Shown here: positions 1 through 64,000 of the stretch, piece after piece
Numbering within the stretch: the first letter of the stretch is position 1
How the letters are laid out: every line of letters begins with the position of its first letter
Assembly: GCA_964016885.1 (NCBI GenBank)
Contig: OZ024741.1
Location: 212,474,001 to 212,538,000, forward strand
Direction of reading: 5' to 3'
Origin: Eledone cirrhosa
Lineage: Eukaryota
Length of the DNA stretch: 64,000 bases
Notes under the pieces: model-generated
What the model was told of the DNA's origin: nothing
Seen by the model: only the letters and a program-made list of their open reading frames with translations
The model's database searches: none
Made by a program: the position numbers and the translations under genes

Positions 1-89
1 ATTCGTTTGTAAACAAACTGAACAGCCTGAATTTATGCCATACGGTGTTAAGGCAACCACGTCACCTTTTTGTTCAACACTGACACAGG

Positions 90-134
90 AACGATATACT
101 AGTTTCAAGCTTGTTAGCTATCATCAGCACCGTT
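90..134 (-). ncRNA. Minimal type I hammerhead ribozyme, family A copy 1
   Basis: Minus strand AACGGTG-CTGATGA-T AGC TAACAA GCT T-GAAA-C TA G-TA-TATCGTT: stem I (two G-U pairs), CUGAUGA/GAAA core, palindromic stem III, GUA cleavage triplet. Confidence 0.8.
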
Positions 135-560
135 TACCCATCTGCCAGATAGTTGAACGTTCGAAAGTATATACTTTCCTTATGAAAATTAACGGCTGAG
201 CAGCCTAATTTGCATATTGAGTGAGTTAAATCGGTCAGGCATACCGAAAACGATAAATTGAACAAAATGAAAACGAAATTTCATTTCTCACTCTTAGTAT
301 GGCACTTACTTAAATGTAAGTATGCATGTATACGTACATACATATATGTATACAGACGTACAGTAGCATGCACATATATATATATATATACATATATATA
401 TACATATGCATACAGGTACACATACATATATGCACGTATCAGTTTAGCGGCGCTTATTATAACGTCGCTTTGTTCGTTTGTAAACAAACTGAACAGCCTG
501 AATTTATGCCATACGGTGTTAAGGCAACCACGTCACCTTTTTGTTCAACACTGACACAGG

Positions 561-605
561 AACGATGTACTAGTTTCAAGCTTGTTAGCTATCATCAGCA
601 CCGTT
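561..605 (-). ncRNA. Minimal type I hammerhead ribozyme, family A copy 2
   Basis: Minus strand AACGGTG CTGATGA TAGCTAACAAGCTT GAAA CTAG TA CATCGTT; 7-bp stem I, intact core, GUA site. Confidence 0.85.
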
Positions 606-1032
606 TACCCATCTGCCAGATAGTTGAACGTTCGAAAGTATATACTTTCCTTATGAAAATTAACGGCTGAGCAGCCTAATTTGCATATTGAGTGAGTTAA
701 ATCGGTCAGGCATACCGAAAACGATAAATTGAAACAAAATGAAAACGAAATTTCATTTCTCACTCTTAGTATGGCACTTACTTAAATGTAAGTATGCATG
801 TATACGTACATACATATATGTATACAGACGTACAGTAGCATGCACATATATATATATATATACATATATATATACATATGCATACAGGTACACATACATA
901 TATGCACGTATCAGTTTAGCGGCGCTTATTATAACGTCGCTTTGTTCGTTTGTAAACAAACTGAACAGCCTGAATTTATGCCATACGGTGTTAAGGCAAC
1001 CACGTCACCTTTTTGTTCAACACTGACACAGG

Positions 1033-1077
1033 AACGATGTACTAGTTTCAAGCTTGTTAGCTATCATCAGCACCGTT
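1033..1077 (-). ncRNA. Minimal type I hammerhead ribozyme, family A copy 3
   Basis: Same sequence as copy 2. Confidence 0.85.
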
Positions 1078-1139
1078 TACCCATCTGCCAGATAGTTGAA
1101 CGTTCGAAAGTATATACTTTCCATATGAAAATTAACGGC

Positions 1140-1462
1140 TGAAACTAGTACATCGTTCCTGTGTCAGTGTTGAACAAAAAGGTGACGTGGTTGCCTTAAC
1201 ACCGTATGGCATAAATTCAGGCTGTTCAGTTTGTTTACAAACGAACAAAGCGACGTTATAATAAGCGCCGCTAAACTGATACGTGCATATATGTATGTGT
1301 ACCTGTATGCATATGTATATATATATGTATATATATATATATATATGTGCATGCTACTGTACGTCTGTATACATATATGTATGTACGTATACATGCATAC
1401 TTACATTTAAGTAAGTGCCATACTAAGAGTGAGAAATGAAATTTCGTTTTCATTTTGTTTCA
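1140..1462 (+). repeat. Inverted partial copy of the family A monomer (fold-back)
   Basis: Reverse complement of ~730-1050; begins TGAAACTAGTACATCGTT (3' half of the ribozyme) and ends in a (TA/CA)n microsatellite. Confidence 0.93.
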
Positions 1463-1603
1463 TATATATACATATACAAATATATATATATATATACATA
1501 TGTATATATATATATATATACATACATATATATACATATATATATATACATATATATATGTATATACATATATATATATGTATATACAGATATATGTATA
1601 TAC

Positions 1604-1636
<33 letters not shown>

Positions 1637-1821
1637 CATATATATACATATATATATATATACATATATATATTGCGGCTCTGTATAACAATTGATGTTA
1701 TTACATTGAGGTATTTATCTTACTGGTAATAAGGTAGTAATAAATTACTGACCTTACCTGTTTATGGTTGTGTATAATACATAACTATAGATAGTTTCCT
1801 TAATATTATATATATATATAC

Positions 1822-1852
<31 letters not shown>

Positions 1853-1944
1853 CATAAATATATATATATACATACATACATATATATATATATAGAATTA
1901 GGAAACGCGAAGTAGTTTCAGATGTTCAAGTCCTTTAATAATAA

Positions 1945-2133
1945 TTTGTTTCTACATTTGGCACAAGGCCAGCAAATACCCAGTACATTACTGGTACTTT
2001 ATTTTATCGACCCCGTAAGGATGAAAGGCAAAGTTAACCTCGGCGGGATTTGAACTCAGAATGGCAAATGCCGTAACTCTATGCGTCAAAGCATGGCGTC
2101 CGACCTTCTACCGATACTGCCAATTCACCGCCC
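1945..2133 (-). mobile_element. tRNA-derived SINE (dominant family, SINE-A)
   Basis: A-box-like TGGCAGTATCGG, B box GAGTTCAAATCC, central GCCTTTCATCCTTACGGGGTCGATAAA (Meta-domain-like, from memory), AGAAACAA-ATT tail, TSD CCTTTAATAATAAT. Confidence 0.85.
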
Positions 2134-2145
2134 TTTAATAATAAT

Positions 2146-2219
2146 GCTGTGATATATATTTCAATGACGACACTGGCCACACTCTTCTGTGTGCGAGTGT
2201 CGTGCCATCATCAGACAGC
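2146..2219 (-). ncRNA. Type I hammerhead ribozyme with extended stem II
   Basis: Minus strand GCTGT-CTGATGA-TGGC ACGACACT CG CACAC AGAAGA GTGTG GCC AGTGTCGT CATT-GAAA-TATATA-TC-ACAGC; perfect 5-bp stem I, AUC site. Confidence 0.72.
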
Positions 2220-2245
2220 TTGTTACATAATAAGGTTATGTTTCT

Positions 2246-2451
2246 GAGGCAATCCAAATTGAATCGACATGGGAACGGATGAAGTTCGTGCTTTTGGGTT
2301 TTTCATCCGTTCCCTTGTGAGTACCAATTCACCCCCACCGGTCTGCGCTTGCGCAGGGGTCCTATTCGTTCCTATTCCCCACTCTACTACCCTAAGTACT
2401 GAGTACTTTGGTGCGTTATGGTCCATCTGGTTCCTTACCACATTTCCTTCG

Positions 2452-2455
<4 letters not shown>
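2246..2455 (+). mobile_element. Short (TA)n-terminated repeat, probable Penelope-like 3' tail; other copies at 3462-3651 and 51597-51731
   Basis: Shared ~85 bp CCCACTCTACTACC..TGAGTACTTTGGTGCGTTATGGTCCA..CCTTACCACATTTCCTTCGTT immediately followed by (TA)n in all three copies. Confidence 0.7.
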
Positions 2456-2541
<86 letters not shown>

Positions 2542-3206
2542 GTTTTCATTGTCATATAATAATCATTCTAACTTTGTTTGCCTCGATGTGTTGGTTTGTA
2601 GATTAACTATAGTTACTTTGAATTATATCTCACCTGTAGTACTGACTTCAGTTTTTAAATTTGATTTAGTAATTTGTTTCTTTGCTTTAGTAATTTACTT
2701 CAGTTTTGAGTTGCTTTGAGTTACTTGCAATTTGATATAGTATCTCAAAAGAAAAAAACTTGTTTGAACAAATATATTTATCGAGACAGAGCTAGACAAA
2801 AATGAAGTAGAAATAAGAATTCTTAAAAACTTATCATAGACAAAATGTTTTTTGTTAAGTGTTGTAATCATCTTATATTGTTAGAGGCTCTGTGTTTACC
2901 AGGTTACTATGGTAACGGAACTGCTCTGTGTTTTTTGTCTCAGTTGTCTCCAATATCACCTAGTGTGGTATGCTGTAGAAAAAATAAATAAAAAGAAAAT
3001 ATATATATATATATATTGTGAATCAATACTTGAAATATTTCGATGTCTGATTTTTTATTTGCTGTCCTCATACTCTTGATGTATTTTATCAACTGGGACG
3101 TACTTCTATCCTGTAAACACAATCTCCGATTTGGATACACTTCATCCTCCTCGTATAATGACACTGCAAATGTACATTTAGTCAGGCGTAGTGAATATAT
3201 ATATAC

Positions 3207-3442
3207 TTAGTGAAGGCGCGTAGATGAGTGCTTAGAGAATTGGATTCGGAATCGTGAGTTTGTGAGTTCGATTCCTGGACCGGGTGATTCGTTATGTCCT
3301 TCAGCAAGACACTTTATTTCACGTTGCTCCTTATTCCTGGACTTGCGACCGGTAGATAGTATTAGTAATTGGAAAGACCAATGGAAACATTGTTTCCTCG
3401 GTCCGATTTGACGAGATTTGGGATCTTGTCGATTGACTATCA
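3207..3442 (+). mobile_element. tRNA-derived CORE-like SINE; related copies at ~3725-4010 (+), ~15680-15925 (-), ~17860-18000 (-)
   Basis: B box GAGTTCGATTCC followed by TGTCCTTCAGCAAGACACTTTATTTCACGTTGCTCC (CORE-like). Confidence 0.65.
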
Positions 3443-3649
3443 ATATATATATATATATAGGACAATGTATGACCCCGACGGCAAAGCTCAAGCCGTTTCC
3501 ACGGCTATTTCTGAGTCCAGAAATAGCCCTAAAACTTCTTGAGCTCTGCCGACTGGGTCATACATATTCCTCTTACCCACTCTACTACCCTAAGTATTGA
3601 GTACTCTGGTGCGTTATGGTCCATCTGGTTCCTTACCACAACTCTTTCG

Positions 3650-3709
<60 letters not shown>

Positions 3710-4040
3710 ATCTGTGTGTGTGTGTGTTGGCGTATGGTTTATAGGTTAGAATGACGAACTTACAATGTGTTGTGTCCTTCAGCAAGACACTTTATTTCAC
3801 GCTGCTCCAGTTCACTCAACTGTAGAAATAAGATGCGATTTCTCTGGTGCCAAGCTGTAGCGCTCATTGCCTTTCCTTTGGCCAATATAAATGGCGTGCA
3901 GAGGGGGGGGGGGGGGGGCTTTTATATGGGTAATTGCTGCTCTTCCACAAAAACACGTGGCCCAGTGCATATCCGTTGGGCATTCGTGACCGAAAGAGGT
4001 CTTTATACTTTAGCCTTACACACACACACATACACACATA

Positions 4041-4083
<43 letters not shown>

Positions 4084-4166
4084 ATATATATATATATAAT
4101 AGAAAAAACGAGGGAGTTTCGTTTCGATATGAAAAATATTTATTGCGTATCGACCTGTTACTTAAA

Positions 4167-4272
<106 letters not shown>

Positions 4273-4273
4273 G

Positions 4274-4306
<33 letters not shown>

Positions 4307-4335
4307 ACACACACATATATATATAGAGAGAGAGT

Positions 4336-4379
<44 letters not shown>

Positions 4380-4699
4380 GAGAAATGCGTGTGTTTTTAT
4401 GACAGAAACGTATGCAAGAATCGAATCACAGATTTGTTTAGGACGAGACAACAACATATACAACCCCATTATGCATTTGACCTTTCGACAGATGCGTAGT
4501 TCGATTCCCGAGAATATGTGTATTATTTAAGTTTAAATTTATCATATAAACTGTAACTATATATATAATATAATGGATCCTCGCTCAACAGCAATGCCCA
4601 TCTTTCTCTCTTTTCGCATCTCTCCAATCTCTCTATCCACCCCATATCTCTCTCTCTGTTTATAGTTACATGGTTGCCTAGTTCTTTGAAAACATTTCC

Positions 4700-5084
4700 A
4701 TGTGTATAGTAAAAGACGCACATGTCATGACGGAAAATCTTTTGGGGGAGAAAATTGGCATGAACCATCTTGAGATGCTTTGTGACGCATCTACTCGATG
4801 AATCGGCCGTTAGCAACGATGACTGATTTGTTACAAGGACTGAAACGTTGCCATGTCTGAATCAAAACATGTTTTTTGTACTTTTGAGATTGAGCTACTT
4901 CTGATTTCAGATGTTTTAAAATGTCATGGCGACGTTGGTCGACTTCCCTCGCAACTAAGCTCCATACGTAGTAGTCCAATGGCTTCAGGTCTGGAGAGCT
5001 AGGGGGACGTAAATTTTGGATGACATGACTGTGGGGATTGTAACACATCCATTCGTGGGTTATTCTGGCCTTATTAGACAGCAC
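4700..5084 (-). pseudogene. Tc1/mariner-superfamily transposase C-terminal fragment
   Basis: PPSSPDLKPLDYYVW motif (third catalytic D region) and C-terminal VIVANGRFIE*. Confidence 0.8.
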
Positions 5085-5664
5085 ATTATCTTATTGATAG
5101 GTTCGCGGTTTTCATTTTCTTACGCTTTCTATCCAAGGCCTCTCAACCCTCTCCAACACCTTTCAAATTTTAGTGTTCCGATAGTGTTAGGACAATTGGT
5201 AGCAGTTTCAAACTTTTCTACTGCTCTAGATTCCCCGTTGGTGGCTTCCACATCTATGCGAACTTCAACAAACGACCGTGCAAGTTTGCAAGTTTCGGGG
5301 AGCTAGCAATCTGTAAATCACTATGCTTTTACATATGCTGCGTTAGCTTGACATATGGCCCCATTTATTTATAACCAGAATATATCATAAAAAGGTTAGG
5401 GCTATTAAAGCACGAGTTCTTAAAAACTGATATAGAAATATTTGGCGTAGCTTCACCTCCATGTTAGTTTAGCCGTAAAAAAGAAAAAAGACCAGCTAGA
5501 AATATTGTACGACGATACCCTAAAATATTGTAATAGTCATCTGAATACGTGAAACGAAAGCTAAAATGGTTTCTGTGAACAGTGCAAGATAAGAATTCTC
5601 TTTGAGAGAGACTACCTAGTTTGAAATTATAGATGAGCTTTGGATGGATATGTATATATATATA

Positions 5665-6450
5665 TTTCAGGCATGACTGGCCGTCGTCAGGACGGCCCCT
5701 CCCACCGCTTGCTACTGCTGGACTTGAGAACAGCCGAGAACATAGTTTTCTCGTCGTGCAAATTAGGTGATTAATCGCATTTGCATATGAAGCTGCATAA
5801 GTTGGCTCAACTTATTATAGAAAAGAAATAAGATTTCGCTTCAAGCATAGCTTTATACAATATGTATAGACATTTTGTATTTCCAAAGAAATACGGTTTT
5901 AGGAAGCCGTAGCTATGCAAACACCGGGGTGCTAACGCTCTCTGGTGATGTCGTGCAGATTAATGTCATTTGCATTTGAAGCTGCTTCTGCTCGACACCA
6001 CCACAGGGCGTTAGCCCCCCCCCCCCCCGTGTTTGCACAGCTCCGGCTTGCTAAATCGTATTTCTTTAGAAATACGAAATTTCTATACATATTGTATAAA
6101 GCTATGCTTGAAGGGAAATCTTATTTCTTTTCTATTATAAGTTGAGCCAACTTATGCAGCTTCATATGCAAATGAGATTAATCACCTTATTTACACAGAC
6201 GAGAAAACTATATATTCTCGACTGTTTTCAAGTCAGCAGTCACAAGCGGTTGGAGGGATCGTCCTGACGAAGGCCAGTGAAGCCTGAAATGCATAGATGG
6301 TTGTACCCCTTTCTTCTGCTGGACATCACCAGAGGGCGTAACCCCCCCCCCCGTGTTTGCATAGCTACGGCTTCCTAAAACTGTATTTCTTTAGGAATAC
6401 GAAATGTCTATACATATTGTATAAAGCTATGCTTGAAGCAAAATCTTATT

Positions 6451-6454
<4 letters not shown>
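5665..6454. repeat. Family B hammerhead monomer (~328 bp): one inverted copy (5665-5953, -) and ~1.4 tandem copies (5985-6454, +)
   Basis: 5665-5953 is the reverse complement of ~5993-6290; CTTCTGCT(C/G)GACA recurs at 5985 and 6313; flanked by (TA)n and (CT)n(TA)n. Confidence 0.9.
6253..6310 (+). ncRNA. Minimal type I hammerhead ribozyme, family B
   Basis: ATCGTC-CTGACGA-AGGC CAGTGAA GCCT-GAAA-TGCA-TA-GATGGT; 6-bp stem I (plus distal AGGG/CCCT), 4-bp stem II, palindromic ATGCAT stem III, AUA site. Confidence 0.85.
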
Positions 6455-6535
<81 letters not shown>

Positions 6536-6539
6536 TTTT

Positions 6540-6578
<39 letters not shown>

Positions 6579-7916
6579 TTTTACACACACACATATATAT
6601 ATATATTTGAAGAGGTCACTTGTAGAACTTAAGCGAATAATGATAATAACAAATAATATAATTTTTAGTCATAAGAATACAGAATATATAAGAAGATTAA
6701 TATAAAGATACGAGTAAAGCAATAATAATAATAGTAATAATAATGATAATAATATATTGGTAATAGTAATACTATATGAATTCAATATATATTGCAGTAA
6801 GAATATGACATCAACAATCCCACCAATAATAATAATAAAAGTAATAATATCAACAACAACAACTGTTGCGTAGAATTGAGGAAACAGCTAGAACTAAACA
6901 TGGTAGATATTGTAGAATCGTCTTTGGATCGCATAAAACAGTTCTTTAAACAGCAGGATGTCAAGTTCCAGACCAAAATGTCACAGTCCACTACAGCCAA
7001 TTCTTATGAATATATTGTGAAATGTCAAAGATCTTTTCGTTAAAATATCACAATGAAGAATTCCAATATTTTTTTTCTTTTCAGGAAAAGAAACTATATG
7101 AGAATTCTTTATCTGATTTGAGAAATATAAAGAATACGAAAACAACCACAAAAACAACAACGACAACGACAGTTACAATAGAGCAAATAGAAAAATAAAA
7201 ACCCACTACCACTACCTCCATCACAACAATAACAACAACAACAACGGCAAATTAACAACGACAAGAATAACAGCAGCAGCAGCAAATAAGCAGCAAAAAA
7301 ACAACATCAGCAACAAGAACAAGAACAAGAACAACAGCAGCAAATAGGAAAATTCAACAACAGCAACGAAAATATGAAAAAAAAAATACAATTTATCTTG
7401 AGACAGACAAAAGAAGATCTTTGAAAATTACAACACGATTTTTGTTTTGTAAAAAAATATATTAAAACCGATTTACAAAAAGAAAGAAAGAAATAGACTT
7501 TCGAAATATTACAATTTTGTTTATTCCTAATAACCCTGTGAAATATTATGAAGAATCTATAAAAATAATAATAAAACAATTGTAATATATATGTGTGTGT
7601 CTTCCTTTTGTTTACAGCTTGAATTCTCATAAAGAAGCTGATATTTTTTAAGCAAATAAAATATAATATGTTTTATTTCAAATATGATAATGATGAAAGG
7701 AAAAGAATTGAAGGAGGAGGGGGGATTGGCAAACTTCACTCTTGATTGGTCTTCATATCCCAGGCGTACTGTGCTGACAAGATGGCGAAGGCATTGTTGC
7801 GGAGAACAATCAGCGATACCTACTACATGGTTGTATTTGATAGACGGTTTCACAGATGTTTTAATGATAGGGGCCCCAATCTTATCAAGTTAATACCGTT
7901 GCAGCTAATACCTATA

Positions 7917-8101
7917 CAGACCTGTCAACTCTCCCCGTCCAACCAGGAGATCTCCCACTCACATTGGGGTGGGTAAGAGATGTCTTCTCGTTTGAAAGTG
8001 GGTATAGCTTTCATGTTTTGCCCCATTTCTCCCCGTTTTGGGGCACTTTTTTTTTACCGTTTGAGTTTTTAGAGGTTGGCAGGTCTGCCTCTGAAGGTCT
8101 G
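7917..8101. mobile_element. MITE with 6-bp TSD (hAT-type)
   Basis: TIR CAGACCTGTCAAC...GTTGGCAGGTCTG; TSD CCTATA at 7911 and 8102 (short duplication of the right end). Confidence 0.7.
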
Positions 8102-8784
8102 CCTATACAAGTATAGTTGTTAGCCTCATACGAGATTGTATAACATATGTTTCTCACGTATTTTAGTGATAATGGCGGTCAGTGATATCATGAAAATCGA
8201 CGTGAAATGGAATAGCTTGCTCAAGAACACGATGCTCTCCCCGTCTAGGAATTGACACCACGACCTTATGATCGTAAATCAAGCCTTAAATAACACATTT
8301 TCCATGCCAATGAATATGAATGAAAAGGGGCCTTGCCACAATATAATAAATATAATTCTCATTGGGAGGCTACATTTACTTATATAATTCTCATTGGGAG
8401 GCTTACATTTACTTCTACACCTGAAGTTTAACAGAAAATATTTGCTCAAAGTGCCACGCTGTGGGATTGAACTCGAAACCTCGTGACGAGGTTCTGAAAC
8501 GGACTGAACTTTTAGCAGTCAATGAACTCGTTTGAAGATTTTATTTTTGTCCTAATATTTGATATGTCACAATATATACTGGAAAAAATCTCTTTACATA
8601 TTGAGGAGGAGAGAAAGAAAATGGTATTTAGAGAAGATAAACAATTTATATACTTGGAGAACTGTACGTTTATTCTTCTCTCAATTCTGCGATATAATGA
8701 AAAACACGCATACACCCACACACACTCACGCACACAAAAAAACAAGCACACACACATAGAGACACACACACACACACACACACA

Positions 8785-8834
<50 letters not shown>

Positions 8835-9261
8835 GCCTTGAAGTAATACGATGGATATAATGTTGCTCTCGTGATGTTAGTTGAAGCTTGCATTTATTTC
8901 CATTGTATCCGGCTTAACAATTCTGCTCTGCAACAATGCATCTGCTAAGAAAAATATTCTTTACTCTTATCAATAAAGAACAGACAGGTAGATATGTTTA
9001 TATGTTTGCTTAGCATGAAACAAAAAGTCATAATCTCCGAGAAAAATTTCGGAGAAAAGTATCTCGGAAAATCTCTCTAGGTCTAGCTTAGAGAGAACTA
9101 CAGGCTTATATTACTTATAAGTGATGTGTAATGCGAGAAAATAGTATTATATTTTACTAAAGACAATCCTTGGTAAATTATTTACTACAGTAAAGATTAA
9201 CATGTTTATATAATACCCTGAGGCTTTGTCTCGCTATATAATAAATATAATATAATATAAT

Positions 9262-9441
9262 AGCTTCTATTTTAGGCACAAGGCCAGCAATTACCCAGTG
9301 CATTACTGGTACTTTATTTTATCGACCCCGTAAGGATGAAAGTCAACCTCGGAGGGATTTGAACTCAGATCGTAAAGGGACGTAACTATGCTGGAAAGTA
9401 TGGCGTCCGACCCTCTACCGATACTGCCAATCCACCGCCCT
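9262..9441 (-). mobile_element. SINE-A copy
   Basis: Homology to 1945-2133. Confidence 0.85.
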
Positions 9442-9444
9442 AAT

Positions 9445-9718
9445 AACAAAACAAAACAAAACAAAACAAAACAAAACAAAACAAAACAAAACAAAACAAA
9501 ACAAAACAAAATAAAATAAAATAAAATAAAATAAAATAAAATAAAATAAAATAAAATAAAATAAAATAAAATAAAATAAAATAAAATAAAATAAAATAAA
9601 ATAAAATAAGATAAAATAAAATAAAATAAAATAAAATAAAATAAAATAAAATAAAATAAAATAAAATAAAATAAAATAAAATAAAATAAAATAAAATAAA
9701 ATAAAATAAAATAAAATA
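9445..9718. repeat. (CAAAA)n-(TAAAA)n pentanucleotide microsatellite
   Basis: Read directly from sequence. Confidence 0.95.
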
Positions 9719-9721
9719 TAA

Positions 9722-9852
9722 TATAGAAAAGGCTTCTACAGGACTAGGACTGTTTCATTCGATAGAAATCAGCATATAATGTATACTCTGCTCTGTATTG
9801 AGTACCTTACTTACTGTGGTTACCCCCGATTGAATCCGGGATAAACCTATAT
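9722..9852. mobile_element. Short PLE-like insertion (inverted hammerhead fragment plus 3' tail); related to 31671-31818
   Basis: GGCTTCTACAGGACTAGGACTGTTTCATTC and CTCTGCT..ATTGAGTACCTTACTTACTGTGGTTACC both match 31671-31818 in reverse complement. Confidence 0.6.
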
Positions 9853-9855
9853 ATA

Positions 9856-9886
<31 letters not shown>

Positions 9887-10089
9887 TAGGGGAGAGAGAG
9901 ACAGCTGGAGATCGTCTTCGTTTTCATAGTTCTGCTGCCATTGTGACATGGCAAATGGTCGCAATCCTACTCCACTACCCATTGCAGATTTCGAAATCAG
10001 TTATAGTCCCTTGGTCAAGCAATTTGCCCTAGATCAGCATCATCGTTCGAATGTTATAGTAGGTGATCAGCTGCAACGCAAATATAACA

Positions 10090-10635
10090 CAGATCTGTCA
10101 AATCTTCCTGTCCGGCGGGGAGATCTCCCACCCTATTTGATATGGTGTGAGATGTCTTCTCTTGTGAAAATGGGTATAGCTTTCATTATGTAAAAGGGCG
10201 GTGAGTTCAAATCCCGCCGAGGTTAACTTTGCCTTTCATCCTTATGGGGTCAATAAAATAAAGTAGCAGTAATACACTTGGATAATTGCTGGCCTTGTGC
10301 CAAAAGTAGAAACAATTATGTAAAAGGGCGGTGTATTAGCAGTATCGGTAGAGGGTCGGACGCCAAGCTATGCAACATAGAGTTACGGCCTTTCATGATC
10401 TGAGTTCAAATCCCGCGGAGGTTAACTTTGCCTTTCCTCCCTATGGGGTCGATAAAATAAAGTACCAGTCACGCACTGGGATCGATTTAATCGACCCCTC
10501 CTCCGAATTGATGGCCTTGTGCCTATATAAGAAACCATTATGTAAAACCTCCTCATTGTGCCTCATTTCTCTCCGTTTTGGGACATTCTTTTTCATGGTA
10601 CTCCCCGTTTGAGTTTTTAGAGGGTGGCAGGTCTG
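10090..10635. mobile_element. Second copy of the 6-bp-TSD MITE, interrupted by two SINE-A copies (10196-10318, 10326-10540)
   Basis: TIRs CAGATCTGTCAAA / GGTGGCAGGTCTG; TSD ATAACA at 10084 and 10636; internal homology to 7917-8087. Confidence 0.75.
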
Positions 10636-10711
10636 ATAACACATCATATTGAACAGGGGCGTTGTGCATACCTTAAAAAATAATTATAACTATAATTATT
10701 ATAGATTGGTA

Positions 10712-11102
10712 TGGTGGATTGGCAGTATCAGTAGAGAGTCGGACACGATACTTTGCAACATAGAGTTACGCCCCTTTACAATCTGAGTTCAAATCCCGCC
10801 GAGGTTAACTTTGCCTTTCATCCTTACGGGGTCGATAAAATAAAGTACCAGTAATGCACTTGGGTAGTTGCTGGCCTTGTGCCAAAATAGAAACGATTAT
10901 TATAGATTGGTAGAAGAGTTAGGGCACTGGACTACATGATTTGCGCTATGTAGTTACAAACATTTACGTACTACGTTGAAATACTACCTATTTTAGCTTT
11001 GACTTCCATGTTTATGGTGTCGATAAAATATTGCGGTCGATTTAATCGACTTTCCCGCTTACCTTTAAATTGCAAGCCTTGTTCCAAATGTAGAAACAAT
11101 TA
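10712..11102 (+). mobile_element. Two SINE-A copies in tandem
   Basis: Family homology; TSD ATTATTATAGATTGGTA around the first copy. Confidence 0.8.
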
Positions 11103-11390
11103 TTTGCTGAAAGGTGGATGAGAGTGGCGAACATGGTACTAGTGAACGGGTCTGCTCTAAGAATGCATTTGTAAATGAGAGGAAGACAACTGGGTGAATA
11201 CACTTGCCTTAATAGGCGGGGTGACTGGAATTTTGTAGGTTGTTTTTTATATCAGTGTGACTCGGAGGTCTCCTCCCTATTGAGAATTTTTTTTGATTTA
11301 TTTCGGTATTTCAATTTGTTACGTTTACATATACACCCACATTGTATCGCACCGTCCCTGATCGTTAGGTAATTATAACTATTATTATTG
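11103..11390 (+). mobile_element. Tx1-like LINE 3' fragment (end of ORF2 plus 3'UTR)
   Basis: TTTGCTGAAAGGTGGATGAGAG..GTGAACGGGTCTGCTCT..CACTTGCC aligns to 24711-24840; ends in ATT repeats. Confidence 0.6.
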
Positions 11391-11810
11391 TAGATTGGTA
11401 GAATATTTAGGATTGATCAGAAAAGGAACTGAGAATTATTTTAGAATGTTCCCTGGCTTATCATCCCTGCAAGAAGCGCAAAACATTGTTTTAATGCGTA
11501 CGACACACGTATTTGAAAAATCACTTACATATTTCTTTTCATACATTTATTAGATTATATTCCATGATTATGTAAGTTGTAAATAACTAAGTACTCTTTT
11601 ATGATTGAATATCGTTTTGTTGTAAATATGATTTTAAACAGAGAGATGATATACTTTTAATTGTGACGTGAATAGTCTGATGTGTTTAATGTTGTGGCTT
11701 ATCAATATATGCAGTGATTTTCTCCGCACTAGAAGTTGGGAAGACACTCGGCATTAAATGCAAACACAACTGAAGGAAGAGGAAAACTACAAACCATAAT
11801 AATAATAATA

Positions 11811-11975
11811 ATGGTTTCAACTTTAGATACGAGGTCAACGATTTGGGTGTAGGTAAAAGTCGATTAAATCGACCCCAGGACGTTACTGGTAATTTATTCT
11901 ATCCACCCGCAAGGATGAAAGGCAAAGTTAACCTCGGCGGGATTTGAACTCAGAATATAAAGGCCGGTAACTAAA
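11811..11975 (-). mobile_element. SINE-A copy, 5' truncated
   Basis: Family homology. Confidence 0.75.
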
Positions 11976-11979
11976 TGAA

Positions 11980-12455
11980 TAAGGACAGTGGGGCTTTACA
12001 TATATCAATTTAACAGAAAAATATATAATGTAACAAAAATTATAAATAGATTTCTCCAATAAGGGAGAGCATAATTTATACAGTACATCCACTCTACATT
12101 CTTCCACCTTTTACTATATATACCGGGGTCCGCATTTCTCAATCTACCGTCAGCTTCTTTTCCAAATGGAACTTGCAAAGGTCGATTAGGGCTTGGCCGA
12201 AGATGAATGTGTCTGTCTTCCCTAGTTTCAATCCCCTACACCACCGCTTTCTCCATAGCCCACAGACAGTGGAAAATTGCCTGCCATTCCCTGGCAAAAG
12301 AAGGCGGTAGGATGATCGTCACGATGGAGTCGGTCGACATGAGACAACAGCTGTACGACAAAACTCAGATAAGCCAGCAATGCGCGGACATTGGACGATT
12401 ACATGCAGAACGGTTTCATTGCTCTGCGCACTTGTCCAACAGATCCATCTTATAG
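11980..12455 (-). mobile_element. Degenerate Tx1-like LINE 3' fragment
   Basis: Minus strand encodes ETVLHVIVQCP and FGQALIDLCKFHLEKK, matching ETVLHALVQCP and FGDALINFFKFHLKRK of the LINE at 24.4-24.7 kb. Confidence 0.7.
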
Positions 12456-12819
12456 TACTCAATACCTGTAATTGTTGTCATTGTTGTCTTGTGCGGTGTT
12501 TACACTTGTTGATCATTGACCGTTCCATTCTATAGACAGCCGTCTGTTCATTTTGCGCATGACATTGCTTTATTCACCATGGCTTTATTTTTAAAAATCA
12601 ATCACAGATTCTGCTGTCAATGGCTGAAAATGGGGGAAATCTGACGGATTTTGTAGGATCCTGATTGCTTTAGCCACAAAACTATACAAACGTTCCACCA
12701 AAAGAAAACTGTTTCAGAACAAGGTGAATGAACAACAAACTCACGGAGCGATGTGTAAACACGTTGTCGAGACACTAAACAAATAGTGATGATGACGATG
12801 ATGATTATAATGATGAATG

Positions 12820-13190
12820 TCTTCTAATTGATGTATGTATCTCCCCAAACAATATATCCATCAAGAATATTGAATAATTATCCAAATATGAAGGTCTGGA
12901 GAAAGAAATAACCTGAAAGTAAATGATGATAACAGAAACGATCCCTATAATAAGAGGTGTTCTTGGAATGATAAAAAGAACCTAGACACAGACATAACCA
13001 AAACTTACAATATATATACAGAATACACAGAATAAGCACTACTAAGTTGTGCACACACATTAGGAAGATTACTCTCAATACGTTAGAAATAACACTTCAC
13101 CAACAAAGCCAAAGTACACAGGTCTCTGTTTAGTAATACAGTGAAAACACGGAGTAAAAATAAAATTAATATCAATAATGATAAATCTTA
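12820..13190 (+). mobile_element. Degenerate R4/Dong-like 3' fragment
   Basis: Translates as LLIDVCISPNNISIKNIE*LSKYEGLEKEI..ETIPIIRGVLGMIK, homologous to LLIDMSVPIDKNVSIK..LSKYKDLEIEI..KTIPVVVGALGMIP at 25.3-25.5 kb. Confidence 0.7.
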
Positions 13191-13407
13191 ATTATTCCGA
13201 CTTAATTACAATTTCTCTGGCTAGTCGAAAACACTTATTAATTTTGCCAGTAATTTCTGGAACATGAAAATGTTTTAGCACTTTCATCTATACTAGTCCC
13301 TTCCTAAATATCTCCTGACAAATGTTTTGCTCGTTGTACAAATCATTTTCCTGCATTTGCTTGTATTTAGTTTCATGCTGCCCTTGTAGAAACAATTATT
13401 TCTTATG

Positions 13408-13597
13408 GGGCGGTGAATTGGCAGTATCGGTAGAGAGTCGGACGCTATGCTTTGCAACATAGTTACGTCCCTTTACGATCTGAGTTCAAATCCCGCCGAG
13501 GTTAACTTTGACTTTCATCCTTACGGGGTCGATAAAATAAAGTACCAGTAATGTACTGCATAATTGCTGGCCTTGTGCCAAAAGTAGAAACAATTAT
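13408..13597 (+). mobile_element. SINE-A copy
   Basis: Full-length family match; TSD ATTATTTCTT. Confidence 0.85.
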
Positions 13598-14069
13598 TTC
13601 TTTGCTCTTTGGCAGAATTGTTAGAGTGTGGGATACTCTGATTTCTTGTGTTTTGTTAAGTCTCATGTTCAGGCGGCGAATTAACAGAACCATTAGAACG
13701 TCAGATAGATTACTTTATGGTATTTATTCCGGCTCTCTGCTCTCCGAGATCAAATCCTGCTGAGGTCAACTTTGCCTTTCATCCTTTCGAGGTTGATAAA
13801 AAAGTACCATTCTAGTACTGGGATCAATTCTTCCTCTATATGTCTTTCTCATTTCCTCTCTCTCTCATTTCTATCTTTTCTGTGAAGAAATCTGCAGTAG
13901 TCAGGCCTGGAGAGGGATGGGCTCCGCCAGGCTTAAAATGTCCATGAAACGCCGCATATCAATACGACACCCCTACGACTCTATCAGGAGTTACAGGTTC
14001 TCACATACATTATGTTCAGGTTTCAAATCATGTCCATTTGTCTTTCATTCTTCCGGGGTTGATAATCTG

Positions 14070-14260
14070 ACTACTCACCACCATAGGCTCGGAGTTGTCT
14101 ACCCGCTTGTATGAGCTTCGCGAGCTAGAATGGCTCTTCCAGCCTGCTCTATTCTGTCCGCCGGGACCTCGGAGCGGCCTGTGAATGAGCTCACATTTGC
14201 ATATGATAGTGAGGGATGTGGAGAGCGAGAGAGACGGGGGGCATTGAGTGAAATACGCAC
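14070..14260 (+). mobile_element. CRE-clade retrotransposon 3' fragment; another at ~34575-34770
   Basis: LLTTIG..ELEWLFQ coding sequence homologous to 43980-44110. Confidence 0.6.
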
Positions 14261-14612
14261 ACAGGCACATGATAAGACGATAGATGTTATCTATAAAATG
14301 GTGTGGGTCTAAGAGAGTTTCTAATGGTATAATAATACAACTCCAGAATATATACCCCCCCCCCCATATATAAACTGTCAGACAAGTAATTAAGACAATC
14401 TTATAGACTTTTTCCTGACACCAAAAATGACTGGTTTTGTTCATAAATTAGAAAACATAAATATTATTAGTTAGGTCAAAATCGGTAGAAAAACGGACAA
14501 AATGCTCTGTGGCATAGGGTTCTGTGTTCAAATCCCACCTAGGTTAGCTGTGCCTTTCATACTTACGGGTTCGATACAATAAAGTACGAGTAACACACTG
14601 GAATAGATTAAA

Positions 14613-14833
14613 CCCTTTAGCATTTACATTATTCTATATTTACTATTTTATTTTCACAGTAAAGGCTTTATCTTACATAATTAACTCACATAATATCGAA
14701 TCTACAAGATTTTGATGACATTTATTTTGGGAACAATACCTTAACATAGGTATGAGTGGCCATTTACAGCCGGTTTGATCAGAAAGAGATGAGAGAGATC
14801 TGCCTGGATATGGCCGGTTTAAATGCTAAAGGG
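14613..14833. mobile_element. piggyBac-type MITE inserted in a SINE
   Basis: TIR CCCTTTAGCATTTA / TAAATGCTAAAGGG, flanked by TTAA(A) on the left and TTAA on the right; splits the SINE motif GATTTAATCGAC. Confidence 0.7.
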
Positions 14834-14897
14834 TTAATCGACATTTCCCTCCAACAAAACTGATGTAATTTTGCCTAAACTAGAAATCATTAGTAGT

Positions 14898-15123
14898 GGG
14901 AGGTTTGGCCGAGTCCTTAGAGCACCAGACGCGGGGGTTGGACGAGTCCTTAGAGAACCATACAGGAGATTGGCCGAGCCCTTAGAGCACCAGATGGGGG
15001 GTTGGCCGAGTTCTTAAAGCATTATACGAGGGGCTGGCCGAGTCCTTAGAGCACCAGACGGGGGTTGGCCGAGTCCTTAGAGCACCAGACGGGGGTTTGG
15101 CCGAGTCCTTAGAGCAGCAGACG
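14898..15123 (+). repeat. Minisatellite, 7 x ~32 bp (GGGGTTGGCCGAGTCCTTAGAGCACCAGAC)
   Basis: Read directly; continues into a SINE B box and body at 15150-15290. Confidence 0.9.
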
Positions 15124-15328
15124 AATGCTTAACTACATTTGTTCCACATTTCTACGTTCAAATCCCACTGGGATCAACTTTTCCTTTCATCATTCTGAAA
15201 TCAATAAAGTAGAGTGCCATTCAAGAACTGAGATCGATATGATCGAAATTTTCCTCGCCTAACATTGCTGGCCCTTTGCCTAATATGTATACTTTTATAG
15301 ATGGTGTTAAGGCGTCGCATAGAATACA

Positions 15329-15618
15329 TAATTGTTTCTACTTTAGGCACAAGGCCAGCAATTACCCAGTGCATTACTGGTACTTTATTTTATCGACCCC
15401 GTAAGGATGAAAGGCAAAGTTAACCTCGGCGGGATTTGAACTCAGTCCGTAAAGGGACGTAACTGTGCTGCAAAGCACGGCGTCCGACCCTCTACCGATA
15501 CTGCCAATTCACCACCCTAATTCACCGCATAGAATACACAATTGTTTCTACTTTAGGCATAAGGCCAGCAATTACCCAGTGCATTACTGGTACTTTATTT
15601 TATCGACCCCGTAAGGAT
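15329..15618 (-). mobile_element. SINE-A copy plus 3' partial copy
   Basis: Family homology; duplicated flank CGCATAGAATACA. Confidence 0.85.
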
Positions 15619-16514
15619 AATGTTATCCATTCCGCTTCTTTCCGCTGTTGAGTTTAAATACCAGCAAGTGGGTCGATAAAGTAAGGTAAAGGGGTAAATA
15701 GCCCCTTCGGTTACGAATGACCATAGGATTTGTAGCTAGAAAGTTCCCCGGGTAAGGTTGTTTGCGGAAACCTAACTGTCACCTCTGAATATCAATCTCC
15801 CCCACTCCACGCCACTGATATTGTCCAAGGGAAAGGCAATGACAGATACAGCTTGGCACCAGTGACGTCGCAACTCATTTCTACGTCTGAGTAAACTGAA
15901 ACAACGTGAAATAAAGTGTCTAGCTGTCAAATCTTCTTGCTTTCTTTATCTCTTTCTCTCACCCTGGGTCTCTCTCTATAACCCTCTTTCTCTACCTCTC
16001 CCTCTCTCTTTCCCTCTCCTCCACCTTTTCTCTATGCCTCTATCTCACTCTCCATCTTTCACTGAACTTTTCATTCTCCATCTCTCTAAACTTCCCCTCT
16101 CCTCTCTCACACAACCTAATCCAGTAATCGAACTCTCGAAATTATCATCAAAAATCCAACACCCTTAACACTAGGCCACGTCCCTCGATGCATAAAACTA
16201 TTTCCGCAAACACAACCTACAACATTATGATCATATGTTCAACACCCTGACCAATAAATCACAAGTCTCTACAGGGGCAAATATTTTCCTTGATCCAACA
16301 TTTTCGTACGTTACATGTTATGCGCCCTTTCCCGGTTAAATTCGGGATCATGGGATTTGGACGAAATAGATTTGTTTGCTATTTTCATCAAATGTCTACT
16401 CCGTATCTACTTTGGTTCTGTTTATACTGCAATGCTACAAATATCTTTTCATTCGTTGCTTTTTTCGTGACAAGTATAAAAGTATATGAGTAATAGTATT
16501 GACTTTTCATGTTA

Positions 16515-16561
<47 letters not shown>

Positions 16562-16658
16562 AACGCAAATATATATACCTATATAAACACACACACACAC
16601 ATATATATATGTATGTATACAACATATAAATATATATATGCATACATATATGTATATG

Positions 16659-16690
<32 letters not shown>

Positions 16691-16775
16691 AGACTGATAT
16701 ATATATATATATGTATTTATATATATATATATATATATACACTTACATATATACATATATGTATACATATATATG

Positions 16776-16837
<62 letters not shown>

Positions 16838-17235
16838 TAAAGATACATATATTATATAAGAAGTGGACTCTTTTCATCTTTCTCTGTGTGCATTATATAT
16901 TCATGCTTATCGATGGAATAACTTCTTTTAAAATCAATATTTATCTGTTGCCGTGTGAAGACACAGTTATCGATTCATCAGTACATGAATATTATCTCAG
17001 CAATAAAAAATCTATAAAACCCCGAAATTAAAATATAATATACAAACTTATAGATTTTTATGAGTTCAAAGAGATATCATTGGAAAATTGAAGGTCAAAT
17101 CAATTACTATATATTGAGCTGATATTTACTGTAAACTACAATCTGATACGATTATTAACATTTCGGCCCTGGTATAACATGCAAATCATAGGTCACTGAT
17201 ATAATACAGACATACACACACACACACCTGTGTAT

Positions 17236-17303
<68 letters not shown>

Positions 17304-17644
17304 ATGATCTTATTTGTGTTATGTGCTTTGGTCAACTGGTTCTCTAAGTACTCAGAAGTGTATCAAATGCTATTACTGATACCTGTTTCAAATTCACATG
17401 AAGCCATTTGAACCTTTATCCTATGCTACAAGTGTTGAACTGGTGAAGTGTTGTGGTATTGGACCTCAGTCGGTGGTGACGAGGCGTTTTCCAGGGATTT
17501 GAGCTCGTGAAATTAACATGATGTGACTGAGCTCTCCATAATCACGTGCACAGAAGTCTTAACATATTACTCAGGGCGATACAGAAACAAGACTGAAGTG
17601 ACCCTTAGAATTACAGGTATAGTTTATCTTGTATTATATTGTAA

Positions 17645-17836
17645 GTGGCAGTGGATTGGCAGTATCGATAGAGCGTCGGACGCCATGCTTTGCAGCAAAG
17701 AGTTACGGCCCTTTGTGGTCTGAGTTCAAATCCCGCCGAGGTTCACTTTGCAATTTATCCTTACGGGGTCGATAAAATAAAGTACCAGTAATGCACTGGG
17801 TAATTGCTGGCCTTGTGCCAAAAGTAGAATCAATTA
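17645..17836 (+). mobile_element. SINE-A copy
   Basis: Family homology; TSD ATTATATTGTAAGTG. Confidence 0.85.
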
Positions 17837-18002
17837 TATTGTAAGTGTTTGAGCATTCCATAGAAACATGCACCCTTAATGTGGTTCTTAGGGAAATTCG
17901 GCGTGACAACTTGTATGACCTGGCTGGTCATTTGGATAACAGGTACAGCTTATATTTGCCAGCTAAGTAGACTGGAATAACTTGAAATAATATTTTGATT
18001 GT

Positions 18003-18630
18003 GGAAACAATATTTCCATTGGTCTTTTCATTACTTATACAGTCTATTGATTATACACCCTGCTAGAAGAAATGAGAGGCGCTGATAGTCAGATCAAACC
18101 AAGGAAACGATATTTCCAATGGTTTTTCAATAGCTGATACTGTCTATCAGTCGTAACTTGTACCAGAAGAAAGAAAAGGAGCAGATAGTCAGATCAAACC
18201 AAGGAAACGATATATCCAATTGTTTTACCATAGCTGATACTGTCTATCAGTCGTAACTTGTAGCAGAAGAAATGGGAGAATCTGATAGTCAGATCAAACC
18301 AAAGAAACAACATTTCCAATTGTTTTTACATAGCTGATACTATCTATCAGCCGTAACTTGTTGCAGAAGAAAGGAAAGGAGCAGATAGTCAGATCAAACC
18401 AAGGAAACGATATTTCCATTGGTCTTTTCATTACTTATACAGTCTAATAATCATACCTCCTGCCAGAAGAGATCAGGGAAGGAACTGGTTGTCAAATAAG
18501 CAGAAAATATTATTTCCATTGATCTTACCATTGCTGATATTATCTGTCATTCGTTACTACTATTGGAAGAAAGAGAAGCAGACGATAATGAAATGTCGAC
18601 AACGTAACAATATTTCCATTCGTGATACTA
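18003..18630. repeat. 100-bp tandem repeat (~6 units) inside a CORE-like SINE
   Basis: GATAGTCAGATCAAACC at 18084, 18184, 18284 and 18384; unit homologous to 3340-3440 in reverse complement. Confidence 0.85.
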
Positions 18631-19193
18631 TCTGACTGTCGCATCGTGAAATGAAGTATTGACGTCAAGAACACATCGCAGAGCTCGGACAAGGAATCGA
18701 ACCTAAAACCTCATGACTGTATTTCCAACACCTTCACCACGTGTCTTCCCATGTCTCTCAGTCTGCTCTCGATTCTTCCTCTACGCAGATTCCATTTCAT
18801 CATCATCGCCTGCTTCTTCTTTTCCTCTTCTATTTCACCTTTTACTTTTTCTTCTTATACTTTTCCTTCTTATACTTTTCCTTCTTATACTTTTCCTTCT
18901 TCTTCTTCTTCTTCTTCTTCTTCTTCTTCTTCTTCTTCTTCTTCTTCTTCGTATTATCATTATTATTATTATTATTATAGAATGCTATGGTTGACGGAGG
19001 CTCGGCTCTGTAAGGTATTGTAAATTTTGACTGCTATAACAATTGTAAATTGTTTAAAATTTTAACCAAAGTGTAGACAAAAACATCCTCCTCCTCGTGA
19101 GAGGGGTCTTTCTTCCCGTTATTTGGCCCTTCGGGGTTTAATAACCGCTTATTGGGGGTTTTGTGGCCAATATTTATTTTAAACAAAAAAAAC

Positions 19194-21328
19194 ATGGCTA
19201 CGAAAAAGAATTTTCATAGGTCACTCCCACTCATTCCGTCTTCTTCTTCCTCAATCGTCACTACAGCAGAGAGAAGATTGTCTCTTTCCCTCCCTTCTCT
19301 AAATGTGTCTCTCTCCCTCCCTTCTCTTTCGCAAGCGACGCCAGAAAAGAAAAATCACGTGCAAAGCGTGCAAGATTTCTCCACGTCGACAACGAAGAAA
19401 AAGGTGTGCGGGAAATACGAAAACCCATTTCATTCGTCTGACGTCAGGAATAATAGCAGTAGCAGCCGTAATAACAGCAGCAGCAGCAACAGTGACAAGG
19501 AAAACAAACAACAGTAGCAGCCGCAACAGCATCAGCAGCAGCATAAACAACAATAGCATTAGCAGCAACAGCAACAACAACAGCAGCAGCAGCAACAACA
19601 ACAACAACCACAGCAACAGCGGCGGCGGCAGTAGTCGTAGTACCTGCAGCAACAACAAAAGTAACAGCAGCTCTGATGACAACAACAACAACAACAACAA
19701 CAACAGCAGCAAAGAAAAACCAATCACATTTGCAGGTATCGCAAAGAACCTGGAAACCATCCTCATAACAAATGAGGTATTACAGGAAGCGAAGAAGATG
19801 GTGACGAAACCGGAAACCGAGCAATCTGCAAGGCAGCCGAAAATATTTTCGAAACCCAACAGCACTGTACGGTCACGTACAGTAAGCACAAAATCCCGTA
19901 GGGTTGAAAGAGCAACAGAGGCTCAAATACAAAAAGCCTTAGGGTCTGTGTGGCAGCGGAAAACGCACATCACCCGAGGCAAGAAATATGCCACCGTAGA
20001 CGTGCTTTTTGCCACACCCCAGGAGGCAAAGGCTCAATCCTTAGTGACCCTAAGGAGCGAGGAAATGGTGTTGGTGCCCTCCTACTGCGGGCAAAAAATT
20101 GTGATGGTCAAATTGACCCCCCCCCCCCCCCGGGATGGCCCCTTCTTGGCTGGCCGCGTCTGTCCTCGTCGGAATCAAGGACAAAACAACTGTACTGCAA
20201 GTACTAAAAAAAGTAAGAGAAGATTGGGTCGGCCCCTCCATTGAGATGTTAATCCAAACCAACCAGGAGTGCATCGAAGCTATCCCAGGTGTGATAGACT
20301 TCGATAGCGGCACTCAACTGCCCATAAGTGTTGAGAGAAAACGCCCGAAATGCTTTCGCTGTGGATCGAAGACTCACCTCAGGGCCTTCTGCAACGAGAA
20401 GACCCTGAGAAAGAGAAAACCCCCTCCTTCCGAAACCGGCTCCACGGCTACCAGCAACAGGACAAGCGGCAACCAGGAACGATAGGTCCGTGGCACCCAT
20501 ACCCACGCCACGGAAATCAAGAACAGCAGCAGCAGTGGAAGTATTAACAACAACAACAGCAATACCAAATGCAGCTGCAACGGAGACTCCACTGCAAACA
20601 TCACCAACAACAACAAGTGAAAGAGTGGAGCTGGTACCCCTCCCCGACCTCACAGAATCAGACATGGAGTGTAAGGTGGAGAGGGATGGCAAAAGGTCGT
20701 AAGAAGGCGCAAACGCAGAAGTAGCGCATCATCGCCTTCGAAAAGGGAGGACAGAAATGAAAAAAAGGGTAAAGGCTACTGCAAAGAGACTCACAGCAGC
20801 AACACCACCAACACCATCACCACCCACACTAGCACCACCATCACCACCGGCGACAACCCCACCGCCAACAACAACAACACCTTCAAAACCAACACCACAA
20901 GCACCAACATCGCAAACACAACAACAAAACACACACACTCAGCAACAACAACAAGGAAATAGCAGAACCCCACCCCACCCCCAGAAAAACAAATGCACGG
21001 CAATAAATACACACAACAAGAAACTAATAACTTACATAATTGAACACACAGACATTTCACAGCACGACTACATAATACCAGCAGCAATCAAAACGCCAAC
21101 GAACTGCTAAAAATAGCACAGAAACAATACGCAAACATTAAAACGAAATTCCCCAACGCAGTTGGTGATTTCAGAGACCTAGGAGGGACTCTCAACCGGA
21201 GAGTATATTCAGACATACTCATAGAAGAGCCGAAGACCAGCCGTAGGGACAATCCAACGGTCCCTTCACCAGACGATCAAGTGAAAATGGATGGCGAAAC
21301 CATCCTTCCTCTACGAAAAGTACGGTAA
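19194..21328 (+). pseudogene. LINE ORF1 (gag-like), frameshifted
   Basis: ATG at 19194; CCHC knuckle CFRCGSKTHLRAFC at ~20350; Asn/Ser/Gln and Thr/Pro low-complexity tracts; several frame changes. Confidence 0.7.
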
Positions 21329-21363
21329 GTGGTCTTTCCCATCTTTTCCACTCTATTTTAAAC

Positions 21364-24300
21364 ATGACCTCACTCAGAATAGGCAGCGTAAATGCGCGTG
21401 GCTTGGGGTCGTCATGGAAGCAGGGTCACCTGCTCAACGACCTCAGGTAATTAAACATAGATGTAGTGGCTATCAGCGAGACCAGAATCTCCGAAGCACG
21501 GGCCTTCGCACCGATCCTTGGCGGCTACGATGTGTACGCATCTCCCAGCCGTCCTGGGTCGGGGGGGGGGGGGGGAGTTGCTGTGCTTTTTCGGAGAGGT
21601 TTGGATCTCGCCATACGGGCCATCTTCCTGGACCCAGAGGGTAAGTTGGTGGTGCTGGACGTGACTAGTGGAGACGGGCAAGCTTTCAGGCTAGTGGCCG
21701 TCTATGCCCCGACAGGAGCAGGGCGGCCTGATTTCTTCCGGCGTCTGGAGACCTTTCTTGGAACGTCCCGCTCTTTAGTGTTAGTGGGCGACTGGAACGG
21801 GATCTTAGATGCACGCTGGGACTGTGTGGGATTAGCGGATAGGGGTGGAGGGTACAAGAGCCTCACCAATCTGCTCAGGCGTTTTGAACTGTCTGACAGG
21901 TACCGATTGGATTTCCCGAATGTGCCAATATGGTCTTGGACAAATCGCATAGGGTCATCCAGATCATATCTAGATAGAGTATTTTGTAGGGAAATAGATA
22001 GGTCTAGCAGAGGCTGTCCACAATTAAAGATAGTCAGCTACACGGACCACAAATTCGTGATCTGTGTGCTTGACTTAGATAGGCTTCATAGACGAGGACC
22101 CGGCTACTGGAAGCTAAACGCGTCCTTACCAGCGCGCAAGGCCTACAGAGACCGGATTAGCGAATTAGTTAAGCGGTCGTTGACGGTGGCCATCGTCAAC
22201 AACAAGTGGTGTTTTGCTCTGAAAAGAGCGATTAGAATAGAATCCATTAGGTTTAGTAAGGCTTTAGCAATAGAGAAAAATAGAGCAGAGGGAGAACTAG
22301 CTAGAAAATTAGACGAAGCGTTTAGCAAAGGCATCGCGACCGACGTACTTGCGGCATAATTGGCCCTTGACCAATTCTTCAATGCAAAGCACGAAGGCTG
22401 CGTTGTCAGAGCTAGGGTGCGTGCTCTCAGACACGAGGGAATGAAAGCCGTTCAATGGGCCCGAGTGGCGGAGGCGCGTCGTGGTAACAAAGTCACGATA
22501 CGGTCTTTGGTGGACCACGACGGGCGCATGTTACTCGATCCCGGGCAAATGTGTGAAGCTTTTCAGCGACACTTCGCACAGCTGTTCGGGGGCAGTGGCG
22601 GGCCGGATCGAGGGATGGACTTTAGTGTCTACCTCGACGGACTGCTGCGGCTCTCGGCCACTGAGGCGGAGTGTTGCGAAAAGCCGATAACAGCCGCTGA
22701 AGTACGGGAGGCAATGACTGGCTGCACAAGGAGTAAATCGCCTGGTTTGGATGGTCTGCCCTATTAACTTTACGTACAGATGCCAGACTTGTTCGGAAGC
22801 CTCTTGGCGGACGTCTACTGCAACTGGCAACAGAACGGGAGAATTCCCAGCTCTGTGAGCCGAGGAGCGGTGGCACTGCTGAGAAAGGATCCGAACATGG
22901 GGGATAACATAGATAATTTCAGGCCCATAACTCTGCTAAACACAGAGTTCAAGATTTTGGCCAAGGTGCTAGCAAAGAGGTTGGCGCTTGTCGTTGGTGG
23001 TCTGGTGGGAGAGGCGTAGACATGCGCCATTGCTGACAGATCCATCCACGACAACCTTCACCTCATGCGATACATCGTAGAGAGGGTAGCTAGGGAACCT
23101 GGCACGGGTGGGTCTTGATCAATTTAGATCAGTCGAAAGCTTTCGATAGGGTCGAACATCGTTACCTAGCGGCAGTCCTGAGGGCGGCTGGCTTTGGGCC
23201 CGTCTTCAAAGGCTGGATCGCTGACACGCACAGCGACATCTGCTCTGTGGTGAGAGTGAACGGTCACCTTTCGGAACCGTTCAACATCATGCGCTCGGTC
23301 CGCCAAGGATGTCCCCTCTCGTCCTTCTTGTACATATTGACTCTCGAGCCATTACTGCACAAACTGGAGACGTTGAGGGGGGTCCCGCGCGAACTAGAAT
23401 GCGGAAGATCCGTGTCAGCATTTGCGGACGATGTCACCGTAGTGGTGTCGAACGCCAAACATCGACGCCATCGGCACTACACTAAGAGAATACGGAGCGG
23501 TGACAGGAGCAATGATCAACCAGGAAATGTCAGTGGGCCTGCAGCTCGGCACCTGGAGAGGCAGGTCCATGCCGTCCAACAGCGTCGCCGGGCGCTGGAC
23601 GGACGGACCGGTTAAATTCCTAGGGGTCTGGTTCGGTCCGGACCTCAGACGGACAAAAACTGGGACGAGTTGACGAGCAGAGTGGGGTCTCTCACCCAGA
23701 AATGGGCGGAGAGGAAGCTATTCCTGAAAGTACGAGCGGAGGTGGCTAACGCGTACATCGCGTCCGTCATCTACTACCGCCTGACCGACGTACCTTGTTT
23801 TAAGCCCCGCCTGACTGCGCTGGAGCGTTTGCTCTTTCGCTTTTTGTGTAAGGGACGCGCTCCGATGGTCAGGTGGTCCATCTGCTGTCAACACCCGCTA
23901 CGTGGATAGCTGGGCATGCCGTGGCTGATGATGCGCAGACACGCGCTCAGGCAATGGCATCTCCATCTCTTCCTCGACGGTGATCAGGTGTGGTCGCCGT
24001 TTGTTAGACACGTCTGTTCCCAGCTCGTCTCCTTGACGGAGCTGCAGTCAAGCGAAGACCGAGAGGGAGCGCTAGGAGACTGGAATGTCTTCAGGCGCTC
24101 ACAGCCCTCGACCAATCGGGCAATGTGATCGGTGGAAACTCTACCTTGGCGTACTATAGAGGGTTAGTGGAGGGTAAGAGCGACGATGTAATTGGAGAAA
24201 CTCTAGGCGTCGACGAAAGTCAACTAGCCTATCTCTTCGGAAGGACTTTCGGGCCGGGGCCTATGGACAACTTCCAGAAATCCCTGGCCTGGCAGTGCTA

Positions 24301-24782
24301 CCGAGGAACTTTGCCAGTTCGGGATAAACTCTACAGGCATGAAGGTGCCATCAGCCGGGCATGTCCGAGATGCGCGCTGGGTGACGAAACCGTTCTGCAC
24401 GCACTCGTCCAGTGTCCGAGCATTCCTGACTTGTGGGTTTATGTTGAACACCTGCTATCACGTGTAGGACGGATCCAGCTATCAGCTGAGTCCATCGTGA
24501 GGATTGCCCCGCCGACTTCCCTTATCCGGGAAGGGCAGGCATTTTTTATCTATTTAGTGGCCATGACGAAAAAGTTAGTATGGTGGACACGTTTGAAAGG
24601 GCTGAAGACGAGCAATTACCTCTTCGGTGATGCCCTGATTAACTTTTTCAAATTTCATTTGAAAAGGAAGGAAAATCACGGTAGAGACGTCAGTGCTCTC
24701 TTCCCAGCATTTTGTTGAAAGATGGGTGAGAGAAGCATGTCTGGCCCGAGTGAATAGGCCTACTCTGAGTATGTGTCTGTAA
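21364..24782 (+). pseudogene. LINE ORF2 (AP endonuclease plus reverse transcriptase), multiple stops and frameshifts
   Basis: MTSLRIGSVNARGL, ISET, VYAP, VGDWN, SYLDR, TDH (APE); KSPGLDG, FRPITLLN, LDQSKAFDRV, VRQGCPLS, FADD (RT); CPRC..ETVLHALVQC. Confidence 0.92.
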
Positions 24783-25045
24783 ATTAAAGCTGGAAAACTG
24801 GGAGAGGGCACTTGCCCTGGTGGTCAGGGTCACTGTGGCCTTTTAATAGGCTTTCTCCACAAATGTCCCTCGGAAGTATCCCCCCTATTGGGGAATTTTT
24901 CATTTTCACTTTTTATTACATCCTCTGTTTTTTTTTACACGTAGAAATGCCCATTTGTACCGTCCTGTATTGTCCTGTACTGTCCTTAATGTCTACTTTA
25001 TGTAAACCCTTGTGGTTAATAAAGAAATCATTATTATTATTATTA

Positions 25046-25078
<33 letters not shown>

Positions 25079-25079
<1 letters not shown>

Positions 25080-27296
25080 AGTTGCATTTATCTTGCTTTA
25101 TGTTCATACGAGTTATCACCAAGTCACAACCAGTGACCTCAAGAGACAACAAGGTCCGCCATGTTCAAGGAAGAACATACATACTCACACATGCATCTTT
25201 AGTGTTTAGACTTGTGATGTACTTATATTGACAGAATCTTCCTTAGTATATGGGCAGTTCCCATTAGTACTATCTTTTGTATTTCTCCTATACGCGGGTT
25301 TCCTGGGATCTGCGATAAGTAATCATTAGACCCCTTAGGTATCATTCCCAGAGCGCCTACAACCACTGGTATTGTTTTAGTTCTCAATTTCCACATTTTT
25401 CCAATTTCTATCTCCAGGTCCTTATACTTGCTCAATTTTTGAAATGTTTTTATAGATACATTCTTGTCTATTGGAACAGACATATCAATTAGCAGGCATA
25501 CCCTCTTTTTAAAGTCCTTCAATATTATATCAGGTGTATTTGCATCTATTTTTCGGTCTGTTTGGATGCTAAAGTTCCACAAGATTGAGATGTGATCTTT
25601 TTCAAGTATGGGAGGTGGTTGATACTCCCACCAATTCTTTTGATGGGGCAGGTCAAAATGCTTACACATTATCCAATGTATGTATTGTGCAGCTCTGTCA
25701 TGCCTGTTTAGGTATTCGGTTGGAGCTATAGGACTGCACATTGAAATTATATGGTCAATGGTCTCTGGTTGTTTTTTGCATACACGGCATAATGGGCTGC
25801 ATCCATTTTTTATTATGTTGGCTTGGTAATTTTTTGTTGGCAGACACTGATCTTGTGCTGATATAATCAGTCCTTCAGTCTCCGATTTCAGTCCAGAGGA
25901 TGCCAACCACTGATGGGTTAAAGTTTTGTCAACATCAGGATTGTTAGCTCGCTCTGGGTATTTTCTTGCCATTTCTTAGCCAGTTTCTGTAGCAGTTCTT
26001 TCTTTGCAGTTACTTTTACCTGCTTTGCTTTTTCTGTGTTTTCCATTTCAACAGTAAATGGGACTTCTGAAATTTGTAGTCCAATACTGTATCTTTGTGC
26101 ATCTTTTGTAATGGAATATGATCTTTTGATGCTTTCGTGTTTCAAAACGAGTTTGATCATCCAATCATGTGATTCCCTTAGATATGTAGATAATCCAATT
26201 GTTGCAGTTTTTAACGCAATGTCTAACTGGATTAACCCACGTCCTCCTTCTTTCCTAGGGAGATATATTCTATCTATATCTGCCTTAGGGTGATGCATTC
26301 TGTGCATGGTTAAGCATTTTCGAATTTTTGTATCGAGCCTACGGATCTCTGTGCTTGACCAGTTGATGACATTGTAACTGTAGGTTACTACTGGTATGGC
26401 AAGCGTGTTTATGGCATCGATCCTATTCCTTGCATTCAATTCCGTTCTTAAGATTGCTCTTACTCTGCGGTAACATTCCTTCCTTATCCTTTACCTCATT
26501 GTCGAGTGCTTGATTCCGTCTCCTTCACAAACACCTAGATATTTGTAAGTTTTGCTTGATCAAGTTCTCTTATCACGTTCCCCCGATCAAGATTAATGTC
26601 TGAACTCTTCAGCAGCTTTCCTCTGGTGAACGTTGCTTTGGCGCATTTATCTAGTCCAAACTCCATTTTAATGTCATCACTGAACTGCTCCACAGTGGAT
26701 AATAGCCCTTGCAATTGTTCATCATTTTTTGCAAATAGTTTCAGGTCATCCATGTAAAACAGGTAATTAATGGTTTTGTCATAGACTTTATATCCATGTT
26801 TTGTTTCATTGAGCATTTTACTTAATGGTATAAGTGCGATGCAGAATAAAAGCGGTGATAAAGAGTCACCCTGAAAAATTCCACAATTAATATTAACTTC
26901 TCCAGCTTCCAGTGATTTTGTTTCACTATTCAAAAGGAGTGTCGTTTTCCATGTCTTCATACTGAATGACAAAAACCTCCTGACGACGGGGGATATTTTG
27001 AAAATCTCTAAACATTTTTCAATCCAACTGTGTGGCAAACTATCGAATGCTTTTTTATAATCTATCCAAGCAATCGATAGATTTTTGTGTCTATTATGAC
27101 AATCTTCCAGTATCATTTTGTTAACCAGAAGCTGATCCTTACAGCCATATGAGCCTCGTTTACACCCTTTCTGCTCAATGGGAAATAGGTCATTTGTTAT
27201 CAGGTGGTCATATGTGTATTCAGTTAGGACTGATGTTAAAATTGTATACATTGTGGTCAAGCAAGTTATCAGTCTGTAATTTTGGGGATTGTTTGT

Positions 27297-27299
<3 letters not shown>
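25079..27299 (-). mobile_element. 5'-truncated R4/Dong-like non-LTR retrotransposon flanked by (TAA)n
   Basis: RT and restriction-like endonuclease coding region, ~140 bp 3'UTR, (TAA)n at both ends; Dong elements are known to target TAA repeats. Confidence 0.85.
25223..27297 (-). pseudogene. RT plus CCHC plus restriction-like endonuclease ORF, frameshifted
   Basis: NYRLITCL, IDYKKAFDS, GIFQGDSLSP, YMDD; CRVC..ETIDHIISMC, RHD, PDII..D..IDMSVP..K..KY. Confidence 0.9.
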
Positions 27300-27346
<47 letters not shown>

Positions 27347-27347
<1 letters not shown>

Positions 27348-27745
27348 GTTACATTTATCTTGCTTTATGTTCATACGAGTTATCACCAAGTCGCAACCAG
27401 TGACCTCAAGAGACAACAAGGTCCGCCGTGTTAAAAAAAGAACATACATACACACACATGCATCTTTAAATGTACTTCTGATGTACTTTTATTGACAGAA
27501 TCTTCCTTAGTATATGGGCAGTTCCCATTAGTACTATCTTTTGTATTTCTCCTAAACGCGGGTTTCCTGGGATTTGCGATAAGTAATCATTAGACCCCTT
27601 AGGTATCATTCCTAGAGCGCCTACAACCACTGGTATTGTTTTAGTTCTCAATTTCCATATTTTCCCAATTTCTATCTCCAGGTCCTTATACTTGCTCAAT
27701 TTTTCAAATGTTTTTATAGATACATTCTTGTCTATTGGAACAATA
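27347..27745 (-). mobile_element. Second R4/Dong-like copy (3' ~400 bp), head-to-tail with the first
   Basis: Nearly identical to 25079-25478; separated from it by (TAA)n at 27300-27346. Confidence 0.88.
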
Positions 27746-28307
27746 CAGAGGAACAAAGCAACAACACACGCACACACACACACACTCAAGCGCCACAACA
27801 ACACACGCACACACACACACTCAGTAACATTCACGATACAGGCAGAGAATACTATGGACTGACAGCTAGCGCCACCTCACTCCCACAATTGAAAGAACTA
27901 TTTCGGCCGCTGACGTCTGCTTGACCGACTCCATTTCATGCGCACGCGCGCTCTGCTGAATACCTCAGATATTCAAAACAACGAACAGCGGAGGACACGT
28001 GTTTCGCACCTTTCCGACAGACAATCTCCCCTCCCCCCGGAAAAAAATCCCAGTTGATGGATGTGAATCCGAAATATATAGGGACAATTATATCTCTCCC
28101 AAGGTAACTCTATCTCGTTTTATTATTTTTATTTTTATTTCATCCATTACGTTCTTTCCTACATTCTTCTACACGCTACAGTCTTCTACACGCCACGCAT
28201 CTCAACGTACACCCACTTACATATCTCTCTCCACCACCGGATCTTGTTACCCGGAGATTTACTCATATGCATTGTCGAGAGGCTTCCAAACGACTTAAAG
28301 AAATTTA

Positions 28308-28351
<44 letters not shown>

Positions 28352-28419
28352 GGTGCGGACGGTATTTGAGGACAGATTTATGGTTTATATAATATATATA
28401 TAGTCGTTTTATTTCCAAC

Positions 28420-29218
28420 CTCACCAGTCTCCCAGGCACCAACGGTTCATTCCGTATCCCCCACTCTTTCACCTGCATCTCTACCCACGTTATCTATCCA
28501 CTCCGGCGTTCCCTTTGTTTTTATATATCCGACAAACGGGACGTCGTTTGGCTGACCGTTTTGCTGAACGTTTCAGGGACATACAACTCGGTATTGATAC
28601 TCCCGTCGCCCGTCATTTCCGTAGCCCAGGTCACTCTTTCCTATTTATCTCAGTGCTTGGTGTCCTTTTACATATACTCTTTGAGCTAATACAGACCAAA
28701 GATACGCACACTCCACTTTTCCCTTTACCACTTTCTATACACACAGACACATTCCTTATATTAACATATTTTTGCTCACAGCTTCGTACTTTCAAGCACA
28801 CACACACACTTTTCAACTTAGACGCACATAGCCTCTTAGCTTCATATGGACGTATAATAACACACACGCACACACACACACGCGCACATGTATAACTTTT
28901 TATACAAAACGTATTTTTCCATTTTAGGTTGACGCGCTCCATCACCTACTTTTCTAAAAACTTAGATCATACACACAAAATGTCAGCATCAAGTTTTGCA
29001 AGAGATGACAACATGAATGGACATGTTATTTTTATCTAAAAACATTTTTTTCCGATTCCACGCTGCCCGTCCCTTCAATCTATCTTATTTCTCTTTCTTT
29101 CTTCTGATAAAAAAAACTACCGTCCGAAACGTTAAGACCCTCTTCCTGCTATTTCAAGCGTTAACCTAATATATTTCTTCCATATACTGTACCGATTGTG
29201 TGGTTATTTCTATTTACC

Positions 29219-29230
<12 letters not shown>
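28420..29230 (+). mobile_element. Penelope-like element fragment (Neptune-type GIY-YIG) with degenerate hammerhead at ~29100-29136
   Basis: SFTCISTHVIY..LYIRQTGRRLADRFAERFRDI..PVARHF..PGHS; downstream CTGATAA..CGAAACGTT; another decayed hammerhead-like motif at ~28047-28084. Confidence 0.7.
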
Positions 29231-29260
<30 letters not shown>

Positions 29261-29264
29261 ACAT

Positions 29265-29309
<45 letters not shown>

Positions 29310-29399
29310 TATTAGATATTTTGAGGGTCATGATGCTAATAAAATCACACGTCCCAGTTGACTTTGAATGCAGTTTATTGATAGTTGAGAAATTGAGGG

Positions 29400-29800
29400 A
29401 GGTGGGGCGGATTGACAGTTGTCGATAAAGAATCGCGCAATAAGCTTTGTGGCATAGGGTTATGGCCCTTTACGTTCTGAGTTCAAATCCCATCAAGGTT
29501 AGCTTTACTTTTCATCGTTACGGGGTCGCTAAAATATAACACAACTAAAGCACTGGGGTCGATTTAATCGACTTTCCCATCTCCTCTTCAAATTACTGGC
29601 CTTGTGGCTAAAGTAGAAACCATTATTATTTGAGTAACGGTGGATTGGCAGTATCAGTAGAGAGTCGGACACCATGCTTTGAAGCATAGAGTTACGTCCC
29701 TTTATGATCTGAATTCAAATCCCGCCGAGGTTAACTTTCATCCTTACAGTAATGTACTGAGTATTTGCTGGCCTTGTGCCTAAAAATAGAAACAATTATT
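29400..29800 (+). mobile_element. Two tandem SINE-A copies
   Basis: Family homology; TSD ATTATTATTTGAGTAAC around the second copy. Confidence 0.8.
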
Positions 29801-30089
29801 ATTTGAGTAACTACTCTATTCAACGGTGAGTTAAAATAACCGCGCAAGGTTATTTAATCATTATTTGCCAAATCTTTTTCAAGACGCATCTGTGACCTGG
29901 TCAAGGACGATACCCGCTCATCTGGGTCTCCTCTTTGTCTTTATTTTATTCTATCTACTCCATATTATCTTTTTGAGACACACACATATAGATTTGTGCA
30001 TTCACACATGCACATGCACACACAGGGACATACACACACACGCTCACACTGACATACATACTCATATATAAACATGCGCCCACTCACAG

Positions 30090-30159
<70 letters not shown>

Positions 30160-30356
30160 TTATATATATATATATATACATTTATATATATACACACCTA
30201 CATACATACATATATATATATTCACACATGCACAAGCACACACATGGACATACACACACACATACCACTACTTACAATCGCACACACATAGACATACACC
30301 CACATACCCCCACTCACAATCGCACACACACGCACACGCACACGCACACACACACA

Positions 30357-30458
<102 letters not shown>

Positions 30459-30800
30459 ATGCTTACTCTAAATGTTGAGACCTCTCCCTTAAATTCTATA
30501 ACCATATATGTCTGATACTAACGTTTAAGGTTACAGCGAATACCAAGATAATATTCTCTTATTCTTATCTCTAATTCTCTAATTCTCTAATTCTCTAATT
30601 CTCGTCTCCAGTATAATTTATACGTCTGAACTTATGTATTTTTCTTTTCCATTTCAACAGTTCTATCTTTAAAAACCGATTTATGTGGATGTATGTGTCT
30701 TGCCTGGGTACGTTGAGAAATGGAGAGAGCTTATGTGTGGGGGATATTATATCTTAGTTAAAGGAATGTTTTTAATGTATACATGCATACATACATATAT

Positions 30801-30878
<78 letters not shown>

Positions 30879-30996
30879 GTGTGTGTGTGTGTGTGCATAC
30901 AGAGAGGGGGAGAGAGTGAGAGAGAATGATATTTGCATATCATGTATATATACATATATATATGTATATATACCAACACGGACTCATATATATATA

Positions 30997-31088
<92 letters not shown>

Positions 31089-31670
31089 CAATTTATGTAA
31101 ACGATATACATATATTCATGTGTTGCACGTGTGTCGAGAAATGGAGAATTTGTGAGATAACAACATAGTTGAAGGAATTGTTTTAATGCCAACCCGCACT
31201 TAGTGTAATTTGTAATTAATATAAATGATATGTAACACACACACATACACACACACACTCACCCCCACCTCACACACACAAATACACACACATGTACCTA
31301 TGTATGTATTTTATACATATGTATATAAACGTATTTGTAATTAATATATATGACATGAAATACACACGCAGCCACGCAACCACGCACATACATACACACA
31401 CACATACACACACATATACATTATTGGATACAATGGCTAGACAACGATCATGCTGCGTCACTATTTGAAGCAATTTGGTGGATCGTATTGAACCCCAGTA
31501 CTCACACTTCACTCTGATATATGCTTTATCGATCTCTGTTTGTCAGACTGTTAGGTACAGGTTATAACCAATCAGCTCGGATAGTAGAGCTTCTAAGTGA
31601 TATAATTCAAAAGAGACGCCCTCTCTATCCCCAAAAAACACTCACATACACTCACATATATATATATACA

Positions 31671-31808
31671 TGTTTATCCCTGGTAACCACAGTAAGTAAG
31701 GTACTCAATGCATAGCAGAGTATAAATATTTAATATAGAAATTACTTCTACAGAACTTCCTGACGATTTCTCTCTCCCGAATGAAACAGTTCTAGTCCTG
31801 TAGAAGCC

Positions 31809-31818
<10 letters not shown>
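31671..31818. mobile_element. Short PLE-like insertion with hammerhead-like motif (31752-31806, +) between (TA)n tracts
   Basis: CTGACGA-T TTC..GAA T-GAAAC AGTTCTA GTC; internal inverted repeat TATAGAAAT..CTTCTACAG / CTGTAGAAG..ATTTCTATA. Confidence 0.55.
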
Positions 31819-31852
<34 letters not shown>

Positions 31853-31855
<3 letters not shown>

Positions 31856-32848
31856 TAAATATAGTCCTTCGTCAGAGATCTTCCAACCTTCATTGGTATT
31901 TCATCGCTTTAAAGACGATATACCTCCGGTTGGTGCGAACAACGGCTAAAGAACGTCGTTGGGACACGTAAATAAAGGGAATGAGCGAAACTGTAAACAA
32001 TCAAAGATGATAATGCAACGAAAAGTGAGGAAGAAGGAGTCAAGTCCCTGAAATCGATGAATATAAGTTCTGTGAAATCGTGGACGAGAGAGAATAAAGA
32101 CCATCAAACCTAGTCGAAATCTGAGCAAGGAAAGAATTTCGCACAGGTCAAACGGGAAGAAGAGGGAGTCAAGTCCCTGAATTCGGTGAACATAAGTTCT
32201 GTGAAATCGTAGACGAGAGAGATAAAAGGAACAACCGACCTGGTCAAAGTGTGCGTGAGGAAAGAATTTCGCACAGGTCAAACAGGATGAAGTGAGAGAG
32301 GGAGTAGCAGAGAGTAAGTGAGTGAAAGGTGAGGAAGAGGCTAACAGAGAGAGTGACTGTTAGAGGGGGTAAAGGGAAGTGAGAGATACAGAGAAAGAGG
32401 AAGCAGTAAGAATGAAAAAGACGGGTCACAGCGGAGGAAAATATATGTGTGAATATGAAAACAAGACGTGCTGCGTGGTTGCAAATGGGTTACATATTAA
32501 TAAATTTAGTCCTCCATCAGTGATCTTCCAACCTTCATTGGTATTTCATCGCTTTAAAGACCATATACATCCAGTTGGTGCGAGCAACGGCTAAAGAAAG
32601 TCGTTGGGACACGTAAATAAGGGGAACGAGCGAGACTGTAAACAATCAAAGATGGTAATGCAACGAAAAGTGAGGAAGAAGGAGTCAAGTCCAAGAAGTC
32701 GATGAATATAAGTTCTGTGAAATCGTGGACGACAGCGAATAAAGACCATCAAACCTAGTCGAAATGTGAGCAAGGAAAGAATTTTGCACAGGTCAAACGG
32801 GAAGAAGAGGGAGTCAAGTCCCTGAATTCGGTGAACATAAGTTCTGTG
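31853..32848 (-). repeat. Locally duplicated repeat (31853-32285 and 32500-32848) with internal ~125 bp subrepeats; possible PLE pLTR remnant
   Basis: Direct duplication visible; the minus strand ends CTCTGACGAAGGAC (5' half of a hammerhead core) just before (TA)n. Confidence 0.55.
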
Positions 32849-32863
32849 ATGTGTGTGTGTGTG

Positions 32864-32931
<68 letters not shown>

Positions 32932-33267
32932 AATAAGAACAGAATACACAACCACACACACATTCATATATACAAGGTGTTTCAAAAATGTTGATATCAA
33001 TGGCCTGTTCCCAAAAGCAGACATACACAGCCACACACAAACACATACACAAAAACAGCCATCCCCAACCACAGACATACTCACATGTGTACGCCTGTCT
33101 GTCTATATGACAGAGTTACATTAATTTTACAGTAAACATCTGTCGATTATTACCATCTGAGTATCAAATATAGAGGATTATTTTCACTAATTAATAATAA
33201 AATTTCTAATTTGAAGGATTATAATCTCATAAAAATATATATAGGATTGAAAAAAAAATATTAGCAA

Positions 33268-33600
33268 TACGAGATGGTATCAGAAAATGTCCGGACTAGT
33301 TCTGTAGCGCACTAATAGATGTTAACACACGGTGGTGCATGCTAGTGTTAACCTTCCTGCGCCAGTGTGCCGACTGACATCGCTCTGTTGTGAAATTTGT
33401 TGTTTTTTTGTCATCACGTGTATGGTGTAGCCCGCGCGGTTGTCATGAGCAAGAAGTTGAAATAAAGAACCAACGTGAAATTTTGCGTTCAGCTTGGGAA
33501 GTCTGCTACAGAGATATTGAGTATGCTTCGGCAAGTTTACGCCGAAGTGATATTAGGTTGTACGCTATGTTTCGAGAAGCAAGGCCGCTTCAAAAGCTTA
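33268..33600 (+). mobile_element. mariner left end with transposase N-terminus (pseudogene)
   Basis: TACGAG..CCGGACTAG TIR-like start; ATG at 33445 gives MSKKLK*RTNVKFCVQLGKSATEILSMLRQVY (mariner HTH). Confidence 0.75.
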
Positions 33601-33866
33601 TATTTTTCCTGAATTAGAATATTTGTAACAGCTAATTGCAAATTATGTCGAGCTCGACCAGAAGAAATAAACATAAAATGGAGTATATAAAATGTAATAT
33701 AAATATATATTTAAATGAACACACATAATATACATGTGAAAATATAAAACGCCTATGTGTCTATATGTCACCCTATTTGCATGTCTGTCTCTCTGTTAGA
33801 TATAATATATAAATCATAAAAAATATATTATATATATAAAATAGCATAAAATAGAATATATATATA

Positions 33867-34438
33867 ATTGTTTCTACTTTTGGTACAAGGCCAGCAATTA
33901 CTAAGTACATTACTGGTACTTTATTTTATCGACCCGTAAGGATGAAAGGCAAAGTCAACCTCGGCGGGATTTGAACTCAGATCGTAAAGGGATGTAACTA
34001 TGCTGGAAAGCATGGCGTCCGACTATCTACCGATACTGCCAATCCATATAATATTCATAAAATAGAATATATATATATATATATATAAAATATAATATAA
34101 TATATAAATCAAAAAATATATACAAAAAATATACATTAAAAAAACATGAAATAGAATATATATATTAAAATATATACACATAAAATATATATAATATCTA
34201 TAAAATAGAATATATACAATATAATATATAAATCATAAAATGTAAATAATTGTTTCTACTTTTGGCACAAGGCCAGCAATTATCACAGTGCATTACTGGT
34301 ACTTTATTTGATCGACTTCATAAGGATGAAAGGCAAAATTAACCTCGGCTGGATTTGAACTCAGAACGTAAAGGGTCATAACTCCCTGCTGTAAAGAATG
34401 GTATATGTCGCTCTAGCAATACTGATAATCCACCGCCT
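33867..34438 (-). mobile_element. Two SINE-A copies (33867-34046, 34248-34438) in AT-rich DNA
   Basis: Family homology. Confidence 0.8.
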
Positions 34439-36452
34439 ATAAAATATGTATAATTTAAATAAAATAACGTAAAATTGAATATTTAAAATGAAATAAAATA
34501 AAATAAGAATAGAAAACATTAATCGCTCCCGTGTCTTTGTGGTTAAGGAGTTTCTTTCACAAGGAGATTTCTGTTGTCCTTGGCCCTAGGACGACCTCCC
34601 TACTCACCACCATCGGCAAATAGGTTCCCTACCCGCAGGTGTGAGCTGGAATGGCTCTTCCAGCGCGTCTCCCTCAGGGAGGTGACCAGCGAGAGGGCCC
34701 CATTTGCTTATAACAGTGAGAGATGGGGAGAGCGGGCGAGACGGCGGCATTGACAGTGGGAGTATAGTCCCATTGTGTTCGGACTTGGTGTATATGTATA
34801 TTTATTTACCACACCATATATACATCTTCATTACATATCAAATAATTTTCTGTGAAAAAAAACTACAAAAATCCTATGTAATTTCAAGTCCATTCACTCT
34901 GTTTGGCCCTCTTGGGCAAGTTTATTCATCTGTAGTCTCGGGTTGAACAATCTTTAATGAGTGAAAAATATTGGACGGATGTCCATTGTAACTAACACTC
35001 TGCCTGGTTTCCTGCCTGCTTGTCTCTTGTCTATCTGTCTCTCCACCTGTCTACCTACCGTTCTGTCTCTCTAACTGCCTCTTTGTCTGTATGTCTACCT
35101 GCCGGATTGCGTGTTTGTCTACTTGCGTAACTGCTTTTCTGTCAGTGTCTCGCCATCTATCTCTCTGTTTATCTTTCTGTCTGTCTATCTAAGTGTCCCT
35201 ACTTATTTCTCTGCCTGTCTGCCAGCCTGTCTGCCAGCCTGTCTGCCAGCCTGTCTGCCTATGTCCTCCTACCTATCTCTCTGTTTGTCTGCCAGTCTGC
35301 CTGCCTATGTGTCTATATGTCACCCTATTTGCATGTCTGTCTCTCTGTCTTCTTAATACACTAATTAATAAACATAAGTATCAGGGTCTGTATGATCCAC
35401 TAAATCAATTGGAGACAGTGATCCAGCATGACCGCAGTTTAATTACTGGGAACAGTAAAATAAATTAAAAAAACGTAGAGAACCCATCAAACTCCTGTCT
35501 GACATATCTGATATTCAAGACAACATCTAAAGTCATATGTATCCGATATGTTTTACAGATGCAGTAATAAGAGTTTCTTAGATGTAATACAATTATACAG
35601 ACTTTTAGAACTAGACTGACATTATATGGTAATTGAAATCCCGTCGAGGTTAACTTTGCCTTTCATGCTTACGGGGTCGATAAAATAAAGTACCAGTAAT
35701 GCACTGGGATAATTGCTGGCCTTGTGCCAAAAGTAGAAACAATTATATGGAAATTGGAACATATTACTTTATAAATGAACTCTCTCCCTATGTATATATC
35801 GACATAGACATATGTAACTATTACATAACATAAAGTTATAGTCTGGGTGTTAATGTATCCCATGTATAGGCTTTGGCATTAGAAATATCTCAAGTACTTT
35901 GGTGAGCTGATATTTACTGAAATACAAACATACAGACACACACACATAGAGATATACATACAGACACACATAGAGATATACATATAGACACACACATATA
36001 GAGTTACACATACAGACACACATAGAGATATACATATAAACACACACACATAGAGACACACACACACATAGATATATACATATAGACACACACACATACA
36101 GACACACACACACACACACACAGATATACATATAGACACACACACATAGAGACGCACACACATAGAGATATACATATAGACACACACACATACAGACACA
36201 CACAGATATACATATAGACACACACACATAGGGACACACACACATAGATATATACATATAGGCACACACACATACAGACACACACACAATTATACATATA
36301 GACACACGCATATAGACACACACACACATAGAGATATATATATAGAGACACACACACATAGAGATATACAGACACACACACATATGTAATATAGACACAC
36401 ACACACGCACATATACATATAGACACACACACATAGACACACACACACGAAC

Positions 36453-36590
36453 ATGCTCGCCTATCAAATGATTTACGAGGAGCTCGGCTTCCATAAAGTC
36501 TGTGAGAGATGGGTGCCAAGAGAGCTTACCGCAGAGCACAAGGGAAAACCTATTGAGGCCTGCCAACCTTTACTTGACCGCTGCAACTAT
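36453..36590 (+). pseudogene. mariner transposase internal fragment
   Basis: EELGFHKVCERWVPRELTAEHK (WVPxEL linker motif). Confidence 0.8.
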
Positions 36591-36606
36591 CACCGTATTA
36601 TTTTAT

Positions 36607-36783
36607 TGGCAGTGTCGGTAGAGAGTCGGACGCCATGCTTTACAGCATAGTTACGTCCCTTTACGATCTGAGTTCAAATCCCGCCGAGGTTGACTTTGCC
36701 TTTCATCCTTATGGTCGATAAAATAAAGTACCAGTAATGCACTGGGTAATTGCTGGCCTTGTGCCTAAAGTAGAAACAATTAT
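36607..36783 (+). mobile_element. SINE-A copy (another at ~35625-35746)
   Basis: Family homology; TSD ATTATTTTA. Confidence 0.85.
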
Positions 36784-36961
36784 TTTAAAAGTGTCCGATG
36801 AATTTCAGACCCTGACCCAACTTCTGACCAATGAAATCGGATCACTGCTCTTTGTTCCTTCCTCCAGCGTGCACACTGGTAACGGAGCGGCCATGTTTAT
36901 ACCTTAACAGCAGCAAGAAAACTGGCGCTATCACGCTCAAACTACGATCACGTGACCAAAA

Positions 36962-37759
36962 TAAACTTGATTCGTTGCGAATGATTTTCTTCTTCTTCTT
37001 CTTCTTCTTCTTCTTCTTCTTCTTCTTCTTCTTCTCCCGTTAATTCCTGAGAGGGACAGAGTCCTCAAGCATGCCCTCCGGCGGGTCCTATCAGAAGCAA
37101 CCGTCTCCAACCGATCCGGCTGGATCCCAAAGCGTGAACAGCCAAGCTCATGGATGTTAACCAACCATCTTGCATGAGCAGAAAGCAGTGTGACAAAGAT
37201 CCAGATATACTGTGGCGAAAGTACAGATAATGTTTGAGTTACCTCCGTATATATCGACATAGACATGTGTAATTGTCGCATAACATAAGGTTATAGTCTT
37301 GATGTTAATACATCCCATGTTTAGGTTTTGCCATTAAAAATAACTCAAGTACATTTGCCAGTTGATCTTTAGCCAAATACACACATACAGACACACAGAG
37401 GAACACGCCCCCCCCCCCCCTGTGTGTGTGTGTGTGTGTGTGTTTATAAGGTTTAACAATTGAACGTTTATAAAACATCAACAAAATCATTCGAGATTTT
37501 ACGGGTGAAACTAAGAGGTAGGAGACCCAGGGGTAGAAGACCCCTAGCAAGATGGTTGGATAACATCACGCTTGGGGATCCAGCCGGATCAGTTGGAGAC
37601 GGTTGCTTCTGATAGGACCCGCTGGAGGGCATGTTTGAGGACTCTGCCCCTCTCAAGAAGAAGAAGAAGAAGAAGAAGAAGAAGAAGAAGAAGAAGAAGA
37701 AGAAGAAGAAGAAGAAGAAGAAGAAGAAGAAGAAAATCATTCGCAACGAATCAAGTTTA
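36962..37759. repeat. Inverted pair of RTE-like 3' ends with (GAA)n tails (36962-37130 -, 37575-37759 +)
   Basis: GIQPDQLETVASDRTRWRA resembles RTE C-termini; both copies are followed by (GAA)n and AATCATTCGCAACGAATCAAGTTTA. Confidence 0.65.
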
Positions 37760-39759
37760 ATTCAATAATTTTTCCAATGCATCTTAAGCCAGCCTCTGTT
37801 TACAAATACAGCTACGGATTTAAAAAGCTTCTATAAAGAAGGAATTGGTAGCCAGCGGTACATTAGCGTAATGGTAAATGCACTCATCCGGTATCCGCGA
37901 GATACAGGATTCGTTTCGTCACAGATGCCTGATTACGAGCATATGTACGTACTTATGTATCACAGACCAACGACACTCAACACATGGTGACGCTTGCTTA
38001 AGGACGCAGGTAAGCTCCTTCTACCTGCATGTGGTACAGTTCACGTTGTGCCTTTTGCTAGTGTTAGGCCACCGTCTGATAAAAATGCTTCCCAAAATTT
38101 ATTCAAGTCGGCAACCCCCACTTCCGCATTGCCCTGCCCCTCACCCCCACCTCAATGAACGTAGTGACTTCGTAACTCACTTCAATGGAAAACCAACGAA
38201 ATCTGCACTGATGTAGAATAAACTCAATCATAGAAAACTCATATAACCGTTGTTATAATTTACAGAACCGTGGTAAAGCGAATTGGTAGAGAATCGAACA
38301 AAACACCATGACATTTAGTTACTTCTTTTCACTTCATGGGTTCAAACCCCAACGAGGTCAACTTTGCATTTCATTCTTACGGGGTCGATAGAGAAAGTAC
38401 CTGTAAAATGTTTGTTTCTCAGGACGATCCATTTCAGTTATTTGACTAAAAAAGGCAATATGTTCAAATTCTGTTTGGATTTTACAACAATTTATCCAGA
38501 CCACTGTCTAGGATTTAGAGCTTTAGTGGCTCTAAATGTAATCCGAGCTAGTGCTACAGTACGTAATACGTCTGGCTGTAGTTTCATAGGTCGGAATTCT
38601 ACAGAGATAGCCTCATTTAGAGGTGATAAAGAAACGCCTGTAACATGAACAGCATATTCGTAAAAAATCACCGTGCAAGTGGGTAACTAATACACTGAAA
38701 CGTTTACCCATAATGTATTTCTCAGGGAGATTCAATGTGACATAATGTGTGACATAACTGACCCTTTGAATTACAGTAGCAATTAAATTTTGCCAGCTTA
38801 GTGTTTTGAAGTAATGTGAGATAGTGTTTTGCGAACAACCGCAAATACAACTAACGGCAATGCGATCGTAAATCGGGGTCAATTAATCGATTTTCCTTTG
38901 GCCTAATTTGCCGATCTTGTGCCTAAATTAGAAACGGTTATTATTGTTGTAGCTACTTGATCGATCAATTAACAGCAGGCACTTACCTCAGCAGATTGCT
39001 TACGTCCAGGAACTGGGGTTTTTATAGATTCCTTTGAAGAACTCCCGTACGCTACTTTCAATGAATACATCTAAAGATATGGAGGAAAAATAAATTTGAG
39101 GGAAGGGGAAGGTATAGAAACTGAGGAAAGGTTGGGGGTAGAGCGGGATGGGAGAGAGAGTGTGAGTGAGGAAGAGGAGCGAGTGAAAGGGGGATGGGTG
39201 TAGAAAGAGTGATAAACATGATCGAGAGAGAGAAGGTTGTAGAGAGAGAGTGAGAAATAGGAACGAGCGAGCGAGAGAGGAGAGAAGGTAGAGAGAGGGA
39301 AAAAGAGGAGTGAGTGAGAGACGTCAGGGGTATGTAGAGATAGAGAGAAATAGGAGAGAGCGAGAGATGGGAGAGGTTAGAGATAGTGAGAAATAGGAGA
39401 GAGTGTAAAAATGAGAGTGAGAAATCAGAGCGAGTGAGAGACGGAGTGAAGTGAGAGAAGAGAGGAAGGGACTGGTAATAGATAAACAGATGAAAGATGA
39501 AAATAGTAGAAGAAAGAATAACATGAATGGAAGAGGAAATAGGGCTTATGGAATATTGTAAAGATGTCTTAGGGACATAAAATATTTAATATAATATCTA
39601 AAGGAATATAAAACAAAAATCGATAAAGATCTTTGAATTGATTAAATACATCTAAAGAATATTACTTGTTGAACGGCACTTTTTGTATTTTCGATAGACC
39701 GACTGTAATCTTTACTGTAAGCTTGTCTGATGTATTTTGGAGTCGCACTTGTTCTGGAA

Positions 39760-40720
39760 AGTGACCTGTTCTAAGATTGTGTTAAAACTAAAGGAATGGT
39801 ATGGTAGAAAAGTAATGTTAGCTACAGTTGTACTTGTCTGGTAAGAGACTTAATCTGAGACCACATGTTGAAACGAAAGCAGTTAGAGCGGAAGAGTCGT
39901 TTTAGTAACATTTGTACATGTCTGGTAAGTGATTTGATCTGAGATCGTGTCGCGCTAAGATAATTACATCGTAGAAGAATTATTTTAACCACTGGTGAAC
40001 ATGTCTGACAAATGACTTGATCTGAGACTGTGTATTGAAACTAAACAATACATTATGGTAGAATCATTTTAGTCACAGTTGCACTATGAGTCTATCAGTT
40101 GTACTAGTCTAAATCTCAGATGGCATATTGAAATTAAAACCACTACAGTATGAAATATTAATTTTAGCCATAGTTATACATGTCTGGTAAGTGACTTAAT
40201 CTGTGTCCGTAAAAACAATTACATCATGGACGATTCATTTTAGCTACAGTGGTACTAATATAGATCTGAGACCACGTATCACAATTAAAACAATTACAGT
40301 ATGTAAGAGTCATTTTAGTCTGAGTCCGTGTGTAGAAACTAAAGCAATTACTTCGTGTAAGTGTCACATATAGCCACAGCTAATCTAGCGCTGGGGTTTG
40401 ATTCTTCGTCAGTCTCTTTTGCCCGTTTCGTCAGTCTCTTTCTCCTGTTGTTTCCATCACTCTCTATCCTTCTCTGGAAGAAATGTGCAGCATTCAAACC
40501 AGGTTATAAAATGCCCTAGAAACGCCGTATATCATTGTGGCGCCCCTACAACTCCCCCAGCAGTTACTGGTCCATACAAATATATTTGTCTGGCAAATGA
40601 CCTGATTTAAGACTATTTGTTGAACCTAAAACCACCACAGTTTGGAAGAGTCATTTTAGCCACAGTTGTACTTATCTAGCAAGGGACTTGATCTGAAACT
40701 TTAAAAACTAACTCAATTAT
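39760..40720. repeat. Degenerate ~84 bp tandem repeat
   Basis: ATCTGAG at 39853, 39937 and 40020; recurring TCATTTTAGCCACAGTTGTAC..TGTCTGGTAAG. Confidence 0.8.
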
Positions 40721-43700
40721 ATTCCGAAGGATTACATTTAGCTAGTCAAAATTAAACACAGAAGCTGTTAGGTTTTCTTTCAGCATTTATTTCTCAGGGT
40801 GTACAATACTTGTGATCTGGTCACTCTTACACATTAAGATTACACGATGTAATTGCTTGTCTAATGTATTTTCCTAGTCGTAAGATCAAATCAAATTTGT
40901 TTTGTCAACTTCCTACTACTTATATTATACAGATCTTATTGTTTTTTCCTCCGTTGTTAACATACAAGCTTTTATTCACGGACATATAGATAGCCATACA
41001 AGCTTTTATTCACTGACATATAGACAGAAATTCGTTTCCTAACGATTTTTAAAAAGTTAAATCTGCTGTGGAAGTTAACATCCAAAGTAATAATTACCAA
41101 GATTGTGTAACTTTATGTTTAAGATTTGTCAAATAATATTTTACTACTGATATACAAATGATTTATTTGTGTGTCCTTTGTTCGTCATTTCAATTTGTTT
41201 TATAAATGTATATATGCATTAAAGTTTTAAAGTTTCCGGTTATATGAAATAAAAAATGTGTCTCCTTTCAAGAAGGAAAATATGTCCTCTCCTTATGAAA
41301 ATTATAAAACTATCCAATAGTAATAAGTTTCTAATAAAAAATGAAATGTAAACATCCACCATAATTGATTATGGCATTTTCAAACTATTCTAACAAAATA
41401 GTCGTCTTCCTCAAAACTAGCCTCTAGTAAATGTATGACAATAATTGCTTCCTTAGCAAAGGATATCCTCACATGTTTAGAAGGAAATCATAACATGTCT
41501 GAAATATTCACAGATCAGCAATTTAGCATCTTAAGCGTCTGTCCCCAAAGTGAAGTGTAGAAAGTAAAAAGAGAACGAAAACCGACCAACTAAAACCCTT
41601 TCTCGAAATTTGTATAGTAAAATATATCATTTGTCTTCTAAAATGTTATCTTCTCGGGCGAAATTTTGTTGAAGAAATTCCCAGATGACCGTCAGAAATG
41701 TCTCAAAAGTTTAAATGTACACTTTCGAGATTACTTCCAGCGTGTTTAGAGATTATAAAGGTGGTGCTATAATGTTATTTTATGTACATTAATGTTTGAC
41801 AAGTAAATTTGCTGACACATGATTTCTCTAAAGCAAAACTTCCATAGCATCAGGAAAACAATGGTTCTATTAGTCTTTCCATTGCCGTTACTATCCGCCG
41901 GTCACAACATCTGGCAGAAGAAGGTGGGGTTTTAATTCAGAACACAAATAAGCTGGAATAGATACCGCAAGGCATCGCGTCCGACTCTTTAACAATTCCA
42001 CCAATTCACTGGAACTTTATTTATGGACACCGTAAGGATTAAATGCAAAGTTGACCCCCAACAGAATTTGAACTAAGAGTGAAATGTGTCAGATTAAATA
42101 CAGAAATATTTAAATGGACGCCATAATAAACCTTACGCACATTTCCTCAAAATATTTCCTTTCCATTATTAAACAAACAACACATTAATTTGAATAGACC
42201 AACGAATCTACTTCAATATACTCCAGCCCATGCTGTTAAACTAATGAAAATGTGATGGGGTTGAGGTCTTTCACTCTATGAATCAATATCTTGGATGTGT
42301 CAGTATGTTCAGAAAAAGTGTGGAGCAGAGTTTTAAGAAGATTATTTAGAAACCAAGAGCTTTGATAGAAAGTTCCGTATATTTCTGAGACACTGGATGT
42401 TATGTCTAGTTTGGATTATGTTTTGTGTCTCTTAATACGGTGGGTCTTACTATTTCTGGTTGGAAAGTTACATTTAATTTTGATATTCTCTGCGGCTGTA
42501 AACATTTGTGTAATTGATGTTTATAGTAATCTGAAGCTAGTTAGATGTCATTCCACTGACTTTCATATAACGAAATCTTCCTTAGATGTTAGAAAGCCAG
42601 TTCAATATATGAAATGCCGTTACATTAATCCAAATGTTTGCCAAAATCATGAATGAAAACCTTCGACTCAATCTAAACTCTATTAAATACTTATGGAAGA
42701 TCAACAATTCTGCCAAATAAAAGCAATGAATAATATTTTACGGCACTTCTTCATAAAAGAAACCGCAAAAATATGATGTAATGTAATTGAAAAAGTTTCT
42801 TGGCATTATGATTTTAAATGAAAGATAATCATTTTTGCACTATCGATTATTAGAATTCTGTCATGAATTTAAACCTAGCGAAGCCCGTCTCCTCTCCGGG
42901 TCTGGACACACCAGATGTCGTTCAGAGAAGGATAGAGAGTGAGAGAGTGAGAGAGTGAGAAAGAGATATAGAGGAAACAATAGACCCGGTACTAGACTGG
43001 TTTGTTTTTATCGATCTCAAATAGATGAAAGGTAAAGTTGACCTCGGCAGGATTAGAACACATAGAGTAGAGAATCGTAACGAACATTACGAAGCATACT
43101 ATCCAACGTTCTATCGACTCTACCAATTCGTCGCCGCATATATCTCCATTAAAGCTTCTTTAAAAAGTGCGATTGCAATCTATAAAACATACACTGAGGT
43201 TTTCCTCTTCATATATACACATACTGTTATAAATGCCTTGATATATCTTTGTGTGGAGCAAAATGTTGGGTCGATGCCAAATTTACTCTCACAGAAACAA
43301 TGCACGAGTGAGCAAATCTGCATATATGAATGTACGAAATATAATTACTAATTCATAACACTATGATAACCTATTGCTCACTGCATCGTATCTTTTATCA
43401 AAGTTTTATATCATATGTATTGCTCTCATGATCATCATTAAATTGTTCAAGATATCGAGAAACAAAACAGGGCAGCTTGGTGGTTGTATTTAGAGTTTGG
43501 ATGTCTGCGAGTGGTTTGGAAGTAGGCTCACGCAACAGCAGCTCACAACATTAGCAACAAAATAACTACAATAACATAGCTACTGTAACTGCAATAGAAT
43601 AGCCACTACAACTGCACAACTGCAACGAAAATAACCATAAAAATAAATTTATTTTCACACAAAAAAACATAACAAGAAAATAACAACTGTAACAAATAAA

Positions 43701-43859
43701 ACATCTTAAACAACATATATATTTACATAAATGGCAACAAAAACTACAAAAGTATCTACAAAAATGTTGCAATATGTTAGCTTATAAGTTACTACAGCAC
43801 ATATTTAACTATAGGACAGTTGAAGAAGTTGGGAATAGAAAACACGTGAGACGGAAGTT

Positions 43860-44143
43860 TAGTGGGCAGGGGGGTCGAATTCGCATCCGCTGTATGCCGA
43901 AAACTCTTCAAATACCGGTCGCTCTCTGACAGGTTTGCGGTTGTACCCTTGGCAGTGGAGACTTCTGGTGTCCTCGGCCCTAGGGCTACCTCCCTATTAA
44001 CCACCATAGGCGCTGAGCTGGCCAGCCAGAGATGTGAGCCTTGCGAGCTGGAATGGCTTTTCCAGCGCGTCTCCCTTTCAGTCCTCCAGGGAAACGCCTT
44101 CTCTATTCTATCAGCCGAGGCTGAGGGGAGGCCTCCAATATGA
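43860..44143 (+). pseudogene. CRE-clade restriction-like endonuclease C-terminus
   Basis: K..KY..L...F..VPLAVETSGVLG..WLFQRVSLSVLQGNA..IL motif typical of CRE-type elements. Confidence 0.8.
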
Positions 44144-44439
44144 TTGACTCTCTTGTCATTTTATCAGTTAGATGTTTTTAGACCAGTGTTATCATTAGAC
44201 CAAAACGAGGCTCATCACATGGCCGCCATTTTTAAACTTTATTCATCAGTCCTGAGATGTAAAACAGATAAACAATCGCTGTAGGAATCATTAAGCGAAT
44301 TTGTACTTCGAAAGCGTTAGGTTTGACTATTAAATAGTTAAACAGAATAATCAATCGAAACTATACAGTAACCCGAGAAGATATTTCCCCACATGAAACG
44401 AGGACTTGACATAATCCTTATAAGAAACATACCTAATAT

Positions 44440-44883
44440 CATCATACTCATCAGAAAGAAAAAGATACTAATAATCATTACTAATATCCATCATCATCAT
44501 AGCCTTTGTTATTACCAGCATCATAACTATTATTGTCATTAACGTCTTTATCGTCATCAAAGCCATCATCATCGCTATCATCATCGTCGAACTCATCATC
44601 ATCATCATTATCATAATCCTCATCATCCTCTATCATCATTATTGTCGATATCCTCCTCATCATCATCATCATCATCATAACATTTCTATAATCCCCATAG
44701 CTATCATCACCCTCGCTATCATCATCATCATCGTCATCATCATCACCATCCTCGCCTCTGACATAACTCTCGCCACCCTCATCAACCTCGTCATCTTGGC
44801 AATCAACATCATCATCATCACGCTCCACCTCCCCCCTACGCCTCCTCCTCCTCCTCCTCCTCCTCCTCCTCCTCCGCATCAGC

Positions 44884-44944
<61 letters not shown>

Positions 44945-45010
44945 CCAACAACATCAATACCCTCAATAGCATAATCATCATCAATACGATCGTCATCAAC
45001 GTCATCATTA
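44440..45010. repeat. (CAT)n/(CCT)n low-complexity tract
   Basis: Read directly from sequence. Confidence 0.9.
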
Positions 45011-45234
45011 TAAACGCCTCTTTGACTACTATCCTTGTAGTATTGTACAGTTAGTTGCCTTATATATCTGAGGAGTTATCGTACATGTTAACCTCTTGTA
45101 ATCTTCACATCTGTTGAACGTATGAACAACAGATTTTTCATTATTTATGGTGAAATAGTTTAACCTTTCGTCTTTTAAAACTATTCTAAAACTGCATGTG
45201 TTACTTTACACGAACTTACCGACATCGCTGCATG

Positions 45235-45277
<43 letters not shown>

Positions 45278-45382
45278 GCATACATATGTAAACGTACGTA
45301 TAAGTACACATATAGATGTATATTATTATGCATATATATATACACGTATCCATATATAAAAGTATACATAAGTATATATTTG

Positions 45383-45424
<42 letters not shown>

Positions 45425-45488
45425 TATTGCTAAATATATCCTATACATACATTCATGTATGCATCCCTATTTCAGAGCACCAATCCTA

Positions 45489-45528
<40 letters not shown>

Positions 45529-46178
45529 GTGTGTGTGTGCGTGTGTGTGTGCGTGTGTGTGTAAGACTATATATATATATATATATGCCTATATGTAGAA
45601 ACATATTCCTTTTACTTCACACAACGATGCTATTACATGAACAACTTAACTGACTGTTTAACGAGTGTGATTCAGTGCGTGTTGTTATGTACACATCGAA
45701 CGGGCGTTTATCTCTCTTAGCACTTTGATACGGCTGACATAACCGACATTGTTATCAGAGATTATTGTACGTATATCTTTGATAAGAAACACGATTAGTA
45801 ATCATTTCATCTTCGCTTTGCATCGTTGTGTTTGATATCATTATATCTGTAGCAGGAAAAGCCAGCTAGCTACTCCTCAAGAGAAGACAACTCTTACAGT
45901 AAAAGATGAGATGATAATTCTTATACACTATTATTTCAACAATCAATATCACATGATCACATGCTTCAAAGCCAATGGCTGTTCCTTGTTCATACACATC
46001 ACTAAATACTCGCTGATTTAATTGTGCTTGAAGATGTATTATATATACATTATTATATATACATTATCGTTCAGAATTTAGTATCATCATGAGAAACAAT
46101 TACTACAGTTTCAGTTTGGCATATATATATATGTATATATATATTTATACAAAAACACACTCACACACACACATATAC

Positions 46179-46245
<67 letters not shown>

Positions 46246-46254
46246 TATATATAA

Positions 46255-46383
<129 letters not shown>

Positions 46384-47534
46384 TATATATAAGTATATAT
46401 ATATAAGTATATATAAGTATATATATATAAGTATATATAAGTATATATATATATACATATATATATATAGTTATACTTTGGGAGGGTCATGTTGCCAATA
46501 AAAAATCTTGCTAAACAAATTCAGAAACTACATATATATATATTTGAAGTATATATATAATTGAAGCTATTGAGAGGAGGCTATATTTATCTATCTATCT
46601 ATCTATCTATCTACACACACACACATATATTTATATATATATATATACATAAATAATTGAAAGGAGGCTTAAAATATATATGTATAAATATATTCAGTAC
46701 ACTGCGTTACACAATAATATTAGTTTTATGTCCTATGCAATGAAACAATGATTCGATGATAAACAACAACACACACTGGCATAATCAAATTCTAGTGACT
46801 TGGCCTTCCCAGATAACAAATGTGTATTCACAATCTGATCTAGTTATACAATGGTTTAATTGACCAGAAATCCTGTGCGAGATCGATTGTTTGGGAAGCT
46901 GCATCACATTTCTGGAAATACATCTACGCAACAGATCCAAGCATGGATCAGTAACACTGAAATCCTATCATTTAGGAAATAAATATACGTGTTTGCAAGA
47001 ATCTTATTGATTTTGTACAGAATTAACCTTTTCTCCCGGATACACAAGTAGTTTTCACAACCAATGAAAAACATACCATTCCGTTATTAATTATAGAAAA
47101 ACTAAGGACTTACCATTCTCCAAATTTTGATAGTTTGATCTATTGTATGCAAAGTTTGACCCACACCTAGAGGCGGGCAATTTGGATATTTAATGGAGGC
47201 TATTTGAAAATGATGTTAATGTAAACAAACAGGTTTTACTTTATTACTTTTACACCAAGGTATCTGCGGTACACATTTCTGTTGGAAACTCCTGTCTCAC
47301 CCTCCTCCATACAAGACATGTCATTGTGCATCTGGCACCATCTTCACGCTAATTTGTTTACCTATTGCAGTTGATTATAGTTATTTCTATATCAAAGTGG
47401 GGCATTTCATATCAAAGATGGATAATTCATATCAAAGCGATGCATAATCATTTTAGAGATGTTGAGAAGGGGCATGGTGCCCAAACTATTAGGAACCACT
47501 AGTATATACTTATACTCTCTGGACTTGTGAAATA

Positions 47535-47674
47535 ATTGTTTCAAATTTTAGCACAAGGCCAGCAATTACCCAGTGTATTGTTGGTGCTTTATTTCATCGA
47601 CCCCGATAAATGGACGTAACTATGCTGGAAAGAATGGCGTCCGACCCTCTACCGATACTGCCAATTCACCGCCC
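47535..47674 (-). mobile_element. SINE-A copy with internal deletion
   Basis: Family homology; TSD TTGTGAAATAAT. Confidence 0.8.
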
Positions 47675-48573
47675 TTGTGAAATAATAATGATGGATCCTC
47701 CGTCGGTGGGATTTTGTTGTGCGATCAACTCGTGAATTTTACATACTGTTGTGTATAGAGGAGTTTAAAAACCTTATCATCTAGCTATGCTAGCGGCAAA
47801 TTGGCAGAGTCGTTAGAACGTGGAATTGAATGATTTGCAGTAATCGTTTAGATTCTCTTCTCTCTTAGTTCAAATTCCGCCTTTCATACTTTCGAAGTCG
47901 AAATAAAAGTACCAGACTGGTTCTGGGGTCGATTCATCCTCTATATATCTTTCTTATTTCCTTTCTCCAACTATCGAACATTCTCTGAATAAAATCTTGT
48001 GTAGTCAGATTTTCTGACGGATGAACTCCATCAGCTCAGAAATGTGTCATGTAAAAATAGCGCCCTATGACTCCTTCAGGAGTTACGGGACCACGCTAGC
48101 ATCTATCTCTGTTAGAAGATGTATTTCAAAAACAGCACAACTCAGCATCGTTACTCCAATGTTTAGATATTATTTTAATTTCTATGTTGTCTACAACAAC
48201 ATGACGGTAACATAGACAACATAGAATTTAAAACAAATAAAATAAAGATGGCGTAGATATACAATACAACAGGAAGAAGATAATAGCACCACTGACGATG
48301 TTGAAGATGTGCAACGAAAGAACTTTGTTAGATGATATATATATGTTTATATCTATATTATATCTGTATTTTTGACCGTTGGTCAGTCAATGATAAACAT
48401 TGAGGACCGAATGAGTTAACTGATATAAAAGATACAGAAGCGAATACCAACCAACCAAACAGAGAGTGTGTTCTGCTATTAATTCTGACAATATTATTAC
48501 AACAATATGACCCTCCCCAAGTTTAACAATATTTGTTTTGACACACGATTTCATATAAAAAACATCGCAAAAG

Positions 48574-48613
<40 letters not shown>

Positions 48614-48687
48614 TAAAATAACAGATTAAAATTTAAGCAAAGAATCGCTGCTTTCACCCTTAACGGGATCTTCAATTTTATTATTAT

Positions 48688-48718
<31 letters not shown>

Positions 48719-48762
48719 CTCGTTTGAAAAAAAAAGTACTATTTCGATGGCTGTTGACTCAG

Positions 48763-48960
<198 letters not shown>

Positions 48961-48981
48961 AGTGTGTGTGTGTGTGTGTGT

Positions 48982-49612
48982 GGGTTTGGTGGAGGGCCGA
49001 TTTAAGGAACGCTTCCTGAACCACCAGTCGCCCTTTAGGTACCGGAACAGACATTCATCCACGAAACTCGCGAGCCACGTATGGTCCCTCAAGGACTCAA
49101 GTATGGACTACTCCATCCAATGGAAAGCCATCACTAAGTCCAAGCCATACGCAAGGGACAATCCATCGTGTGGGCTGTGTATTGATGAACGAATAAATAT
49201 TCTAAAGAGATTACGCAATAGCGATTGCGTAAACTCAAAATGAATTATTCACACGTTGTCCACACGTCTGGAAACACCTCTTACATAACGACAAAGCTTC
49301 GGATTTAATTACAACAACATCCTATTTTTCTTATCAACTAGAAACTTTCGGACTTTCGCAGTTATCTCCCTTAAACCTCTCGCACGCAATTTAATATTGC
49401 GTGAGTGAATTGACCGTTTATTCGCATGACCGTTCGTACGGTTATCCTTCCTGTTCCGTACAACCATGTCCATTACGAGCTGAGGATCCGCTAAGATGAA
49501 ACAATTGTTCTCGGTATGGTGAACTAACTGTTGCGCAACCACATCTACCTAACTCGTTCCATGGACTGAGTGCTCTACCACTACGGATATTACCTTCCAG
49601 TGTTCTACCACT
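48982..49612 (+). mobile_element. 5'-truncated Penelope-like element (Naiad/Chlamys-like GIY-YIG) between (TG)n and (TA)n
   Basis: [38 protein letters not shown], then after a frameshift ELFTRCPHVWKHLL; followed by a hammerhead and tail. Clade assignment is from memory. Confidence 0.8.
49470..49519 (+). ncRNA. Minimal type I hammerhead in the PLE pLTR, probably decayed
   Basis: CCAT TACGAG-CTGAGGA-T CC GCTAA GA T-GAAA-CAATTG-TT-CTCGGT ATGG; palindromic stem III, weak stem II, GUU site. Confidence 0.65.
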
Positions 49613-49659
49613 ATATATATATATATATATACAGAGGAGAGAGATAGATAGAGAGAGAG

Positions 49660-49705
<46 letters not shown>

Positions 49706-50081
49706 GAGAGAATATATATATATATATATACATAGCAGAGACAACGGCCATCCAAATAATACATTTTTTTACGTGGGAGTGAAAGGCCCCTAGTTTTTGT
49801 AACAACATCTTTCTAAGAGAAGGAAACTCTGAAAAAAAACCTGTGGCTTAGGAAATATCTGATAACGTTGACCAGTTATCCTTTTCGGGTAGTGTTTTCG
49901 ATGCTCAGAGGGATTGGTCGACTGCAAGGCCTTTCCCCGCTTAAAAAACCTTCAAAGCACAAGCATTATTGCTTGTTCAGGACCTGTTACGGGTTCGTGT
50001 GGCTGGCCGTAGCCTAAAAGTACAACGAACTCTGTAATTTGACAAGCGATTGCAATACACTTAGCAATGTTTGCAGCCATC

Positions 50082-50188
<107 letters not shown>

Positions 50189-51546
50189 GATAAATCTACC
50201 AAGAGTTTACGGTAGTGTCCAATCCGTATGAAGAACTCAATGTATTCCGGATATCATGGAAAGAAGAGATGTAATGAAAATCCAATTTCGGTGAAAGATA
50301 AACGGTATACAGAGTCAAGATAAAATATTAAACAAATAATGAACAAACAATTCCTTATATTAAACAAAAAAAGTTCACTATTTAACGATCGTTTCTAGGG
50401 TATATATGTGCTATAATTGGTATGCATATTTACATATATATATATATATCTTTCTCTCTCCTTTTCCTCCTCTGGCGCACCCGAACTCCACCGATGTCCT
50501 ATAATTCAGCGCCGAAGCATCGGATCGGGAAACATTTACAGCTGACGAAGAAATCTCCTTTCTTCCTTTCTCCTCTTGTTTAGTAACCACACACCTCCTC
50601 TCGTTTCATATATATATATATATATATGTAGGCATGTATATAGACACCATTTGAAATACGAACACATATTTACGCTGACACTAAAAGTGGTTATAAACAT
50701 ATATGAAATATATGAAATATAATAAATTGCTCCGAAGAATCCAAACCTCGGTTTGGAGGAAACAGCTGTAAGCACAATAATGTTTTGAACAGTTCTTTGA
50801 TTCTTATATTTCATATAACTGCTCTGTAAATCATGTGATGTTTTTACATTGAGCTACTTAACTTACTGGTAATAAGGTAGTAATACATTACTGCCTACCA
50901 CTATTTGGGGTGTGTGTAAAATACTTATAACTGCTTAAGGTTTTGTATTTACATAACCATAAATAGTATAACTAATACTATACACATATATGAATTCTTG
51001 CTTGTACATTTTGGGGAATTTGTTTTCAATTTGATGGTATCCATTTAGACAAGAAATGCCAATAGTTCTCCACCCATAACACATGCATACACCCTTTATA
51101 GACTTCCTTTCACCTGCTCTCCAAAATCTCTAATTAAATGTTAAACTGATTCGTGTCATTCTTACACATGCACTATTTAAAATTTCCCTGACTCACCTTT
51201 CTAAATTATTCACGTTCTTTCTCTCTTTGTTTGCTCTTTACTCTCACTCTCTCTCTCTTTCTTTCTCTCTCACTCTCTCTCTCTCTTTCTCTTACACACA
51301 CACATATGCACACGTACACACACACTCATACACACTCATATATATATATATACATATACATATGTATACATTTATACATATATATATATGTGTAGTGTGT
51401 GTGTGTGTGTGTGGGGGGGGGGGGTGTTTGTGTATGTGTGTGTGTCTGTGTGTATGTATATGTGTGTGTATGTGTGTGTGTATGTGTGCCTGTGTGTTTA
51501 TGTCTATGCAATCCGTATTATAGTTCTGCAGCTATAATGAAGTGAA

Positions 51547-51600
<54 letters not shown>

Positions 51601-51729
51601 ATTAGCCGTCGAAACGGCTTGAGCTCAGCTGTCGGGGTCTTACTGGTTCCTATTACCCACTCTACTACCTCAAGTATTGAGTACTTTGGTGCGTTATGGT
51701 CCACCTGGTTCCTTACCACATTTCCTTCG

Positions 51730-51780
<51 letters not shown>

Positions 51781-52599
51781 CGCATCCCCACAACACACAC
51801 ATATAGTACATTGTATATATTTATATTTAAGGCTTAGTGAATTCTCATTCGGCGACCTGTACTGCACCGGCCCAGAAACATTAAGGCTAATTTCCTCACA
51901 CGTTAAGATCGACTCTGTCTTTCTTACTGTGTTTTACAACACAATTATACAGAAACATGGCCTTCTAGATCTTGCGGAAGGATATGTGGGGAGGAAATTA
52001 ATTTTACGTAAAAGAAGATTCATCGAAATTCAATACGATCAATAGGTTGTGGTGGATGGGTGTTTTGCACTATTAATTATTTCTCATAGCCAGAGCAGTT
52101 CTTGATAGTTTTCAGAAAAAAGAAAAATCCAGAGGAAATTACTAAAGTGCTATATTAATAACTAGAGTAGAGAACGCGATAGTAATGCAACATTCTTTTA
52201 TATTTAATAATATTTTGGTTGTTGCTGCTGTTGCTGTTGTTCTTGTTGCTGCTGCTGTTATTGTTGTTATTTTGATGGATTGGCAGCATCAGTAGGGCGT
52301 CGGACAACATGCTTGTAGCATAGAGTTATGGCTCTTTACGTTGTGTGTTTATACCCCGCCGAGGTTAGCTTTGCCTTTCATCCTTATGTGGTCGATAAAA
52401 TAAAGTACCTGTGTCGAACTAGGGTCGTTTTATCGACTTTTACCCCCCCCCCCAATTGTTGGGCTTGTGTCTATATTAGGAATCGCTATTATTATTGTTG
52501 TTGTTGTTGTTGTTGTTATAGATTAGCTGTATTGATAGAGCAGGGGATTAGATGTACCGGTAGAGCGGCGGACAACAGGATTTGTGCGATCATATAGTG

Positions 52600-53595
52600 C
52601 GATCACCGTTTGTCGGACAGGTCACTCCACAGCTCGTGTCTATTACTGAGCTGCCGTTGTGAATCAAGCAAAGTCCAAGATTAGGCACCAGGCAACAGAA
52701 ATATTGTTAGGCGCTCACAGTCCGCTACCACTCGGGCAATGTAGTCAGAAGAAATTCCACTTTAGTCTCCTATAGTGCACTAGTGTTATGCGTGTCGACG
52801 AAATCAAACTAACCAGTCTGTTCCAGAGAACTTTCAAGCCGAGGACTATGGATAATTTCCACAAATCCCTGGCTTGGCAATGCAACCGGAATTACTGCCT
52901 GTTCGAGACAAACATCGCCGGCACGGAAGTGCTGTCAGATAGACCTGTCCAAGATGACCGCAGAGTGATCGAACTTTTGAGCACGCAGTTATCCAGTTGC
53001 TGTGCATTACTGACTTGACTTGTAGTGTTTAGTTAAACAGTATTATCACATGTATGACGGATCTGGCTATAGATTGAGTACATTGTGAAGATGGCACCAC
53101 CGATATCTTTTAGCCGGAAAGAGCAGATAGTTCTCTGGGTTTAGGGAACTAACTTGTGTTGCGGACGCGGTTGAAAGGAGTGAAGAGAGATACTTTCCAT
53201 TTCGTTCAAGCCCTCATCAATCTTTTCAATTTCCACACGGAAAGGGATGTGAGGATGGAGAAGGAATTGCTGCACACCAGTACATTTGTTAAAAGGTGGT
53301 TGAATATATCGAGAATATAAAAGTGGATGGGCCTACTCTGACGACACCAGTTCCGAGAGGAGAGAGACTTCTTCCTATGGTGTTCTTGGAGGTTGGGTCT
53401 GTTTAGGATCTGTGGAGTTCCTAAGCTACACCTGGGTAGTCCTCCTTTCCACGGGGTAATTTATATTGTCATTAATTTATTGTTTGTTATGTTTGCACAT
53501 TTTCAATTCTTTCCTTCTTTTGTAAGACACAACTCTCGCTGTTTTTTGTATTGTCTGACATTTTTCGGCCTTTGTGGCTAATAAAGAAAGCATTA
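52600..53595 (+). mobile_element. Older, degenerate Tx1-like LINE 3' portion
   Basis: FQRTFKPRTMDNFHKSLAWQC matches FGRTFGPGPMDNFQKSLAWQC; ends GTGGCTAATAAAGAAAGC(ATT)n. Confidence 0.8.
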
Positions 53596-53610
53596 TTATT
53601 ATTATCATTA

Positions 53611-55450
53611 GGGAGGTGGATTTGCAGTATCGGTAGAGGGTCAGACACCATGCTTTGAAACATAGAGTTATGGTCCTTTATGATCTGAATTGAGGTTAAC
53701 TTTGCCTTTCATCCTTACGGATGAAATAAAGTATCAGTCACGCACTGAAGTCAATTTAATCGACTTTCCTCTCCCCCGAAATTGCTGGCCTTGTGCCTAT
53801 ATAAGAAACCATTATTATTACGGCCCTTTATGGTCTGAGTTCAAATCCCGCCACGGTTAACTTTGCCTTTCATCCTTACGGGGTCGATAAAATAAAGTAC
53901 CAGTAATACACTGAGATAATTGCTGGCCTTGTGCCAAATGTAGAAACAATTATTATTGAGGGCGATGGATTGGCAGTATTGGTAGAACGCCAGACACTAT
54001 GGTTCGCGGAATAAAAATATGACCATTTAAGTTCTGAGTTCAAATCCCGCCGAAGTTACCTCCACCTTTAATCTGTCGATAAAATAAAGTAGCAGAAATC
54101 CCTGGCTTGGCAATGCAGCCTGTTCGAGACAAACATCGCAGGCATGGAAGTAATGTCAGATAGACCTGTCCGAGATCGCGGACCGATTTAATCAACTTCC
54201 TAATAATTTGTATTTGAAGGGTAGTGACCCTTCAAATTCAAATTATTATGATTTTTAATTCATCCTTACGGGGTCGATAAAATAAAGTACCAGTAATGCA
54301 CTAAGGTAATTGCTGGCCTTGTGCCTAAAGTAGAAACAATTATTATGATTTTTAAGCGTTTTACGTCCGAAGTCAACTTTAATAGGTATCCGTCTATTTG
54401 AAGTAAAATAAAGTGACAATGTCGCACTGGGGTTTATGTAATCCGCTGTCCACAAATTACTGGCCTTGTTCGTGAATTAGATATTATTATTATTATGCCT
54501 GTTTTTAACATTATTATAAATATTATTATAAATAAGGGCGCTTGATTGTTAGTATGGGTAGAGCGTCGGACAACCTTCTTTTAGACGTACATTTACGTCA
54601 CTTTACGTTCTGAATTCAAATCCTATCGTGGTTAGCCTTGCCATTCATCCTTACAGGGTTAATAAACCATAGCACCAGAAAGATACTGGGGTCTATGTGT
54701 GCGCATTTACATTCTGAGTTCAAATCCCACTGAGGTTAGCTTTGCCTTACATTCTTACGGGGTCGATAAAATAAAGCACCAGTAACACACTGGGGTCTAT
54801 TTATGCGCCTTTACAATCTGAGTTCAAATCCCACCAAAGTTCGCTTTCTATTCCTTACTTACGGGGTGGATAAAATAAAGCACCAGTAAGACACTTGGGC
54901 CGATTTACGTCCCTTTACAATCCGTGTTCAAATGCCGCCGAGGTTATCTTTGCCTTTCATCTTTACAGGGGTCAATGAAATCAAATCCAGTAATGCACTG
55001 GGGTCGATTTAATCGACTCTCCCATAACCCTCCCCCAAATGTCGGCCTTGTTCCTAACTGAGAAACGCTTTGGATTAACAGTATTGGTAGAGAGTCGGAC
55101 GCCATGCTGTGCATCATAGAGTTACGGCCCTTTATGATCTGAGTTCAAATCCCGCCGAGGTTAACTTTGCCTTTCATCCTTACGGGATCGATAAAATAAA
55201 GTACCAGTAATCTACTGAATAATTGCTGTCCTTGTGCCAAAAGTAGAAACAATTATTATAAGGTGGATTGACAGTATTGATAGAAGGTCGGACACAATGC
55301 TCTGACGCATAGAGCTACGGCCCTTGCCATTCTGAAGACAAATCATGCCGAGGTTAACCTAGACTTTCATTCTTACGGGGTCGATAAAATAAAGTACCAG
55401 TAATACACTGAGATAATTGCTGTCCTTTTGCCAAAAGTATAAACAATTAT
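53611..55450 (+). mobile_element. Cluster of ~8-10 head-to-tail SINE-A copies and fragments
   Basis: Repeated B box, central domain and AGAAACAATTATT tails, all on the + strand. Confidence 0.85.
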
Positions 55451-55564
55451 TATATAAATAATATACGTAAATAAAAGAAATCCTGGTAGGCTCTAGTCAA
55501 CGAAATGATAATGGCTGTAGTGTGGTATGGTAAAATATTGTTAGATTACTATAGATATCTCTCT

Positions 55565-55576
55565 CTAAATATGGCG

Positions 55577-55609
<33 letters not shown>

Positions 55610-56077
55610 GGCTACTGAAGTTGGCGCTGCAGTTGTTGTCGTTGTTGTTGTTGTGGCTGAGGCTGCTTCTGAAGTTGGTGCTGGTTTTGTTGTTGCTGTT
55701 GTTGTTGTTGTGGCTACTGTTGCTTCTGAAGTTGGTGCTGGTGTTGTTGTTGTTGCTGTGGCTACTGCTGCTTCTGAAGTTGGTGCTGGTGTTGTTGTTG
55801 CTGTTGTTGTTGTTGTGGCTACTGCTGCTTCTGAAGTTGGTGCTGGTGTTGTTGTTGCTGTTGTTGTTGTTGTGACTACTGCTGCTTCTGAAGTTGGTGC
55901 TGGTGTTGTTGTTGTTGTTGTTGTTGTTGTTGTGGCTACTGCTGCTTCTGAAGTTGGTGCTGCAGTTGTTGTCGTTCTCGCTGTTTCTGTTGCTGCAGTT
56001 GTTGTTGTTGTTGTTGCTGTAGTTGCAGTTGGTGTTGTTGTTGTGCCGGCTACTGGTGCTTCTGAAGTTGGTGCTGG

Positions 56078-56110
<33 letters not shown>

Positions 56111-57911
56111 GCCGGCTACTGATGCTTCTGAAGTTGCTGATGGTGCTATTGTGGTTCGTGTTGTTGTTACTGAAGTTGTTGTTGTAGTTACTGGAGCCTC
56201 TGAGGTTGGTGCTGCAGTTGTTGTGGCTACTGCTGCTTCTGAAGTTGTTGCTGTTGTTGTTGTTGTTGTGGCTACTGCTGCTTCTGAAGTTATTGCTGTT
56301 GTTGTTGTTGTTGTGGCTACTGCTGCTTCTGAAGTTATTGCTGTTGTTGTTGTTGTTGTTATTGTGGCTACTGCTGCTTTTGAAGTTATTGCTGTTGTTG
56401 TTGTTCTTGTTGTGGCTACTGCTGTTTCTGAAGTTGGTGCTGATATTGATGTGGTTCTTGTTGTTGTGGCTACTGTTGCTTTTGAAGTTGGTGCTGCAGT
56501 TGTTCTTATTGTTGTTGTGGCTACTGCTGCTTTTGAAGTTGGTGCTGGTGTTGCTGTTGTTGTTGTTGTTGTTGGGGTGGTGCTGCAGCTGCTGGTGTTG
56601 CTGGTGTTGCTGGTGTTGCTGGTGCTGGCTGTTGCGATTCTTGTTGCTGCTGTTGTTGTTGTTGTTGTTACTGCTGCTTCTGAAGTTGATGTTGATGTGT
56701 TTGCTATTATAATTGTTGTTGCTGTTGTTGCTGCTGTTGTTGCTACTGTTGCTGTTGTAGTTGCTGTTGGTATTGCTGTTGCTGTTGTTGCTGCTGATGT
56801 TACTGCTGGAGTTGTTGCTGGTGTTACTGTTGTTGTTGGCGGTGGTGTTACTGCTGTTGTTGGTGTTACTGCTGTTGTTGTTGTTGGTGTTACTGCTGGT
56901 GTTGTTGGTGATGTCACTGCTGTTGTTGTTGGTGGTATTACTGCTGTTGTTGTTGGTGGTGTTACTGCTGTTGTTGTTGTTGGTGTTACTGCTGTTGTTG
57001 TTGTTGGTGTTACTGCTGCTGTTGTTGGTGGTATTACTGCTGCTGTTGTTGGTAGTGTTACTGCTGTTGTTGTTGTTGGTGTTACTGCTGTTGTTGTTGT
57101 TGGTGTTACTGCTGCTGTTGTTGGTGGTGTTACTGCTGTTGTTGTTGTTGTTGTTGGTGTTACTGCTGTTGTTGCTGTCTGTGTTACTGCTGTTGTTGTT
57201 GTTGTTGGTGTTACTGCTGTTGTTGTTGTTGGTGTTACTGCTGTTGTTGTTGTTGGTGTTACTGCTGCTGTTGTTGGTGGTGTTACTGCTGTTGTTGTTG
57301 TTGTTGGTGTTACTGCTGTTGTTGCTGTCGGTGTTACTGCTGTTGTTGTTGTTGGTGTTACTGCTGTTGTTGTTGTTGGTGTTACTGCTGTTGTTGTTGG
57401 TGGTGTTACTGCTGTTGTTGTTGGTGGTGTTACTGCTGTTGTTGTTGTTGGTGTTACTGCTGTTGTTGTTCTTGGTGTTACTGCTGTTGTTGCTGTTGCT
57501 GTTACTGTTGTTGTTGTTGTTGTTGGTGTCACTGCTGTTGTTGTTGTTGGTGTTACTGCTGTTGTTGTTGGTGGTGTTACTGCTGTTGTTGTTGTTGGTG
57601 TTACTGCTGTTGTTGTTGTTGGTGTTACTGCTGTTGTTGTTGTTGGTGTTACTGCTGTTGTTGTTGTTGCTGTTACTGTTGTTGTTGTTGTTGGTGTTAC
57701 TGCAATTGTTGTTGGTGGTGTTACTGCTGTTGTTGTTGTTGGTGTTACTGCTGTTGTTGTTGGTGGTGTTACTGCTGTTGTTGTTGTTGGTGTTACTGCT
57801 GTTGTTGTTGTTGGTGTTACTGCTGCTGTTGTTGGTGGTGTTACTGCTGTTGTTGTTGTTGGTGTTACTGCTGTTGTTGCTGTCGGTGTTACTGTTGTTG
57901 TTGTTGCTAGT
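55565..57911 (-). CDS. Mucin-like Thr/Pro/Ala/Val/Ser repeat reading frame (TAVTPTTT, then PAPTSEAAVATTT units)
   Basis: About 780 stop-free codons ending at TAG 55565, with PTS-like composition. No signal peptide, globular domain or splice acceptor is visible, so it could be non-coding satellite. Confidence 0.4.
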
Positions 57912-60900
57912 GTTACTGCTGTGTTGTTGTTGCTGTTACTGTTGTTGTTGTTGTTGGTGTTACTGCTGTTGTTGTTGTTGGTGTTACTGCTGTTGTTGTT
58001 GGTGGTGTTACTGCTGTTGTTGTTGGTGGTGTTACTGCTGTTGTTGTTGTTGGTGTTACTGCTGTTGTTGCTGTTGCTGTTACTGCTGTTGTTTCTGTTG
58101 CTGTTACTGTTGTTGTTGTTGTTGTTGGTGTCACTGCTGTTGTTGTTGTTGTTGGTGTTACTGCTGTTGTTGTTGGTGGTGTTACTGCTGTTGTTGTTGT
58201 TGGTGTTACTGCTGTTGTTGTTGCTGTTACTGTTGTTGTTGTTGTTGTTGGTGTCACTGCTGTTGTTGTTGTTGTTGGTGTTACTGCTGTTGTTGTTGGT
58301 GGTGTTACTGCTGTTGTTGTTGTTGGTGTTACTGCTGTTGTTGTTGTTGCTGTTACTGTTGTTGTTGTTGTTGGTGTTACTGCAATTGTTGTTGTTGGTG
58401 TTACTGCTGTTGTTGTTGTTGCTGTTACTGTTGTTGTTGTTGTTGGCATTACTGCTGTTGTTGTTGGTGGTGTTACTGCTGTTGTTGTTGTTGGTGTTAC
58501 TGCTGTTGTTGTTGTTGGTGTTACTGCTGTTGTTGTTGTTGCTGTTACTGTTGTTGTTGTTGTTGTTGGTGGTGTTACTGCTGATGTTGTTGGTGGTGTT
58601 ACTACTGTTGTTGTTGGTGGTGTTACTGCTGATGTTGTTGGTGGTGTTACTGCTGTTGTTGTTGTTGGAGTTACTACTGTTGTTGTTGTTGGTGTTACTG
58701 CTGTTGTTGTTGGTGGTGTTACTGATGTTGTTGTTGCTGCTGGTGTTACTGCTGTTGTAGTTGTTGGTGTTACTGTTGCTGTTTTTGTTGGTGTTACTGC
58801 TGTTGTTGTTGTTGGTGTTACTGCTGTTGTTGTTGTTGGTGTTACTGCTGTTGTTGTTGTTGGTGTTACTGCTGCTGTTGTTGTTGGTGTTACTGCTGCT
58901 GTTGTTGTTGGTGTTACTGCTGTTGTTGTTGTTGGTGTCACTGCTGTTGTTGTTGTTGGTGTTACTATTGTTGTTGTTGTTGTTACTGCTGGTGCGGTTG
59001 TCGTTGGTGGTGTTACTGCTGTTGTTGTTGGTGGTGTTACTACTGTTGTTGTTGTTGGTGTTACTGTTGTTGTTGTTGTTGTTACTGCTGTTGTTGTTGG
59101 TGTTACTGCTGTTGATGTTGTTGGTGCTACTGCTGTTGTTGTTGGTGTTACTGCTATTGTTGTTGTTGGTGTTACTGCTGCTGTTGTTGTTGGTGTTACT
59201 GCTGCTGTTGTTGTTGGTGTTACTGCTGTTGTTGTTGGTGGTGTTACTGCTGTTGTTGTTGTTGGTGTTACTACTGTTGTTGTTGGTGTTATTGCTGCTG
59301 ACATTGTTGGTGGTTTTACTGCTGCTGTTGTTGTTGGTGTTACTGCTGTTGTTGTTGTTGGTGTTACTACTGCTGTTGTTGTTGGTGTTACTGTGTTGTG
59401 GTTGTTGCTGTTACTGCTGTTGGTGGTGGTGGTGTTACTGCTGTTGTTGTTGTTGGTGTTACTGCTGTTGTTGTTGGTGGTTTTACTGCTGCTTTTGAAG
59501 TTGGTGCTGGTGTTGTTGTCGTTGCTGTTGTTGTGGCTGCTGCTGCTGCTGGTGTTGCTGGTGTTGCTGGTGTTGCTGGTGCTGCTGGTGTTGCTGGAGC
59601 TGGCTGTTGCGATTCTTGTTGCTGCTGCTGTTGTTGTTATTACTGCTGGTTCTGAAGTTGGTGTTGATGTGTTTGCTATTATAATTGTTGTTGCTGTGTT
59701 CTGCTGTTGTTGCTAATGTTGTGGTTGTTGTTGCTGCTGCTTCTGCAGTTGTTGCTAGTGCTATTGCTATTGTAATTGTTGCTGTTATTGTTGTAGTTGC
59801 TCTTATTGCTGCTGTTGGGCTTTTTGTTGCTTCTGCGGATTCTGCAGTTGCTGCTGCTGCTATTGGAACTGTTTTTGCTGCCGTTATGTGCTTATTGCTG
59901 CTACTACTGTTGTTGTAGTTGATGATGATTATTTTCTGCTGTTTCTGTTGTTGCTGTAGTAGTTGTACTACTGTTGTTGGTCCTACAGCTGTTGCTATTG
60001 CTGCTGACGCTGCAGTTGCTTCTTCTGCTACTAATATTGTTGTTGCTGCTGCAGCAGTTGTCATGAAGTTGTTGTTGCGTTCGTTACTTATGTTGCTGTT
60101 GTAGTTGCTGTTGCTGTTGTTGCTGCTGGTGTTACTGCTGTTGTTGCTGTTGTTGTTACTACTGTTGTTGTTGGTGGCTTTACTGCTGTTGTTGTTGTTG
60201 GTGTTACTGCTGTTGTTGTTGGTGGTGTTACTGCTGTTGTTGTTGTTGTTGTTGGTGTTACTGCTGTTGTTGCTGTCGGTGTTACTGCTGTTGTTGTTGG
60301 TGGTGTTACTACTGTTGTTGTTGTTGGTGTTACTGCTGTTGTTGTTGGTGGTGTTACTGCTGTTGTTGTTGGTGTTACTGCTGTTGTTGCTGTCGGTGTT
60401 ACTGCTGTTGTTGTAGGTGGTGTTACTGCTGTTGTTGTTGTTGTTGGTGTTACTGCTGTTATTTTTGTTGTTGGTGTTACTGCTGTTGTTGTTGGTGGTG
60501 TTACTGCTGTTGTTGTTGTTGTTGGTGTTACTGCTGTTGTTGCTGTCGGTGTTACTGCTGTTGTTGTTGGTGGTGTTACTACTGTTGTTGTTGTTGGTGT
60601 TACTGCTGTTGTTGTTGTTGTAACTGCTGGTATGGTGTTGGTGTTACTACTGTTGTTGTTGTTGGTGGTGTTACTGCTGCGGTTGTTGTTGGTGTTACTG
60701 CTGTTGTTGTTGGTGGTGTTACTGCTGTTGTTGTTGTTGGTGTTACTGTTGTTGTTGTTGGTGGTGTTACTGCTGTTGTTGTTGTTGGTGTTACTGTTGT
60801 TGTTGTTGGTGGTGTTACTGCTGTTGTTGTTGTTGTTGGTGTTACTGCTGTTGTTGCTGTCGGTGTTACTGCTGTTGTTGTTGGTGGTGTTACTACTGTT

Positions 60901-61852
60901 GTTGCTGTTGGTGTTACTGCTGTTGTTGTTGTTGTTGTAACTGCTGGTATTGTTGTTGGTGTTACTACTGTTGTTGTTGTTGGTGGTGTTACTGCTGCGG
61001 TTGTTGTTGGTGTTACTGCTGTTGTTGTTGGTGGTGTTACTGCTGTTGTTGTTGTTGGTGTTACTGTTGTTGTTGTTGGTGGTGTTACTGGTGTTTTTGT
61101 TGGTGGTTTTACTGCTGTTGTTGTTGGTGGTTTTACTGCTGCTTTTGAAGTTGGTGCTGGTGTTGTTGTCGTTGTTCTTGTTGTGGCTGCTGCTGCTGCT
61201 GCTGCTGGTGTTGCTGGTGTTGCTGGTGTTGCTGGTGCTGCTGGTGTTGCTGGAGCTGGCTGTTGCGATTCTTGTTGCTGCTGCTATTGTTGTTGTTGTT
61301 ACTGCTGCTTCTGAAGTTGCTGTTGATGTGTTTGCTTTTATAATTGTTGTTGCTGTTGTTCTGCTGTTGTTGCTACTTTTGTGGTTGTTGTTGTTGTTGC
61401 TGCTATTCTGCAGTTGTTGCTAGTGCTATTGCTATTGTAATTGTTGCTGTCATTGTTGTAGTTGCTCTTATTGCTGCTGTTGGGATTTTTGTTGCTACTG
61501 CGGATTCTGCAGTTGCTGCTGCTGCTATTGGAATTGTTTTTGCTGCTGTTATGTGCTTATTGCTGCTACTACTGTTGTTGTAGTTGATGATGATTACTTG
61601 CTGCTGTTTCTGTTGTTGCTGTAGTAGTTGTACTACTGTTGTTGGTCCTACAGCTGTTGCTATTGCTGCTGACGCTGCAGTTGCTTCTTCTCCTACTAAT
61701 ATTGTTGTTGCTGCTGCAGCAGTTGTCATGAAGTTGTTGTTGCGTTAGTTACTTACGTTGCTGTTGTAGTTGCTGTTGCTATTGTTGCTGTTGGTGTTAC
61801 TGCTGGTGTTGTTGGTGGTGTAAACTGCTGTTGTTGTTGATGGTGGTGTTAC

Positions 61853-61883
<31 letters not shown>

Positions 61884-64000
61884 ACTGCTGTTGTTATTGG
61901 TGGTGTTACTGCTGTTGTTGTTGTTGGTGTTACTGCTGTTGTTGTTGTTGGTGTTACTGCTGATGCTGCTGTCGTTGTTGGTGTCACTGCTGTGATGTTG
62001 CTGCTGGTGTTACTGCTGCTGTTGTTGTTGGTGTTACTGCTGTGTTGTTGGTGGTGGTGTTACTGCTGCTGTTGTTGTTGGTGTTACTGCTGTGTTGTTG
62101 GTGGTGGTGTTACTGCTGCTGTTGTTGGTGGTGTTACTGCTGTTGTTGTTGGTGTTACTGCTGCTGTTGTTGTTGGTGTCACTGCTGTGATGTTGCTGCT
62201 GGTGTTACTGCTGCTGTTGTTGTTGGTGTTACTGCTGTGTTGTTGGTGGTGGTGTTACTGCTGCTGTTGTTGGTGGTGTTACTGCTGTTGTTGTTGGTGT
62301 TACTGCTGTTGTTGCTGTTGAGGTTACATCTGTTGTTGTTGTTGGTGTTACTATTGTTGTTGTTGTTGGTGGTGTTACTGTTGTTGTTGTTGTTGTTACT
62401 GCTGTTGTGGTTGGTGGTGTTACTGTTGTTGTTGTTGTTGGTGTTACTGCTGTTGTTGTTGTTGGTGTTACTACTGTTGTTGTTGTTGGTGTCACTGCTG
62501 TTGTTGTTGTTGTTGTTACTGCTGGGGCTGTTATCGTTGGTGGTGTTACTGCTGCTGCTGTAGTTGGTGATACTGCTGTTGTTGTTGTTGGTGTTACTGC
62601 TGGTGCTGTTGTCGTTGGTGGTGTCACTGCTATTGTTGTTGCTGCTGGTGTTACTGCTGGTGTAGTTGTTGGTGTTACTGTTGCTGTTGTTGTTGGTGTT
62701 ACTGCTGTTGTTGTTGTTGGTGTTACTGCTGTTGTTGTTGTTGGTGTTACTGCTGTTGTTGTTGTTGGTGTTACTGCTGTTGTTGTTGTTGGTGTTACTG
62801 CTGTTGTTGTTGTTGGTGTTACTGCTGTTGTTGTTGTTGGTGTTACTGCTGTTGTTGTTGTTGGTGTTACTGCTGCTGTTGTTGTTGGTGTTACTGCTGC
62901 TGTTGTTGGTGTTACTGCTGTTGTTGGTGGTGTTACTGCTGGTGTAGTTGTTGGTGTTACTGTTGCTGTTGTTGTTGGTGTTACTGCTGTTGTTGTTGTT
63001 GGTGTTACTGCTGTTGTTGTTGTTGGTGTTACTGCTGTTGTTGTTGTTGGTGTTACTGCTGCTGTTGTTGTTGGTGTTACTGCTGCTGCTGTTGTTGTTG
63101 CTGTTAGTGTTGTTGTTGTTGTTGTTGGTGTCACTGCTGTCGTTGTTCTTGTTGGTGTTACTGCTGCTGTTGTTGTTGGTGTTACTGCTGCTGCTGTTGT
63201 TGTTGCTGTTACTGTTGTTGTTGTTGTTGTTGGTGGTGTTACTACTGTTGTTGTTGGTGGTGTTACTGCTGTTGTTGTTGGTGGTGTCACTGGTATTGTT
63301 GTTGTTGTTGGTGTTACTACTGTTGTTGTTGGTGGTGTCACTGCTGTTGTTGTTGTTGTTGGTGTTACTGTTGTTGTTGTTGTTGGTGTTACTACTGTTG
63401 TTGTTATTGGTGTCACTGCTGTTGATGTTGTTGTTGGTGTTACTGCTGTTGTTGTTGGTGGTGTTACTGCTGTTGTTGTTGGTGTTACAGCTGTTGTTGT
63501 TGTTGGTGTTACTGCTGTTATTTTTGTTGTTGGTGTTACTGCTGTTGTTGTTGTTGTTGTTGTTGTTGTAACTGCTGCTCTTGTTGATGGTGTTACTACT
63601 GTTGTGTTGTTGGTGTTACTGCTGTTGCTATTGCTGCTGACGCTGCAGTTGCTTCTTCTCCTACTAATATTGTTGTTGCTGCTGCAGCAGTTGTCATGAA
63701 GTTGTTGTTGCGTTAGTTAATTACGTTGCTGTTGTTGTTGCTGTTGCTGTTGTTGCTGCTGGTGTTACTGCTGGTGTTGTTGGTGGTGTCACTGCTGTTG
63801 TTGTTGATGGTGGTGTTACCGTTGTTGTTGTTGTTGTTGTTACTGCTGTTGTTGTTGGTGGTGTTACTGCTGTTGTTGTTGCTGCTGGTGTTACTGCTGT
63901 TGTAGTTGTTAGTGTTACTGTTGCTGTTGTTGTTGGTGTTACTGCTGCTGTTGTTGTTGGTGTTACTGCTGGCGTTGTTGGTGGTGTTACAGTTGTTGTT
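55577..64000. repeat. Trinucleotide-based minisatellite (GGTGTTACTGCTGTTGTTGTT..) with 1.7-2.0 kb higher-order blocks; runs off window end
   Basis: 18-30 bp units; unique marker GTCATGAAGTTGTTGTTGCGTT at 60060, 61725 and 63693. Confidence 0.92.

What the first reader, a model, noticed from the sequence alone, without database searches (positions are those of the whole stretch)
5665..6454. Second hammerhead monomer family (~328 nt) in inverted-plus-tandem arrangement
Seen: a near-canonical type I hammerhead at 6258-6301 inside a monomer that repeats with period 328 (5985 to 6313), plus an inverted copy with its own core at 5665-5697; no ORF. Known: this size matches metazoan non-LTR retrozymes, and greater-than-unit-length permuted inserts are expected from reverse transcription of circular RNA. 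Inferred: an independent retrozyme family using the same integration mechanism as family A.
Basis: partly seen in the sequence, partly recalled or inferred. Interest (0 to 1): 0.78.

Follow-up and report, generated by a model that had tools for sequence, protein, structure and literature searches.

The report
Hammerhead mini-element riding Penelope transposons
This is one copy of a 325-base, protein-free repeat found over a thousand times in this animal genome; it carries a predicted self-cutting RNA motif, and its ends bear the marks of Penelope-type jumping genes, which likely copy it.

Summary
A type I hammerhead (core 6264-6295) sits in a ~325-nt non-coding monomer. The inverted arm holds only a broken half-ribozyme. 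The family has over 1,100 exact-motif hits, 64 two-ribozyme dimers, a ~10-unit array, and an older subfamily with five compensatory base-pair changes in the ribozyme.

Copies are not freely permuted. 5' ends are uniform, but 3' ends fall at two sites ~40 nt apart, mostly against (TA)n. Of 128 loci, 80 are head-to-head inversions, and 51 of 55 classifiable pairs use one site each. This is the Penelope-like element (PLE) 'tail' signature, also seen in family A and in an autonomous PLE of this genome. None of the 128 loci is joined to a PLE ORF.

Verdict: a new family of animal non-LTR retrozyme, likely a non-autonomous passenger of PLE enzymes. That link is already proposed in print. A circular template and self-cleavage are untested. 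The scan noted a similar arrangement in another genome, judged there a truncated PLE.

The parts
5648..5663 (.). (TA)n-rich left target remnant
   Evidence: sequence
5664..5959 (-). inverted arm, monomer positions +20 to +328 counted from the predicted cut site; outer end atypical (neither site A nor B)
5664..5699 (-). incomplete hammerhead half: core and stem II present, stem I 3' strand missing, first stem II pair mismatched
5958..5985 (-). 28-nt templated filler (monomer +193 to +220) joining the two arms with 2-3 nt overlaps
   Evidence: (D19)
5983..6454 (+). direct arm, ~1.45 monomers, 5' end at +16, 3' end at site B (+166)
6251..6308 (+). type I hammerhead ribozyme motif (CTGACGA 6264-6270; GAAA 6286-6289; predicted cut after 6295)
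6415..6454 (+). ~40-nt tail between family end site A (~6414) and end site B (~6454)
6454..6606 (.). (CT)n then (TA)n microsatellite, right target remnant

Best explanation
This is a copy of an ORF-less ~325-nt hammerhead repeat family (an animal non-LTR retrozyme) that is likely copied in trans by the reverse transcriptase and GIY-YIG endonuclease of a Penelope-like element. SHOWN: fixed 3' ends at two sites ~40 nt apart, scattered 5' ends, head-to-head inversions that pair one end of each kind, microsatellite flanks, read-through of the ribozyme site, and both arms from one template lineage. INFERRED: the PLE protein cuts both strands of a (TA)n tract. Each DNA end primes reverse transcription at an internal site of the RNA, one at site A (~+127) and the other at site B (~+168). 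The two cDNAs grow toward each other, stop at variable lengths and are joined by microhomology or a short templated patch. The template is multimer-equivalent RNA, either a ligated circle read round more than once or an uncleaved tandem transcript. The ribozyme is kept by selection in the source lineage, likely cutting tandem transcripts into monomers, probably as a dimer. This window copy has one complete ribozyme and is likely a dead end.
For: 3' ends: 112 of 140 arms at A or B (chi-square p=5e-56), 5' ends uniform (p=0.28), and 97 of those 112 followed by a microsatellite (83 loci). In 128 unique position-ordered loci: 80 head-to-head pairs, 0 tail-to-tail; A+B 51, A+A 1, B+B 3 (binomial p=1e-11); 25 pairs have at least one end at neither site. 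Family A shows two end sites (~+257, ~+316), with 4 of 5 inverted pairs one of each. An RT+GIY-YIG element in this genome (L159; family confirmed on L148) is head-to-head with ends near +121 and +165-175 from its own hammerhead. Literature: a 30-40-bp tail often at one end, inverted 5'-truncated copy and (TA)n bias (PMC8557442, passages); both strands cut and extended from two internal start sites that define the tail (PMC11167929, main text). Arms in one locus share subfamily alleles (0.88 inverted, 0.90 tandem, versus 0.37 between loci). 75 of 89 arms cross the cut site and 1 of 89 ends at it. Covariation: 5 stem pairs change on both sides between subfamilies, 93% of cells paired, against 32-51% for slid controls. 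No collinear PLE ORF at a 5' end in 128 loci.
Against: No autonomous partner sharing sequence with the monomer was found: 50 GIY-YIG loci and 19 further PLE loci gave no significant match, out of ~10,600 GIY-YIG candidates, so helper identity is open. Windows for sites A and B were drawn after seeing the data, and ends blur into (TA)n. 28 of 140 arms end elsewhere, as does this window's own left arm. Covariation is essentially one contrast between two subfamilies, and the number of pairs changed on both sides was matched by 55 of 500 shuffles. Rfam does not recognise the motif. Self-cleavage and transcription are not shown, and 8 of 9 predicted frog retrozyme dimers did not cleave in vitro (bioRxiv 10.64898/2026.07.22.740005). 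Gene conversion between arms could also raise within-locus allele sharing. An antisense self-priming model has been offered for head-to-head PLE inversions (PMC3846280, passages).
Confidence: 0.82

Rival explanations
1. Ordinary 5'-truncated ends (pseudo-LTRs) of an autonomous PLE; the tandem is the usual partial tandem and there is no independent small element.
For: All end features are PLE features. An earlier scan note reached this verdict for a similar arrangement in another genome. Only about 190 of several thousand loci were inspected.
Against: Long arms re-enter the preceding monomer through the same fixed sequence instead of an ORF: 44 of 89 arms extend past about -175 with no pile-up of ends there. 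There are 64 regular dimers and a ~10-unit array. An older subfamily, 62-78% alike, has the same monomer order. 0 of 128 loci are joined to an ORF.
Confidence: 0.08
2. One reading: a circular RNA reverse transcribed from arbitrary start points, giving freely permuted inserts.
For: Arms longer than a unit (38 of 140). The ends of the cut-to-cut monomer pair with each other: 24-25 of the first 28 nt pair with the last 75 in 6 of 6 monomers.
Against: Start points of reverse transcription (3' ends) are fixed at two sites. A circle may still be the template, but initiation is not arbitrary.
Confidence: 0.05
3. A DNA-level repeat (satellite or foldback-type element) spread by recombination or rolling-circle DNA copying, with a vestigial hammerhead.
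For: One long array whose units 3 and 8 share a deletion, suggesting block duplication. The ribozyme core outside the search motif is no better conserved among copies than the rest.
Against: Polarity (fixed 3', uniform 5'), dispersed copies, complementary A+B ends and compensatory stem changes fit RNA-templated insertion.
Confidence: 0.05

Closest known systems
Metazoan non-LTR retrozymes (Cervera and de la Pena 2020, PMC7229834; passages read)
   Same: Canonical type I hammerhead in a 150-450-bp ORF-less monomer, low GC (43-45%), dimers to multimers, strongly self-paired. Two length variants differing by ~20 nt are reported in coral and also seen here.
   Different: Circular RNA and cleavage were shown there and are untested here. 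Most copies here are sub-dimer and inverted. That paper names PLEs only as a strong candidate helper.
Retrozymes as non-autonomous PLE derivatives (bioRxiv 10.64898/2026.07.22.740005; introduction to discussion read)
   Same: Same conclusion on origin and mobilisation.
   Different: Their evidence is co-occurrence and pLTR homology in vertebrates. Here it is insertion-end anatomy, and no homologous pLTR was found.
Endonuclease-positive Penelope-like elements, e.g. Poseidon PAc, Neptune, rotifer Pen2a (PMC11167929, PMC8557442, PMC3846280, PMC4209133)
   Same: Hammerhead upstream of two 3' end sites, optional 30-40-nt tail, head-to-head inversion, 5' truncation, AT-rich or microsatellite targets, palindromic loop 3.
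   Different: No RT-GIY-YIG ORF; the tandem unit is a fixed ~325 nt.
Family A of this window (1-1467, period 472)
   Same: Type I hammerhead with palindromic loop 3, tandem plus head-to-head arms, two end sites, (TA)n targets.
   Different: No sequence match, tail ~58 nt, 17,027 exact 23-mer hits, more long tandems.

Membership tests
Metazoan non-LTR retrozyme | Canonical type I hammerhead in each unit | tested here: met
   Core, stems and palindromic loop 3; compensatory changes. Rfam gives no match.
Metazoan non-LTR retrozyme | 150-450-bp monomer in tandem, at least two ribozymes in some loci | tested here: met
   64 two-ribozyme dimers; ~10-unit array. The window copy itself has one.
Metazoan non-LTR retrozyme | No coding capacity, GC under 50% | tested here: met
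   Longest stop-free stretch 69 codons; GC 43-45%
Metazoan non-LTR retrozyme | Highly self-paired monomer | tested here: met
   Circular fold z -4.5 to -8.2 in 6 of 6 monomers; the opposite strand folds at least as well, so this does not show strand or circularity
Metazoan non-LTR retrozyme | No primer-binding site or polypurine tract | not tested
   No tRNA-complement search was run
Metazoan non-LTR retrozyme | Self-cleavage of the RNA | not testable with these tools
   Needs an in vitro assay
Metazoan non-LTR retrozyme | Abundant linear and circular monomer RNA in tissue | not testable with these tools
   Needs RNA data or northern blot
Metazoan non-LTR retrozyme | Long target-site duplications when present | tested here: inconclusive
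   3 of 128 loci versus 3 of 256 control pairings; two loci picked by eye show ~60 and ~38 nt repeats
Autonomous EN+ Penelope-like element | ORF with RT and GIY-YIG endonuclease | tested here: not met
   None in the element; 0 of 128 loci collinear with one
Autonomous EN+ Penelope-like element | Two 3' end sites defining a 30-40-nt tail, often at one end only | tested here: met
   112 of 140 arms; A+B in 51 of 55 classifiable pairs
Autonomous EN+ Penelope-like element | Head-to-head inverted and partial-tandem insertions, 5' truncation | tested here: met
   80 of 128 head-to-head, 0 tail-to-tail; 5' ends uniform
Autonomous EN+ Penelope-like element | AT-rich or microsatellite targets | tested here: met
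   97 of 112 A/B ends
Autonomous EN+ Penelope-like element | Sequence homology to the pLTR of a coding element | tested here: inconclusive
   None in 69 PLE loci examined, a small part of ~10,600 candidates

The most novel reading that the evidence does not exclude
A self-cleaved, ligated ~325-nt RNA circle is the template, and a dimeric Penelope-type enzyme primes both ends of one break on it at two fixed, mutually exclusive sites. The near-strict one-A-one-B rule in a retrozyme would then be a direct genomic record both of retrozyme mobilisation by PLEs and of how PLE head-to-head inversions arise, with a 325-nt RNA as a minimal substrate.
Probability: 0.4. Interest if true: 0.7.

Novelty: new member of a known kind. 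Interest (0 to 1): 0.45.

Why it matters
The family itself is one more animal retrozyme. Its value lies in the ends. Published support for PLE mobilisation of retrozymes rests on co-occurrence and pLTR homology, and how PLE inversions form is described as unresolved (PMC8557442). My searches (open-access library only, listings read) showed no paper reporting the PLE tail, or counted one-of-each end pairing, in a retrozyme family. A 325-nt RNA with mapped start sites is a compact substrate for testing both questions in the existing in vitro PLE assay.

Tried and rejected
Rfam: no hammerhead hit, only microsatellite-driven microRNA noise. Folding energy of the ribozyme alone: not beyond shuffles. 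RNA evidence: no RNA holder listed; three contig sets of unrecorded kind from one sample hold the family and say nothing on expression.

Cleaved linear monomer as template: rejected, as there is no pile-up of 5' ends at the cut site (1 of 89). Step in truncation rate after one turn, as a sign of a circle: inconclusive. The rate rises about threefold with the best break at 310 nt (AIC 2184.5), but a break fixed at 325 nt (2193.9) is no better than a smooth Weibull (2191.4). The long array as master copy: its units are 84-95% alike and carry a variant not common in the family, so not supported.

Search for the autonomous parent: a family accession recalled from memory was not in the library. GIY-YIG loci, a variant-hammerhead pattern (which found the older subfamily instead) and the PLE family next to L087 (different hammerhead, 0 of 19 other copies with the monomer) gave none. 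PLE fragments within 200 nt of an arm's 3' end in 3 of 128 loci come from more than one family and are taken as chance neighbours. Target-site duplications: not enriched. Selection on genomic copies: not shown, and core conservation is biased by my search motif. Supplements of the bioRxiv preprint were not seen and could list related families.

Full report
OBSERVATION. The + strand holds a complete type I hammerhead motif: proximal stem I of 7 pairs, CTGACGA at 6264-6270, 4-bp stem II with a 7-nt loop, GAAA, a one-pair stem III closed by the palindrome TGCA, and an AUA triplet with the cut predicted after 6295. It lies in an arm of about 1.45 monomers, 5983-6454, with period 324-328. An inverted arm at 5664-5959 faces it head to head, and a 28-nt templated piece of the monomer joins the two. 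Both outer ends abut microsatellites. The inverted arm stops inside stem III, lacks the 3' strand of stem I and has a mismatched first pair in stem II, so it is not a second ribozyme. There is no ORF. Against the motif: Rfam does not score it and it folds no better than shuffles when isolated.

FAMILY. The genome (3.0 Gb) gave 3,048 candidates for the monomer, and 1,139 and 1,338 exact hits for two motifs with reversed controls of 0. Sixty-four places hold two ribozyme motifs one unit apart; none of the 64 listed places adjoin, so long arrays are rare. One array of about ten units, 3.3 kb, ends at site A. A variant pattern uncovered an older subfamily, 62-78% alike to the main one, with the same monomer order and similar ends. 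In 42 aligned ribozymes (22 main, 20 older or intermediate), 93% of cells pair. Three stem II pairs and two stem I pairs change on both sides in 9-19 sequences each, and the covariation score is 0.347 against 0.04-0.17 for slid controls. This is in essence one subfamily contrast, and the count of doubly changed pairs is reached by 55 of 500 shuffles. It still indicates that the source lineage kept the fold while the sequence changed.

ENDS. I mapped arms onto a natural monomer, counting from the predicted cut. In 83 loci taken in order along contig C1, 112 of 140 arms end at +115-137 (A) or +157-178 (B), while 5' ends are uniform (p=0.28). Of the 112, 97 run into a microsatellite. In the enlarged set of 128 unique loci, 80 are head-to-head pairs, none tail-to-tail, and 48 are single arms. 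Of the 80 pairs, 51 are A+B, 1 A+A, 3 B+B and 25 have an end at neither site (p=1e-11 for 51 of 55). The A and B windows were set on the data, and (TA)n blurs exact ends. Many junctions between arms show overlaps of a few bases. Arms of one locus share subfamily alleles (0.88-0.90 against 0.37), so they come from one template lineage, although gene conversion could contribute. In 89 arms anchored downstream of the cut site, 75 cross it, 10 cross two, and 1 ends at it. The template is thus ligated or uncleaved, not a cut linear monomer.

COMPARISON INSIDE THE GENOME. Family A (window 1-1467, period 472; 17,027 exact hits) has no sequence match to this family. It has its own two end sites (~+257, ~+316), with one of each in 4 of 5 inverted pairs seen. 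A family of RT+GIY-YIG elements carries a different hammerhead in its 3' region and ends at about +121 or +165-177; its one inverted locus examined, L159, has one of each. That spacing is close to the +127 and +168 seen here. No examined PLE shares sequence with the monomer (50 loci, 19). Thirteen of 128 loci have PLE fragments in the fetched flank, and none is collinear at a 5' end.

MECHANISM. Inferred from the above and from the in vitro behaviour of the anole PLE, which cuts and extends both strands, starts at two internal sites that define the tail, and uses uncleaved RNA as its main substrate (PMC11167929, main text parts 1-2). A PLE protein supplied in trans opens a (TA)n tract. The two DNA ends prime cDNA at sites A and B. 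The cDNAs stop at variable lengths and are joined to each other, giving the head-to-head form, or one is joined to the far flank, giving a single arm. Arms longer than one unit need a circle or a tandem transcript. A circle is favoured, not shown, by the rarity of long arrays, by pairing that brings the two ends of a cut monomer together (6 of 6 monomers), and by circles demonstrated for comparable coral, mussel and axolotl elements (PMC7229834, passages). My test for a drop in elongation after one turn was inconclusive. I put the circle at about even odds. The short palindromic stem III suggests dimeric cleavage (PMC4209133, passages).

WHAT IS KNOWN. Tails at one end, inverted 5'-truncated copies and (TA)n bias are described for PLEs (PMC8557442; PMC3846280), as are opposite-strand hammerhead pairs 100-700 bp apart. 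PLEs were proposed as retrozyme helpers in 2020, and a 2026 preprint argues this from co-occurrence and pLTR homology. The element meets every sequence-level retrozyme feature that gave a clear test result. It fails membership of autonomous PLEs (no ORF) while working like one at the insertion step. An earlier scan note on another genome judged a similar arrangement a truncated PLE. That reading fits poorly here, because long arms re-enter the monomer rather than an ORF.

VERDICT. A real feature and a new member of a known kind. What is added is the end anatomy tying a retrozyme to PLE-type integration. Interest 0.45.

Noticed in passing
window 1-1467: Family A: 472-nt hammerhead monomer, tandem on the minus strand plus an inverted arm ending in (TA)n; 17,027 exact motif hits; two end sites about 58 nt apart with one-of-each pairing.
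   Followed up: partly
L195:7631-10000 and L196:1-935 (G000:C2:83,920,630-83,923,935): Array of about ten units ending at site A; units share a private stem I variant, and units 3 and 8 share a deletion (95% alike), suggesting a five-unit higher-order repeat.
   Followed up: partly
L265, L326-L354: Older subfamily with a longer monomer and compensatory ribozyme changes; a hairpin just before site A also appears to swap a pair (seen by eye, not counted).
   Followed up: partly
L144, L148, L149, L154, L157, L159: RT+GIY-YIG PLE family with its own hammerhead about 380-400 nt after the stop codon and two end sites; a candidate helper by geometry only.
   Followed up: partly
L145:3809-6622, L147:1775-5062: Long open PLE frames of 938 and 1,096 codons (stop to stop), so recently active PLE families exist in this genome.
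   Followed up: no
L087, L101, L104: PLE fragments of more than one family abut an arm's 3' end in the opposite orientation; chance or chimeric insertion.
   Followed up: partly
L015, L025: Long direct repeats (about 60 and 38 nt) flank the insert, possible long target-site duplications.
   Followed up: partly
window 1933-2146 and about 20 other places: A ~200-nt interspersed repeat at very high density in the window, with tandem forms at 54601-55460.
   Followed up: no
window 2356-2452, 3519-3650, 51598-51730: Another short repeat ending sharply in (TA)n, also found beside several family loci; possibly a further (TA)n-targeting element.
   Followed up: no
window 55577-64000: Over 8 kb of degenerate 3-nt/72-nt repeat with long open frames, possibly a low-complexity coding exon.
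   Followed up: no
L125, L150, L154, L160, L359, L364, L372: Further unrelated hammerhead-like motifs, suggesting many more such families in this genome.
   Followed up: no
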